NCBI GenBank assembly: GCA_965277405.1
Contig: OZ255726.1
Coordinates: 768,001-832,000 of the forward strand
Length of the DNA: 64,000 bases
Direction of reading: 5' to 3'
Origin: Gammaproteobacteria bacterium
GTDB taxonomy: Bacteria > Pseudomonadota > Gammaproteobacteria > G965277405
The notes beneath the pieces were generated by a model. That model had not been told where the DNA came from. It saw only the letters and a list, made by a program, of their open reading frames with translations, and did not search any database. Within the stretch, counting starts at the first letter, position 1. The number at the start of each line of letters is the position of its first letter. The position numbers and the translations under genes were made by a program. Shown piece by piece: positions 1 through 64,000 of this stretch.

Positions 1-283
1 AACCACACTCATGAACTTAGAAATATCTATGAAAACACAGATAAAGTAATCGCTCAAGAGCGTTTTGACAAATCGATTGAAGATACATTTGAAGCAAAAT
101 TAGAAATTTTTTATACAACAGCGCATACTGTAAAAGCTCATTGTGATAATATACTCAACTTTTTTGACAACAAAATACCAATGCCAAATCTTTTAATGCT
201 AACATAAAACTCTTTATGGCTAACTTAACGGGGTAGTAGCTACTACTTTTTTCCTCATTAGATTACATAAATTATTCGCCTAA
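1..283 (+). pseudogene. C-terminal relic of an ISL3-family (Bacteroidetes ISAon1-like) transposase
   Basis: Manual translation across frameshifts gives ...ELRNIYEN...HCDNILNFFDN / TNAKSFNANIKLF / FFLIRLHKLFA*, matching the ISL3 C-terminal pattern 'ILNYFDNRSTNASAESFNAKIK..FFLFRL..FA'. Confidence 0.7.
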
Positions 284-336
284 TCTCCGAAATTGAATGT
301 GCCCCGAAAAGACAACACAAAGATTACTGCGTGAAT

Positions 337-2775
337 TTAGTTTTCTTTTTCAATTTCCCAACTCACCATTCTCATCTCGTTATACGTAAACTTATTCTCG
401 ATTTTTCTTTTTAGGTCAGTAATGTTCTCATACTTGGTTTCTTTCATTATTTTTTTAAGGGCTATATATTTTTCTTTGGGAATCAAATCCGTAATGTTCA
501 ACTCTCCTGAGGCTACAAATTTCATAAGATGGGTTTCTATAGTGCCAGTAACTAAGCCTCGCTCTCTAGAAATTTCAGCGACACTCAGTCCATTTTTAAA
601 TAATTTATAAGATTCTTTGTCCGATTCCCCCTTTTTTGGAAGCAACTTTTTTTCAGGAGTATCTTCTTTTAGGGCAATCGCATTTTTTTCGCAATAGTCT
701 TGTATAAGCTCAGTGATTTTAGCACCGTATTTTTGAACCCTCACTTTCCCCATACCATTTATAGCAGCTAGTTGCTTTGTTGTTGTAGGAAGTGTTTCGC
801 ACATTTCACAAAGCGATTTTTGAGTAAAAACCTGATATAATTCCACATCATAATTAAGTGCGAATACAGCACGTAAGGCTCGTAATGCCTTAAATAATAC
901 AGGCTGTTCTGAAGTTACCGCATATTCTTTTTTAACCTTTGTAAGGGTAGGCTTTTGTAGAATTGCCTTTGCTCGCAATTCTAAATACTTCTTAATGGTA
1001 AATCCGCTTTTTAACCCGTTAAAACAGTATAATTTGTTTCCCAATTGCTCGTCTAGGATTTTAAATTGCTTATGCATATCCTTGTCAACTGCCTTGTTTT
1101 CAGTAGAGAAATTAAATGCTTCTAAAGGGGTCTTAATATAATTTTCTGTATGTGTTATAAAATAATTTAGGGCTTTTAGTATACGTTCTTGAACAGCAGT
1201 ATCTCTTTCAGGCTCTAAAATATCTGTACTTAGTTCTTTTAATTGATTGCTAAAATTATTGGAGATTTTTAGTAGTTTAATAATGCCCTCATCTTTTATA
1301 GTGGTCAGTGGGTCAATAGCATTGCCTTGGATACTTGTTTTATTAGTGTAATAAATATCAATTAACCGTTTTACAGGGTAAAGAAAGCTATAATAATCAA
1401 ATAATTCTTTGATAAGACTCAATTGGTAACTCTTCTGCGATTCGTTTAATATTTCTGTATTTGGAGGATTGTCCTCAACATTTTTATTAAAAGAAGTAAC
1501 CCTAATATCATTAATAATACTTTGTTCGCTAAGGGGACTTTTTAATACAATGCCTTCCAGTGTTCTACATCTGCTCAATGCAACATAGGTCTGCCCATGG
1601 GCAAAGGATTCTTTGGTATCGATAATGGCCTTTTCAAAAGTTAACCCTTGACTTTTATGAATGGTTATCGCCCAAGCTAGTCGTAGCGGAATTTGGGAAA
1701 AAGAGCCCGTAATATTTTCAGAAATTTCTTTGGTTTCAGGGTTTATGGAATAACTTACATTTTCCCAAACCTCTGCCGTGCTTACAATATCTTCTTCATC
1801 ACTAGGGCAACGAACCGTTATCTCTTCATTATCTATATATACTATTTTACCGATTTTTCCGTTGAAATACCTTTTGTCAACAGAGCTATCGTTTTTAATA
1901 AACATTACTTGAGCCCCCTTTTTTAACTCTAATTTTTTATGAGTAGGAAAAGAATATTCAGGAAATTTCCCATTTACATCGGCTGTATAAAAGAAACTTT
2001 TTGTCTTAATTTTTTCAAGCTCTATACAATTCATTTCATCAGCCCTATGGTTATGTGTCGTTAGGGTAATATAGCCATCGTCCTCTTTTGGTGAAAAATT
2101 GGGTAAGTAACGCTTATTTAAGTCGGTTATCGATTTTTTTGTGAGGCTATTGTTCCGTATTTCGTTTAGGATGACAATAAATTTTTCGTTGTCCTGTCTG
2201 TAAATATGTTTTAATTCAATACTAATGGCTAGGCATTGTTGAAAGGCAGTACTGCTAAAGAAATAAGGCGTTTTATAATAGGGTTGTAACAATTCCCATT
2301 CGTTATCTTTTACAACAGGAGAAAGTTGTTGCAGATCGCCTATCATAAGTACTTGTACCCCACCAAAAACTTTGTTCCTGTCTTTATAACGCCTTAGAAC
2401 TTGGTCTATTCCGTCTAATAAATCGGCACGAACCATACTAATCTCATCGATGATCAATAAATCTAAAGAGCGGATAATATCGATTTTGGTTTTGTTAAAT
2501 TTATTTTTAAATGATGTTTTTGTATTCTGGGCTTGCACTCCATTTGGAAGTATTGGTCCAAAAGGCATTTGAAAAAAGGAATGTATAGTAACTCCTTTGG
2601 CATTAATTGCAGCGACACCAGTAGGAGCAACCACTACCAAACGCTTTAATGAATTGATTTTGATATTATGTAAAAATGTGGTTTTTCCGGTACCGGCCTT
2701 TCCTGTCAGAAAAATGGAGCGATCTGTTTTTTCAACAAAATTTGTGGCTAATTCTATCTCTGTATTTATATGCAT
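337..2775 (-). CDS. Pif1/RecD-like SF1B helicase with C-terminal HRDC and helix-turn-helix domains (Bacteroidetes type)
   Basis: Walker A GKAGTGKT, IIDEISM, AITIHKSQGLT and YVALSR motifs; HRDC-like 'LAAINGMGKVRVQKYG'; C-terminal 'GLSVAEISRERGL..GTIETHL'. Confidence 0.9.
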   Translation of the reverse strand: MHINTEIELATNFVEKTDRSIFLTGKAGTGKTTFLHNIKINSLKRLVVVAPTGVAAINAKGVTIHSFFQMPFGPILPNGVQAQNTKTSFKNKFNKTKIDIIRSLDLLIIDEISMVRADLLDGIDQVLRRYKDRNKVFGGVQVLMIGDLQQLSPVVKDNEWELLQPYYKTPYFFSSTAFQQCLAISIELKHIYRQDNEKFIVILNEIRNNSLTKKSITDLNKRYLPNFSPKEDDGYITLTTHNHRADEMNCIELEKIKTKSFFYTADVNGKFPEYSFPTHKKLELKKGAQVMFIKNDSSVDKRYFNGKIGKIVYIDNEEITVRCPSDEEDIVSTAEVWENVSYSINPETKEISENITGSFSQIPLRLAWAITIHKSQGLTFEKAIIDTKESFAHGQTYVALSRCRTLEGIVLKSPLSEQSIINDIRVTSFNKNVEDNPPNTEILNESQKSYQLSLIKELFDYYSFLYPVKRLIDIYYTNKTSIQGNAIDPLTTIKDEGIIKLLKISNNFSNQLKELSTDILEPERDTAVQERILKALNYFITHTENYIKTPLEAFNFSTENKAVDKDMHKQFKILDEQLGNKLYCFNGLKSGFTIKKYLELRAKAILQKPTLTKVKKEYAVTSEQPVLFKALRALRAVFALNYDVELYQVFTQKSLCEMCETLPTTTKQLAAINGMGKVRVQKYGAKITELIQDYCEKNAIALKEDTPEKKLLPKKGESDKESYKLFKNGLSVAEISRERGLVTGTIETHLMKFVASGELNITDLIPKEKYIALKKIMKETKYENITDLKRKIENKFTYNEMRMVSWEIEKEN

Positions 2776-2931
2776 TGTTTTTTTGTAAATTACTGATGTT
2801 TACCTTTCTCCCATCTGGAGCTACTAAGGGCATATCAGTTTTTTTAAGGTTGCCACCAAATTTACCAAATACTAGATTTAATTGCAAGTGCAAGAAATTG
2901 ATGTATTTTTGATAAAATTAAAAGAATTATT

Positions 2932-3186
2932 ATGACAGATAACATTAGTACGAAATGGTTAGAAAATATGACTTTCAAACGCAATAACCCTGCCGAATTG
3001 GATTTAACAATGAATATTTCTCCTGAAGATGGGGAGACGGAAATGGATACCGGCCTAAGTCATTAATGCTTGCAGCTCTTGCGGGTTGCTCTGCATTGGA
3101 TATTGCTGCGCTGATAAAAAAATGAAATTGGACATTTGTGACTTCCAGATAGAAACCATTGCGAACCTTACCGACGAACACCCTGA
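2932..3186 (+). pseudogene. OsmC-family protein, frameshifted and truncated by an IS5
   Basis: MTDNISTKWLENMTF... / GYRPKSLMLAALAGCSALDIAALIK / MKLDICDFQIETIANLTDEHP ends at the IS terminus. Confidence 0.7.
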
Positions 3187-4385
3187 GGAAGTTCTGAAAA
3201 CCCCCAAAAATCATACTAATCTGCCATACTGCCCTAACTTTTTTTTGAGAATTGATATAAAGCAAATGACGTTTACAGATTTGGCATACGCACATAAGCA
3301 ATGCAAAACTCGTAGAGAAATATTTCTTGAGAAATCAGCAGCTGTTATTCCATGGCAGCAGTTAGATGAATTAGATGAAGTTGTCGCCAAACACTATACT
3401 AAAACTACGCAAAACAGGCGCTCGTCCATAATATCCGCTGCAAACGCTACTGCGTCTACACGTTATGCAAGTAGTGTATGACTTCAGCGATGTAACGATG
3501 GAGGATATATATTGTACGAAGTCGATTGAATGCGGCTGTTTGCTCGTTTAAACCTCGACAAAATACCCGACGAGACCACCATCTTGAATTTCAGCAGATT
3601 GCTGGAACAGTACCGCCTCTGTGAAAAAATATTCAGGCGAATCAGTCAACAACTCAATAACCATGGATTATTACTCCGCGCAGGCAAGCGTTGACGCATC
3701 AATCATCGACACCCCAACAACAACCTAAGAATAAACAGCAAGCCAGTGATCCGCAAATGCAGCAAACAAGGAAAGGTAACCAATGGTACTTTGGCATGAA
3801 AGTTCTTGTTGGTGTAGATGAAAGCTCTGGGATGATTGAAGCCCGCAACCACGGCGGGTAATGTCAACGATGTGACCCTGATAAACTCTGGCATGGCGAT
3901 GAACGACGTGTTTTGGCGATGCGGGTTTATGTAGCTGTGCAGCAACGATTTAAACATCAGCAACGGGCAATGTGGATGGTGAGTCAGCGTATCGGCAAGC
4001 AGCGTCAATTGAAAGCAGGGAGTGTCCAGCAGCAGCTTGAGAAATTGCCAGCCAGTGTCCGCGCCAAAGTTGAGCATGTATTCTTTTATATGAAACGCAT
4101 GTTTGGATATAGCAAAGTATGCTATACTATATATACAAGTTTAGCAAAGAATACCAACCGAACTATACATGCTTGCTGGACTTACAAATCTTGTGCCCAG
4201 TTACAAGTATTTGCCGCAACCACATGGTTAGTGCGTCCAAAACATTGGAAATTCAGCAAAAACGCATGAAAAACAATAAAAATTGAACAAAAATAGCTTT
4301 TTCATCTTTTCATCTTTTCACTTTATCGTTTTTGAGCATTACTGCGTCGAGAAAATCAAATGTAGTGAATTGTGCAGAGGTTTCC
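3187..4385 (+). mobile_element. IS5-family element (lineage B) with a degraded transposase
   Basis: Termini GGAAGTTCTGAA...TGCAGAGGTTTCC; fragments MTFTDLAYAHK..KTRREIFLEK, IPDETTILNFSRLLE, QWYFGMK, VRAKVEHVF across several frameshifts. Confidence 0.85.
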
Positions 4386-4686
4386 TAAAACATGAACTAA
4401 TCAAAGTTTTCCATAATAAAGAACTCATAGAATTAGGAAAAAATCATCCCATTTTTTTCCAAAAACATTCCTTTCCTAAAGGCTTGCCCAAAATTCATGA
4501 GTATAATGACAAGCGCCACCAAGCCTTTGGTGTTTTTGATAAAACAGATTAGTTTTACTTTTCACCTACGAGAGCGATTTAAGTGATGGATGGCAAGACA
4601 AAAAAGTAAATAAGGACTTCGCTGAAATTAGATTAAAAGCATTGCGTATGGCTGCGAATATTATATCTTACGTATTTAAAAATTAA
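4386..4686 (+). pseudogene. 3' remnant of a DUF4159-like gene
   Basis: NHPIFFQKHSFPKGLPKIHEYNDKRHQAFG / LVLLFTYESDLSDGWQD...ALRMAANIISYVFKN*; 5' part replaced by the IS. Confidence 0.6.
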
Positions 4687-4690
4687 GAAT

Positions 4691-5779
4691 ATGACCTCAA
4701 AGACTATAGCAAATGGTATTTTAAAAGCAATAGGTATTTTAATAAGTGTCTTTTTAGGGTTATTTTTTTTATTTAAGATACAATCCGTCCTTATTTATTT
4801 GGCAATCGCTGTGGTTATAGCTCTCATAGGACGTCCTATAGTACTGTTTTTAAGAAGAAAATTAAAATTACCAAATATCTTGGCTGTAATAATAACAATG
4901 ATTCTGCTAATCGGGATATTAGTTGGCGTCATTGCTCTTTTTATACCTCTGTTGGTGCAACAAGGACATAATTTGTCATTGTTAAATATTGATGAGTTAC
5001 AAAATAATATAGAAAACATATACCGTCAGTTTATTAATTATTTCAAAATAAATTCCACGGATATTGAACAGAGAATTAAATATCCTAATTTTTTAAAATC
5101 CATAGATTTTGGATTTATCCCTAATTTCTTAAATTCGATTGTTAGTATTCTGGGTAGTTTAAGCATAGGTATTTTTTCTGTTCTCTTCATTACTTTTTTC
5201 TTCTTAAAAGACAGTAGCTTATTTGAAAGGGGCGTATTCGTTTTTATCCCTTCGGATAAAGAGGTTAGATTAAAAAAATCTATAGAAACGATTAAAAATT
5301 TACTTTCTAGATATTTTGTGGGGCTTGTATTTCAAATCCTTATATTGTTTGTAATATATACTGTTGCCCTATCTATTTTCGGAATAGAAAACTCGGTGGT
5401 AATAGCCTTCCTTTGCGCCTTGCTGAACCTAATCCCATATATTGGTCCCATCATTGGCGGAATCTTAATGTTAATCTTATCTATGACAAGTAATTTAGGA
5501 GCCGATTTCAGTACGGTAATACTACCTAAAACGTCTTATGTAATGATTGGTTTTGGTTTTGGGCAATTGGTCGATAATTTTTTCTCACAACCCTATATTT
5601 TTTCGAATAGTGTCAAATCTCACCCCCTCGAAATATTCCTTATTATAATTATCGGAGGACTTTTATTCGGTGTTACCGGACTGATTTTGGCCGTACCAGG
5701 ATATACCGCCATAAAAGTAATTTTAAAAGGCTTTTTTGCTGAGAATGAAATAGTAAAATCTTTGACCAAAAACTTATAA
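4691..5779 (+). CDS. AI-2E (PerM/TqsA) family transporter
   Basis: Multi-TM 362-aa ORF with LLNLIPYIGP and HPLEIF..IIGG.LFGVTGLILAVP motifs. Confidence 0.9.
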   Translation: MTSKTIANGILKAIGILISVFLGLFFLFKIQSVLIYLAIAVVIALIGRPIVLFLRRKLKLPNILAVIITMILLIGILVGVIALFIPLLVQQGHNLSLLNIDELQNNIENIYRQFINYFKINSTDIEQRIKYPNFLKSIDFGFIPNFLNSIVSILGSLSIGIFSVLFITFFFLKDSSLFERGVFVFIPSDKEVRLKKSIETIKNLLSRYFVGLVFQILILFVIYTVALSIFGIENSVVIAFLCALLNLIPYIGPIIGGILMLILSMTSNLGADFSTVILPKTSYVMIGFGFGQLVDNFFSQPYIFSNSVKSHPLEIFLIIIIGGLLFGVTGLILAVPGYTAIKVILKGFFAENEIVKSLTKNL

Positions 5780-5826
5780 CCAATACTCTAAACAAGGAAA
5801 TTTTGTTGTCTAAAACCTCATTCCAC

Positions 5827-6103
5827 TTATATAAAAGCCGAGTGTCCTGTAATATCCATTCCGGTTATTAGCAAATGAATATCGTGTGTACCTTCGTAGG
5901 TAATAACACTTTCAAGATTCATTATATGACGCATAATACTATATTCTCCAGAAATTCCAATAGCCCCCAATACTTGCCTAGCTTCACGGGCAATATTCAA
6001 GGCCATTTCTACATTGTTTCGTTTCGCCATAGAAATTTGGGTAGTAGTTGCTTTTCCTTCTTTTTTTAATTGTCCCAAACGTAGTGCCAATAGTTGTGCT
6101 TTT
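5827..6103 (-). pseudogene. C-terminal fragment of a glutaryl-CoA/acyl-CoA dehydrogenase
   Basis: [10 protein letters not shown]...[14 protein letters not shown]...[18 protein letters not shown]; cut by the IS terminus at 6104. Confidence 0.85.
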
Positions 6104-6198
6104 GGGACTGTTGCAAATAGAAGACAAATAATCTTATTGATTAGGTATATTGCTTATAGCCTGGTGTAAAATCATTAAACTCAACTACAACCTTATAT

Positions 6199-7222
6199 GG
6201 CTCTATTTGAATAAATTGTTGAAATATGATATGCTCCAAGTATCAATCACATCCACAATGCTCTAAATCATGAAGACCTCTGAATTTAATCAGTTAAAAC
6301 AAGCAGTTAATGGGCTTTCTCCAAAGCAAAAGGCTGACTTAGAACAGCATTTAATCAATCCAGAATCGCAACCTCAAGTGCTGAAATTACTTGAACAAGC
6401 GGTACATGGATGCCCTCATTGCCAACATGACAGTACCTATAAGTGGGGCACGTCAAAAGGACGTCAGCGGTATCGTTGTCGATCATGCTTAAAAACCTAT
6501 AATGCACTAACGGGTTCAGAATTGAATGGTCTGCATAAGCCTGAACTGTGGGAACAATACTGCCAAACGATGGTTGATTCAAAATCGCTGCGCATTGCTG
6601 CAAAGGAATGCGGCATCAACCTCACCACGGCATTCACATGGCGTCATAAATTTCTTAAATTGGCTGATTTACTTATGAGCAAGCAGCTTGAAGGCATTGT
6701 CGAAATAGATGAAACTTGGTTTAAATATTCTGAAAAAGGCAGTCGCTATTTAACCACTGGCAAGCCGCGAAAACGCGGTAATAGCAAAGCATCTACAGTG
6801 AAAGCTGTTATTGGCATCGATCGAAGTGGCAACATTGTCGATCAGGTTGTAGAGCACTTTACGCTGGATCAATTACAGGCAACCTTTGTACCTAAACTCG
6901 CCGACGATCTGGTTCTCTGTACCGACGGTCATATCAATTATGAGCATCTAGCCAAGCAGAAAAATATCAATCATGTCGTGTTAAATCAAAGCCTTGGTGA
7001 GCGGGTCAAAGACAAAGTTTTTCATATTCAAACGGTGAACGCTTACCACATGAGGCTCAAGCAATGGCTAGCCCCTTTTCATGGTGTTGCAACTAAAAAT
7101 CTTCATAAATATTGTGGATGGTTTCGTTGGTTTGAGCTTAATAAACGGGGAGATATATCCCCTGCCAGCTTCATGAGGGATATGCTGTATACAGCATTTC
7201 AACAAACTATCAGAACATAGCC
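6199..7222 (+). mobile_element. IS1595-family insertion sequence
   Basis: Imperfect TIRs GGCTCTATTTGAATAAATTGTTGAAAT / ATTTCAACAAACTATCAGAACATAGCC; target ACCTTATAT duplicated at 6190-6198 and 7223-7231. Confidence 0.9.
6270..7220 (+). CDS. IS1595-family transposase
   Basis: Zn finger CPHC...RYRCRSC, HTH, VEIDET, LCTDG and HIQTVNAYH motifs. Confidence 0.92.
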   Translation: MKTSEFNQLKQAVNGLSPKQKADLEQHLINPESQPQVLKLLEQAVHGCPHCQHDSTYKWGTSKGRQRYRCRSCLKTYNALTGSELNGLHKPELWEQYCQTMVDSKSLRIAAKECGINLTTAFTWRHKFLKLADLLMSKQLEGIVEIDETWFKYSEKGSRYLTTGKPRKRGNSKASTVKAVIGIDRSGNIVDQVVEHFTLDQLQATFVPKLADDLVLCTDGHINYEHLAKQKNINHVVLNQSLGERVKDKVFHIQTVNAYHMRLKQWLAPFHGVATKNLHKYCGWFRWFELNKRGDISPASFMRDMLYTAFQQTIRT

Positions 7223-7241
7223 ACCTTATATTTTAAATATC

Positions 7242-8213
7242 ATGTATAAACAAGTAGAAATGATTACCCTAGCAGATCTAGTAGCCGCTGATCATATATA
7301 CCGCAAGTTCGCTCAATTAATAGATATTCGCCGCTTAGATAATAAATATTTAAAAACAGCACAAGGCTCTAGCAACTATAAAGGTTATGGTATAGAACTG
7401 TTATTTAAAGCACTACTGCTGCAACACTTAGAAAATTTAAGTGATAGAGAGCTTGAAAGTTACTTAACAGAAAATAACGCCGCTAAATGGTTTTGTAATG
7501 TAGCGTTAACCGCGCCTACGCCAGATCATACAGTATTTACAAGAGCTAGGGCGCGTATAGGTACGCACCAATTATCTAAGATATTTGCAGATGTTCGCGC
7601 TCAATTGCAACAACATGGGTACATGAATGAGGTATTTACTTGTATAGATGCCTCTCATTTAATAGCTAAAGCTAATTTGTGGGAAGAGAGAGATAGAGTA
7701 ATCCAGCAAAAGTACGCCAAACTTAATAATGAGGTTTTACCTAAAGTAGCTACAGACAAACAAGCCCGCATTGGCTGCAAAGGTAACGGTAAATTTTGGT
7801 ATGGCTATAAGAAACATATTAGTGTTGATATGCAGTCAGGCTTGATTAATAATAAAGTAGCGATAACACCAGCTAACGTAACAGACGGACAAGGTATTGG
7901 TCATGTTATTCCAACACAAGGAGCTATGTATGCAGATAAAGGTTATTGCAGCAAAGGAGCAAGACATGCAGCCGCTAAAAAGCGTTGCCATTTGGCAGCT
8001 ATAAAAAAGAACAATATGAAAGATAAAAACAAAGACCAAGATACATTCTTTAGCAAGCTGCGTTCTCCGTATGAAAGAGTATTTTCAAAAACCAATCATC
8101 GGGTTAGATATGTGGGAGTAGCAAAGAATCAGTTTGCGATATTTCTGGAGTCGCTAGCATTTAACCTGAAAAGACAGGTGGTGTTAGACGTAAAGTATGG
8201 TGGCGTTTTGTAG
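7242..8213 (+). CDS. IS5-family DDE transposase (intact)
   Basis: LSDRELE, TPDHTVF, CIDAS, WYGYKKH, YADKGY and RSPYERVF motifs. Confidence 0.92.
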   Translation: MYKQVEMITLADLVAADHIYRKFAQLIDIRRLDNKYLKTAQGSSNYKGYGIELLFKALLLQHLENLSDRELESYLTENNAAKWFCNVALTAPTPDHTVFTRARARIGTHQLSKIFADVRAQLQQHGYMNEVFTCIDASHLIAKANLWEERDRVIQQKYAKLNNEVLPKVATDKQARIGCKGNGKFWYGYKKHISVDMQSGLINNKVAITPANVTDGQGIGHVIPTQGAMYADKGYCSKGARHAAAKKRCHLAAIKKNNMKDKNKDQDTFFSKLRSPYERVFSKTNHRVRYVGVAKNQFAIFLESLAFNLKRQVVLDVKYGGVL

Positions 8214-8351
8214 GATAACTGCACCAAAAAACAGCTATTTGACTGAAAATACCAGTAAATATTGATTGTTAAACCTTGGATTGATAGAAAATTCTGTGTT
8301 TGTACAAAATTTTTAATTTTTATCAAGTTTTAACCTATTTGCAACAGACCC

Positions 8352-8657
8352 ACTTAAATTTTCTAAGTGTTGCAGTAGCAGTGCTTTAAATAACAGTTCT
8401 ATACCATATCCTTTATAGTTGCTAGAGCCTTGTGCTGTTTTTAAATATTTACTAACTAAGCGGCTAATATCTATTAATTGAGCGAACTTGCGGTATATAT
8501 GATCAGCGGCTACTAGATCTCCTAGGGCAATCATTTCTACTTGTCTATGCATGATATTTAAAATATAAGGTTGTAGTTGAGTTGAATGATTTTACACCAG
8601 GCTATAAGCAATATACCTAATCAATAAGATTATTTGCCTTCTATTTGCAACAGTCCC
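8352..8657 (-). mobile_element. Truncated inverted 5' fragment of IS5 lineage C
   Basis: MHRQVEMIALGDLVAADHIY... plus left TIR ending CAACAGTCCC; abuts the right TIR of the full copy. Confidence 0.85.
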
Positions 8658-8701
8658 ATTATGGCAGATTAACCAGTTTTTTGGGGGTTTTCAGAAATGC
8701 C
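8658..8701 (-). mobile_element. Isolated left end of IS5 lineage B
   Basis: ...TTGGGGGTTTTCAGAAATGCC followed by CTAG; resembles the reverse complement of 3187-3230. Confidence 0.65.
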
Positions 8702-8950
8702 CTAGACCATGACCATTTCATGACCATTTGCTAGGCTGCCTTGCGGACCAGGTTCCGCCAACTTTTGCCAGTATGACCAATTGATTGCGCCTGCAATCTA
8801 ACATCGTCCGTCAAGCAACAAGTGTTATGTTTGTGTGTTTCCCCAGCGTTACAACACCATCTTTTGATCCGTAAACCTCAATATCCCGACTTGATAGGTC
8901 TAGTAGAAGCGTTAGCCCTAACTGGTCAAGTAGTTTGTTTAAATATTTGA

Positions 8951-9115
8951 TTATTTTTTTCGCATTTTATGCAACAATAATTTAATTTGTTCATATTCTT
9001 CTAGGCTCGTCCAAAGTGACCGCTTATTTCGAAGAAGCGACCGTTGTTTTATCGCAAATTTACGTTGTCTTTCTGCGGCACTTTGGGGTTGAGTATCGGG
9101 CGGGTTATCTGTCAT
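8951..9115 (-). CDS. 54-aa basic hypothetical protein (below the ORF-track cutoff)
   Basis: Manual translation MTDNPPDTQPQSAAERQRKFAIKQRSLLRNKRSLWTSLEEYEQIKLLLHKMRKK*. Confidence 0.45.
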   Translation of the reverse strand: MTDNPPDTQPQSAAERQRKFAIKQRSLLRNKRSLWTSLEEYEQIKLLLHKMRKK

Positions 9116-9526
9116 TTTGAATATTTAGTTATAAATACAGGTGAGCATAACAAAACCGCCGAGGATTTATCTAGGCGGTTGAATTAATCTTGACTTTATT
9201 CAAAAGCTCTATATGTTTCTTTTAAATTACAGCTAACTGCTTTAACTTAGACTACTTCGTTGTGATTTGCTAAATCATAAAATTATAGTCGGTTAAACTA
9301 CCCTGATAATGTTTGTTATGATTGATGTGCTGATACAGCACCTACAAAATATAATACTCTCTGTCAGCATGCGACAACCCTTATTATTACCAAAACACAA
9401 GAATTGACACAGGATTTTGCATAGTGTAGAAGAGTTAGATAGCGTAGAAAAATTAGCTTGCGTATTGGGACCTTAGTATTCTCTACACATTATTATCCTG
9501 CAATGTTATGTTGCGCTTATCCATAG

Positions 9527-9820
9527 GGAAGCTCTGATTAACTCGCTGATGGAGCGAGTTTACCTGTAATTGCTGATGATTGCAAGGCGCAAACCGCTAA
9601 GCGCATGCCGTAGCATATACGCCAAGGGATGCAACACAGCAAGTACCGCTGCAGCAAACCCAAAGTATATTCAACACAACGACGGGAAAAAACGCTGCGC
9701 TAACGTCGTTGCAGCACTTGGCAGCACCCACAGGACCACCAGTATTATCTGCGCACTGCGCTTAAGTTTCATCAGCATTTTTTCTCCGTCTCGCCGATCA
9801 TGGAATTAATCAGAGGTTCC
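9527..9820 (+). mobile_element. 294-bp MITE, copy A
   Basis: TIRs GGAAGCTCTGATTAA / TTAATCAGAGGTTCC; 4-bp TSD ATAG. Confidence 0.92.
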
Positions 9821-9877
9821 ATAGGCTGCTTTCAGACCTTCAATTGAAGAATATCAACAAATTATAGAGCTATGCAG

Positions 9878-9904
9878 TTGAAATGCGACTATACAACCCT
9901 ATCG
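9878..9904 (+). promoter_or_regulatory. Putative sigma32 heat-shock promoter of groESL
   Basis: TTGAAA-N13-CCCTAT versus RpoH consensus TTGAAA-N13/14-CCCCAT. Confidence 0.7.
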
Positions 9905-9992
9905 AAGTGACAAGTTTTGTTGTGGAGCGCGGTGATTCATTTGCCTTTAGCTCCATTTTTATCTAACATTTTTTACCAAAGGAGTAAAAAAT

Positions 9993-11940
<1,948 letters not shown>

Positions 11941-11967
11941 TAGAATATTGTAGTTCAAATTATCTAT

Positions 11968-12000
11968 AAAAGCCCGAAAGTTTACTTTCGGGCTTTTTTT
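11968..12000 (+). terminator. Rho-independent terminator after groEL
   Basis: AAAAGCCCGAAAG-TTTA-CTTTCGGGCTTTTTTT. Confidence 0.9.
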
Positions 12001-12060
12001 ATCTAACCTGCTCTGTCAAGTGCTATATTATTGGTTCAGCAATATATTCTCCTAAGGATA

Positions 12061-12371
12061 GGAAGCTCTGATTAATTCCATGATGGGCGAAACGGAGAAA
12101 AAACGCTGATGAAAATTAAGCGAAGTGCGCAGATAATATAGGTGGTCTTGTGGGTGTTGCCAAGTACTGCAACGTCGTTAGCACAGCGTTTTTCCGTCCT
12201 TCTGTTGGAATATACTTTGGGTTTGCGGCAATTGCATACGCTTGCTGTGTTGCATCCCTTGTCGTATTGCTAGGTCATGCGCCAGCGGTTTGAGCCTTGC
12301 AATCATCAGCAATTGCAGGCAAACTCGCTTGCAGCCAAACTCACTCCATCATGGAGTTAATCAGAGTTTTC
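12061..12371 (-). mobile_element. MITE copy B (small internal duplication)
   Basis: Reverse-orientation copy with both termini. Confidence 0.88.
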
Positions 12372-12480
12372 ATAGGGCACTTCATCAATCAATTTTACAA
12401 TCAATTCGTGCTGTGCAGCCTTGCTCCCTAAAATAGGTATCTCACAATACATGTTTTATTTTAATCAATGCTAGATAAGT

Positions 12481-13614
12481 TCACAGGATAATTGCGTATT
12501 GCGCAATGACATCACGGTCAATCTCGATACCCAGCCCTGGTCCATTAGGGATATTGACAATACCGTTAATATGTTCAATCGGTTGTTTTATAATCGTTTG
12601 ACGAAATGGATTATGAGTCCGATCAAATTCGAATATCGGTGCAATAGGGTTTTGTCGTGGTGGGTCAGGTAATAATGAAGCAATAAATTGTAAACTCGCA
12701 GCAATTTGCACCGCGGTCCCCCATACATGAGGCACTAATCGAATACCGTGTAACGTTGCTATATCAGCAATACGCCGCATTTCAGTAAAGCCACCTGATC
12801 CACATAAATCAGGTTGTGCGATATCGACACAGCCAGTTTTCAATGCTTCATGAAAGGCAAATCTCCCTTGCCATGTTTCACCCCCAGCTACTGGGATGGG
12901 CTGACCTGCACGTACTGCACGATAGGCTGTTAACAATTCTGGTACTACTGGTTCCTCCAACCAATCTATATCATATTGAGCGGCAGCATTGCCTAATGTG
13001 ATGGCTTCGCGAACCGTATAGCCATGATTAGCATCTACCATTAATCGTGCATCACAACCAATAACTTCTCGAACAGCGCAAATCACGTCTAAATCTTCCA
13101 AAACTCCAAAGCCAATTTTAATTTTAACCGCGTGAAAACCAGCGTTGATATGTGCTGCACATTCCTGTGCGCAATCGCGGACACGGTCAACCCCATCTCG
13201 GCGAAATGACCCTGTGGCGTACGCGCGTACGCTTTCACGGACGCGCCCACCTAATAAAGTAGAAATAGGTACATTAAAATGCTTGCCTTTAATATCCCAT
13301 AATGCTACATCAATCCCAGAGAGTGCGGTGATGGTTAGGCCGCGTTGCCCTTGGTCGCGTAATGTATTGTAAAGATCTAGCCATATCACTTCATTATCTA
13401 GAGGGTTTCTCCCTATTAAATGTTGAGAATATACCTTTACTACCGCAGCATTTGGACCGGCTGGCCCAAGACATTCGCCCCATCCAATAGTTCCATCATC
13501 GCAAGTAATTTCAACTAACATATGTTGACGACTGCTAAATCGCGTAGCAGCACTTTCAAAAGGGGTGCTTAATTTGTATTCAAGTATATGGGTGTTAACT
13601 TTACAAATTTTCAT
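12481..13614 (-). CDS. gci: D-galactarolactone cycloisomerase-like enolase-superfamily enzyme
   Basis: Closely follows Agrobacterium Gci (GWGECLGPA, LRDQGQRGL, KIKIGFG, DANHGY, EEP, EFDRTHNPFRQ); udh in the same cluster. Confidence 0.8.
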   Translation of the reverse strand: MKICKVNTHILEYKLSTPFESAATRFSSRQHMLVEITCDDGTIGWGECLGPAGPNAAVVKVYSQHLIGRNPLDNEVIWLDLYNTLRDQGQRGLTITALSGIDVALWDIKGKHFNVPISTLLGGRVRESVRAYATGSFRRDGVDRVRDCAQECAAHINAGFHAVKIKIGFGVLEDLDVICAVREVIGCDARLMVDANHGYTVREAITLGNAAAQYDIDWLEEPVVPELLTAYRAVRAGQPIPVAGGETWQGRFAFHEALKTGCVDIAQPDLCGSGGFTEMRRIADIATLHGIRLVPHVWGTAVQIAASLQFIASLLPDPPRQNPIAPIFEFDRTHNPFRQTIIKQPIEHINGIVNIPNGPGLGIEIDRDVIAQYAIIL

Positions 13615-13670
13615 TATCTAAAGTTTCTCTACTGAGGAAAATTGCTACATTCATCTGCGCGTAGTTTCTA

Positions 13671-14423
13671 CTATTTTGCAGTATTCGTTTTGTTTTTTTG
13701 ATAAATACGTAATAATTTTCGATAGCGATTTTGCCCGCCTTTTAAATGTGTTCGCATGGTCTTACGCGCGAGCAGCGGATTTTTTGCTGCTAGTGCATCG
13801 GCAATCTGTCGATGCTCTGTACTGAGTTGTTTGGTATAATCTATGACTACTTGTTCACTAAAATTAACTAATAACCGTGCTCTTGGTATAGCATCAGCCC
13901 CCATCATTGCAAGGATTTTCCTAAACCATGGGTTGTTTGTGGCTTCTGCAATTAACGTGTGAAAGCGAAAATCTAGTACGCTTGAGGATTTATCCGTAAT
14001 GTTTGCTTGTTCCATTGCATACAAACATTCAAAAATAGCTTCTTCTTGCGCTGGTGACCGTCGTACAGCTGCTATGGCAACGGCTTCAATTTCAATCGCT
14101 GCACGGAACTCTAACATTTCCAATGTGCTGGATAAATTTTCTGGGTGACCTATACTAATTGATGTAGCGGTAACACGCTCTTTAGTATTAATAACATACG
14201 TTCCTGAACCTTTTTTGGTGTCGATTAATCCCTCGGTTCGTAACGCAGCAATGGTTTCTCTAATAACGGTGCGCGACACATTGTATGTTTTGCATAACTT
14301 CGCCTCGCTAGGTAATTTATGCCCGACCGTTAAGCTGCCACCAGATATAACAGTTCTTAGTTCGTTGGCAACTGATTGGACTAAATTACCCTGATTACTA
14401 AATCCTGTTTTTTGATTTGTCAT
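13671..14423 (-). CDS. GntR/FadR-family transcriptional regulator
   Basis: KLPSEAKL...VSRTVIRE wHTH; FCD domain with DFRFH and EH motifs. Confidence 0.92.
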   Translation of the reverse strand: MTNQKTGFSNQGNLVQSVANELRTVISGGSLTVGHKLPSEAKLCKTYNVSRTVIRETIAALRTEGLIDTKKGSGTYVINTKERVTATSISIGHPENLSSTLEMLEFRAAIEIEAVAIAAVRRSPAQEEAIFECLYAMEQANITDKSSSVLDFRFHTLIAEATNNPWFRKILAMMGADAIPRARLLVNFSEQVVIDYTKQLSTEHRQIADALAAKNPLLARKTMRTHLKGGQNRYRKLLRIYQKNKTNTAK

Positions 14424-14527
14424 GCCGTTTTACTTTGCAGAGTTTCACAAATCTTGTGAAAACATAGTGTGTATTACCATAGCACAAACTGTACTAATAA
14501 CTACTGAATAACAATAATCTATCATAT

Positions 14528-14560
14528 AGCTTGACAAGCTGTCATACAACTCCTTAGCAT
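14528..14560 (+). promoter_or_regulatory. Sigma70 promoter overlapped by a palindromic candidate GntR/FadR operator
   Basis: TTGACA (14531)-18 nt-TAGCAT; palindrome AGCTTG-A-CAAGCT and adjacent TGTCATACAA; second IR TTTCACAA-ATC-TTGTGAAA at 14443-14461. Confidence 0.6.
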
Positions 14561-14639
14561 TGTTACTAATCAAGTATTGTATTCAGTCATCAGAGAACTA
14601 TTGCTTGATTTATTTTTATTAACCAAGGAGAGATTGACA

Positions 14640-15617
14640 ATGCTTAAAGTTAAACTAAAAAAATCAGTTGCCTTAGCGGTTATGATTGCATTTGTAGTAT
14701 CACCAGTAGTAGCAAAAGAATTAAAAGGTTGGAACATTCATCCACCAGGATACCCGGTCACTGTTGCAATGGAGTCATTTAGCGCAGCAATAACTAAGGC
14801 GACAAATGGTAAATTAAAAGCGAAGACGTATAATTCAGGGTTACTAGGAAACCAGAACCAAGCTATCCAGCAAATTCAACTTGGCGGTATTGATTTTGCC
14901 GTATTTAACCTAGTACCACTGAACAATATTGTTGCTGAAACGCAACTTGCAACCCTACCTTATGTGTTTAGATCGATGGATCATATGCACAGAGTAATGG
15001 ATGGGAAAATTGGTGATGAAATTGGTGATGCTTTAGCAAAGCATAATATGATTGCACTCGCCTGGTATGATAGTGGGGCGCGCTCTTTGTATTCAAAATA
15101 CAAGTTGAACTCAATCACAGACTTGAAAGGACTAAAATTCCGCGTCCAAAATTCAGATATGAATGCAGCAATGATTGAGGCGCTTGGAGCAAGTGCGACA
15201 ACTATTCCATATGGTGAAGTATATACGTCCATCCAATCTGGCTTGATCGATGGTGCTGAAAACAATTGGCCGTCGTATCAAAGTAGCGGTCATTACGAAG
15301 TTGCAAAAAATTACTTGCTTGACGGGCATGCGATTGTCCCAGAGGTTTTTGCAATGAATAAATCAGTCTGGGATTCTCTCAGTATTGCTGATAAAAAAAC
15401 TGTTCGTAGCGCCGCTAGAGACAGTGCCGTATTACAGCGCAAACTATGGAAGGAACAAGTGGAAAAGTCAGAAAAAATTGTTCGTGCCAGTGGTGTAAAA
15501 GTTGTCGAAGTCAAAGATAAAACCCAGTTCATTAATGCAATGAAACCAGTCTACGATAAGTTTGTTACCACAACTAACATGAGAGACATGCTCCAGCGAA
15601 TCCAAGACACTAAGTAA
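14640..15617 (+). CDS. dctP: TRAP transporter substrate-binding protein
   Basis: Signal peptide; DLKGLKFRV and GLIDGAENN motifs; AAGGAG RBS. Confidence 0.9.
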   Translation: MLKVKLKKSVALAVMIAFVVSPVVAKELKGWNIHPPGYPVTVAMESFSAAITKATNGKLKAKTYNSGLLGNQNQAIQQIQLGGIDFAVFNLVPLNNIVAETQLATLPYVFRSMDHMHRVMDGKIGDEIGDALAKHNMIALAWYDSGARSLYSKYKLNSITDLKGLKFRVQNSDMNAAMIEALGASATTIPYGEVYTSIQSGLIDGAENNWPSYQSSGHYEVAKNYLLDGHAIVPEVFAMNKSVWDSLSIADKKTVRSAARDSAVLQRKLWKEQVEKSEKIVRASGVKVVEVKDKTQFINAMKPVYDKFVTTTNMRDMLQRIQDTK

Positions 15618-15806
15618 TCTCGACAGCTAAAATCAAGGAAGTTCTGACTCATTAATGAGGGATAAGCAGTGCGATAATGGTTGAATGCAAACGATATAAT
15701 TTTTAAGCAACGTCACACAATTAACTGGGTAATAAGACTTCTTAAGGGCGCGTTCTTGATGAATTCGTAACGTGCTCTTACATTATGGCTCTTACATTAT
15801 GGAAGG

Positions 15807-16319
15807 TTGCTTAAAATGAGATTTAGATTATTGGATTACTTGAGTAAATTATTTTTTATTCTAGGAGGAATCGCTTTGGTGGTACTCATCGCCATAATCA
15901 ACTGGTCTGTTTGGTGGCGTTATGTATTAAATAATCCGCGAACATGGACAGAGCAGCTTGCATTATTATTAGTTTTAGTCGTCGTATTACCGATTAGTGC
16001 AATTGGTTTACGAGAAAATACACACCTTAACATTGAATTGATTACTAATAAACTACCTCACAAGGCTCAAAAAGTTGTTGATATTATTAATAGTATTGTC
16101 TTATTATTTTTTGGAATAGCTATGATATTATATTCTCTTCCTCTCGTTAAACTAACCCTGTCCCAAAAAATACCATTACTTGGCGTTTCTCAAAGTTGGC
16201 AATATGTACCATTAATGGTTACTGGTGCATTAATTTCTATTTTTATGATTGAGAAATTGTGGTTTTCAATCATTGCTACAACTCAAATAACTCGAGCGCA
16301 GAAAAGTCGATGGAAATAG
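15807..16319 (+). CDS. dctQ: TRAP transporter small permease
   Basis: 4 TM; RYVLNNPRTWTEQLA and ENTHLNIE motifs. Confidence 0.88.
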   Translation: MLKMRFRLLDYLSKLFFILGGIALVVLIAIINWSVWWRYVLNNPRTWTEQLALLLVLVVVLPISAIGLRENTHLNIELITNKLPHKAQKVVDIINSIVLLFFGIAMILYSLPLVKLTLSQKIPLLGVSQSWQYVPLMVTGALISIFMIEKLWFSIIATTQITRAQKSRWK

Positions 16320-17596
16320 GACTCATTATTTTATTTGCCACCTTTACTATAACGATGGCACTTGGCATGCCAATCGCTTTTGCGTTAGGAGTAGCTGCAC
16401 TTATTACAGCATTTGTAGCGGGCGTTCCCCCACCTATTGTTTTTCAGCAAATGGTTGGTGGAATAAATGTCTTTTCTTTACTAGCCATTCCATTCTTTAT
16501 TTTTGCTGGTGAATTAATGATGCGCGGGGGGATTGCCATGCGTTTAGTTCGATTTGCTGAATCAATCGTCGGTCAAATGCGTGGGGGATTAGGTGTCGTC
16601 AGTGTATTATCTTCAATGTTGTTTGGTGGTATTTCAGGTTCGGCAGTTGCCGATACTTCAGCGATCGGCTCTACGATGATTCCAATGATGAAGAAGAAGA
16701 ATTATGATGCGGACTACGCAGTCAACGTCACCGTGACCGCTTCGATAGCAGGCGTCATGATCCCACCAAGTCACAATATGATTTTGTATGCATTAGCTGC
16801 TGGTGGTGGAATTTCCATATCATCATTATTTATGGCAGGAATTATTCCAGGAATAATCATGTGTTTATGCTTGGCAGTTTCTGCGTATGCTGTAGCTATA
16901 AAACGTGGCTATCCATCATCGCGATTCGCTGGTTATAAAACTATTCTAAAAACTGCGGTGTCTGCTATTCCTGGACTATTAACAGGAGTAGTAATCATTG
17001 GTGGTGCCCTATCTGGGGTTTTTACAGTTACTGAATCCGCAGCCATTGGTGTCATGTATGCCTTATTTGTCACGACCTACATTTATCGTTCACTTTCAAT
17101 TATAGATTTTGTGTTATGTGTAAGAGAATCTATTCGAACAACTGCAATGGTGATGGTATTAATTGGTACAGCATCAGCATTTGCTTATTTTTTATCATTA
17201 TACGAAGTACCAAGCATTATATTAAGATTGCTACTGAGCATTAGCGAAAACAAAATTATTTTGTTATTACTCATTAATGTCTCCTTATTAATCCTTGGTA
17301 CTTTTATGGACATGGGTCCGCTGATCCTAATTTGCACACCTATCTTCTTACCTGTTGTAGAAAAAATTGGTATGGACCCGGTCCAGTTTGGCATGGTACT
17401 CATGATGAATCTGGGATTAGGCTTGACCACCCCTCCTGTCGGTGGCTGTTTATTCATTGGCTGTTCTATCGGCAAAACGCGCATTGAAGATGTTGTTAAA
17501 ACCATTTTTCCATTTTACCTTGCGATTGTTGTTGCACTCATGTTAACAACATTTATTCCATTTATTTCTTTAGCATTACCTAATATATTTAAATAA
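16310..17596 (+). CDS. dctM: TRAP transporter large permease
   Basis: LLAIPFFIFAG, GISGSAVAD, IPPS and GLTTPPVG motifs. Confidence 0.92.
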   Translation: MEIGLIILFATFTITMALGMPIAFALGVAALITAFVAGVPPPIVFQQMVGGINVFSLLAIPFFIFAGELMMRGGIAMRLVRFAESIVGQMRGGLGVVSVLSSMLFGGISGSAVADTSAIGSTMIPMMKKKNYDADYAVNVTVTASIAGVMIPPSHNMILYALAAGGGISISSLFMAGIIPGIIMCLCLAVSAYAVAIKRGYPSSRFAGYKTILKTAVSAIPGLLTGVVIIGGALSGVFTVTESAAIGVMYALFVTTYIYRSLSIIDFVLCVRESIRTTAMVMVLIGTASAFAYFLSLYEVPSIILRLLLSISENKIILLLLINVSLLILGTFMDMGPLILICTPIFLPVVEKIGMDPVQFGMVLMMNLGLGLTTPPVGGCLFIGCSIGKTRIEDVVKTIFPFYLAIVVALMLTTFIPFISLALPNIFK

Positions 17597-17632
17597 ATAT
17601 TTAAATATACTATATACATATGAAGTCTTATT

Positions 17633-18436
17633 ATGCTTAAAAAATTATTAGTAACTGGTGCTGCTGGTGGAATAGGTCAGATGCTGATTGAACAATTGGG
17701 TAGCGTCGCTGACAGCATTCGTTACAGTGACATCGTGATTCCTGCAAAAATGCCTTCAGCCATTGAGTTTGTACAATGTGATTTATGTGACCAGGAGTCA
17801 CTCAATAATATAATCAATGGCTGTGATGGTATTTTACACCTTGGTGGCATATCAGTTGAAAATACTTTTAATGCTATTCTCCAGGCTAATATTATTGGTA
17901 TACACAATTTATATGAATCAGCACGAAAAAATGGATATCCGCGTATTTTTTTAGCAAGTTCAAATCATGTTGTCGGGTTCTATCATCAAAATGAGAAATT
18001 AGACCACCATTCGTCACATCTCCCTGATTCATGGTACGGTGTTTCTAAATCATTTGCAGAAGCTGTTGCCTTGATGTATTTCCACAAATATGGTCAAGAA
18101 ACTGCAATAGTGCGCATAGGATCTTGCTTGCAAGAACCCAAAGATCACCGCATGTTGTCAACGTGGTTATCGGTCGCTGATTTTATCTCGCTAGTTGGCT
18201 GCGTGTTTAACGTATCTCGATTAGGTTGTCCAATTATTTACGGCATGTCTAACAACCACAGCACATGGTGGGACAATTCTGGCGTCGCCTACCTCGGTTG
18301 GCGACCAAAAGACAACTCTGAGCAGTTTAGAAAAAGAATCAACGCTACCGTACAATTACCCGATAAAGATGACCCGGCTGCATTGTATCAAGGAGGCATG
18401 TTTGCGACCAATCCCATTATTGTGGACAAACCTTAA
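17633..18436 (+). CDS. udh: Uronate dehydrogenase
   Basis: TGAAG, HLGGISVE, ASSNH, YGVSK, RMLSTWLS and WWDNS as in Agrobacterium/Pseudomonas Udh. Confidence 0.85.
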   Translation: MLKKLLVTGAAGGIGQMLIEQLGSVADSIRYSDIVIPAKMPSAIEFVQCDLCDQESLNNIINGCDGILHLGGISVENTFNAILQANIIGIHNLYESARKNGYPRIFLASSNHVVGFYHQNEKLDHHSSHLPDSWYGVSKSFAEAVALMYFHKYGQETAIVRIGSCLQEPKDHRMLSTWLSVADFISLVGCVFNVSRLGCPIIYGMSNNHSTWWDNSGVAYLGWRPKDNSEQFRKRINATVQLPDKDDPAALYQGGMFATNPIIVDKP

Positions 18437-18670
18437 GGAATCTCTGAACAATTCACTACATTTGATTTTCTCGACGCATCAATGTTCAAAACAATAAATT
18501 CACAAGCTGAGAAGCAGTTTTTGTGCACTTTGTATTGTTTTTCATGAGTTGTTGCTGAAGTTCCTATGTTTTGGACGCACTAACCCTGTGTTTGCGACAA
18601 ATACTTGTGAGCCCAGCTACCATGAATCTGGAAAATTTGTCTCGCAGATCATGGGCTTAATCAGTGGTCC
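18437..18670 (-). mobile_element. Chimeric relic: IS5-B right end joined to a MITE-type terminus
   Basis: 18437-~18610 resembles the reverse complement of ~4195-4385; ends TCTCGCAGATCATGGGCTTAATCAGTGGTCC; starts at the udh TTAA stop. Confidence 0.7.
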
Positions 18671-18806
18671 GTAAAGCGATAATTGGACAAATTGCGCGGC
18701 AGCATTGTATCGCGCAATGTAGCGTAATATCTGCCATTTACCGTGTAAATATGTGAAATAGCTAAGCCAACGTTGCTGACAATTCTTCTTTTATGGAGAG
18801 ATGTTT

Positions 18807-19137
18807 ATGAATACGTTAAAAAACGATAGTCCCGCTGTTAGTGTTGCTGGCTTGTGTGCTCGGCAGCTCCGCAGCTTTTGCCGAAGAACAACAACACAGG
18901 ATAGGTGTCAATCTCAATAGCGCCGATGCCCAAACGATTGCGGTGTCAATTAAAGGTGTTGGACAGCAGAAAGCGCAGGCCATCGTTGCATATCGCCAGC
19001 AATATGGCGAATTTACTGATTTCTCACAACTTGAAAATATCAAAGGCATCGGCGCGAAGCTCGCACAGAAAATCAGTATGCAAGCCCACCTGATGCCAGT
19101 CTCTGCCAAACAACACGATACTAATGCGACTAATTGA
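18807..19137 (+). pseudogene. comEA: ComEA-family HhH DNA-binding protein with an apparent +1 frameshift in an A-run near the start
   Basis: VNLNSADA..IKGVGQQKAQAIVAYR...IKGIG; the RBS-linked ATG at 18807 is out of frame with the body. Confidence 0.7.
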
Positions 19138-19576
19138 TGTGCAACTCAAAGCGTCACTCAAAGCTAGCATCAGTATAACAACACTGCTCATACTTGCGCA
19201 GACATTAGTAGTATTCCAACCTTGGCCAACCAGCGTAGTAATTGTGGCAAGTGGCTGCGTTTGGCTGTATTGCATCGAACTACTGCGCCTCCATGCTTGG
19301 CTATTAGATGCAGAATCAGTGGTGCGAGTAGAACATGACCCGACCGGACATAGCGTACAATGCAGCCTACGCAATGGTGGAGTGCAAACATACAGCAAGG
19401 TACGGTTTCAATCGCTTGGTTGGTGTGTGCTGATACATTGCAGCGATGGTCAAAACAACAATGCCCCGCAGCGCAAATACGCCGCAACACCAAAGAAGCG
19501 CACACTGACGGTGTTTACTGACCAATGTATTGATCATTACCAATTGCGGATAATGGCACAATGGGGGAGCAGCTGA
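19124..19576 (+). CDS. Hypothetical membrane protein (possibly YgfX-like)
   Basis: Two N-terminal hydrophobic helices; overlaps the comEA stop. Confidence 0.5.
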   Translation: MRLIDVQLKASLKASISITTLLILAQTLVVFQPWPTSVVIVASGCVWLYCIELLRLHAWLLDAESVVRVEHDPTGHSVQCSLRNGGVQTYSKVRFQSLGWCVLIHCSDGQNNNAPQRKYAATPKKRTLTVFTDQCIDHYQLRIMAQWGSS

Positions 19577-19591
19577 TTCTGGGTCTGTTAT

Positions 19592-19890
19592 GGAACCTCT
19601 GATTAAGTCCATGATGGGCGAGACGGAGAAAAAACGCTGATGGCTGATGATTGCAAGGCGCAGTGCGCAGATAATACTGGTGGTCTTGTGGGTGTTTCCA
19701 AGTGCTGCAACGAAGTTAGCGCAGTCTTTTTCCCGTCGTTGTGTTGAATATACTTTGGGTTTGCGGCAGCGGTACTTGCTGTGTTGCATCCCTTGGCGTA
19801 TATGCTACGGCATGCACCTGCGGTTTGCGCCTGGCAATCATCAGCAATTGCAGGCAAACTCGCTCCATCAGCGACTTAATCAGCGCTTCC
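19592..19890 (-). mobile_element. MITE copy C
   Basis: Both TIRs; flanks TTAT / TTAG. Confidence 0.9.
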
Positions 19891-21716
19891 TTAGCGCAGT
19901 AGCTGCTGCACCGCTGCACTATCGCCTCCACTCCAATAGTCCCCCCAAGTAACGACAGTCCCAGCGTTGGTAAGCGCCGCAAAAGCAGAGTGATTTGCAT
20001 AGATTGCTTTAACGTCAGTCAGTAGCTGCTGCACGCTTGAACTATTGGCGCCAGACCAGTGCGCCCCCAAGTAACGACGCCCCCAGCGTTGGTCAGCGCG
20101 GCAAAAGCAGAGTCGGTTGCATAGATTGTTTTAATCTTAGTATCATTTTGACCTGCCACAACTTCGCTACTGGAGCTAGACTCACCGCCGTCATTGTTTG
20201 CGGTTATTGTGTAATAGTATGATTAATCATAACGCCCTGTATGGGTGTACGGGCTGGTTACTGGCGATATTTTGCTGCCAGATTTACCATATCCAGCGGT
20301 TGTCGCCCAATATAGATTGTATGAATCGGCATTATATACTGGATTACAACTAATGGTTATTTCTCCTCCCCTATCACCTGCTGCTGCGCTTACATTGGTT
20401 GGTGCATCTGGGGGAGTTATGATGTGTGGCTAGCCACCGTCAGCATGTGCTAGTGGAGTTTTATAATTTATTATGTCAGGAAAATTTGCAGCGAGACTTA
20501 TCTTTTTTACAAGCAGGTTTAAATTTAATTCTGCTCCTATACCTGCTTTTATTCCTCCATACAACGCCCACCACGGATTAACGCGTCTATCTGTTTCAAT
20601 GGCAATGTAACCGTTCAAATATACTTCTGGTCCAGCAATATTATAAAAAAGAAATGCTAACTCTGGACCAGCAAATACTTCTACTCTTTTAGCGCTAATA
20701 TGAATATCAGGAGGCACATAACTAAATTTGTTTTCGGTTTCTTTAAAGCTTTTCCACCCTGATCCATCTGTGTATTCCACGCCTATTTTGACTGAAGAAC
20801 TTGCTGTTCCAGACATACTTAAGTTTGTAGATACCTCTCCACTTGCTTCAAATCCTACTCCTAATCCCACTACAACTTGCAATTCAACTACTATTGTGAC
20901 TGGCATAACACCAATGAAAAGGGTTATGACCCCCAATTTTTGGGTAAAAATTGTTTTTTCTAAAGAGATAGATCCAAGTTTTAGATAATTTAATGCGTTG
21001 AAAGATATTTGTATGCTTTGTGTTGGTGTGATAGCGGCATAGTATTTTTGTAACTTCCAATCATCAATTTCTACTTTTATATCATAGTCAACAGATAACC
21101 CGATACATCCTGTTATAGCCACTCCATCAGGTAAGTTTAAGTTACCTATGTCTATTACGAAGGCAGGGTTGTGCTCTTGACAGCTGTTTCCGTTGACGAC
21201 ACGACTCTCGTTTTGCGAGAGGATTCTAACTCCACTACTGGCAGGTCTATAATTTAATGTGTTCTGTTGTGGGTTAGCTGAGGGAGGAGTAGATAGGCTG
21301 CCAGATACAGACCCTTGTCCTTTCTGGATCACGTCTGTTAGCTCTGCTTACTCTGTTTTTAACACAACCTCCCCGTCAGCGTTGGTTGTTTTGGCTACTA
21401 TCTTCCTGAGTAAGCCATATTCAGCTTTACTGTTGCTCCCCATAACGATGTAGTCATTCTCAACCACAGAAGCAAGGGTTAAACTCTGGCTCGAAAGAAC
21501 AATATCACCACTCTCGACATCAATTTCTTTAATTTCTTGCTCAGCTGTATGTGCTGCAATGACTGTCGCATTATCGGATATTTGCACTTCTGCTGATGCA
21601 GATGTTGCGCTACTGCTAGTTTCGTTACTGTTGGTTTCACTATCGCTGCTACTTCCATTGTTACAGCCTGCTATAGCTAATAGTCCTAGCGCTAAAAAAA
21701 AAATCTTTTTGTTCAT
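19891..21716 (-). pseudogene. Surface lipoprotein with an FN3 domain and RCC1/BLIP-II-like repeats; 3 in-frame stops, 1 frameshift, truncated by MITE
   Basis: Lipobox LAIAG-C; frame continues through TAA 21348, TAG 20430 and TAA 20223 into PDAPTNVSA..YNLYW..YYYTITANNDGGES (FN3) and two AFAALTNAG.VVTWG repeats. Confidence 0.75.
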
Positions 21717-21842
21717 TTACCCCCCATGAAATAAAATGTTTTCATTCTATAATAGTTGATAAAACTATATGCATTATACTCAAACACTACAATCATATTT
21801 GCAACAAATTACACAAAACAAAGGAATACATTTTCCTTCTTC

Positions 21843-22131
21843 GGAACCTCTGATCAATTCCATGATGGGCGAGACGGAGAAAAAACGCTGATGATACTTA
21901 AGCGCAGTGCGCAGATAATACTGGTGGTCTTGTGGGTGTTGCCAAGTGCTGCAACGACGTTAGCGCAGCGTTTTTCCCCGTCCTTCTGTTGAATATACAA
22001 TGGTTTGCTGCAATTGCTACGCTTGCTGTGTTGCATCCCTTGGCGTATATGCTATGGCATGCCCTTAGCGCCTTGCAATCATCAGCAATTGCCATCAAAC
22101 TCGCTCCATCAGCGAGTTAATCAGAGCTTCC
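21843..22131 (-). mobile_element. MITE copy D
   Basis: Both TIRs; flanks TTTC / TTAT. Confidence 0.9.
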
Positions 22132-22233
22132 TTATGGATATGTGCAACATATTCTTATTGATTGGGTCTATTACCAGAGCATCTCAATCGCTAGCGCGAC
22201 ACCTGATGATTATGCAGCGAAGTGCATAGTGAT

Positions 22234-22267
22234 TAGTGTCGTAGTGTCGTAGTGTCGTAGTGTCGTA
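22234..22267. repeat. 8-bp tandem repeat (TAGTGTCG)x4
   Basis: Directly visible. Confidence 0.85.
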
Positions 22268-22450
22268 TATAGTAACCAATCTAGCCATGATGTTGGCGAA
22301 TACTTGCTCTATCAAGAAGCTTCGATGCAAGCGATAACAGTACAGCCAGTTAGTAATGTAGCTGGTGTGCGTGCTGGTATGCCCATGAGCTATGCCTTGA
22401 ACATCAAGATTAGTCATGCTGTTGCAGAAAACCCCTCCATTATTACCTAA

Positions 22451-22606
22451 GGCATCTTTGAAAAACCCCCAAAAACCCTGCTAATCTGTCATAATGTTTT
22501 AACTATTGTTTTTGAGATACGTCATTTGCTGCAGATAATATCTCAACAACAATAGTCTGCAAATGATGGTAAATCAGCTAGCTTTTGGTGGTTTTTCAGA
22601 GATGCC
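22451..22606. mobile_element. 156-bp mini-element made of two inverted IS5-B left ends
   Basis: GGCATCTTTGAAAAACCCCCAAAA...TTTTGGTGGTTTTTCAGAGATGCC; both arms resemble the IS5-B left end. Confidence 0.75.
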
Positions 22607-22772
22607 TGAATAAGTAGTTGCGTTGCAGCGGACTATTTTAAGGATGTGGCAGATTTATACAACATATACAGTGATATGTGGCATTCTTATGACTTAATCA
22701 GAACTTTTAAAGTAAGTTATTGTTTTTCTGTAGGTCATTATACTGAATAATTCAAGCCCAACAGCACAGTCG

Positions 22773-24506
22773 TTGCGACTGCTGCTTCATTTTATTCGTC
22801 CATACCGCATGCGGTGTTTAACTGCTGCTGCGATGCTATTGTGTGCTGCGGCAATTGTGCTGGTATTTCCCATTACCATTAAAGGATTAATTGATAATAG
22901 TATCGTCAGTGCGACTGCTGATAGCCAACTACTCAATGATTATGTTGTTATGGTCTTGTTGGTAGCTGTGTTGCTCGCCATATTTTCTGCAGCAAGGTAT
23001 TATACGGTTACTTGGCTGGGTGAACGTGTCATTACCGATATTCGCCAGCAAGTTTTTAATCATGTAATACAACAGAGTCCTGAGTTTTTTGAATCGACAA
23101 AAGTCGGGGATATATTATCGCGACTATCGGCAGATACAACGCTGATTCAGTCAGTACTGACATCGACAATTTCCTTTGGGCTGCGCAATACATTGTTGAT
23201 CATCGGTTCGATGCTGATGTTAATAATTACTAATCCTGTGGTGATTATTCCAATATTGATTGGGGTTGTTGTGTTGGTGACGCCGATTGCATTTATTGGT
23301 CGCTCGGTCAGGCGGCTGGCACGCACCAATCAAGACGATTTAGCGCATGCCAACTCCATTGCCAATGAAGGTATATCAGCAACACAGTTGGTACAAAGTT
23401 ATACCGCAGAAAACTTTGAAACTCTGCGATACGCTAAGGCAACCAATACTGCGTTTGCTACTGCTATTCGCCGCGTGACGACACGGTCTTGGTTAATTGT
23501 GTATGTGTTTATTGCCGTAGCCTTGACTCTACTTGCTGGGGTATATTTTGGCATGCAAATGGTGTTGCATGGTGAAATGAGTATTGGTGTGATGGGGCAG
23601 ACGATTATGTATATTTTAATGTTGGGCAGTGCTCTTACCACGATGGGTGAAGTATACGGCGAATTGATGCGCGCTGTTGGTGCCAGTGAACGCTTGTATG
23701 AGTTGTTGCAATTGCAGTCAAAAATTAATGACCCGCAGCAACCAATAGCTTTGCAAATTTCAGTAGATGGAGCAGATATTACATTTGCCAACGTGACATT
23801 TTCCTATCCATCTCGGTTGCATACTAATGCCGTTAATGCAGTTACTTTTCATGTAAGCGCGGGGCAGACAGTTGCTTTTGTTGGGCCAAGTGGCTCGGGC
23901 AAATCAACTATTTTTTCCTTGTTGCAACGCTTCTATGACCCAGGTGAAGGTTCAATTAGCATAGCTGGTAATACAATACAGCACTATACGCTTGAGCAGT
24001 TGCGAAAATCGATTGCGGTGGTTGCACAAGAAACGATTATATTTTCAGACTCGGCGATGGAAAACATCCGTTACGGAAATTTACACGCGGATGATAAACA
24101 AGTTATTCAAGCAGCTAAATTGGCCAATGCAGATGGTTTTATTCAACGGTTACCAGATGGTTACAGGACGTTTTTAGGCGAGCGCGGCACTCGGTTATCA
24201 GGCGGACAAAAACAACGAATAGCAATTGCGCGCGCCATCCTCAAAGATGCTCCAATTTTGCTGCTCGACGAAGCGACAAGCGCGCTAGATAGCGAAAGTG
24301 AACAGCAAGTACAGCAAGCGCTAGCAGCATTAATGATGAATCGAACAACGTTAGTGATTGCTCACCGACTGGCAACTATTCGTTCTGCTGACACAATTCT
24401 AGTGTTAGATGAAGGAAAAATTGTTGAACAAGGCAGCCATGAAGTATTATTACAAGATGATAAGCTGTATGCCTCTCTTGCAAAGTTACAATGGAAAAAT
24501 ATATGA
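22773..24506 (+). CDS. ABC exporter, fused permease/ATPase (MsbA-related)
   Basis: TMD plus GPSGSGKS, LSGGQ and LLLDEATS. Confidence 0.93.
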   Translation: MRLLLHFIRPYRMRCLTAAAMLLCAAAIVLVFPITIKGLIDNSIVSATADSQLLNDYVVMVLLVAVLLAIFSAARYYTVTWLGERVITDIRQQVFNHVIQQSPEFFESTKVGDILSRLSADTTLIQSVLTSTISFGLRNTLLIIGSMLMLIITNPVVIIPILIGVVVLVTPIAFIGRSVRRLARTNQDDLAHANSIANEGISATQLVQSYTAENFETLRYAKATNTAFATAIRRVTTRSWLIVYVFIAVALTLLAGVYFGMQMVLHGEMSIGVMGQTIMYILMLGSALTTMGEVYGELMRAVGASERLYELLQLQSKINDPQQPIALQISVDGADITFANVTFSYPSRLHTNAVNAVTFHVSAGQTVAFVGPSGSGKSTIFSLLQRFYDPGEGSISIAGNTIQHYTLEQLRKSIAVVAQETIIFSDSAMENIRYGNLHADDKQVIQAAKLANADGFIQRLPDGYRTFLGERGTRLSGGQKQRIAIARAILKDAPILLLDEATSALDSESEQQVQQALAALMMNRTTLVIAHRLATIRSADTILVLDEGKIVEQGSHEVLLQDDKLYASLAKLQWKNI

Positions 24507-24919
24507 AATGGCTAGCCCCGCACACATTGATTTTTGTGACGATTGTGATTTTAGCCGCGACACAGGTAGCAACGTGGATATTCACCTTGGTAGTCTATTT
24601 CTTTACTGAGTTCTGGACATCAATAATTGTTGGCGTATCGGCAATAGTTGTCATGGTTGTGTCGTTTGTTTGTACCCGTTTTGCTCGGGCAAACGCTGTT
24701 GGAACAGTATGGTTTTTACTGCCACCGTTGTTGTTTACCGTGGCACCAATCGTCTATACTGTGTTTTTTAGCACCCCAGTTACAGAACCAGAACAACCTG
24801 TGAGTGTGGTACAAACGCTTATAGAAATAATACCGATGATAGCGCGTTTCGTGATACCCGTTGTACTGCTGAGTTTGGCATATTGGCAAGTTAGCAAGAG
24901 AATGCGCGTTGACGTATAG
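24503..24919 (+). CDS. Hypothetical 4-TM membrane protein
   Basis: Hydrophobic ORF with ATGA overlap with the ABC gene. Confidence 0.65.
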   Translation: MKWLAPHTLIFVTIVILAATQVATWIFTLVVYFFTEFWTSIIVGVSAIVVMVVSFVCTRFARANAVGTVWFLLPPLLFTVAPIVYTVFFSTPVTEPEQPVSVVQTLIEIIPMIARFVIPVVLLSLAYWQVSKRMRVDV

Positions 24920-26969
24920 TGTGTTGAGTGATTTTGAATTGTTACGGCCATGGTGGCTTTGCGGTATCCCCATATCTTTTGTGTTGGTATGGCTGTACAC
25001 GCGGTATTTTGACCCGAATGAAATGATGAAACGTGTGGTTGACCCAGCACTGCACGATGATGTTTTGCACATCCCCAATGCATACTCGCCACTCAAAAAA
25101 AAAATATTACTGATCTCGATTTTAGTATTATCTTTCATCGCCTTGTCAGGGCCAAGTTTTCAAAAGGTTGAGCAACCACTAGTCAGTAAAAAATCAGGCT
25201 TAATTCTTGTATTAGACATGTCGTTTTCGATGGCAGCAACAGATATTAGCCCAAGCCGCTATCAAATTGCAAAATTTAAAATACGCGATATTTTAGCGAC
25301 AAGAGACGAGGGGCAAACTGCGTTGATTGCGTATGCTGGAGATGCGCACGTTGTCGTGCCGTTGACGACTGATACAGCAACAATCGAGCACTTTTTAGAC
25401 GGATTATCGCCGCAAACAATGCCTGTATACGGCAGCAAGCCACAACGTGGCATCGAAGCGGCTGCAGCTATGATTACGCGGAATAATCTTAACAATGCGC
25501 AGGTGTTAATTTTTACTGATGGCTTTCCAGCAAATGCAATAGCGCCGATGGCTGCATTGGCAAAAAACATGGGTATGCAGATTGGGGTGTTAGCAATTGG
25601 TACCAAGCAAAAAGTTCCAATTGCATTATCAGGCGGCGCATTGCTACGCGACAATAACGATAATATAGTCGTAGCAACGTATGAGCCTGAGACCTTGCAA
25701 AAATTTGCGCAACAAGCGAATGCCGCGATTATAGCAGTGGATAGCGACTCAAACGATATTGAATATTTACTGCGAACCACACAGCCTGATGTCACGGTTT
25801 CCAAGACAAAGCAATCAAAAATTTTAGCGCTTGACCAAGGGTATTGGCTTATTATTCCGCTACTGCTTTGCTTTGTATTGGGGGTTCGGCAAGGGTATAT
25901 TTTTTGTATACTGCTGGTCGTTGTTCCGCTGCCAGGACACGCTATGGAGATTGACTGGAGCGATATCCTTGGTAGACAACACCGCCAGGCGCAACAAGCA
26001 ATTATGCAAGATGATTTTGCTGCGGCCGTCGCTACATTTCATGACCCGCGCTGGCAAGGATATGCCGCGTATAAAAATGGCGATTTCCAGCAAGCGATTG
26101 ATATATTACAAAACACCAGCGACCCAACATCTCGATTTAATCTAGGGAATGCCTATTTACAGCTACAGCAGTTTAAACCGGCAATCAGCGCATATGAAAA
26201 AGTCCTTGCTAGCGCAGGAATATCGCAGCAGTTGCAACAAGATGCGCAGGCGAATATAGCATTTGCAACAGCTAGCCAACAGGAGCAACAGGCAGGCCAG
26301 CAACAAGACCAACAAGGACAACAAGGACAGCAAGGTAAACAGGGTCAGCAAGACCAGCAAGGTCAGCAAGGCCAGCAAGGTAAACAGGGTCAGCAAGGTC
26401 AGCAAGGTCAACAGGACCAGCAAGACCAGCAAGGTACACAAGACCAGCAAGGTCAGCAAGGTCAGCAAGGCCAGCAAGGTAAACAGGGTCAGCAAGGTCA
26501 ACAGGACCAGCAAGGTACACAAGACCAGCAAGGTACTCAAGGTCAGCAAGGACAACAAGACCAGCAAGGTCAACAAGGACAGCAGTCAGCATCCCAGTCC
26601 CAAAGCGTTGCTGCTGCGCATAGTCAGCAGGCACAGTCAGACCATCAAGAAGGCATGCAGCAAGCAAACGGCAACCAACAACAGCTCGGACAACACCATG
26701 ACGCTGAAAATACTGGCAATCAAAATGGCGCAGACAATAATGAAGAAGCTCAGAATACAACTATGCAACAGCAACATGCAGCTGCAAACCAATATCCAGC
26801 AACAAGTGTTTTTTCGATGGACAGTCCAACGAGCACACCCACAAATCAAATTGACATGTTACTTGATAAAATTGAGGATAATCCAAGTGAACTATTGCAA
26901 AGAAAATTTTACAATGAGCAACAAAGACGCAATCAAGGACAGTCATTAACCAGTGATGAGGTATTGTAA
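24909..26969 (+). CDS. VWA + TPR protein (BatB/BatC-like) with a Gln-rich linker
   Basis: MIDAS DMSFSM, AYAGDA and TDG; FNLGNAY TPR; C-terminal IEDNPSELLQRKF. Confidence 0.88.
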   Translation: MTYSVLSDFELLRPWWLCGIPISFVLVWLYTRYFDPNEMMKRVVDPALHDDVLHIPNAYSPLKKKILLISILVLSFIALSGPSFQKVEQPLVSKKSGLILVLDMSFSMAATDISPSRYQIAKFKIRDILATRDEGQTALIAYAGDAHVVVPLTTDTATIEHFLDGLSPQTMPVYGSKPQRGIEAAAAMITRNNLNNAQVLIFTDGFPANAIAPMAALAKNMGMQIGVLAIGTKQKVPIALSGGALLRDNNDNIVVATYEPETLQKFAQQANAAIIAVDSDSNDIEYLLRTTQPDVTVSKTKQSKILALDQGYWLIIPLLLCFVLGVRQGYIFCILLVVVPLPGHAMEIDWSDILGRQHRQAQQAIMQDDFAAAVATFHDPRWQGYAAYKNGDFQQAIDILQNTSDPTSRFNLGNAYLQLQQFKPAISAYEKVLASAGISQQLQQDAQANIAFATASQQEQQAGQQQDQQGQQGQQGKQGQQDQQGQQGQQGKQGQQGQQGQQDQQDQQGTQDQQGQQGQQGQQGKQGQQGQQDQQGTQDQQGTQGQQGQQDQQGQQGQQSASQSQSVAAAHSQQAQSDHQEGMQQANGNQQQLGQHHDAENTGNQNGADNNEEAQNTTMQQQHAAANQYPATSVFSMDSPTSTPTNQIDMLLDKIEDNPSELLQRKFYNEQQRRNQGQSLTSDEVL
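26281..26586 (+). repeat. Coding 9-bp tandem repeat (QQG/QQD/TQD/KQG tripeptides)
   Basis: CAAGGTCAG/CAAGACCAG-type units. Confidence 0.9.
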
Positions 26970-26975
26970 ATCGCT

Positions 26976-28652
26976 ATGAAGCAACTAGGCATTGTAGCTG
27001 TATTATTTTGTTTTATCAGTCAGGCGCATGCCTTTATTACTGTAGAGACGGACCGAACCAGCATCGGCATTGGTGAGGGCTTGACGCTGACGATCACGAC
27101 TGATACCAATCTAGACAATATTGACTTAGCGCCGATTGCAGTAAACTTCACCATTAGTGGCAAACAAACCAGCAATAGTATCTCTATTGTGAATGGCAAA
27201 CGCTCAGATAAACATACTCTTACATTGCAGCTTTTGCCAAAACGCCAAGGGATTTTGGTAATTCCTGCGTTGCAGCAGGGTTCATCAATATCAAAACCAT
27301 TACAAATAACCGTTACCAAAACGCGACCAACTACTACTGGCGACGTGGCAAGTATACAATTAGAAATCATTAGCCCTCAACAGAAAATCTGGGTGAATCA
27401 ACAAGTCATTGTTGCAGTGAAGCTATATTATTTAACCAATAAACTTCGCGAAGGAACTTTGACCGAGTTGACTGTTGCCAATGCACATGTCGAATTTCTT
27501 GGGCAACAAAAAAGCCAAGTCTCGCGTGATGGCTATGTATATCAGCTACTAGACAGACGCTATGCGGTATTCCCCACAATATCTGGGAACATTGATATTC
27601 AACCCGTTCGCTTGCAAGGCAGCGAGGTCGTGCAAGGTTCAAGTAGCCAGTTTTTTGGCTTATCGCAAGGACGCGCATTACAACGCATTTCAAATTCACT
27701 AACGATACAAGCCCTGCCACCAGAATACACGGATGCGCCGTGGATAGTCGCAGGCGACGTACGCTTGCAGCAAACGTTTGATACCAATACGTGGCGTGCA
27801 GGTGAGCCGATTGGACGCAAATTATCGATAATAGTGAACGGAATGCCGTATCAGTTATTGCCAAAACTACAGCCAGTTGAATTGCCGGGCAGTAGAGTGT
27901 ATCAAGACAAAAGTGACACAGACAACCAAGTTAATCTCAATGGTGTGATTGCTAAAGTTACAGATAAGCAAGTATATATCCCAACGAATGCTGGGCAGCT
28001 GACTTTGCCTGCTATGGAGTTGAAATGGTGGAACCCCAACACCCAGAGCGTTGCGGTTGCTAGGCTTGGCAAAAAAGTCTTGCAGGTTGAGGCTGCGACG
28101 CAACAACAGGTTACGGCAACTATCGCTGCACCTATAGATAATACCATGGCAAAAAAAATTGATACTCCCCTACCAACAACGCCGCAGCGTTCACCACAAT
28201 TGTGGTGGCTGGCGCTGCTCAGTTTAGGATTCAATGCCTTATTGATTATTGGCGGTGTTATGTATTGGTGGTCGAATACCCGCAGCGTTGTTATTAAGCG
28301 CGGTATGGTCGACGATAGTCAACAGTTCACCGAGTTGCAATTGGTTATGCAACAACAAGACGTTCATCAGTTGCGTTTTGTATTAAATCGCTGGTTCGCT
28401 GTCCACCAGCTCCCGCATATTAAGCGTATCAGTGAATTGACAAGTGTATTGGAAAAATATGTAGCGGATGGTGATGCGCTGGCAAAGCAGGTACATGCTC
28501 TTGACCGGTGGATGTTTCATAACGGCCCATTTATGCCATTGGATTGGCTCGATAGTATTATTAAAACCATCCGTTCTGGCAAGGTTGACCAGCGCGAGTT
28601 GCAAGCCAAAGAACACGATAGAGTGCTGTATACACTATTGGCGCAACGCTAA
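26976..28652 (+). CDS. batD: BatD-family protein
   Basis: Signal peptide; DRT.I..GE, SISIVNG, RRYAVFP and KWWN motifs; C-terminal TM. Confidence 0.8.
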   Translation: MKQLGIVAVLFCFISQAHAFITVETDRTSIGIGEGLTLTITTDTNLDNIDLAPIAVNFTISGKQTSNSISIVNGKRSDKHTLTLQLLPKRQGILVIPALQQGSSISKPLQITVTKTRPTTTGDVASIQLEIISPQQKIWVNQQVIVAVKLYYLTNKLREGTLTELTVANAHVEFLGQQKSQVSRDGYVYQLLDRRYAVFPTISGNIDIQPVRLQGSEVVQGSSSQFFGLSQGRALQRISNSLTIQALPPEYTDAPWIVAGDVRLQQTFDTNTWRAGEPIGRKLSIIVNGMPYQLLPKLQPVELPGSRVYQDKSDTDNQVNLNGVIAKVTDKQVYIPTNAGQLTLPAMELKWWNPNTQSVAVARLGKKVLQVEAATQQQVTATIAAPIDNTMAKKIDTPLPTTPQRSPQLWWLALLSLGFNALLIIGGVMYWWSNTRSVVIKRGMVDDSQQFTELQLVMQQQDVHQLRFVLNRWFAVHQLPHIKRISELTSVLEKYVADGDALAKQVHALDRWMFHNGPFMPLDWLDSIIKTIRSGKVDQRELQAKEHDRVLYTLLAQR

Positions 28653-28756
28653 CAAAAACGCTATATGCGCTTGCTAGCCAATGATATTGATGTTGCTTAA
28701 TTCGTTTGACCTTAAAAGAATATAAGCAAATGTTGGACAATACGTTGATGCTTACA

Positions 28757-29932
28757 TTATATGTCTACAAGTGCTTGAACGATATCTTCAGCAATATCTT
28801 GCCAGTGTTCAAGTCCAACAGATATACGGATCAATCCATCACAAATACCTTGGTCGCAGCGTTGTTGTGGGGTGAGTTTTGCGTGGGTGGTGGTGGTTGG
28901 GTGGGTGGCGATGGTGCGGCTGTCTCCAAGATTTGCAGAAATGGTGAGAAGTTGCAGCCGGTTGAGAAGCCGTTGGCAGGCTGGAGTGCCGCCATCAATG
29001 GTAAATGTTACTAAGCTACCGCCAAACTTCATTTGTCGTTGCGCAATGTCATGTTGCGGGTGTGTTGCTAGCATCGGGTAGCTGACTGAAGTTATTGTTG
29101 GTTGTTGTTGTAAATGTTTGGCAAGGCGTAGCGCGCTTTTAGATTGCTGGCGGACACGAATTGCCAGCGTTTCTATACTGCGCGAGAGCAGCCACGCATT
29201 CATTGCTGACATCGTTGGCCCGGTGAGGCGGAGGATTTGCATGAGTGGGTCGATGTATTGCTCGCTAGTGACCACAACCCCGCCAATGCATCTGCCGTGC
29301 CCATCGAGCAGTTTAGTTGCTGAGTGGATGATGATATCCGCACCGTACTTTGCTGGGTTTTGGATAATTGGTGAGGCGAAGCAGTTATCTACGCAGTAGG
29401 CAATATTGTGTTGTTTGGCAATGACGCCAATCTCGGCTAAATCTGTGAGGATTAGCCCAGGGTTGCTGGGCGTTTCAACCAATACCATTTTGGTGTTGTC
29501 TTGAATCGCATGTTGCCAAGCTACGTTGTCCGTTGGGTTGACAAATGTGGTGCTGATGCCCCAACGCGGCAGCAGAGTATTGAGCAATTGATACGTTGAA
29601 CCAAACAATGAGTTGCCACTGACGATGTGGTCGCCTTGGTTGCAAACGGCCATAATCGTGGCAAATATTGCTGCCATCCCGCTTGCTGTGGCGATTCCGT
29701 GCGGCAGGTCTTCGAGCACGCAGATTCGGTCAATAAATTCATCGGTGTTGGGGTTCTGATAGCGTGAATAGGCATGGCTGTTTGTTTCGCCAGCAAAGCA
29801 GGCCTGAATATCTTCTGCGCTATCAAAGGCGTAACCAGAGGTAAGAAAGATCGGTGGTGTATTTTCGTTGATTGCCGATTTAGCAATGCGGGTGTGGATG
29901 ACTTGGGTTTCAGGTTTTTTTGCAGGAGTCAT
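28757..29932 (-). CDS. metZ: O-succinylhomoserine sulfhydrylase / trans-sulfuration PLP enzyme
   Basis: YSRYQNP, ETPSNP, DNCFA, HSATK and NLGD..THP.TTTH motifs. Confidence 0.8.
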   Translation of the reverse strand: MTPAKKPETQVIHTRIAKSAINENTPPIFLTSGYAFDSAEDIQACFAGETNSHAYSRYQNPNTDEFIDRICVLEDLPHGIATASGMAAIFATIMAVCNQGDHIVSGNSLFGSTYQLLNTLLPRWGISTTFVNPTDNVAWQHAIQDNTKMVLVETPSNPGLILTDLAEIGVIAKQHNIAYCVDNCFASPIIQNPAKYGADIIIHSATKLLDGHGRCIGGVVVTSEQYIDPLMQILRLTGPTMSAMNAWLLSRSIETLAIRVRQQSKSALRLAKHLQQQPTITSVSYPMLATHPQHDIAQRQMKFGGSLVTFTIDGGTPACQRLLNRLQLLTISANLGDSRTIATHPTTTTHAKLTPQQRCDQGICDGLIRISVGLEHWQDIAEDIVQALVDI

Positions 29933-30342
29933 GGTGTGACGTGGAGCGCATGGGTAATGAGTATGGTAGCAAGCAAATGTTGCGCAACTGAGCAATATTT
30001 ATCAATTGCTAGTTACAACGCCTTGGTTGCTTTGACTTGATCAATTTCACCGCTGATATAAAAATCAGCGTGGATGTTGGTGAATGTTGCAGGTGTTGCG
30101 TTGGTATCGCGTTGCGCATCGATTACAATAGCCAACGAGCTAACGCGCTGTTGTTGTTTTTGTAAAATTAGCAAAAAATCAATACTAGCACACGTGGCAA
30201 ATGCCGTAGGCAATAATTCCATCGGCCGAAATCCAGCAGCATCACCACTGAGCGCAGGCGTTGCAACTATAGCGCAGCCATGCCCTTGCTCATTGCGTGC
30301 CGTAAAAGTGTAATCAGCAGTTAAGTCGATCGTTATTTTCAT
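29929..30342 (-). pseudogene. OsmC-family protein with a premature TAA (30013-30015)
   Basis: RPMELL..ATCASID...KATKAL*LAIDKYCSVAQHLL...VTP*; the distal TGA overlaps the metZ ATG. Confidence 0.8.
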
Positions 30343-30508
30343 TACTGCATCTCTATATATTCATGCAAGCATGGCAACCTTTGCTTAAGTCCAAGATGGG
30401 CAAGACGGAGCAAAGCCACGTTCAAGTAGCGTTTGCCGTCGCTATATGCAATATACTCGTGTTTGCGGCAATTACTGAATTTTATCAGCGTCTTCATGGG
30501 CATATTGG

Positions 30509-30758
30509 GGAAGCTCTGATTAACTCGCTGATGGAGCGAGTTTGCCTGCAATGACTGTTGATTGCAAGGCGCAGAGCGCGCGCATGCCGCTGGCGCATGA
30601 CCTAGCTATACGCCAAGGGATGCAACACAGCAAGTACCGCTGCTACAAACCCAAAGTATATTCAACACAACGACGGGGTAAAACGCTGTGCGCCGTCGTT
30701 GCAGCACTTGGCAATGCACCACAAGACCCACCAGTATTATCTGCGTGCTTCGGCTTAA
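30509..30758 (+). mobile_element. MITE copy E, right end replaced by IS5-A at an internal TTAA
   Basis: Left TIR and interior present. Confidence 0.85.
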
Positions 30759-31574
30759 GGAAGCTCTGATTAAGCCTCGCATATACTCCAAAAAAGTAAT
30801 AGCAATAATTTTCAATGGTCAATATTTGACCATTTCGCTGATCTTCTGTTGCTTTTTTACTGTTTTTATTGTTTTTTACTGTTTTTCTTGAATTTTGGGC
30901 GGTTCTATCCTGTTAGTCGTCCTCGCAGCATGTATAAGTTCGTCAATGCCAGCAAAGAAAATACTTGTACTCGATTCTTTTCTAGTCCTTTGTAGCGAGC
31001 TTTCTTATAACCAAACTGACATTTGATTACCCGAAAACAGTGCTCAATCCGGGCGCGCACCTTAGAGTTCTGTGTATTGCGTTTGCGCTGCGAGCCGCTC
31101 ATTTGCTGCTTTGGTTTACGTTTATCATTCACGCGCCAATCTATCCCAAGGTGACGCGAGCCGCGTTTATAACTGTCGCTCGTATATCCTGCATCGGCAA
31201 AGATAACCTTATCTGTTTCACGCAGCAATTTTGGGAGTTCATTGATGTCAGCTGCATTCGCGGCTGTCACTGTCGCGCTATGAACCATATAAGACCATTG
31301 TATTAACATGTACACGGAGCAGCGTTTGCAGCGGATATTGTGGTCGACCGCCTGTTGTGCGCAGTTTTAGTATAGTGTTTAGCGATAACTTCATCTAACT
31401 GCTGCCATGGAATAACAACTGCTAATTTCTCAAGAAGTATTTCTGTACGGGTTTTAGTTGCTGATGTGCGTATTCCAACTCAGCAAACGTCATTTGCTGT
31501 ATATCAATTCTCAAAAACAATAGTTAGAGCATTATGGTAAATTAGTTGGGTTTTTTTGGTTTTTCAGAGATGCC
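30759..31574 (-). mobile_element. Chimeric IS5 relic: 3' part of IS5-A fused to the 5' end of IS5-B
   Basis: 30759-~31290 nearly identical to 33321-~33900; ~31316-31574 resembles 3187-3450 and ends CAGAGATGCC-CTAG. Confidence 0.8.
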
Positions 31575-31817
31575 CTAGTAGAGTTTAGCTGTACTTGTAT
31601 ATTATTGCTTGAATCTTTTTCGTATTTTAAAATATTGTCGGCATCCTTTTTCAGCCTGAATCGCAACATTTAATTTATAAAAAATTCATTTTTAATTCAT
31701 TTATTTTGTGTTTGCGCATATTTTTATAATAGTAAATATTTGACAATATTTTGTATTTTACCTGAATTTATACACAATATAGTGTAATATATTATTTTAT
31801 CACTTATGGAGTTTATA

Positions 31818-33053
31818 ATGTTTATCATACAAAATAAATTTAGTCTGGCGACAATAATTGCTGTTGCATTGTTGCTTACTGGGACCGCTTCTTTAGCCGC
31901 CAACGACGCAATTACACTGGGCCCCCGCCCTGCTTTTCTTATTGACCAAATGAGAACAAGCCCGCTCAAGGAAAAACTCCTCGCCTGCGCCAGTAGCCCA
32001 GTCAAGCGTACATTATTCTCGATTGGGCACCGCGGCGCATCACTGATGTTTCCAGAACATACAGAACAGTCCTACCGGGCAGCAGCTTCCATGGGCGCGG
32101 GGATAATTGAGTGCGATGTTGCATTCACTGCCGATAAAGAGCTTGTATGTCGCCATTCACATAGCGACCTGCAGACAACGACAAACATTCTGCTAACTCC
32201 ACTCGCAGATACTTGCGTAAAGCCGTTCGTTGCTGCATCAGCCACGACAAAAGCCTCTGCAGAATGCCGTACCAACGATATTACTTTAGCTGAGTTCAGT
32301 TCGCTTAAGGGTAAGATGGACTCTGCGAATGTCGCTGCAACAACTGCAGCAGACTACATGAATGGCACAGCGGGTTGGCGGACAAACCTCTACGCCACCA
32401 GTGCTGGCAAGTTGATGACCCATGCAGAGTCAATCGAACTTTTCAAATCACTCGGCGTAAAGTTCACTCCAGAACTTAAAACACCAACTGTCAATATGCC
32501 AATGGATGGTTTCAGTCAGCAAGATTTTGCACAAAAAATGATCGATGAGTACAAAGCTGCTGGAGTTCCACCCGCCGATGTCTGGGCACAGTCTTTCCGT
32601 CTTGAAGATGTTCTCTACTGGATCAAGAACGAACCGGAGTTTGGTAAGCAAGCTGTTTATCTTGACGGCCGCTATGACATTGAGGGTTTTGACCCAATGA
32701 AGCCTGAAACTTTTGAGCCTTCGATGGGCGAACTTAAAAACATGGGCGTCAACTACATTGCACCACCAATCTGGGTATTGATCACTACTGCTGATGGCAA
32801 AATTATACCATCAACCTATGCCAAAGAAGCGCATGCAGCTGGTCTCAAAATCATTAGCTGGTCGCTTGAGCGCTCGGGTCCAATGGGCAGCGGTGGCGGC
32901 TGGTACTACCAGTCAGTCAACGATGAGATCAATTCAGACGGAATGATTTTTGAGGTACTTGATGTTCTAGCACAAGGCGCCAAAATCGACGGTATGTTCT
33001 CTGATTGGCCGGCAACAGTTAGCTATTACGCAAGCTGCATGGGGCTAAAATAA
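31818..33053 (+). CDS. glpQ: Secreted glycerophosphodiester phosphodiesterase
   Basis: Signal peptide; IGHRGA, PEHT, IECDV, CRH and FSDWP motifs. Confidence 0.88.
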
Positions 33054-33320
33054 CGACAAAAAGTCTCCACAATAGGAGTGACTAGAGTCTGGACTCATTG
33101 TTTGATACTAATACAATGAGCGTATCAGTCATAGCGTATTGCGAATGTATGCTTGATCAGAGTTTCACGATAGTTGGTTGTCATAAGCAGACGAACTAGT
33201 CGCTCCTAATCGTCACGGACCACGTGCACATTGCGTTTAACCCTCTGCCCTTTTGCCAGCAGTTCACCTTGCCTAGCATCGGCATTTTGATCGACTGTGT
33301 GGGTTCAACTCGATAATTAG

Positions 33321-34561
33321 GGAAGCTCTGATTAAGACGCTCATATACTCCAATAACTCGCATATACTCCAAAAAAATAATAGCAATAATTTTCAATGGT
33401 CAATATTTGATCATTTCGCTGATCTTCGTGTTGCTGTTTTACTGTTTTTTACTGTTTTTTACTGTTTTTACTGTTTTTTACTGTTTTTCTTGAATTTTGG
33501 GCGGTTCTATCCTGTTAGTCGTCCGCGCAGCATGTATAAGTTCGTCAATGCAAGCAAAGAAAATACTTGTACTCGGTTCTTTTCTAGTCCTTTGTAGCGA
33601 GCTTTCTTATAACCAAACTGACATTTGATTACCCGAAAACAGTGCTCAATCCGGGCGCGCACCTTAGAGTTCTGTCTATTGCGTTTGCGCTGCGAGCCGC
33701 TCATTTGCTGCTTTGGTTTACGTTTATCATTCACGCGCCAATCTATCCCAAGGTGACGCGAGCCGCGTTTATAACTGTCGCTCGTATATCCTGCATCGGC
33801 AAAGATAACCTTATCTGTTTCACGCAGCAATTTGGGGAGTTCATTGATGTCAGCTTCATTCGCGGCTGTGGTGGTGGGCATTGTCGCGCTATGAATCATA
33901 TTGCTATTAGCGTCAGTTCCTATATGAATCTTCATGCCAAAATACCACTAATTGCCTTTCCTTGTTTGCTGCATTTCAGGATCACGGGCTTTCTCTTTAA
34001 TTCTGCGTAGATGATGGCGCATTGATGGTCGTGGCAGCAACCATTGTCCCTGGTGAGATTATTATATTATTTTCCATACAATACTCATTCACGACAGCAA
34101 GTATCTTGACGCTGAGTTGATGTTTTTCTATGATCCTGCGGGCAAGTTCAAGATGGTGGTTTCATCAGGGATGGCATCGTCTATCAGCTCTATATGGGCA
34201 AAACGCCGCATGCTTTCCATGTCATATAGTGCTTCTTCTACCCCTGGGTCTGATAAGTTGTACCATTGCTGTAAAAAATAAATGCGTAACATGGTCTGCA
34301 TATTAATCGGTGGGCGGCCATTCCCTTTCTTGGGATAATGCGGTTCTATTAACTCTAACAACTGTTGCCATGGAGCTAATTTGTCCATTAACTGCAAGAA
34401 TTTTTTTTGGTTTTGTTGTTACTTTCTTGTGGTCGTATGCAGCACTGGCAAAAGTTGTTTGTTTCATAAGATTATCCGCTTATTCAAATATTCAAATAGA
34501 TTCACCATTGTATATCTTTCTAGCTGATATTGCTGTTGTTTGGGACTTAATCAGAGGTTCC
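33321..34561 (-). mobile_element. Full-length IS5-subgroup element (lineage A) with a frameshifted transposase (34467->33507)
   Basis: TIRs GGAAGCTCTGATTAAG / CTTAATCAGAGGTTCC; TSD TTAG; MLRIYFLQQWYNLSDP, IPDETTILN, GMKIHIG, ADAGY and RARIEH motifs. Confidence 0.92.
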
Positions 34562-34585
34562 TTAGCTAAGCCCTTTTTAAATAAA
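34562..34585. repeat. Left copy of the 24-bp direct repeat bounding the cassette
   Basis: TTAGCTAAGCCCTTTTTAAATAAA; 23/24 identical to 37920-37943. Confidence 0.85.
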
Positions 34586-34730
34586 CAATCAATACGGGAA
34601 AACTTCCATAACTCGCTTGACAAATCCGAGGGGGGGGGTGATATTAACCTATGGTTAATAAATTAAGGGTTGGTCAACTACAACTATCAAAGAGCGTAGC
34701 CGCCTGAACAAAATGCTATGAGGGCTTAGC

Positions 34731-35660
34731 GTGCGTTTCAATTTAGTTGTTGCAATAATTATTGTATTTGCAATTTCAAATGCAAGTCATGCGCAGAAGA
34801 AAAAGCTCCCGCAGGAGCAGGATGGTATCGACTTGGCTCTGGAAGAGCTGTAGACAGATAAAGGCAAAATCAAGCTTGAAGCTGGTTTTACCTATAATGC
34901 CAGCACATCCGATAGAATCACTGGAGCGTTTGAAACGATTCAAACAGGAACTGGGGCATTCGTCTCTGTTCCAACTGACCTTGGGGCATCTCGTCGTGAA
35001 GCCGATACGCTGATTGGGTCAGCAACGCTACGCTATGGCTTAACCACAAAGTCAGAAGTGTTTTTTAGAGGATCAGCCATTTACTCTAATAGTCGTATTA
35101 CAGATGGTATTATAGGACTAACCGCAACATCTGATAGTGCTCGTTTGTTAAATGCGGTCGCAGGGGTTAATTATCGCTTCCTTGAAGACGGAGAATACCC
35201 CAGTCTCATAGGTTTTGCCGATATAACACTCGCTGAAAATGTGGCCTCTAGCGGTTCAGAGTTTGTTTTTGCAAGATCAGGTACAATTGGATTTACTGCC
35301 TATAAAGTTATTGATCCTGTTGTCTTATCTTTGACAGCTGGTTTTCGCCCAGCTTTATCGCGTGATGTTAATGGAACAAAAATTGATCCAGGTGATTCAA
35401 TTTTTCTAAATCCTTCCCTTGCTTTTGCTGTTAACAATGAACTGACGCTGACAGGTGGTCTTTCCATGCGTTTTCAAGGTGCTGATGAGGTCGGAGGTGT
35501 TCGTCAAGGGTCAAGACAGACTCGCGCGGATATGGAATTTGGGGTGGCCTATGCGTGGGATCACACAACAACTCTACGCATGGACACACGCGCGGATGTT
35601 ATTGGTGAGGGTGGCCTCACCATTGGCATAAACCTCACCAAGAAATTTGGTGGCAACTGA
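34731..35660 (+). pseudogene. Outer-membrane beta-barrel (MetA-pathway/FapF-like transporter class) with one in-frame TAG at codon 41
   Basis: GTG start, signal peptide ...ASHA, LEEL*TDKGKIKLE..TY, TLRYGLT, FAVNNELTL; alternating beta strands ending ...LTKKF. Confidence 0.7.
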
Positions 35661-35687
35661 CATCAACCTTAAGAAAGGAGCATTTTT

Positions 35688-36290
35688 ATGAAAATTTTAT
35701 CAAGATCTGTCTTGTGTTTGACCTTATTTTCATTCGCAGCACAGCCTGTCATGGCTGATTCACTAACAAGCCATGATTTAAATTTTGCCTTTGGGGGAGG
35801 AACTGCTGTTTCCAAAACCATCAATCAGCATACATCGTCTCTAACCAAAGCAAAACGACCATCCCAACAATTGGCTTCACTTCAACCACTTTTAGCTAAA
35901 GAAATGAAAGAAACTGAAGGGGCTTGGCTGAATTTTGCCATTGGTGGTGCAATAGGTCTTGGATCATATCTTTACACAACTCCTCGTAGTAGTTGGAGTT
36001 GGGGTGGTGCGGCTAGAAATACTGCATACGTCTTAGTAGGTGGCGGTGCATTTAAAGCAGCCAGATATGTAGCGAGACCTTGGGTGCGTGTTGGTAGTAG
36101 CTACAGCAGAAGCGGTGGTTTTAGAACTTATTCAATAAGAACAGGTTCAAACAGATATTATCAAAATAACTCATACCTTCGCCATAGTTCAACACTACGG
36201 AGCTGGAACTCACGAGCACGCAACGATTCTTTCGTAAGCAGAAGCTGGAGAACACGCGATCGTGGCCACTATCATTTATGGAGACGCTAA
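35688..36290 (+). CDS. Exported precursor: signal peptide, double-glycine-type leader, Gly-rich segment, basic C-terminal domain (putative toxin)
   Basis: AAGGAG RBS; ...PVMA|D; LLAKEMKETEGA|WLNFAIGGAIGLG; Arg/Ser-rich tail ending GHYHLWRR. Confidence 0.7.
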   Translation: MKILSRSVLCLTLFSFAAQPVMADSLTSHDLNFAFGGGTAVSKTINQHTSSLTKAKRPSQQLASLQPLLAKEMKETEGAWLNFAIGGAIGLGSYLYTTPRSSWSWGGAARNTAYVLVGGGAFKAARYVARPWVRVGSSYSRSGGFRTYSIRTGSNRYYQNNSYLRHSSTLRSWNSRARNDSFVSRSWRTRDRGHYHLWRR

Positions 36291-36370
36291 TAGTATCCAC
36301 TTTCTTTAAATTATGAATATCCCTCTGGTTGTATTTAATGCAATATTCATAGGCATATTTGTCTATTGAG

Positions 36371-36913
36371 ATGAAATCTATCAAAATGAATAATTTACAA
36401 ATATTCCAAGAATGCGGACAACCAATAGAAGCCGCTCGATTTTTTAAAATCATTGAATACATTGAGAATTATGATTTAATCCCTGAAAAAGATCAGTCAC
36501 TTTATGTATACGGACATACATTTAAATCACGCAGCTGCTTAAAAAAGCTATCTCATAATCTACAAATAAAGCATTTTAAAAAGCAATACGGATTAAAGGC
36601 TATCCTAATTCCTATATCTAGTCCTAATTCCTTTATCTTAAAACTGTTATCATCAAAAATATTACTTGATACTTTCAATGCTCTCGATGAGTATGTATTT
36701 TTTAATGTTGCTTTATTCAAAAATTCCTTCGAAAAATATTTTTTAGAAAAATTTGATGTTTCTGATGTTTGCGCAAGTAGCTCTTATATAAAACAGGATC
36801 CTGCTTATTTCATATATGGAGCTGATTTTGATCATAATGAAAGTGATACAGGTATAATGGAATTTTTCTCTTATGGGGAAAACGCTCCCAATAGTCTAAC
36901 AGCTTTTTTATAA
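36371..36913 (+). CDS. AT-rich hypothetical protein, candidate immunity protein
   Basis: Directly downstream of the precursor; no signal peptide; aromatic-rich with acidic C-terminus. Confidence 0.55.
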   Translation: MKSIKMNNLQIFQECGQPIEAARFFKIIEYIENYDLIPEKDQSLYVYGHTFKSRSCLKKLSHNLQIKHFKKQYGLKAILIPISSPNSFILKLLSSKILLDTFNALDEYVFFNVALFKNSFEKYFLEKFDVSDVCASSSYIKQDPAYFIYGADFDHNESDTGIMEFFSYGENAPNSLTAFL

Positions 36914-37235
36914 GAAAAAATACTCTATGCCAAAAGAACAAATCATCTGGAAAAATTATGTGGTAGTAATAACCAAAGCCATGATGAATTTCAGGGACAA
37001 ATGCGGTTTAAGTATGGAAGAGGCGATAAAAATCGTAGCGAATTATCGTGAAGACATATGTAAAATATTACAGAATTTCTAGTTGACACGATTTCGGAAG
37101 TTGATGCGGATAGGAGTTCTTTTGATGAAACCATAAAAAGGCTGGAGATGTGTAATAGAGCTGATGATTTCGTCATATATATGAACGAGTGTTAATGCAG
37201 GGGAAAATTATTCTTCTTATCTTGTAAATAATGTC

Positions 37236-37904
37236 ATGCTTGAACTTTTAACCAAATTTATTATCCGCTCTGTCTTTGTAGTTTTAGTTACACTTTCTTG
37301 TGTGCTTTGGGGAAAAACTGATGCAGCAGAATTATCAACAACAAATTTGATTGGATCAATTCGTGTTACTTCATGGAAGGCCTTAAGGGATTTTAGGGTT
37401 GTCAAACAGGCACTGGATTATTCCTGTGGCGCCGCCTCTGTGGCAACGATCCTGAATGAATTCTACGGGTTTTCATTAACTGAAAAAGATATTCTGGACG
37501 CTATGGAGCAGGATGGTGTCGCCTCCTTTGAGGATTTAGCTAATGTTGTTCTGCAATATGGCTTTAAGGGAGGTGGTATTGCCCTTTCATTTAAGGATTT
37601 AACACAACTTAAAATTCCAGCCATTGCTTATCTAAAATATCGGGGTGAAGATCATTTTTCTGTCATTCGGGGTATTCGTTCAGATGGAGTGGTTCATTTG
37701 GGTGATCCATCTTGGGGCAATCGTCAATTTACACAACACCAGTTTCGTAAAATGTGGGAGACAAGAGAAGAGAGTGACGCAAAGGGTAAAGTTTTACTTA
37801 TAATTCCCCGCGAACTTGCCAACGCAAAAATAGATGAAACTTTTTTTAACACACCAAGAGGATGGCGGTTGAGTCTGGAAACCATAAATCTTTCCCGTCC
37901 TTAA
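37236..37904 (+). CDS. Stand-alone exported C39-family cysteine peptidase (FapD-like)
   Basis: N-terminal hydrophobic signal; VVKQALDYSCGAAS, HFSV and GDPSWGN catalytic motifs; no ABC domain. Confidence 0.88.
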   Translation: MLELLTKFIIRSVFVVLVTLSCVLWGKTDAAELSTTNLIGSIRVTSWKALRDFRVVKQALDYSCGAASVATILNEFYGFSLTEKDILDAMEQDGVASFEDLANVVLQYGFKGGGIALSFKDLTQLKIPAIAYLKYRGEDHFSVIRGIRSDGVVHLGDPSWGNRQFTQHQFRKMWETREESDAKGKVLLIIPRELANAKIDETFFNTPRGWRLSLETINLSRP

Positions 37905-37919
37905 TCTCACCTTTGGCAG

Positions 37920-37943
37920 TTAGCTAAACCCTTTTTAAATAAA
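37920..37943. repeat. Right copy of the 24-bp direct repeat
   Basis: TTAGCTAAACCCTTTTTAAATAAA. Confidence 0.85.
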
Positions 37944-38067
37944 GCTATCTGTTCATCCACCTGCTTGATGCCAGCCAGAGTAAAAATCTCGCTCCAGCTC
38001 ATGGCCTGATTTAAACAAAAAATAGCTATCAAAGTTTGCTAGCGAGCTATCATCCCTGAACCTAGTC

Positions 38068-39290
38068 GGATCTGTTGCAAATAGATTAAAACTTGATAAA
38101 AATTAAAAATTTTGTACAAACACAGAATTTTCTATCAATCCAAGGTTTAACAATCAATATTTGCTGGTATTTTCAGTCAAATAGCTGTTTTTTGGCGCAG
38201 TTATCCTACAAAACGCCACCATACTTTACGTCTAACACCACCTGCCTTTTCAGGTTAAATGCTAGACACTCCAGAAATATCGCAAACTGATTCTTTGCTA
38301 CTCCCACATATCTAACCCGATGATTGGTTTTTGAAAATACTCTTTCATACGGAGAACGCAGCTTGCTAAAGAATGTATCTTGGTCTTTGTTTTTATCTTT
38401 CATATTATTCTTTTTTATAGCTGCCAAATGGCAACGCTTTTTAGCGGCTGCATGTCTTGCTCCTTTGCTGCAATAACCTTTATCTGCATATATAGCACCT
38501 TGTGTTGGAATAACATGACCAATACCTTGTCCGTCTGTTACGTTAGCTGGTGTTATCGCTACTTTATTAATCAAGCCTGACTGCATATCAACACTAATAT
38601 GTTTCTTATAGCCATACCAAAATGTACCGTTACCTTTGCAGCCAATGCGGGCTTGTTTGTCTGTAGCTACTTTAGGTAAAACCTCATTATTAAGTTTGGC
38701 GTACTTTTGCTGGATTACTCTATCTCTCTCTTCCCACAAATTAGCTTTAGCTATTAAATGAGAGGCATCTATACAAGTAAATACCTCATTCATGTACCCA
38801 TGTTGTTGCAATTGAGCGCGAACATCTGCAAATATCTTAGATAATTGGTGCGTACCTATACGCGCTCTAGCTCTTGTAAATACTGTATGATCTGGCGTAG
38901 GCGCGGTTAACGCTACATTACAAAACCATTACAAAACTATTTAGCAGCGGTGTTTTCTGTTAAGTAACTTTCTAGCTCTCTATCACTTAAATCTTCTAAG
39001 TGTTGCAGCAGTAGTGCTTTAAATAACAGTTCTATACCATAACCTTTATAGTTGCTAGAGCCTTGTGCTGTTTTTAAATATTTATTATCTAAGCGGCGAA
39101 TATCTATTAATTGAACAAACTTTCGGTATATATGATCAGCGGCTACTAGATCTGCTAGGGTAATCATTTCTACTTGTTTATACATGATATTTAAAATATA
39201 AGGTTGTAGTTGAGTTGAATGATTTTACACCAGGCTATAAGCAATATACCTAATCAATAAGATTATTTGTCTTCTATTTGCAACAGTCCC
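38068..39290 (-). mobile_element. IS5 lineage C, second copy; transposase split by a short duplication near 38920-38940
   Basis: Both TIRs; ORFs 38937-39185 and 38206-38811 match 7242-8213. Confidence 0.92.
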
Positions 39291-39358
39291 AACTATTAAA
39301 GGTGCAATTCTGCTGTTCGTTGTTGCCCTGCAATCGCGCAAAAAAATGGGATTATAAA

Positions 39359-40312
39359 ATGTCAAGCATTCTCAACAGCCCAATCATCAATAAAATAGCG
39401 CGCGTCCCACCGTCGTATTTTGTTTTTTTTGGACTGACACTGCTGTTGTGGATCACCCGTCCCCACATGATGAACATCAACACCATGGGCATTTTCATCC
39501 GCCAAGTTGTACCGCTTGGGATATTAGTCCTCGGCCAGTTGCTCGTAATTCGCGTGAATTCCATCGATCTGTCTGGATTTGGAGTAATTTTAATTGTGAA
39601 TTATTTTATCTCATCAAATCTTTTTGCTGGAGCTTCGATTCCTTTCTATATCAGCATATCTTTGGCGACTGGTTTGTTTGTTGGTCTGTTCAACGGCTAC
39701 ATGGTTGGCAAACGGCGTGTGTCTGCTGTGGTTGTGACACTCGCAGTTAACATTATTATCGTTGGGATTGTGCAGTTTATGGCCAGCGGTAAACCTCCTG
39801 GCGGCGTGCCGACGGTGTTAAATGATATCTACAATAGCAAAATATGGCTGATTCCAACCCCGATTGTGTTCTGGGTAGCACTGACGGTGTCGATGTCGCT
39901 TTTCCTTTCGCGCTTTGTTTTCGGGCGTGACGTAATGTCAGTTGGCGAGAATCCAACTGCTGCCCATTTCTCAGGAGTTCCTGTCGAGCGCACAGTGATC
40001 ATCGCCCACACAATTGCTGGTCTGATGGCCGGGATTGCAGCCTTCGTCCAGACTACTTCAATTGTCATGGGTTCCGCTCGGCTAGGGGCAGAATTGCCGA
40101 TTCTTGCGGTCTCGGCAACCATTCTTGGCGGGGTTGTGTTTGGTAAAGGCGAGGGAGGCGTGTGGGGACCGTACTTTGGCGTTTTGGCCTTTGCTCTGCT
40201 GTTTGTAGTAATGACCACTTTCAATATTGGTGAACCTGGAAAACTCATTGCGCAAGGGCTGATCATTTTGCTCGCGGTGATTGTATACGGGGTAAGATCC
40301 AAACAATCCTGA
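39359..40312 (+). CDS. Sugar ABC transporter permease (RbsC-like), orphaned
   Basis: SIDLS, FGRDVMSVGENP.AAHFSGV and AT.LGG motifs; only the tail of an upstream permease survives at 39291-39358. Confidence 0.85.
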   Translation: MSSILNSPIINKIARVPPSYFVFFGLTLLLWITRPHMMNINTMGIFIRQVVPLGILVLGQLLVIRVNSIDLSGFGVILIVNYFISSNLFAGASIPFYISISLATGLFVGLFNGYMVGKRRVSAVVVTLAVNIIIVGIVQFMASGKPPGGVPTVLNDIYNSKIWLIPTPIVFWVALTVSMSLFLSRFVFGRDVMSVGENPTAAHFSGVPVERTVIIAHTIAGLMAGIAAFVQTTSIVMGSARLGAELPILAVSATILGGVVFGKGEGGVWGPYFGVLAFALLFVVMTTFNIGEPGKLIAQGLIILLAVIVYGVRSKQS

Positions 40313-40340
40313 TAAAAAAATAACATATTTTGGAGGTATA

Positions 40341-40997
40341 ATGTCTAAACAAGTATCAATTCTTTGCTATGGCGACTCGCTCACTTGGGGCTGGATTCCT
40401 ATCCTCGCAGGTGCGCCGACGTATCGATATTCGTTGCAGAAACGCTGGACTGGTGTCATGGCTGCGCATCTTGGAGACGGTTATCATATTATTGAGGAGG
40501 GGCTGAGCGCGCGCACGACATCCCTAGACGATCCAAACGATCCACGCTTGAACGGCAGTGCTTATTTGCCAGCTGCGCTTGCCAGTCATCTGCCTTTGGA
40601 TATTGTGATTGTCATGCTAGGAACGAATGATACCAAGTCATTTTATCATCGCACCCCCTATGAAATTGCCAACGGTATGGCAAAACTAGTCGGGCAGATT
40701 GCGACAAGCGCCGGCGGAGTTGGAACCTCTTACCCTGCACCTCAAACGCTAGTTGTGGCTCCTCCGCCACTACAGCCAATGCCACATCCGTTCTTTCAAG
40801 GTATGTTCGGCAGTGGTCACGAAAAATCTGCAGAACTTGGCAAGCAATATCAGGATATGGCAGATTTTATGAAATGCGAGTTTCTCAATGCAGCTGATTT
40901 TGTTACTACGGATGGCTGCGACGGCATCCATTTTACAGAACAGAACAACGCTGATCTTGGTAAAGCGATTGCCAAAAAGGTTAAAGATATTTTGTAA
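40341..40997 (+). CDS. SGNH/GDSL arylesterase-acyltransferase (MsAcT-like)
   Basis: GDSLTWGW, EEGLSARTT, LGTND, SAGGVGT.YPAP and DGIH motifs. Confidence 0.88.
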   Translation: MSKQVSILCYGDSLTWGWIPILAGAPTYRYSLQKRWTGVMAAHLGDGYHIIEEGLSARTTSLDDPNDPRLNGSAYLPAALASHLPLDIVIVMLGTNDTKSFYHRTPYEIANGMAKLVGQIATSAGGVGTSYPAPQTLVVAPPPLQPMPHPFFQGMFGSGHEKSAELGKQYQDMADFMKCEFLNAADFVTTDGCDGIHFTEQNNADLGKAIAKKVKDIL

Positions 40998-41126
40998 CGT
41001 TGCCATTTTCAAGGAATGCGACGAAGCGGACGCTATCTTGCAAACAGTTGGATATCCGCGCAAATAATTTTTATTGGAGGTTACTTTGCGTATGAGGTTG
41101 CTTTGCGTATAATGTGTAAGTTTTCA

Positions 41127-41162
41127 TTCTGTCTTGTGTTCTGTCTTGTGTTCTGTCTTGTA
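41127..41162. repeat. 12-bp tandem repeat (TTCTGTCTTGTG)x3
   Basis: Directly visible. Confidence 0.8.
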
Positions 41163-41249
41163 TCGTAGCGTTGATGCTAGTTGTTAGCTTGGCAACAGCA
41201 CTTGGAACATACTTAGGCGGATTTCAATCAAGCGAATAGAGTTGTAGTT

Positions 41250-41810
41250 ATGTTGTGGAGGAATCAACCAACACATTGGGGGCTTGCTGCTGTATTGATG
41301 CATTGGGTCGTGGCAATTGCTGTGTTTGGCTTGTTTGGCAGCGGGTTGTGGATGACTGATTTGCATCTATATCATGCGTGGTATACACAGGCGCCTTTTC
41401 TTCACAAAAGTTTTGGCTTGGTGTTGTTTGCGGTTGTACTTATCAGGATCCTTTGGCGCTGGCTTGATCGAGCACCCAAGCATCATCCAAACCATGCGCT
41501 GTGGGAGCAACGGCTATCGATGCTTGTCCACACGTTGTTATATGGGTTGTTGTTATTGATGTGTATCAGTGGCTACCTGATATCAACAGCAGCTGGTAGG
41601 TCTATCAGTGTGTTTGGCTGGGTTGAAGCGCCCGCATTAATATCTCATATGGATGGTCAGGCAGACATTGCCGGCGTTATTCATTGGTATGCAGCTTGTA
41701 CGTTGATATCATGTGTAGGGTTGCATGCGGTTGCTGCCATCAAACATCAATTGATTGATAAAGACGGAACGTTGACGCGGATGTTGGGGAGCCAGCATCT
41801 CAACAAATAA
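41250..41810 (+). CDS. Cytochrome b561 (YceJ-like)
   Basis: HW, HKSFG and H..AA.KH heme ligands; precedes yceI. Confidence 0.9.
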   Translation: MLWRNQPTHWGLAAVLMHWVVAIAVFGLFGSGLWMTDLHLYHAWYTQAPFLHKSFGLVLFAVVLIRILWRWLDRAPKHHPNHALWEQRLSMLVHTLLYGLLLLMCISGYLISTAAGRSISVFGWVEAPALISHMDGQADIAGVIHWYAACTLISCVGLHAVAAIKHQLIDKDGTLTRMLGSQHLNK

Positions 41811-41834
41811 TTTTTAGGTAAAGGAGAAAAATAT

Positions 41835-42410
41835 ATGAAAAAAATAATTGTAGCACTCGCTAGTTTAATAACTGTGATCCTAGCAATGTCAGCTGAGGCT
41901 GCCCAGTACAAGATTGATACAAGTAATGCCCATGCATCAATACATTTTAAAATCAAACACCTTGGTTATAGCTGGGTAGTAGGCAGGTTTAATACATTTG
42001 CAGGGACATTTAATTACGATAAAGACAATATTGCCGCCTTTAAAGTGAATGTAACTATCGACACGGCAAGTGTTGATAGCAATCAAGCTACTCGTGATAA
42101 GCATTTGCGTAGCGATGATTTTCTCGCGGTGCAAGCGCAACCAAAATCAACATTTGCGAGTACCTCAATCAACAGTTTGGGTGGTGGTAAATACCAACTA
42201 ACAGGAATGTTGCTGTTGCGCGGTGTTACCAAAGAAATCAGCATAGACATGAATATTGTAGGTGAAGGTAAGGACCCATGGGGTAAATACCGTGTTGGTT
42301 TTCTCGGTACAACTACGTTGACGTTACAAGATTTTGGAATTGACTACAACCTCGGTCCAGCATCCACACAGGTTGATCTAGAGTTGAATATTGAAGGTAT
42401 TGCCCAGTAA
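41835..42410 (+). CDS. yceI: YceI-family periplasmic protein
   Basis: HLGYSW..GRF, RDKHLRS.DF and DPWG motifs. Confidence 0.9.
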   Translation: MKKIIVALASLITVILAMSAEAAQYKIDTSNAHASIHFKIKHLGYSWVVGRFNTFAGTFNYDKDNIAAFKVNVTIDTASVDSNQATRDKHLRSDDFLAVQAQPKSTFASTSINSLGGGKYQLTGMLLLRGVTKEISIDMNIVGEGKDPWGKYRVGFLGTTTLTLQDFGIDYNLGPASTQVDLELNIEGIAQ

Positions 42411-42572
42411 TATTTTCATCATTACACCCGCATCTCCTATACATAGGTATGCGGCTTGTTCGTGGATGTCGTAACCACGCATTACTAGTCTGCTTATCCA
42501 GAAATTCAGATTTTACATGGGTATCATGGATGAACATAAACAACAATTATTGGTCATAAAGTAGATACGAGG

Positions 42573-43871
42573 ATGTGGCAGGAACGACGACGAGCAGAAG
42601 CAGGATATATCCCAAAAACATTTAGCTCTAAGGCGATTGATTGCGGGGCGCAACGCGATCGCGCCAGAATTGTGCATTCAGCCTCGTTTCGCAGACTCCA
42701 AGCAAAAACCCAAGTGTTGGACGTTGGTGAACACGATTTTTATCGTACCAGACTAACACATTCATTAGAAGTGGCGCAGATTGGCTCTGGAGTGTGTGAA
42801 CACCTCCTCGCAAGAAAATGCCAAACAAATGAAGAATACGCTCAGTGGATTCCTTCACTGTGCCAAATAGAAGCAATTTGTCTCTGTCACGATATTGGTC
42901 ATCCGCCATTCGGCCATGGTGGCGAGATTGCACTTAATTATTATATGAAAGACTACGGTGGATTTGAGGGAAATGGACAAACGATACGCATTGCAGCAAA
43001 ACTGGGGGAATATTCGCCAGCGCATGGCCTTGATCTAACCAGACGCAGCATGTTAGGCCTATTAAAATATCCCACCATGCACGCAACAGTTGCCCAGTAT
43101 ACAAACATCTCAAAAAACAATTTAAGTGACGCGAAACCCCCAAAGTGTATTCATGATGATGAACATGAAGTACTGGAATGGATATTACGACCGCTGCACA
43201 TTCAGGAGCGGCAACTATTCAGCACAGTCAACACGCAGAGCAACGGTCATAGTAAGTCGCAATACAAGTCGTTCGACTGCTCTATTATGGAATTAGCCGA
43301 TGATATAGCTTACGGGGTGCATGATTTTGAAGACGCTGTAGCGATGCAATTGGTCACCTACCGGCAATGGACACAAGAAGTCGTGGCACGGTTGAATACC
43401 AATAATTTGCTGTATAAAAACATTGATTTTTTTAACGATGCGTTGTTTTCAGAAAATGACAAGATTCGCAAGCACGCAATCAGTCGTTTAGTTGGTTATT
43501 TTATCACCAATATTGATATTGCAGTTCAACAGCAGTTCACCACACCATTGTTACGCTTGCAAGCGGCGATGGACGCTGATGCGTATGCAACATTATGTTT
43601 GTTGAAAAACTTTATTGTCGCGCATGTCATCAACACACCTGCAGTCCAAGCACAGGAATACAAAGGTCAGCACATGACATTGCGCTTGTTCGAGGTGTTT
43701 GCTGAAAACACAGAATTATTGCCAACATTGATGCTGGAACAATACCGATCAAGCGAGAATGCACCTCGGGTGATTTGTGATTTTATATCAAGTATGACGA
43801 ACTCCAATGCAATTCGTCAATATAAAAAATTGTTCACCCCTGATGTTGGCTCAATTTTCGATAGATTCTAG
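42573..43871 (+). CDS. dgt: Deoxyguanosinetriphosphate triphosphohydrolase family (HD) protein
   Basis: FRRLQAKTQV, RTRLTHSLEV, HDIGHPPFGH, FEGNGQ and ADDIAY motifs. Confidence 0.9.
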   Translation: MWQERRRAEAGYIPKTFSSKAIDCGAQRDRARIVHSASFRRLQAKTQVLDVGEHDFYRTRLTHSLEVAQIGSGVCEHLLARKCQTNEEYAQWIPSLCQIEAICLCHDIGHPPFGHGGEIALNYYMKDYGGFEGNGQTIRIAAKLGEYSPAHGLDLTRRSMLGLLKYPTMHATVAQYTNISKNNLSDAKPPKCIHDDEHEVLEWILRPLHIQERQLFSTVNTQSNGHSKSQYKSFDCSIMELADDIAYGVHDFEDAVAMQLVTYRQWTQEVVARLNTNNLLYKNIDFFNDALFSENDKIRKHAISRLVGYFITNIDIAVQQQFTTPLLRLQAAMDADAYATLCLLKNFIVAHVINTPAVQAQEYKGQHMTLRLFEVFAENTELLPTLMLEQYRSSENAPRVICDFISSMTNSNAIRQYKKLFTPDVGSIFDRF

Positions 43872-43966
43872 CTGCAAAGTGCTGTTCTCACCGCAGCGCA
43901 CAGACGGGAAATCATCGGTTATGGATCAACACGCAGCAGTGGCTCGATCGCGTTACTGGCGGCTTA
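43585..43966 (+). repeat. First copy of a ~380-bp direct repeat (dgt 3' end plus downstream)
   Basis: Near-identical to 45866-46248. Confidence 0.92.
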
Positions 43967-43968
43967 CT

Positions 43969-44272
43969 GGAACCTCTGATTAACTCGCCTGATGGCACGA
44001 TTTTGCCGGCAATTGCTGATGATTGCAAAGAGCAAACCGCGCACATTCCGCTGGCGCATGCCTTAGCATATACGCCAAGGGATGCAACACAGCAAGCGTA
44101 TGCAATTGCCGCAAACCATCATATATTCCCAACAAAAGGACAGAAAAAAAGCGCTACTAACGTAGCTGCAGCACTTGGCAATCCCCACAAGAGTATTATC
44201 TGCGCACTTCGCTTAAGTTTCATCGAGCGTGTTTTCTCCGTCTCGCCCATCGTGGACTTAATCAGAGGTTCC
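43969..44272 (+). mobile_element. MITE copy F
   Basis: Both TIRs; no matching TSD. Confidence 0.88.
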
Positions 44273-44276
44273 CTAA

Positions 44277-44454
44277 CTGGTTCCATGGAATAACAGCCGC
44301 TAATTTCTCAAGAAATATTTCTCTACGGCTTTTGCGTGGCTTATCTGCGTATGCCAACGCTGCAAACGTCATTTGCTGCATATCAATTTTCAAAAACAAT
44401 AGTTAAAACATTCTGACAGATTAGTCGGATTTTTTGGGGGGGGTCAGAGATGCC
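44277..44454 (-). mobile_element. 5' end fragment of IS5-B
   Basis: Encodes MQQMTFAALAYADK..REIFLEKLAAVIPW; ends CAGAGATGCC-TTAA. Confidence 0.78.
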
Positions 44455-44665
44455 TTAAGGTATTGATGCCTTGATTATATTAGCTGTCGACACTCAATCG
44501 GTGATACCTGCAGTTGCAAGCAACAGTTGATGAAGTAATCCCAGTTACTGGTTATGCCAGATTGATTGAAGATATCAAAGTATTTTATTTGACTTTCGAC
44601 AATGAAGAAGGTATAATATTATCTGAGTAAGTTATTATTTAAAAAATATTTACTAGGGGAGTATT

Positions 44666-45697
44666 ATGACGAAAATGATGAAAGCGGCGGTCGTACACAA
44701 GTTCGGTGATCCTTTGCGGATTGAGGACGCACCTATACCAGAGCCAGGCGAAGGTTTTATTCAGGTTAAAATTGAGGCTTGCGGCGTCTGCCATACCGAT
44801 CTTCACGCGGTGGAAGGCGATTGGCCGGTCAGGCCCAGCCCACCCTTCATTCCAGGACACGAAGGGGTCGGCTATGTCTCCGGCATAGGTAAGGGCGTAA
44901 CCCATGTCAAGGAAGGTGACCGGGTCGGCGTGCCGTGGCTTCACTCTGCCTGCGGTCGTTGCGAACACTGCATGGACGGCTGGGAGACCCTTTGTGAGTC
45001 GCAACAGAACACTGGATATTCCGTTAACGGAGGCTTTGCCGAATACGCCATCGCCGACCCAGACTATGTTGGCCATCTGCCGGATAATGTGAGTTTTACC
45101 GAAATAGCGCCGATCGTGTGCGCGGGAGTCACCGTCTACAAGGGGCTGAAGGCAACGGACACCAAGCCCGGCGACTGGGTCGTCATTTCTGGAATCGGCG
45201 GTCTCGGCCACATGGCAGTGCAATATGCAAAGGCCATGGGACTGCATGTCGCTGCGGTTGATATAGACGACAGTAAGCTGACGCTGGCCAAACGGCTCGG
45301 CGCGACCGTCACCGTCAACGCGACCAAGACCGATCCGGTCGAATACCTGCAGCAGAAAATCACCGGTGGCGCCCATGCAGCGCTCGTCACCGCCGTCTCA
45401 CCCAAGGCCTTCGAGCAGGCGCTGGGCACTGTCCGGCGCGGCGGCACGGTGACTCTCAACGGCCTGCCGCCAGGGGATTTCCCCCTACCGATTTTCGACA
45501 TGGTGCTGCGCGGCATCACCGTGCGCGGCTCGATCGTCGGCACACGGCTCGACCTCGCCAATGCGCTAGCCTTTGCGGGTGAAGGACTGGTCAAGGCGAC
45601 AAGATCGACGGTGTCGCTCGACGACATTAACGGTGTCTTCACGCGAATGCGTGAAGGCGACATCGAAGGACGAGTCGTGCTCGATTTCGCCAATTAA
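44666..45697 (+). CDS. adhP: Zinc-dependent alcohol dehydrogenase
   Basis: CHTDLH, GHEGVG, four-Cys Zn lobe, GIGGLG and GSIVGTR motifs. Confidence 0.93.
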
Positions 45698-45781
45698 AGG
45701 ACCGGCTGAAAAAGCATTTCCGCCGAGCGCGCCGAGTGTCGGGTTTGGCGGCGTTCATCCCAGAACGGAAGGCTTGTACCC

Positions 45782-45863
45782 ATGACCGAAACCAACGCCT
45801 GCTGTGAGTGGATTGATTACCATTGTCCGTGCCGATCATCCTGTTCACTGGTCGGGCGGCTGC
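45782..45863 (+). pseudogene. Possible N-terminal relic of a DUF779-like gene
   Basis: GC-rich; TPAV..LI..VRADH / ILF / WSGGC resembles 'LFHQSGGCC'; usual neighbour of adh genes. Confidence 0.4.
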
Positions 45864-45865
45864 AG

Positions 45866-46248
45866 ATGCAACATTATGTTTGTTGAAAAACTTTATTGTG
45901 GCGCATGTCATCAACACACCTGCAGTCCAAGCACAGGAATACAAAGGTCAGCACATGACATTGCGCTTGTTCGAGGTGTTTGCTGAAAACACAGAATTAT
46001 TGCCAACATTGATGCTGGAACAATACCGAGCAAGCGAGAATGCATCTCGGGTGATTTGTGATTTTATATCAAGTATGACGAACTCCAATGCAATTCGTCA
46101 ATATAAAAAATTGTTCACCCCTGATGTTGGCTCAATTTTCGATAGATTCTAGCTGCAAAGTGCTACTCTCACCGCAGCGTACAGGACGGCAAATCATCGG
46201 TTATGATCACCACGCAGCAGTGGCTCAATCGTGTTACTAGGCGGCTTA
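45866..46248 (+). repeat. Second copy of the dgt 3'-end repeat (pseudogene fragment)
   Basis: Encodes ATLCLLKNF...IFDRF* with few substitutions. Confidence 0.92.
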
Positions 46249-46426
46249 TGTATTGTTGTGGGCGGTAATTTATTGCAATAACAATTACTTCAATATAGTT
46301 CATTGCAATCGTAACCGCAATAACCGATAATAATACAACTAAACACATAGTTTAAACTCATAGTTGCATAATAATAACTATGTTTTGTTATTTAAATTAT
46401 AGTCGTCAAAATTAGGGGGAATACGC

Positions 46427-48121
46427 ATGTTACATAATCTTAAGAAGGAACATATCGTCGCCAGTGATGATTACAACCGCTGGAAAGTACCACCAGCATC
46501 TATCGCCATCCATCTGTGTATTGGATCTGTATATGCTTGGTCGATTTTTAATCCAGCGCTTATTAAAGAATTTGGTGTTGTCGCAGCAAGCTCTGGCGAT
46601 TGGGGTTTGCAGTCCGTTGTCTGGATTTTCTCAGTAGCAATTGTATTTCTTGGTCTCGCCGCGGCATTTGGCGGCAAATGGCTTGAAGAAGTAGGTCCAC
46701 GGATGGTTGGTGTTGTAGCCGCATGCTGCTGGGGCGGTGGTTTTATTATTGGTGGAATTGGAATAGCTAGCCATCAATTATGGCTGGTGTATCTTGGCTA
46801 TGGTGTGCTTGGTGGAGCTGGTCTTGGGCTTGGCTATGTGTCCCCAGTATCAACACTGATTCGCTGGTTTCCTGACCGTCGCGGCATGGCCACGGGCATG
46901 GCAATTATGGGGTTTGGTGGTGGCGCTATGATCGCAACACCCATTAAAGAGTCACTACTTGCGCTGTTTTATACGGTACCTAAGTATTTAGGACCTGAAA
47001 GCGCATTAAACCTTGTAACTGAAGGTGGCAAACGCATGGCTGAAGTTGGCGGTCAAATGGTTGAGGTAGTTGTAGCGGGAGCAGCACAAGTTGCCGCAGC
47101 ACCTGCACCAATTGAAGCTGGCGTATATGTTGCTGGGACGGGTAATACAGGTGCCGCAGCAACATTTTTTACCCTTGGTGGTATTTATTTTGTCGTGATG
47201 ATGATTGCCGCTTTTTCGTATCGTGTCCCACGTGATGGCTGGATTCCAGCAGGTTGGACACCACCTACTGCTGATGATGCCAGCAAACGGATGATTACCC
47301 ATAAGAATATTCACATTGACCAAGCCCTTAAAACACCCCAGTTCTACTTATTGTGGATTGTTTTGTGTTTCAATGTAACGGCAGGTATCGGGGTGATTGG
47401 TGTTGCTAAAACGATGATGACTGAGATTTTCGGTAGCACATTACCATTGATCGTTAACTCGGGATTTGCAGCTACATATGTGTTTATGATTTCAGTGTTT
47501 AATATGTGTGGTCGTTTTTTTTGGGCGTCTATTTCTGATTTCATTGGCAGAAAAAACACCTATCACTGTTTTTTCATCTTGGGTATTGTTCTATATTTAT
47601 CTATTCCATATGCGGCAGGACAAGTCAGTGCCAATCCAGTGGTAGCATGGCTCGTTATGTTCTATGCCGCAACAATGATTATCTTCACTATGTATGGCGG
47701 TGGTTTTGCGACTATTCCTGCATATCTGGCAGACATCTTTGGTACGAAATTTGTTGGTGGAATTCATGGACGGCTGTTGACGGCATGGAGCACCGCAGGA
47801 GTGCTTGGTCCGCTGGCGATTACCCAATTAAGACAAACATCAGTTGCTCAATCAATACAAGCATTGGCAGAAAAAATTGACCCAGCACGATTTCAAGTGA
47901 AGTTTGGTGCTGGCCTAGACCAGCTTGATCAGTTGGTTGCGGCTAAAACTGTTACCATCGGCCGTTTGTTGGAGATTGCTCCAGCAGGAACCGTTGACCC
48001 AACACCAAGCCTGTACAATACAACCATGTACGCAATGGCAGGATTACTGGTGATAGCACTAATCGCAAACTTTATGGTGAAATCAGCCCATGAGAAGCAC
48101 TATATGGAAAGCCGTTCATAG
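46427..48121 (+). CDS. OFA-family MFS transporter
   Basis: GSVYAWS, WFPDRRG.ATG.AIMGFGGG and YGGGFATIPAY motifs. Confidence 0.9.
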   Translation: MLHNLKKEHIVASDDYNRWKVPPASIAIHLCIGSVYAWSIFNPALIKEFGVVAASSGDWGLQSVVWIFSVAIVFLGLAAAFGGKWLEEVGPRMVGVVAACCWGGGFIIGGIGIASHQLWLVYLGYGVLGGAGLGLGYVSPVSTLIRWFPDRRGMATGMAIMGFGGGAMIATPIKESLLALFYTVPKYLGPESALNLVTEGGKRMAEVGGQMVEVVVAGAAQVAAAPAPIEAGVYVAGTGNTGAAATFFTLGGIYFVVMMIAAFSYRVPRDGWIPAGWTPPTADDASKRMITHKNIHIDQALKTPQFYLLWIVLCFNVTAGIGVIGVAKTMMTEIFGSTLPLIVNSGFAATYVFMISVFNMCGRFFWASISDFIGRKNTYHCFFILGIVLYLSIPYAAGQVSANPVVAWLVMFYAATMIIFTMYGGGFATIPAYLADIFGTKFVGGIHGRLLTAWSTAGVLGPLAITQLRQTSVAQSIQALAEKIDPARFQVKFGAGLDQLDQLVAAKTVTIGRLLEIAPAGTVDPTPSLYNTTMYAMAGLLVIALIANFMVKSAHEKHYMESRS

Positions 48122-48150
48122 CAAATAAGCTGCGATCAGCACCGGCTAAG

Positions 48151-48322
48151 TGTCAAAACTACACACGTTGTTTACAAAAACCATCAATTCTAGCAGCTGG
48201 TGGTAGTTTCCCTAAAGCGGAATGTGTGCGTCTGAGGTTATAGTGGTTAAGATATTTTGGAAGAACTTTGTTGCGCTCATCACTTGTTTGATATGGCTGC
48301 GAAAATGCCCATTCCTTGCTAA
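48151..48322 (-). mobile_element. IS481-family 3' relic
   Basis: EWAFSQPY....RNKVLPKYLNHYNLRRTHSALGKLPP; TGT terminus at 48151. Confidence 0.7.
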
Positions 48323-48628
48323 GGAATCTTTGATTAACTCGCTGATGCAGCGAGTTTGATGGCAATTGCTGATGATTGCAAGGCGCATTCCGCTAAGCGC
48401 ATGCCATAGCATATACGCCAAGGGATGCAACACAGCAAGCTCAACAATTACCGCAAACCCAAAGTATATTCAAGACAACGAAGGGAAAAACGCTGCGCTG
48501 CGGCGTGGCAGCACTTGGTTAATACCCACCAGACCCACAAGACCCACCAGTGTGATCTGCGCACTGCGCTTAAGTTTCATCAGCGTTTTTTCTCGGTCTC
48601 GCCCATCGTGACATTAATCAGAGCTTTC
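48323..48628 (+). mobile_element. MITE copy G
   Basis: Both termini; flanks CTAA/CTAA. Confidence 0.88.
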
Positions 48629-48677
48629 CTAACACATAATTATAGGACAATTTGCTGAATTTTTAGCGCGCTTATTT

Positions 48678-49133
48678 TTACTCAATGTCTTTTTGCTGAT
48701 GATCTTTGATAGTTTGCAAGACTGTTGCCGCGTGTTCTTTCACTTTAACAGTCCGCCATTCTTTAATCAGTGCTCCATTTGTATCAAATACAAAAGTTGA
48801 CCGATCAACACCAATATATTCACGGCCGTAGTTTTTCTTAACCTTTAAGACATCAAATGCTTTACACATTGTTTCGTCCGTATCCGCAAGCAATGAATAC
48901 GGCAGATTTTCTTTTTCTTTGAATTTAATATGTGACGCAACACTATCGCGAGACACTCCTAGAATATCTGTGTTCAAGCCTTGAAAGGATGTATATAGAT
49001 TACGAAAATCTTGGCTTTCTTGGGTGCAGCCAGGTGTCATATCTTTTGGGTAAAAATAGATGACCAGATAGCGACCAGCAAAATCGGCCAAGTTCACTAG
49101 AACATTTTTTTCTGATAATACTGAAAAATTCAT
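48678..49133 (-). CDS. bcp: Peroxiredoxin Bcp
   Basis: YFYPKDMTPGCTQE and RSTF motifs. Confidence 0.92.
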   Translation of the reverse strand: MNFSVLSEKNVLVNLADFAGRYLVIYFYPKDMTPGCTQESQDFRNLYTSFQGLNTDILGVSRDSVASHIKFKEKENLPYSLLADTDETMCKAFDVLKVKKNYGREYIGVDRSTFVFDTNGALIKEWRTVKVKEHAATVLQTIKDHQQKDIE

Positions 49134-49134
49134 A

Positions 49135-49920
49135 TTATTTACGATGTCCTCCGCGCGGTTTTGGATAATTTAGACTGCGATAACTAAAATCAACAGATGA
49201 TTGATTGTGCGCAGGTGGTTCATCAATGCTGTTGCCTGGGTTTGGGCCTTCGTCAAGTTCATCGTACTGAGCCATTGGTGTGGTCCCATCACTTAGCATA
49301 GGTTGTGGTTGTTCCTTGGTGGCTGCTTTATTTTTTGCAGTATTTTTATTCGTGGTTTTTCGCGGCTTATTGTTAGCACGAGGCTGGCCGCTGCCTTGTT
49401 TATCGGTCTTCTCTTCAGCATCATTGCTTTTACCAGCAGTATCGCTTAGCTCTTTTGCTTCTTTCTTCTTGGATACTGGTTTACTACTTGTTACTAATAC
49501 ATTGTACGCTTGTTCGCCACGTTTTCCTGTCCCAAGTACAAATGAAACTGTATCGTTTTCGCGTGGGCGGACGCTTTCTTTTTCTACTCCATGGGAGTGA
49601 AAGAAAATTTCACGACCCTCATGCATCACAAATCCATAGCGTTTACGCCCATCATACCATTTAATGGTTCCTGCTACGTTGGCGCCAGTAATTTTTGGTT
49701 GAGGAGTAACATCTTTGTTTACTCGTCGCGGATGGATACGTTTATTCCCTCGCAGGGAAAAGAAAACGTATAGTGCAATGAAAACCACAAGTGTATTTAA
49801 AACACCTGCAGCAAAGGGATTTGTCTGTAATGCAGCTATAAATAAACTTGAAACCCCAACAACAACGCCGCTACTGATTGATATTACTATGCTCTGTACG
49901 AGCTTTTTGCCATAAAACAT
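49135..49920 (-). CDS. Membrane-anchored cold-shock-domain protein with a low-complexity tail
   Basis: Two TM helices, then GTIKWY..KRYGFV...EIFFH (RNP1/RNP2). Confidence 0.8.
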   Translation of the reverse strand: MFYGKKLVQSIVISISSGVVVGVSSLFIAALQTNPFAAGVLNTLVVFIALYVFFSLRGNKRIHPRRVNKDVTPQPKITGANVAGTIKWYDGRKRYGFVMHEGREIFFHSHGVEKESVRPRENDTVSFVLGTGKRGEQAYNVLVTSSKPVSKKKEAKELSDTAGKSNDAEEKTDKQGSGQPRANNKPRKTTNKNTAKNKAATKEQPQPMLSDGTTPMAQYDELDEGPNPGNSIDEPPAHNQSSVDFSYRSLNYPKPRGGHRK

Positions 49921-49938
49921 AACTGTCTTTCCTAAAAA

Positions 49939-52134
49939 ATGAATGAATATTTAACGAACCAATCATCAACAGATCTGCTAGCTGGGTTAAACCCTCAACA
50001 AGCTCACGCTGTATCGTATGAATTTGCTGATTTATTAGTATTAGCAGGAGCAGGAAGCGGTAAAACACGGGTGTTAACACACAGGATTGCACACTTACTC
50101 CAAAAATATAATGGTAGTGCTTGGAATGTGCTCGCAGTTACCTTCACCAATAAAGCAGCTAGCGAAATGAGAACTCGAATTGCGCAGCTTCTTGCCCAGC
50201 CAGTAAATCAAATGTGGATTGGAACTTTCCATAGTATAAGCAATAAATTGCTGCGAATACACCATGCGGCAGCAGATTTACCAAAAGATTTTCGCATTAT
50301 TGACCCACAAGACCAATTAGTTATTGTAAAGCGCCTCCTGCGTGAGCGTTGTTTCGATGAAAAAGAATTCGAGCCGCGCAAAGTTCAAGGATATATAAAT
50401 TCTCGCAAGGACGAAGGATTACGCGCAGTAGCAGTTGCCACAAGTGACAACTATTATTTTAAAAACGTTCAATCAATCTATGTTGAGTACGAACGTGTAT
50501 GTCGTAACAACAATATTGTCGATTTCGCAGAGCTGTTGCTGCGCAGTTACGAATTGCTCAATGAAAACCTTGGTTTACAAGAGCAATTTCACCAGCGGTT
50601 TTTAATGGTTTTGGTTGATGAATTTCAAGATACCAACGACATCCAATATCGCTGGGTACAAAAATTTGTTGGCAGCTCATCATGTTTAACCGTTGTTGGT
50701 GACGACGATCAATCTATTTATGGCTGGCGTGGTGCACAGGTGGAAAACCTCAACCGCTTGATTACAGACTATCCAAAAATAGCGACTATTCGTCTTGAGC
50801 AAAACTACCGTTCGACAAATAGAATCCTGAAAGCTGCCAACTCATTGATTCAACGCAACAGTAATCGTCAAGGCAAACAACTCTGGACAGCAAGCGGTGA
50901 GGGCGAGCACATTTCACTGTACGCTGGCTTTAATGATTTTGATGAAGCACGATTCATCGTTGACAGAGTGAAACATCATCGAGCAGCAGGTGATCAACTC
51001 AAGCAATGTTCGATTTTATATCGTGCCAACGCCCAATCTCGCGTCATTGAAGAAACGCTGTTACGCGCTGATATTCCATATCGAATTTTCGGTGGACTGC
51101 GTTTTTACGAACGCGCAGAAATTAAAAATGCAGTCGCCTATCTGCGCTGTATCTCAGCAACAATAGACAGCACAGCACTCGATCGAATTATCAATGTTCC
51201 GCCACGCGGCATCGGGGTGAAAACTCTGCAGGAAATTCGCGATATAATGCGCAATCAAGATATTAGCATGATTGCTGCTATCGAAACATTTATTGCTGAT
51301 GCCAATAAAGGTCAACGCGGTAAAGCAGCATTGCAAGGTTTCTTGGTATTGCTGCAACGGCTAACAACCAAAACAGCAGGCCAGCAACCAGGTCATGTGG
51401 TGGACACAGTCATCAATGAAAGTGGCTTGCTTGAATATTATAAAAACGAAAAGAAAGACGTTGCCGAACAACGCCTTGATAACCTGAATGAGCTGATTGC
51501 AGCTGCAGATAACTTTGTTGGCGACGATCCAGATATCGACTGGCTTACCCAATTCCTTGACCAAGCCGCACTCGAAGCAGGAGACCATCAAGCAAGCGGA
51601 GAAAGCGATGCCATTAATTTGATGACAATGCACTTGTCCAAAGGACTTGAGTTTACCAACGTCTTTATCACTGGTATGGAAGAAGGGCTATTCCCGCATA
51701 GAATGTGCAGCGATGATTTGAGCAAACTCGAAGAAGAACGCCGACTGTGTTATGTCGGCATTACCAGAGCAATGCGTAAACTGTATTTAACGTATGCCGA
51801 GTTACGGCGTTTACACGGCAGCGAAATAACCGCAAGACCTTCACGGTTTATTAAAGAAATTGACCCTGAAATGATCGAAGAAGTGCGCATCCGCACCCAA
51901 GTACGGCGCCCGTATCTAGCGCGATCTCAGCCGCAAACTCCAAGAAAACAGTATAATCTCCCGCCGCGTGCTGATGGATTCGTCCCTGGCGCTAATGTAC
52001 GGCATCCTAAATTTGGCTCTGGGGTAATTGTTCATCGTGAAGGCGACAGCAACGACGCGCGCTTGCAAGTAAACTTTGATGACTGTGGCAGCAAACGCCT
52101 CATCTTAGAATACGCAAATTTACAGCTTGTTTAG
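49939..52134 (+). CDS. uvrD: DNA helicase II
   Basis: AGAGSGKT, DEFQD, LEQNYRS and EEERRLCYV motifs; C-terminal Tudor-like domain. Confidence 0.95.
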   Translation: MNEYLTNQSSTDLLAGLNPQQAHAVSYEFADLLVLAGAGSGKTRVLTHRIAHLLQKYNGSAWNVLAVTFTNKAASEMRTRIAQLLAQPVNQMWIGTFHSISNKLLRIHHAAADLPKDFRIIDPQDQLVIVKRLLRERCFDEKEFEPRKVQGYINSRKDEGLRAVAVATSDNYYFKNVQSIYVEYERVCRNNNIVDFAELLLRSYELLNENLGLQEQFHQRFLMVLVDEFQDTNDIQYRWVQKFVGSSSCLTVVGDDDQSIYGWRGAQVENLNRLITDYPKIATIRLEQNYRSTNRILKAANSLIQRNSNRQGKQLWTASGEGEHISLYAGFNDFDEARFIVDRVKHHRAAGDQLKQCSILYRANAQSRVIEETLLRADIPYRIFGGLRFYERAEIKNAVAYLRCISATIDSTALDRIINVPPRGIGVKTLQEIRDIMRNQDISMIAAIETFIADANKGQRGKAALQGFLVLLQRLTTKTAGQQPGHVVDTVINESGLLEYYKNEKKDVAEQRLDNLNELIAAADNFVGDDPDIDWLTQFLDQAALEAGDHQASGESDAINLMTMHLSKGLEFTNVFITGMEEGLFPHRMCSDDLSKLEEERRLCYVGITRAMRKLYLTYAELRRLHGSEITARPSRFIKEIDPEMIEEVRIRTQVRRPYLARSQPQTPRKQYNLPPRADGFVPGANVRHPKFGSGVIVHREGDSNDARLQVNFDDCGSKRLILEYANLQLV

Positions 52135-52428
52135 GGAAGCTCTGATTAAGTCCATGATGGGCGAGACGGAGAAAAAACGCTGATGATAACTAGACGCAGT
52201 GCGCAGATAATACTGGTGGTCTTGTGGGTGTTGCCAAGTGCTGCAACGACGCAGCGCAGCGTTTTTTCCCGGCCTTCTATTGAATATATGATGGTTTGCC
52301 TACAAGCGGTACTTGCTGTGTTGCATCCCTTGGCGTATATGCTACGGCATGCGCTTAGCGGTTTGCGCCTTGCAATCATCAGCAATTGCAGGCAAACTCG
52401 CTCCATCAGCGACTTAATCAGAGCTTCC
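52135..52428 (-). mobile_element. MITE copy H inserted at the uvrD stop codon
   Basis: TSD TTAG includes the uvrD TAG. Confidence 0.93.
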
Positions 52429-52512
52429 TTAGTTGACAAACCGCATTACATTCGCTGCGATACTATGGGTGGTAGCAACAACAAGACAGGCGCATCAGTA
52501 CCACGGTTACCA

Positions 52513-53448
52513 TCAATTTCGATCGGTTTCGACAATAAAATGCTTGGCGCTGCTCCATGCCGCCGCCATCGTAATAACAATAATTGATGTAAATAATTCA
52601 AATATTTGCAATATAGAAAAACCAGAAATTTTAAAATTGCTATTATACGAAGCATTCAATACATCAACAGGTACTTGCAGCAAGGCGATGACCAGTTCAA
52701 TAAATAGCAAAGAGATAATCGTACTGATAATCGACAGCCAAAATCCTGCATACATATACGGATACACCAGCCATTCATCATCGCCGCCAAGCAGTTGAAT
52801 AATACGAATCTCGTCACGTTGTTGATACACCATCACACCAATAACATTGCCAATCAGGGCAATCAACCCTACTGCAAATAATGCCACCAAGACAATTGAC
52901 AAGCTGTTGATGAGGGCAACAAACTTAATAACACGCGACACCCACACTCGGTCAAACTGAATTCTTTCAATTTGTTTGATTGACTGGAAAGTCCGTATCA
53001 ACTCTTGAGTTTCAGCCTGCCCTGTCTGTTGTGGATAGACAATAAGTAAATGAGGCAGGGGGTTTGTTTTCAGCACTTTTAGTGTTTGTTTTAATTCGCT
53101 AATAGTCAAAAAATCATCAAACGCCTGGCTTGCAAGAATCACTGCAACCTGAGCTACCTTGTCATAAGCCGCAATTTTGTTTTTGAGAGCAATGGCTTCT
53201 TCTTCTTCAACATCTCGGTGTAAATACAGGTTGATACTGATTTCATTATTCCAACGCAAACTTACTTTGCTGATGTTCTCAGCTGTCAAAAACAGGATGG
53301 AAGAAAATGCCACAGCGATACTCACTGTAAGAGTCATCGCAACAGAGCTGATGGGACGTTGGAGTAACGTGGTATTACTGCGAATACAAATACGCAAGTG
53401 ATTACCGACGCGTCTCTTTAACGAATGGAGTAAATTCTGAGTAGTCAT
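52513..53448 (-). CDS. ftsX: Cell division permease FtsX
   Basis: NPLP and RDEIRIIQLLGG motifs; downstream of ftsE. Confidence 0.88.
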   Translation of the reverse strand: MTTQNLLHSLKRRVGNHLRICIRSNTTLLQRPISSVAMTLTVSIAVAFSSILFLTAENISKVSLRWNNEISINLYLHRDVEEEEAIALKNKIAAYDKVAQVAVILASQAFDDFLTISELKQTLKVLKTNPLPHLLIVYPQQTGQAETQELIRTFQSIKQIERIQFDRVWVSRVIKFVALINSLSIVLVALFAVGLIALIGNVIGVMVYQQRDEIRIIQLLGGDDEWLVYPYMYAGFWLSIISTIISLLFIELVIALLQVPVDVLNASYNSNFKISGFSILQIFELFTSIIVITMAAAWSSAKHFIVETDRN

Positions 53449-54101
53449 GCCAGCAAACTACCATTATCCAAGCGGATGACATTGGCCGCTGTATTCTGTT
53501 GCAACATATATTCGTCATGGGTAGCGACCATCACCGTAGTCCCTTGGATCGCGCGGTCGACAAAGATTTTCATAATATCGATGGAAAGCTTGTCGTCTAA
53601 GTTTCCCGTTGGTTCGTCAGCTATGAGGTATTTCGGGTTATTGACCAGTGCGCGCGCAATACACACGCGTTGTTGTTCACCTACAGATAAATGTGCTGGT
53701 TGCTCGTTAGCCAAATTTTCTAAATGCACGTGTTGTAACGCCTTGGTAACCTTGTTGGCGATGAACTTTTTATCGGTGTTGACAATTTGCAAAGGTAGGC
53801 TGACGTTTTCAAATACAGTGCGGTTGTGGAGTAATTGATGGTCTTGAAATACTAAGCCGATGCTGCGCCGCAATTGTGATACCTGCCTTGCTTGCAATTG
53901 TGCAATATTAAAATTCCCCACGGTGATGTTGCCTCTTGTAGGAGTAAGCATTGCCATGATTAGGCGAATCATGGTGGATTTACCAGCGCCAGAAGGACCT
54001 GTAATAAAACTGAACGAACTTGACTGAACGGTCAAGTTGATATTGTGTAATGCTGTATGCTCGTTTGGATAGCGTAACGTTACATTCTCAAAGCGTATCA
54101 T
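53445..54101 (-). CDS. ftsE: Cell division ATPase FtsE
   Basis: GPSGAGKS, LRRSIGLVFQD and ADEPTGNLD motifs. Confidence 0.92.
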   Translation of the reverse strand: MIRFENVTLRYPNEHTALHNINLTVQSSSFSFITGPSGAGKSTMIRLIMAMLTPTRGNITVGNFNIAQLQARQVSQLRRSIGLVFQDHQLLHNRTVFENVSLPLQIVNTDKKFIANKVTKALQHVHLENLANEQPAHLSVGEQQRVCIARALVNNPKYLIADEPTGNLDDKLSIDIMKIFVDRAIQGTTVMVATHDEYMLQQNTAANVIRLDNGSLLA

Positions 54102-54972
54102 GTGTACCTACCATCCGTTGTGCATATTCATGGGCACTGAATACTGCCAAGTCATCGGGTTTTTCGCCAATTCCGATAAATCGAATCGGTACCGCATATT
54201 TACTCAAGGCAACTGCTATACCACCTTTAGAGCTGCCATCAAGTTTGTTGATCTGAATACCAGTAACGCCAATAGCCGCATGAAACTGTTCAAATTGTTG
54301 CAATGAATTATTGCCATTGTTGCCATCGAGCATCAGCAATACTTCATGCGGAGCTGCAGTGTCAATTTTTTTTAGCACCCGTGCAATTTTCTTTAATTCA
54401 TCCATCAGTCCTTGCTTTGTATGCATTCTTCCTGCTGTATCGGCAATTAACACATTGATATTTTTTGCCTTGGCGGACTGGAACGCATCAAAAATTACTG
54501 ATGCGCTGTCGCCATTTAGGTGTTGCGCAACAACGGGTATTGATAGTTTTTCTCCCCAATATTGCAATTGAGAAATCGCCGCAGCGCGAAATGTATCGCC
54601 TGCAGCGAGCATTACTTTGTGGCCATTATCTGCGTAATATTTCGCAAGTTTGGCAATCGACGTTGTTTTTCCTACACCATTCACACCAACAACCAATATT
54701 ACTGTAGGTTGTTGCTGTATTGCAAGATGTTGTTCCAACGAACACAATTGTGCAGTAAGGGTGTCGACGAGCACCTCCATTGGGTCTGTATCTGCATGGC
54801 GATTAAGTTGTTGTAAAATATGCGTTGTTCCTGCAACCCCAGTGTCTGCGCTAATAAGCACATCTTCGAGTTGTTGCAGCATTTCAGCGTCGATGCTCCG
54901 CGCACTGAACATGCCACGCAAGGTATCTTTTAAACCACTGGTTACTGTTTTACGATGAAATAATCCAAGCAT
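54088..54972 (-). CDS. ftsY: SRP receptor FtsY (NG domain only)
   Basis: GVNGVGKTT, DTFRAAA, DTAGR and KLDG motifs. Confidence 0.95.
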   Translation of the reverse strand: MLGLFHRKTVTSGLKDTLRGMFSARSIDAEMLQQLEDVLISADTGVAGTTHILQQLNRHADTDPMEVLVDTLTAQLCSLEQHLAIQQQPTVILVVGVNGVGKTTSIAKLAKYYADNGHKVMLAAGDTFRAAAISQLQYWGEKLSIPVVAQHLNGDSASVIFDAFQSAKAKNINVLIADTAGRMHTKQGLMDELKKIARVLKKIDTAAPHEVLLMLDGNNGNNSLQQFEQFHAAIGVTGIQINKLDGSSKGGIAVALSKYAVPIRFIGIGEKPDDLAVFSAHEYAQRMVGTHDTL

Positions 54973-55131
54973 AACTACACCATAATCCGTAAATTGGTTA
55001 ATCTAAATAAAGTACGACACTAGCGCAAAACGTATTGAGCAAGGCAAAATCGGTGGAGTATTCATGGTGTATGCTCTGGGCATCATCATTCAGTAATCAG
55101 CCGTTCGTCAATTAATTGAGTGATCATTACT

Positions 55132-55704
55132 ATGGATTGGATAGTAGCTAGTCATAATGCACACAAAGCAGCTGAAATATCGCAGATTTTACAGCCTGCT
55201 GGTATTTCTTTATCTGTAACACAAGCAACAGAGCCAAAAGAGACTGCTACGACGTTTATCGAAAACGCAATGCTTAAAGCACACCATAGCGCATTACAAG
55301 CTAATCGACCAGTAATAGCAGATGATTCTGGTATTTGTGTTGCAGCACTCGGAGGCTTGCCAGGAGTGCGCTCAGCACGATTTGCTCCTAATGGTATCAC
55401 AAATACTGACTATTTATTACAGCAACTTGCAGGAGAACACAATCGCGCCGCAATGTTTGTTTGTGTGGTGGTGGTATTACAACATGCAGCTGACCCGTGC
55501 CCATTGATTGCCCAAGGATATTGGCATGGAACAATCGCACATCAGCCTCAAGGTGACAATGGTTTTGGCTATGATCCAATATTTATTCCAAGCGAATTAA
55601 GCTGTAGTGCTGCAGAATTATCTGCAACTAACAAAAATGCAATAAGCCACCGTGGCAAAGCATTATCCACATTACTCACCTTGCTTGACCCGCATGTTGT
55701 ATAG
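55132..55704 (+). CDS. rdgB: dITP/XTP pyrophosphatase
   Basis: ASHN..K, ADDSG, FGYDPIF and SHRG motifs. Confidence 0.93.
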   Translation: MDWIVASHNAHKAAEISQILQPAGISLSVTQATEPKETATTFIENAMLKAHHSALQANRPVIADDSGICVAALGGLPGVRSARFAPNGITNTDYLLQQLAGEHNRAAMFVCVVVVLQHAADPCPLIAQGYWHGTIAHQPQGDNGFGYDPIFIPSELSCSAAELSATNKNAISHRGKALSTLLTLLDPHVV

Positions 55705-56536
55705 GTTGCTGTGTTGTATTGGCAGCATGCCGATGCCTGTTTTTCGCGTGCTGGCAATGGTATGTGTGCCGTTGTTTTTACTTGTTGATTGGAAGCATAA
55801 CCGCGTTGCCACAACAAATTTCCGTTTGTGTTATCCCAATTCCACCAGCTCACGGCGAATGCTGTGGCTCATTGCAAATTACTACAACACAATTTGGGCA
55901 ATATTTGGGACTATATATAACTCGGTGCATGAGAATACAGCCACCCAGCCAGCAGTCAACATCCAAGGCCTTGCGCCAATCCACCGCTTGATTGCGGCGG
56001 GTGAGACTGTGGTATTGATTGGGTATCATCATGTATGGTTGGAAACTTTTTTGGTGGCACTTTCTGCGCAAGTACCGCTAACTGTCAGCTATCGAAAAAA
56101 TCGAAATACGGCATTAGAGCGACTGTGTGCACGGCGGAGCCGCGGCGCCACACTGGTCTCAAGCAAAGAGCCAAGGGCGATGGTTCGCGCCATTAAAAAA
56201 CCTTGTTTGTTTTGGCATACGGTTGATCAAGACATCGGCGCAAAAAGCTCCTATTTCGTCCCGTTTTTTGGCATACTCGCTGCGACGCATCATTCATTAC
56301 CGAGACTCGCCAGAATAGCGAATGCCAAACTTGTCCACTTTTCGTTGCATCGCGATGGCAATCTGCTCCATGCAAAACTTGATGCGCCATTTGCACCAGC
56401 TACAGACCCCCGCCGTGTCATGGCAGATATTAACCAAACTATTATGGAAAAAATTAAACCGCAGCCCAGCCAATATTTGTGGACGCATAAACGCTTTAAA
56501 ACCCAGCCAGATACACAACTGAATCCATATAAATAA
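55694..56536 (+). CDS. Lipid A late acyltransferase (LpxL/HtrB family)
   Basis: H....E, DQD, FVPFFG and QYLWTHKRFKT motifs. Confidence 0.85.
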   Translation: MLYRLLCCIGSMPMPVFRVLAMVCVPLFLLVDWKHNRVATTNFRLCYPNSTSSRRMLWLIANYYNTIWAIFGTIYNSVHENTATQPAVNIQGLAPIHRLIAAGETVVLIGYHHVWLETFLVALSAQVPLTVSYRKNRNTALERLCARRSRGATLVSSKEPRAMVRAIKKPCLFWHTVDQDIGAKSSYFVPFFGILAATHHSLPRLARIANAKLVHFSLHRDGNLLHAKLDAPFAPATDPRRVMADINQTIMEKIKPQPSQYLWTHKRFKTQPDTQLNPYK

Positions 56537-56537
56537 C

Positions 56538-57773
56538 TTATTCCTTACTGTTGCTAACTCGCAGGATGCCGTCTTTAACAACACAGGCAATATTTCCTAT
56601 CAACGGTTTTTCTTGAACAAACCAAGGACTGCTTTTTCCATTACTTTGCCATGGATAGCCGCGCGGCATATTTGGTTTAAAGACAAACCAATCGTTGTTA
56701 CATTGGTGTTCAATGCCTAAAATCTGCGCGGGTCGAAACGACGTTGCTTGAGCAATGTGTTGCCAATGTAACTGTTGGGTTGCTACCAACGTATTCAATC
56801 CATGTATCATCCCGTCAAACGCCGAACAACCAAACGCCGCCATGTCAAAAGGCAGGTGCTTATATTGAGCATTATATGGACGATGTTGCGAGACGATTGC
56901 ATCTATTGTTCCATTGCGTACCCCTTCAAGTAAGGCATTGCGATCCTTAACAACGCGCAATGGCGGTAAAACTTTAAAGGTTGGGTCAAATGGTCCAATA
57001 TGGTTATCTTCAAAAAGGAGCTGCATGATCGAAACATCACAGGTAACATGCACTCCTCTGTGTTTAGCCTTAGCAATAAGTGCGACTGAGTCTTTGGTCG
57101 ACACGCAGGAAATATGGATGCGTGCTCGTGTATGTTCAGCAAGTGTCAGTACTGCGCGTAGCTGTATAGTTTCTGCAATGCGCGGGATGCCAACCAAACC
57201 GCGGCGCAACGCAAAGTGGCCATTATGCGCAACACCTTGCGCACTCAAGCTGGCATCACTTGGTTGCATCATCACTAACACGTCATCATTTTTGGCAATT
57301 TTGAGTGAGTTCATCAATGCATTATGGTTTTTCATTGGATAATGCATTTGGCTAAATGCCGCCGCACCGCTATCGTATAATGAGCGCATTGAAGTCGGCT
57401 TTTCGCCTTTGAGTTGTTGCGTGAATGCGGCAATAGGAATAATTTTTGCGGCGTTTGCATCTGCACCTTTTCTGGTAACAAGTTCTACTACACTGCTGTT
57501 GTCGATTACTGGACTGGTATCTGGTTGGCAGGCAATACTGGTAATGCCGTTGGCCAGAGCAGCTTTTGACTCACTGTTAATGGTCGCATGCTGTGTATAA
57601 CCTGGCTCGCAAAGCCACGCATTCAAGTCGATAATACCTGGCAAAATAATCGTGTCCGTTGGCTTGTCGCTACTTGGTTGCCAAATGGCGGTATTATTTG
57701 CAGCAAAATTCAACTGACAATTGCTGTGCTGCGCCAATGCGTAATTTTCTCCAATAATAAAATTATTGGTCAT
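56538..57773 (-). CDS. pyrC': Dihydroorotase-like protein, probably the inactive PyrC' subunit of ATCase
   Basis: PGIIDLNAWLCEPG lacks the HxH metal ligands; coupled to pyrB. Confidence 0.8.
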   Translation of the reverse strand: MTNNFIIGENYALAQHSNCQLNFAANNTAIWQPSSDKPTDTIILPGIIDLNAWLCEPGYTQHATINSESKAALANGITSIACQPDTSPVIDNSSVVELVTRKGADANAAKIIPIAAFTQQLKGEKPTSMRSLYDSGAAAFSQMHYPMKNHNALMNSLKIAKNDDVLVMMQPSDASLSAQGVAHNGHFALRRGLVGIPRIAETIQLRAVLTLAEHTRARIHISCVSTKDSVALIAKAKHRGVHVTCDVSIMQLLFEDNHIGPFDPTFKVLPPLRVVKDRNALLEGVRNGTIDAIVSQHRPYNAQYKHLPFDMAAFGCSAFDGMIHGLNTLVATQQLHWQHIAQATSFRPAQILGIEHQCNNDWFVFKPNMPRGYPWQSNGKSSPWFVQEKPLIGNIACVVKDGILRVSNSKE

Positions 57774-58758
57774 TTACTTCTCTCGCTGCACAGATCATAG
57801 CAATGATAGCCATGCGTATCGCCACCCCATACTTAACTTGGTGTAAAATCATGGAACGTGGCCCATCTGCAACATCGCTATCTATTTCTAAATTACGGTT
57901 AATTGGTCCAGGATGCATGACGATACACTCTGGGGCAGCACGCTGCAATATTGCTTCGGTAAGACCGTATTGCTCAAAATACCATTGTGGCGAAGCAAAC
58001 AATCCTTGCTGCATGCGTTCTTGTTGAATACGCAATGAAATAACGATGTCGGCACCGTCGATTCCCTCTACCAGCCGTGTGGTTGTAGGTAGGCTGAATG
58101 AGCTGACTGGATCTGGCAATAATGTTAGTGGACCAACTAACCGAATGTCACTTACGCTGAAAATTTTTAAGACTTGAATGAGCGAACGAGCGACGCGTGA
58201 ATGTAAAATATCCCCAACAATAGCAACTTTTAAATCTTCAAATGGTTTATTTGCAGGACGTACTTTGTGGCGCAACACTGTTAAAATATCCAGCATAGCC
58301 TGCGTTGGGTGCGAATGCTGGCCGTCACCGGCGTTGACAACACCAACTTTTGACTGCACTTGCCGAGCAATAAAGTGCGCGGCACCATTTGCATGATGGC
58401 GAATCACAAACACATTGGCTCCCATGGCCCCAAGGGTGTGGAATGTGTCAGCAAGGCTTTCACCTTTTGCAGTAGAAGAAGACTCGATATCGAGAGTGAT
58501 TGAGTGCGCCCCAAGCTGTTTTGTGGCAATTTCAAACGATGTGCGGGTACGGGTCGAGTTTTCAAAAAATAAATTGACGACTGTCTTGCCTTTTAACAGT
58601 GATAGTCGCGTTAACTCCGCAGGTTTCTTTGCAAGTAAATCTTCAGTTGTATCAAGAATGGCTTGTAATGAGGGCTGGTCAAAATCACCAATAGACAAAA
58701 AATTCTTCAGCGCACCGTTTGAAAATTGCTGCAATGGATTATTAACACTGTAGTTCAT
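57763..58758 (-). CDS. pyrB: Aspartate carbamoyltransferase catalytic subunit
   Basis: FFENSTRT, HPTQ and HPGPINR motifs. Confidence 0.96.
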   Translation of the reverse strand: MNYSVNNPLQQFSNGALKNFLSIGDFDQPSLQAILDTTEDLLAKKPAELTRLSLLKGKTVVNLFFENSTRTRTSFEIATKQLGAHSITLDIESSSTAKGESLADTFHTLGAMGANVFVIRHHANGAAHFIARQVQSKVGVVNAGDGQHSHPTQAMLDILTVLRHKVRPANKPFEDLKVAIVGDILHSRVARSLIQVLKIFSVSDIRLVGPLTLLPDPVSSFSLPTTTRLVEGIDGADIVISLRIQQERMQQGLFASPQWYFEQYGLTEAILQRAAPECIVMHPGPINRNLEIDSDVADGPRSMILHQVKYGVAIRMAIIAMICAAREVNDQ

Positions 58759-58870
58759 ACAGAGTTCGTGCCAATTGATGCATCGCCATAACAATCATGG
58801 GGCTTAGTGTCTAGCAATAACAGGGATTCCAATACGTTCTAGGTGTTGGTATTCTCAATACACATGTGCA

Positions 58871-62301
<3,431 letters not shown>

Positions 62302-62336
62302 GATAAAAACTGTCAAAGGTGTTGCAATAGGTAGAA

Positions 62337-64000
62337 TTACGCTTCAGCCATTTCAAGGGCTTGATGTATATCAACACCCACGATTCTTGAAACACCTGAC
62401 TCATACATTGTCACTCCTAACAGCGACTGCATGTTTTCCATTGTTGTTTTGTTGTGCGTAATAAGAATACATTGTACCTGTTTCGTTATCTCTTTGAGTA
62501 AATCACAAAAACGAATTACATTTACATCATCAAGTGGGGCGTCAACTTCGTCTAATAAGCAAAATGGTGCTGGGTTTAGTTTAAATAACGCAAAAATAAG
62601 GGCAATCGCAACCATGGTTTTTTCACCACCTGATAATTGAGTGATTTGTACAGCTCGTTTTCCTGGTGGTTGCGCGATGACTTGCACACCTGCTGTCAGT
62701 AAATCACTATCTGTGAGCGCTAACCGTGCTTCACCGCCACCAAAAATAGTGGGAAATAGCGTGTTAAGCGATGCGTTTACTTGTGCAAAAATATTGGCAA
62801 ATGTCTCTCGGGTTTCTTTGTTTATTTTTATAATTGCACTTTCAAGTTTGTCGATTGACTGTGTTAGATCATCATATTGGCAATCAAGATATACCTTACG
62901 TTCAAACTCGGTTTGGTATTCAGTGTCAGCAACGAGATTAACATTCCCCATTTTTTGCAGTTTTGCATCGACACGTTCTGACTGCTGCTGGTATGTCTCG
63001 ATGGGTTTTGAGGAATCTATATCTTTTAATGCAGCGTGGAGATCGACATTGACAAATTGTTGTTGAATATTTTTTTGCTCGGTTGCGAATACAGCCTGCT
63101 GGACTTCTAACTGACTAATACGCTGGACGCATGTGGCGATTGCAGCGGTTGCTGTAGCGATATTCTTTGAATTTTCCTGCAATTCCGCTTTACATTGTTG
63201 TAAATCATGTTGGCAATTTTTCACATGTTCCTCTGCAAGAACATGTTCACTCAACAACTGTTGGATAGCTGCGTTAATACTTTCTGGCTGATTGCGAACA
63301 GCAACTAACTGCGTATTGATATCTTCGATATGTTGTTGATGGCGCTGTTGCTGCTCACGCGCGCGTGCCACAGACTGTGCGACATTAGTGATGGTTTGTG
63401 TTGATGTTGATAGTTGCTTATCTACAGCATGAAACTCAGTTTGATGTTGTTGTAGCAACTTGTTACTGCTTGCAAACTCACGTTCATATTGTTGATGGAG
63501 AGCAACGAGTTGCTGATAATCGGCATCATGCGCTGTTGCCTGTTGCAGGGCAGCGTTCCATGCGAGTTTTTTTTCATTTATATCGCTGACAATGCTTTGG
63601 AGTTGCCCATCGATACGCTCACGTTCTGTGGCGATGCGTTGTTGCTCTGATTCAGCTTTTTCGATTTGGCTGCGTAATTGCGAAACCTGTATTTGAATAT
63701 CACGGTTGGCATTTTGTACCGTATTGAGGTGCAGCCGTTGCTGGCTTGTCGTATCTTTTGCTGATGTGATGCGATTGCGATAATGGGTTATTAACTGCAG
63801 TTGCTCTTCTATGCGTCCTGTCAAGGTATCCGCACGCGTCGTTAATTGTTGCAGCTGGGCTTGTTGGGCGATTGCCGTGCTTGCGGCGTTCATCTGCTGT
63901 GGCTTGTAGATCCAGTTATTGCCAAGCAAGGTGCCATCTTTGACCACAATCACTTGTTGCGGAGTAATATTTGCTTGGAGTTGCCATGCATCAGCTAGCG
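62337..64000 (-). CDS. smc: Chromosome segregation protein SMC (C-terminal part; extends beyond the window)
   Basis: Coiled coil; GNVN, LSGGEK and LDEVDAPLD motifs. Confidence 0.95.
   Translation of the reverse strand, partial: LADAWQLQANITPQQVIVVKDGTLLGNNWIYKPQQMNAASTAIAQQAQLQQLTTRADTLTGRIEEQLQLITHYRNRITSAKDTTSQQRLHLNTVQNANRDIQIQVSQLRSQIEKAESEQQRIATERERIDGQLQSIVSDINEKKLAWNAALQQATAHDADYQQLVALHQQYEREFASSNKLLQQHQTEFHAVDKQLSTSTQTITNVAQSVARAREQQQRHQQHIEDINTQLVAVRNQPESINAAIQQLLSEHVLAEEHVKNCQHDLQQCKAELQENSKNIATATAAIATCVQRISQLEVQQAVFATEQKNIQQQFVNVDLHAALKDIDSSKPIETYQQQSERVDAKLQKMGNVNLVADTEYQTEFERKVYLDCQYDDLTQSIDKLESAIIKINKETRETFANIFAQVNASLNTLFPTIFGGGEARLALTDSDLLTAGVQVIAQPPGKRAVQITQLSGGEKTMVAIALIFALFKLNPAPFCLLDEVDAPLDDVNVIRFCDLLKEITKQVQCILITHNKTTMENMQSLLGVTMYESGVSRIVGVDIHQALEMAEA

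Follow-up and report, generated by a model that had tools for sequence, protein, structure and literature searches.

A candidate FapD/FapF (Nap)-type mobile cassette of 3.3 kb with a putative polymorphic toxin and immunity gene in a gammaproteobacterium

Comparison with described export systems

The functional amyloid (Fap) system of Pseudomonas is known to combine Sec-exported components, a periplasmic C39 peptidase that is catalytically required and a 12-stranded barrel as exit pore (Rouse et al. 2017, PMC5557850). The Neisseria nap island encodes NapF, NapP, NapA/B/C and NapI (Poncin et al., PLoS Biol 2025, PMC11798529). The Naps are described there as peptides of less than 10 kDa, made in the cytoplasm and 16-36 aa long when mature; the wording 'signal peptide' is absent from that paper, and autolysis and haemolysis were reported for them, with no antibacterial activity (PMC11798529). 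A second gonococcal locus includes the long NEIS0907 allele (NGO_0166).

In this study, we followed up a locus in a 64,000-nucleotide stretch of DNA from a gammaproteobacterium (the window). The nearest published system is the nap island, which an earlier note on this DNA had overlooked. Both have a FapF-like barrel, a stand-alone C39 peptidase, no ABC pump and a basic cargo of the GG-processed kind; the core of each is AT-rich and was acquired horizontally, and each includes a candidate immunity gene (PMC11798529). The cargoes differ: the window encodes a Sec precursor of 200 aa that contains a folded domain, whereas those of the nap island are short cationic GG peptides. The earlier note had named a KEMKETEGA leader in Neisseria, and this leader is real. 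In the gonococcus, an NGO_0166-type locus beside a ZnuA gene (L025) encodes a precursor with a Sec signal and KEMKETEGA, together with a fragment of the C-terminal domain found in the window. Gonococcal barrels (E 4.5e-100 and 1.2e-45) and C39 peptidases (E 2e-75 and 5.3e-18) are homologous to those of the window. The weaker match of each pair lies on the contig of the nap locus, beside a pseudouridine synthase gene, and the leader HMM had no match in that contig.

The window resembles Fap in its apparently Sec-exported components, its C39 peptidase, predicted to be periplasmic, and its 12-stranded barrel, whose model superposes on FapF residues 103-406, aligning from its own residue 1 with FapF residue 103 onward. 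The part aligned with FapF is preceded by some 40 residues only (41 codons of the window gene), of which the signal peptide forms part, so that the window barrel is without the long N-terminal periplasmic coiled-coil domain of FapF. The window also appears to lack FapA/B/C/E-like amyloid subunits. The substrate of FapD is given as unknown in PMC5557850, whereas the cargo of the window carries an explicit leader.

The export of class II microcins and bacteriocins by peptidase-containing ABC transporters (PCAT; type 1 secretion) likewise relies on the catalytic domain of a C39 peptidase; mature peptides rich in Gly and an immunity gene close by, here a candidate, are further shared features. The leader stands in the same register as PCAT leaders (Leu-12, Ser-11, Glu-8, a hydrophobic residue at -7 and Gly-2), which is the consensus of double-glycine leaders. 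In PCAT systems, however, the peptidase forms the N-terminal, cytoplasmic part of an ABC pump and the leader is N-terminal; here the peptidase is a separate, apparently exported protein and the leader lies behind a Sec signal and a pro-region. Nor is there a conserved ABC or membrane-fusion gene: by motif test, ORFs with a Walker A plus an ABC-signature motif occurred in only 2 of the 24 loci described below, and none is in the cassette.

Polymorphic toxins such as RHS/YD, CdiA and MafB proteins resemble the window cargo in having a constant N-terminal trafficking part with swapped C-terminal domains, a cognate gene directly downstream, and C-terminal domains common to different delivery scaffolds (PMC3482391). 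In the window the trafficking part is the signal peptide and cleavable leader only, and delivery would be by barrel and periplasmic peptidase; neither appears in the consulted passages of a survey of such toxins (Zhang et al. 2012, PMC3482391). The window domain also differs in matching no Pfam toxin family.

The cassette and its interrupted barrel gene

We consider the locus reasonably likely to be a mobile cassette of 3.3 kb, belonging to the FapD/FapF (Nap) type, with genes for a polymorphic toxin and its immunity protein. Its features are collected in Table 1. The ORF list contains the five ORFs of the earlier note where that note had placed them, all on the + strand, with the precursor ORF at 35688-36290 (200 aa). 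The ORFs and Pfam bear out its statement that ABC and HlyD genes are absent, here between the two flanking insertion sequence (IS) copies; a permease of the BPD_transp_2 family (39278-40312) lies beyond IS copy B.

Table 1. Features of the cassette and its flanks (window coordinates)
Feature	Position	Strand	Remark
IS copy A	33318-34564	-	Transposase in two pieces (33507-33935, 34128-34397)
24-nt direct repeat bracketing the cassette, left copy	34562-34585	+	
Best promoter-like site 5' of the barrel gene	34617-34645	+	10/12 consensus matches
FapF/NapF-like 12-stranded outer-membrane barrel gene	34731-35660	+	TAG-interrupted
Predicted Sec-type signal peptide, precursor residues 1-23	35688-35756	+	Read from sequence
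Pro-region ending in double-glycine-type leader LLAKEMKETEGA, residues 24-79	35757-35924	+	
Gly-rich hydrophobic segment, mature residues 80-122	35925-36053	+	21% Gly, GRAVY +0.37
Basic C-terminal domain, candidate toxin, residues 123-200	36054-36287	+	78 aa, pI 11.9
AT-rich ORF, candidate cognate immunity protein	36359-36913	+	184 aa, GC 0.29-0.34
Small ORF	36927-37198	+	51 aa (36927-37082); may continue in another frame to 37198
Stand-alone C39 cysteine peptidase, hydrophobic N-terminus	37236-37904	+	222 aa
24-nt direct repeat bracketing the cassette, right copy	37920-37943	+	
IS copy B	38063-39295	-	Transposase in two pieces

Both IS copies encode transposases with DDE_Tnp_1 and DUF772 matches (1.3e-19 and 2.6e-17 in copy A, 2.8e-15 and 1.4e-06 in copy B), and they are bounded by inverted repeats of 19 nt (33318-33336 and 34546-34564) and 23 nt (38063-38085 and 39273-39295), respectively. 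Across 34400-34647 the contig depth is some 45-80 times as great as over the cassette, and from 34561-34565 on the contigs continue in several different ways, which together indicate that copy A is a multicopy element ending there. The direct repeats are 96% identical, and these two are the only copies in the 2.17-Mb genome, in which a control pattern had 0 matches. Promoter-like sites in the region were at chance level (12 found vs 10.8 +/- 3.0). The 17-nt spacer of the best of them contains a G9 tract (34630-34638); only four G/C runs of at least 9 exist in the whole genome.

The earlier note had described the first gene as a signal-peptide barrel gene. The barrel and the signal peptide hold, but the gene is not a single open frame: an in-frame TAG at codon 41 (34851-34853) had been overlooked. 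It splits the gene into 34731-34853 (40 aa, with the signal peptide) and 35058-35660 in the same frame. The corresponding column is Leu in 14 and Ile in 1 of the 15 aligned homologues. Base 34852 is A, with no other letter, in the contigs of two runs that hold the whole stretch, both from one study, from which the assembly itself may derive. The same base is T in a relative about 90% alike, giving TTG (Leu). The barrel is 73% identical to an intact homologue of 330 aa (P0015), and the 14 full-length aligned homologues (coverage at least 98%) are 293-330 aa long. Barrel homologues carry PF13557 or PF13505. The only other barrel match in this genome was a 66-aa remnant, and no intact copy was found there. 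Because of the nonsense codon and the lack of an intact copy, this copy most likely no longer exports its cargo. It is a decaying, IS-flanked remnant, and its value is that of a pointer to the family rather than of a working system.

A structure prediction for the barrel, as asked for in the earlier note, gave an AF2 model with pLDDT 87.3. Its best PDB match was FapF 5o65 (Foldseek E 3.5e-13, TM 0.75), and FapF occupies ranks 1-10. By VIA, 231 residues aligned with 5o65 at rmsd 2.0 and Z 24.8, a score with which the COG4313 small-molecule channel 4rl8 is tied at Z 23.8. A sequence profile of the barrel family found no FapF chain in the PDB.

Leader, peptidase and C-terminal modules

The N-terminus of the precursor reads as a signal peptide, with a basic start, a hydrophobic core and VMA|D, and the segment is conserved in the homologue alignment. 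The leader LLAKEMKETEGA|W is present in the 200-aa precursor, as had been claimed, and the leader HMM matches it at 9e-08. E72, M73, E75, T76, E77 and G78 are invariant among 14 database homologues (EM.ETEG). The wider pattern, LS.QEM.ETEG[A/E], is in register with double-glycine leaders: their canonical consensus, LS..EL..I.GG, is fitted by LS..EM..T.G[A/E]. Glu stands at -1 in 7 of the 33 pattern-selected leaders and is unusual there for C39 substrates. The putative mature product (121 aa) is very basic (pI 11.7). Its Gly-rich segment is modelled as three helices (pLDDT 53-76), and comparable segments sit N-terminal to the same C-terminal domain in RHS-type proteins. The cargo had no Pfam or NCBIfam match and no visible repeats.

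The assignment of the peptidase stands, with PF03412 at E 1.1e-19 (71 bits vs a cut-off of 22), and the Q/C/H/D motifs are intact as described: all 15 aligned homologues have Gln58, Cys64, His140 and Asp157 in common. Its hydrophobic N-terminus is probably a signal peptide or an anchor. Against NCBIfam it scored 80.4 bits with FilB (NF050078, cut-off 475) and 74.6 bits with FapD (NF058616, cut-off 330); since both scores are below the cut-offs, it is neither a FilB nor a FapD equivalog, and both assignments were ruled out. We modelled the peptidase in complex with precursor residues 40-105, against three controls. The score was 0.66 (0.02 for the best control), a mark that was attained by 58 of 80 solved complexes and by 2 of 110 mismatched pairs; this pass may be due to resemblance to C39-leader complexes that have already been solved. 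At least 70% of contacts are common to the runs, with a partner pLDDT of no less than 49. The modelled interface joins precursor residues 61-68, 70 and 72-81 with peptidase residues 61-62, 64-65 and 138-141. In this model of a peptidase-leader complex, of the kind that the earlier note had called for, the EGA-W stretch is placed at Cys64 and His140.

Leader precursors were expected by the earlier note to occur together with barrel and C39 genes, and they do. The leader pattern was collected from 24 genome loci in Alpha-, Beta- and Gammaproteobacteria and one Saprospiraceae member. The barrel HMM matches 20 of these loci, the C39 HMM 19 and both together 17; four of the seven incomplete loci are bounded by a contig end, and two loci (L017 and L021) are precursor arrays with no barrel or C39 within 6 kb. 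The barrel gene adjoins leader-bearing genes in 20/24 genome loci and in 7/10 metagenome loci. The proposed export route is widespread but barely studied.

A profile search returned 469 representatives at E <= 1e-3 and resolved two separable modules, the leader and the C-terminal domain. The CT-module HMM matches the basic domain of the window at 9e-27, and the domain model has block-mean pLDDT of 89-97. Its Trp, Arg, Asp, Gly, His and His columns are invariant in 37 sequences; mapped by offset, they correspond to W187, R188, D191, G193, H194 and H196 of the precursor. The domain terminates long proteins, including a YD-shell/RHS-repeat protein (P0193, 2.8e-19). RHS/YD families were found in only 2 of the 10 long proteins scanned, P0193 and P0179, the RHS match of the latter being below threshold. 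In one lineage (L043, L045, L046, L048 and L049) the domain is not terminal, about 200 aa more following it. That the basic tail is a discrete domain common to RHS/YD-type proteins had been overlooked by the earlier note. No Pfam family covers the domain, and neither Foldseek (best E 0.88) nor VIA (best Z 3.1) gave a PDB fold match, so that the label 'toxin' is drawn wholly from its context.

This context includes the variation of the C-termini and of the genes that follow, both predicted by the earlier note. The 33 precursors form at least 10 C-terminal clusters, and which gene lies downstream varies with the kind of C-terminus. For five kinds, the pairing with a particular downstream gene family reappears in different loci, and one of these pairs spans Moraxella and Neisseria. 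Median pairwise identity is 39% in the 28-aa leader region vs 28% past the putative cut site, which is a weak contrast. In the relative about 90% alike, the barrel and C39 genes are retained, as is the precursor as far as 36048, and 528 other letters replace 36049-37225. A homologue of the AT-rich ORF immediately follows a CT-module precursor in seven further loci, namely L004, L014 and five of ten metagenome loci, with E values of 1e-47 to 1e-6 in the metagenomes. Among 400 other genomes of the phylum the family was found in only one, without the domain upstream. The AT-rich ORF has no Pfam or NCBIfam match and neither a signal peptide nor a membrane helix, its maximum KD19 being 1.30. The small ORF is plausibly broken; it had no homologue in the fetched loci and only sub-threshold Pfam matches. 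Seven loci have the C39 gene right after the gene of a Gly-rich cargo and lack any candidate immunity ORF of at least 45 aa.

Proposed route and its alternatives

These results fit an ABC-independent route in which Sec, a periplasmic C39 peptidase and a FapF-like barrel serve a polymorphic toxin with cognate immunity. The two-step, Fap-like route for a bacteriocin or polymorphic toxin suggested by the earlier note is supported by the co-occurrence of the genes, the variable C-termini and the downstream genes that change with them, the barrel fold and the complex model. In an intact system, the 200-aa precursor would pass the inner membrane by Sec and lose its signal peptide. The exported peptidase would then recognise LS.QEM.ETEG[A/E] as a second, double-glycine-type leader and cut after Ala79. 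The mature protein of 121 aa, consisting of the Gly-rich segment and the basic domain, would leave through the 12-stranded barrel with no ABC pump. In a neighbouring cell, and most likely within the cytoplasm there, the basic domain may be toxic, and the cytoplasmic 184-aa protein encoded alongside may protect the producer.

A self-directed system resembling the Naps, in which the basic protein attacks the envelope of the cell that makes it (autolysis, programmed death) or host cells and the downstream ORF modulates this action, is in our estimate rather unlikely. It gains from the FapF-like NapF, the C39 NapP and the cationic GG peptides of the nap island, which promote autolysis and lyse red cells without antibacterial activity (PMC11798529), and likewise from the strongly basic mature product and the barrel and C39 homologues of the gonococcal nap locus beside the pseudouridine synthase gene. 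Against it, the KEMKETEGA precursor is encoded at the NGO_0166-type locus, the leader HMM being without a match in the nap locus. The 78-aa domain is, moreover, a folded module common to RHS/YD-type proteins, and it is paired with a cytoplasmic downstream protein; inter-bacterial toxins are organised in this way, short lytic peptides are not.

The tie with 4rl8, the PF13557 or PF13505 families of the homologues and the failure of the family profile to reach FapF in the PDB would all agree with a barrel that is a general PF13557/COG4313-type channel, or otherwise not the exit, and with a C39-matured protein that remains periplasmic or membrane-bound, for which the Gly-rich segment is hydrophobic enough. 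We give this only a small chance, as the barrel adjoins leader genes across three proteobacterial classes and a Bacteroidota member, the metagenome loci repeat this adjacency, and the first 10 Foldseek ranks are all FapF. It is very improbable, in our judgement, that the cargo is a self-assembling subunit of an amyloid or pilus-like surface fibre of the Fap/Fil kind. In NCBIfam the peptidase indeed comes closest to FilB, from the putative pilus system Fil of Acinetobacter, and to FapD, from the amyloid system; hydrophobic segments rich in Gly may tend to aggregate, and seven loci have a Gly-rich cargo with no candidate immunity gene. However, both matches are far under their cut-offs, the window cargo is without repeats and ends in a discrete basic domain common to RHS/YD-type proteins, and close relatives swap the C-terminus together with the downstream gene, which structural subunits have no need to do.

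Beyond the window, we tentatively propose, at somewhat less than even probability, that cassettes of barrel and periplasmic C39 constitute a widespread, undescribed, ABC-independent route for polymorphic toxins and Gly-rich bacteriocins in diderms. Double-glycine bacteriocins of Gram-negative bacteria are thought to require an ABC pump with a fused peptidase. The route proposed here would be a minimal export module of three genes, natural copies of which fit in 3 kb. It would be tied to polymorphic toxins through a C-terminal domain common to RHS/YD-type proteins, with its own downstream gene. The substrate of periplasmic FapD-type peptidases has been a question since 2017, and the leader family offers an explicit, conserved candidate tag. 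If the proposal is true, LS..EM.ETEG[A/E] behind a Sec signal would be the long-sought recognition signal of FapD-class peptidases, and the basic 78-aa domain, with its W-R...D.GH.H signature, would represent a new toxin fold that is exchanged with proteins of the RHS/YD type. Through replacement of its cargo, such a cassette would then have given rise to the gonococcal nap island. The findings place this recently described island in a far wider family that extends over Alpha-, Beta- and Gammaproteobacteria and Bacteroidota.

Machinery of the cassette

Comparative genomics and structure modelling support a Fap-like export route for a leader-processed candidate toxin at 34731-37904. The ORFs of the cassette are co-directional and lie between two broken IS copies. 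The earlier note was largely right about this locus: the ORFs, the C39 peptidase and the leader stand, but the reading frame of the barrel gene is broken by an internal TAG codon.

Features of the cassette and its flanks, with positions in the window
Feature	Position	Strand	Remarks
IS copy A, inverted repeats	33318-33336 / 34546-34564		transposase in pieces
Tandem array in IS copy A	33437-33488		9-10-nt unit, about 5 copies
24-nt direct repeat, left copy	34562-34585		shares 3 nt with the end of IS copy A
Best promoter-like site	34617-34645		5' of the barrel gene
G9 tract	34630-34638		within the 17-nt spacer
Barrel gene	34731-35660	+	310-codon frame, single internal TAG at 34851-34853
Precursor	35688-36290	+	signal-like start, pro-region, Gly-rich segment, basic tail
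184-aa ORF	36359-36913	+	candidate immunity gene
Small ORF	36927-37198	+	no homologue among the fetched loci
C39 peptidase	37236-37904	+	Peptidase_C39, E 1.1e-19
24-nt direct repeat, right copy	37920-37943
IS copy B, inverted repeats	38063-38085 / 39273-39295		transposase in pieces

In an alignment of 15 barrel homologues, the column of the TAG codon holds Leu in 14 and Ile in one. Fourteen of these are full length (at least 98% coverage, 293-330 aa) and the fifteenth has 309 aa; the closest intact one (330 aa) is 73% identical. The genome's protein record for the barrel (P0016) comprises the 200-aa tail only. The A of TAG is the sole letter in the contigs of two sequencing runs that span the whole stretch, both of which belong to a single study, and the assembly may have been built from them; a further run (X3) has no coverage at 34852. 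In a relative about 90% alike (run X4), a T at this position gives TTG.

The window's barrel matched no Pfam or NCBIfam family, and PF13557 or PF13505 was present in several of its homologues. The AlphaFold model of the part behind the stop, built with 37 sequences, reached a pLDDT of 87.3. Foldseek placed FapF chains at ranks 1-10 (E 3.5e-13, TM 0.75) and the COG4313 channel next. In VIA-align, this structure prediction, which the earlier note had suggested, matched FapF with Z 24.8 (rmsd 2.0, 231 aligned, 20% identity), tied with the COG4313 channel at Z 23.8. A sequence profile of the barrel family found no FapF chain among PDB sequences, HU proteins being the best match (E 0.03). The long coiled coil of FapF is absent from the window's barrel, since only about 40 residues precede the barrel itself.

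Of the NCBIfam models, FilB (80.4 bits against a cut-off of 475) and FapD (74.6 bits against 330) come nearest to the peptidase. Because both scores are below the cut-offs, the enzyme is related to both families and an equivalog of neither. Fifteen homologues all share Gln58, Cys64, His140 and Asp157. A hydrophobic N-terminal segment is present in the window's C39 (maximum KD19 2.18, at residue 8) and in the full-length homologues.

The middle of the cassette is AT-rich (GC 0.29-0.34 over 36200-37200, against 0.42-0.46 over the barrel gene). A 24-nt direct repeat, identical at 23 of 24 positions, brackets the cassette exactly; it has just two copies in the entire 2.17-Mb genome and could be the scar of an insertion or a site of recombination. 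The tandem array near the low-coordinate end of IS copy A has a unit resembling TTTTACTGTT. When the cassette region was scanned, promoter-like sites (12, with 10.8 +/- 3.0 expected) and terminator-like sites (3, with 2.8 +/- 1.9 expected) occurred at chance frequency. The sequencing runs listed for the stretch include none of RNA. The G9 tract in the best promoter-like site is one of four G/C runs of at least 9 in the genome. Its position hints at a slipped-strand on/off switch, by which expression of the cassette may be phase variable. A contig of a relative that aligns beside this site diverges there (loose end at 34641) into letters with no G run, and contigs cannot reveal length variation.

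Leader and C-terminal module of the precursor

The signal-peptide-like start of the precursor ends at VMA, before D, and the pro-region ends LLAKEMKETEGA. The hydrophobic segment that follows contains 21% Gly (GRAVY +0.37), and the basic tail has a pI of 11.9, with Lys or Arg at 18 of its 78 residues. EM.ETEG is invariant in fourteen database homologues. With a cut after Ala79, the leader would have Leu-12, Ser-11, Glu-8, Met-7, Thr-4 and Gly-2, a spacing that fits the double-glycine consensus. Gly at -2 is the invariant leader residue. At -1, Glu replaces Ala in 7 of 33 leaders (loci L007, L013, L016 and L017), under a search pattern that admitted only A, E, G or S at this position; Leu or Gln occurs there in two metagenome loci (L043, L045). 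Identity differs only weakly between the N-terminal and C-terminal parts of the precursors (39% versus 28%).

The peptidase-leader complex, also suggested in the earlier note, was modelled with C39 residues 40-222 and precursor residues 40-105. Its score was 0.66, with 0.02 for the highest of three controls; 58 of 80 solved complexes and 2 of 110 mismatched pairs attain that mark. Contacts agree to at least 70% between runs, with a partner pLDDT of at least 49. Precursor residues 72-81, which include the EGA region, contact C39 residues 61-65 and 138-141, the neighbourhoods of the catalytic Cys and His. C39-leader complexes have already been solved, so this result may reflect likeness to them. 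The model is one of pairing, and cleavage at the leader is putative.

A family profile search of 1.84 billion representatives returned 469 proteins at E <= 1e-3, 93 of them at <= 1e-10. The matches are of two kinds: many proteins of 80-200 aa have the signal and leader part alone in common with the precursor, and others share only the last ~65 profile positions. In the latter, the module, with the signature WxRxG.SYS...RWGS...SWRT.D.GHFHLWRR, forms the C-terminus of long proteins (242 to 1899 aa). Among ten of these that were scanned, one (P0193) carries TEN_YD-shell (2.8e-19) and an RHS repeat, one (P0179) an RHS match below threshold and one (P0176) LRR and Ig domains; the other seven matched no family. 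In several long proteins, an Asp-Pro-x-Gly junction, which presumably marks the end of RHS cores, and a Gly-rich stretch precede the module. Nine positions are invariant in 37 module sequences, including W-R, D, G-H and H of the final motif. The modelled fold comprises a beta-hairpin, helices and a terminal strand (block-mean pLDDT 89-97).

The module matched no Pfam family, and the protein atlas gave no usable match to it. A PDB fold search with the whole 121-aa model, rather than the domain alone, was equally without a usable match, the best being E 0.88 (Foldseek) and Z 3.1 (VIA). In viral contigs, 4 pattern stretches matched the module and 0 were confirmed. In one metagenome lineage (L043, L045, L046, L048 and L049), the module continues in frame into a Pro/Ser-rich linker and about 200 further residues, giving precursors of 373-401 aa; the module is therefore not always C-terminal.

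Conserved machinery and exchangeable cargo

The leader pattern drew in 24 genome loci from Rhodobacterales, Burkholderiales, Neisseria, Moraxella, Thiotrichales, Marinobacter, Methylotenera, a Saprospiraceae MAG and others. With HMMs built for this analysis, the barrel was found in 20 and C39 in 19 of these loci, and both in 17, in line with the co-occurrence expected in the earlier note. Five loci have only one of the two genes; four of them (L004, L014, L025 and L027) stop at a contig end, and L016 truly lacks C39 within 6 kb. In 15 of the 17 loci with both, the barrel comes first, then the precursor(s), then C39; in the two Moraxella loci the precursors lead, followed by barrel and C39. Several cassette copies carry frameshifts (L015, L016, L020 and L026). 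A crude motif test found ABC-type motifs in ORFs at 2 of the 24 loci. Neither barrel nor C39 occurs within 6 kb in L017 (Thiosymbion MAG) and L021 (Moraxella lacunata), which hold arrays of 4 and 6 leader-bearing genes with differing C-termini. These arrays may be reservoirs of alternative cargo.

Variable C-termini and variable downstream genes had also been anticipated, and both are found. In 33 leader-bearing genes (24 loci and the window), the post-leader part falls into at least 10 BLAST clusters, some of which were merged by the Gly-rich segment. Five C-terminus types recur with their own downstream family: the window's type with the 184-aa ORF family (window, L004 and L014), a second with a 207-211-aa family (L004, L014 and L019), and three further types, shared by L016 and L017, by Moraxella lacunata and N. 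gonorrhoeae, and by two Moraxella loci. C39 lies directly behind seven Gly-rich cargos. A metagenome scan with the module gave 10 loci, mostly on short contigs, with the barrel in 7 and C39 in 4; in 5 of the 10, the 184-aa ORF family lies directly behind the module gene (E 1e-47 to 1e-6). One 3.1-kb locus (L044) has open frames for all four genes: barrel, precursor, downstream ORF and C39.

An acidic C-terminal motif is conserved in the 184-aa ORF family, which lacks a hydrophobic segment, as expected of a cytoplasmic partner. The family is rare: among 400 other genomes of the phylum, one has it (G099), standing alone with no domain-bearing ORF upstream. The protein atlas gave only leads of 0.78 and 0.76 for this ORF, and it shows no similarity to a 182-aa gonococcal ORF (L025, 6093-6638).

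The X4 relative retains the barrel (codon 41 being TTG, not TAG), C39 and the precursor as far as 36048, and on the one contig (depth 54) on which this comparison rests, 528 other letters replace 36049-37225. The exchange covers the C-terminal domain together with both ORFs behind it, the downstream one and the small one. It runs from the middle of the Gly-rich segment, a little before the module boundary, to a little before the C39 gene.

Relation to Fap and Nap, and decay in this genome

The cassette is of the Fap/Nap type, and its machinery is already known. The Fap study showed FapD to be a periplasmic, catalytically required C39, whose target it left open, and identified FapF as a 12-stranded trimeric pore (Rouse et al. 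2017, PMC5557850). The gonococcal nap island, as described in the available text, encodes NapF (FapF-like), NapP (C39), cationic GG peptides (NapA, NapB and NapC) and NapI, a candidate for immunity; autolysis is promoted by the peptides, which showed no antibacterial activity (Poncin et al. 2025, PMC11798529). This text nowhere mentions a signal peptide and does not discuss a half barrel as a possible channel.

One gonococcal assembly contains two loci of this kind. The first (L033/L035) adjoins a pseudouridine synthase, matching the placement of the island in the available text of the paper (PMC11798529). Its barrel is halved, at 180 aa (profile positions 12-176 of 308), its AT-rich core has no leader, and C39 lies at the contig end. 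The second (L025) adjoins ZnuA; there, a full-length 288-aa barrel accompanies a Sec + KEMKETEGA precursor, and part of the window's module is present as a fragment. Since this precursor is present, the Neisseria leader named in the earlier note was correct. The S2 Fig legend refers to this second locus as the holder of the long NEIS0907 allele, NGO_0166 (PMC11798529). Identity of L025 with the nap island is ruled out by its flanking genes and by this legend; it is an NGO_0166-type locus. The literature searched, outside subscription journals, held no description of a wider cassette family or of a toxin cargo for the cassette; Sec-plus-leader cargo, a domain shared with RHS/YD proteins and a paired downstream gene were likewise absent from it.

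Outside the window, the same genome has another cassette, which belongs to a different lineage and is further decayed (G000:C1:684592-686798; L037 and L039). Its barrel is a 66-aa remnant (the last ~60 residues) and the sole other barrel match in the genome; no intact barrel was found in 2.17 Mb. Its precursor has the leader LSSGAMLETEGE, two AT-rich multi-helix ORFs are present, and the C39 frame has three stops and is disrupted at the catalytic Cys. In the window, the barrel has its nonsense codon and three frames remain open: those of the precursor, the downstream ORF and C39. The window's cassette has probably fallen to gene loss only recently, in a genome rich in IS elements.
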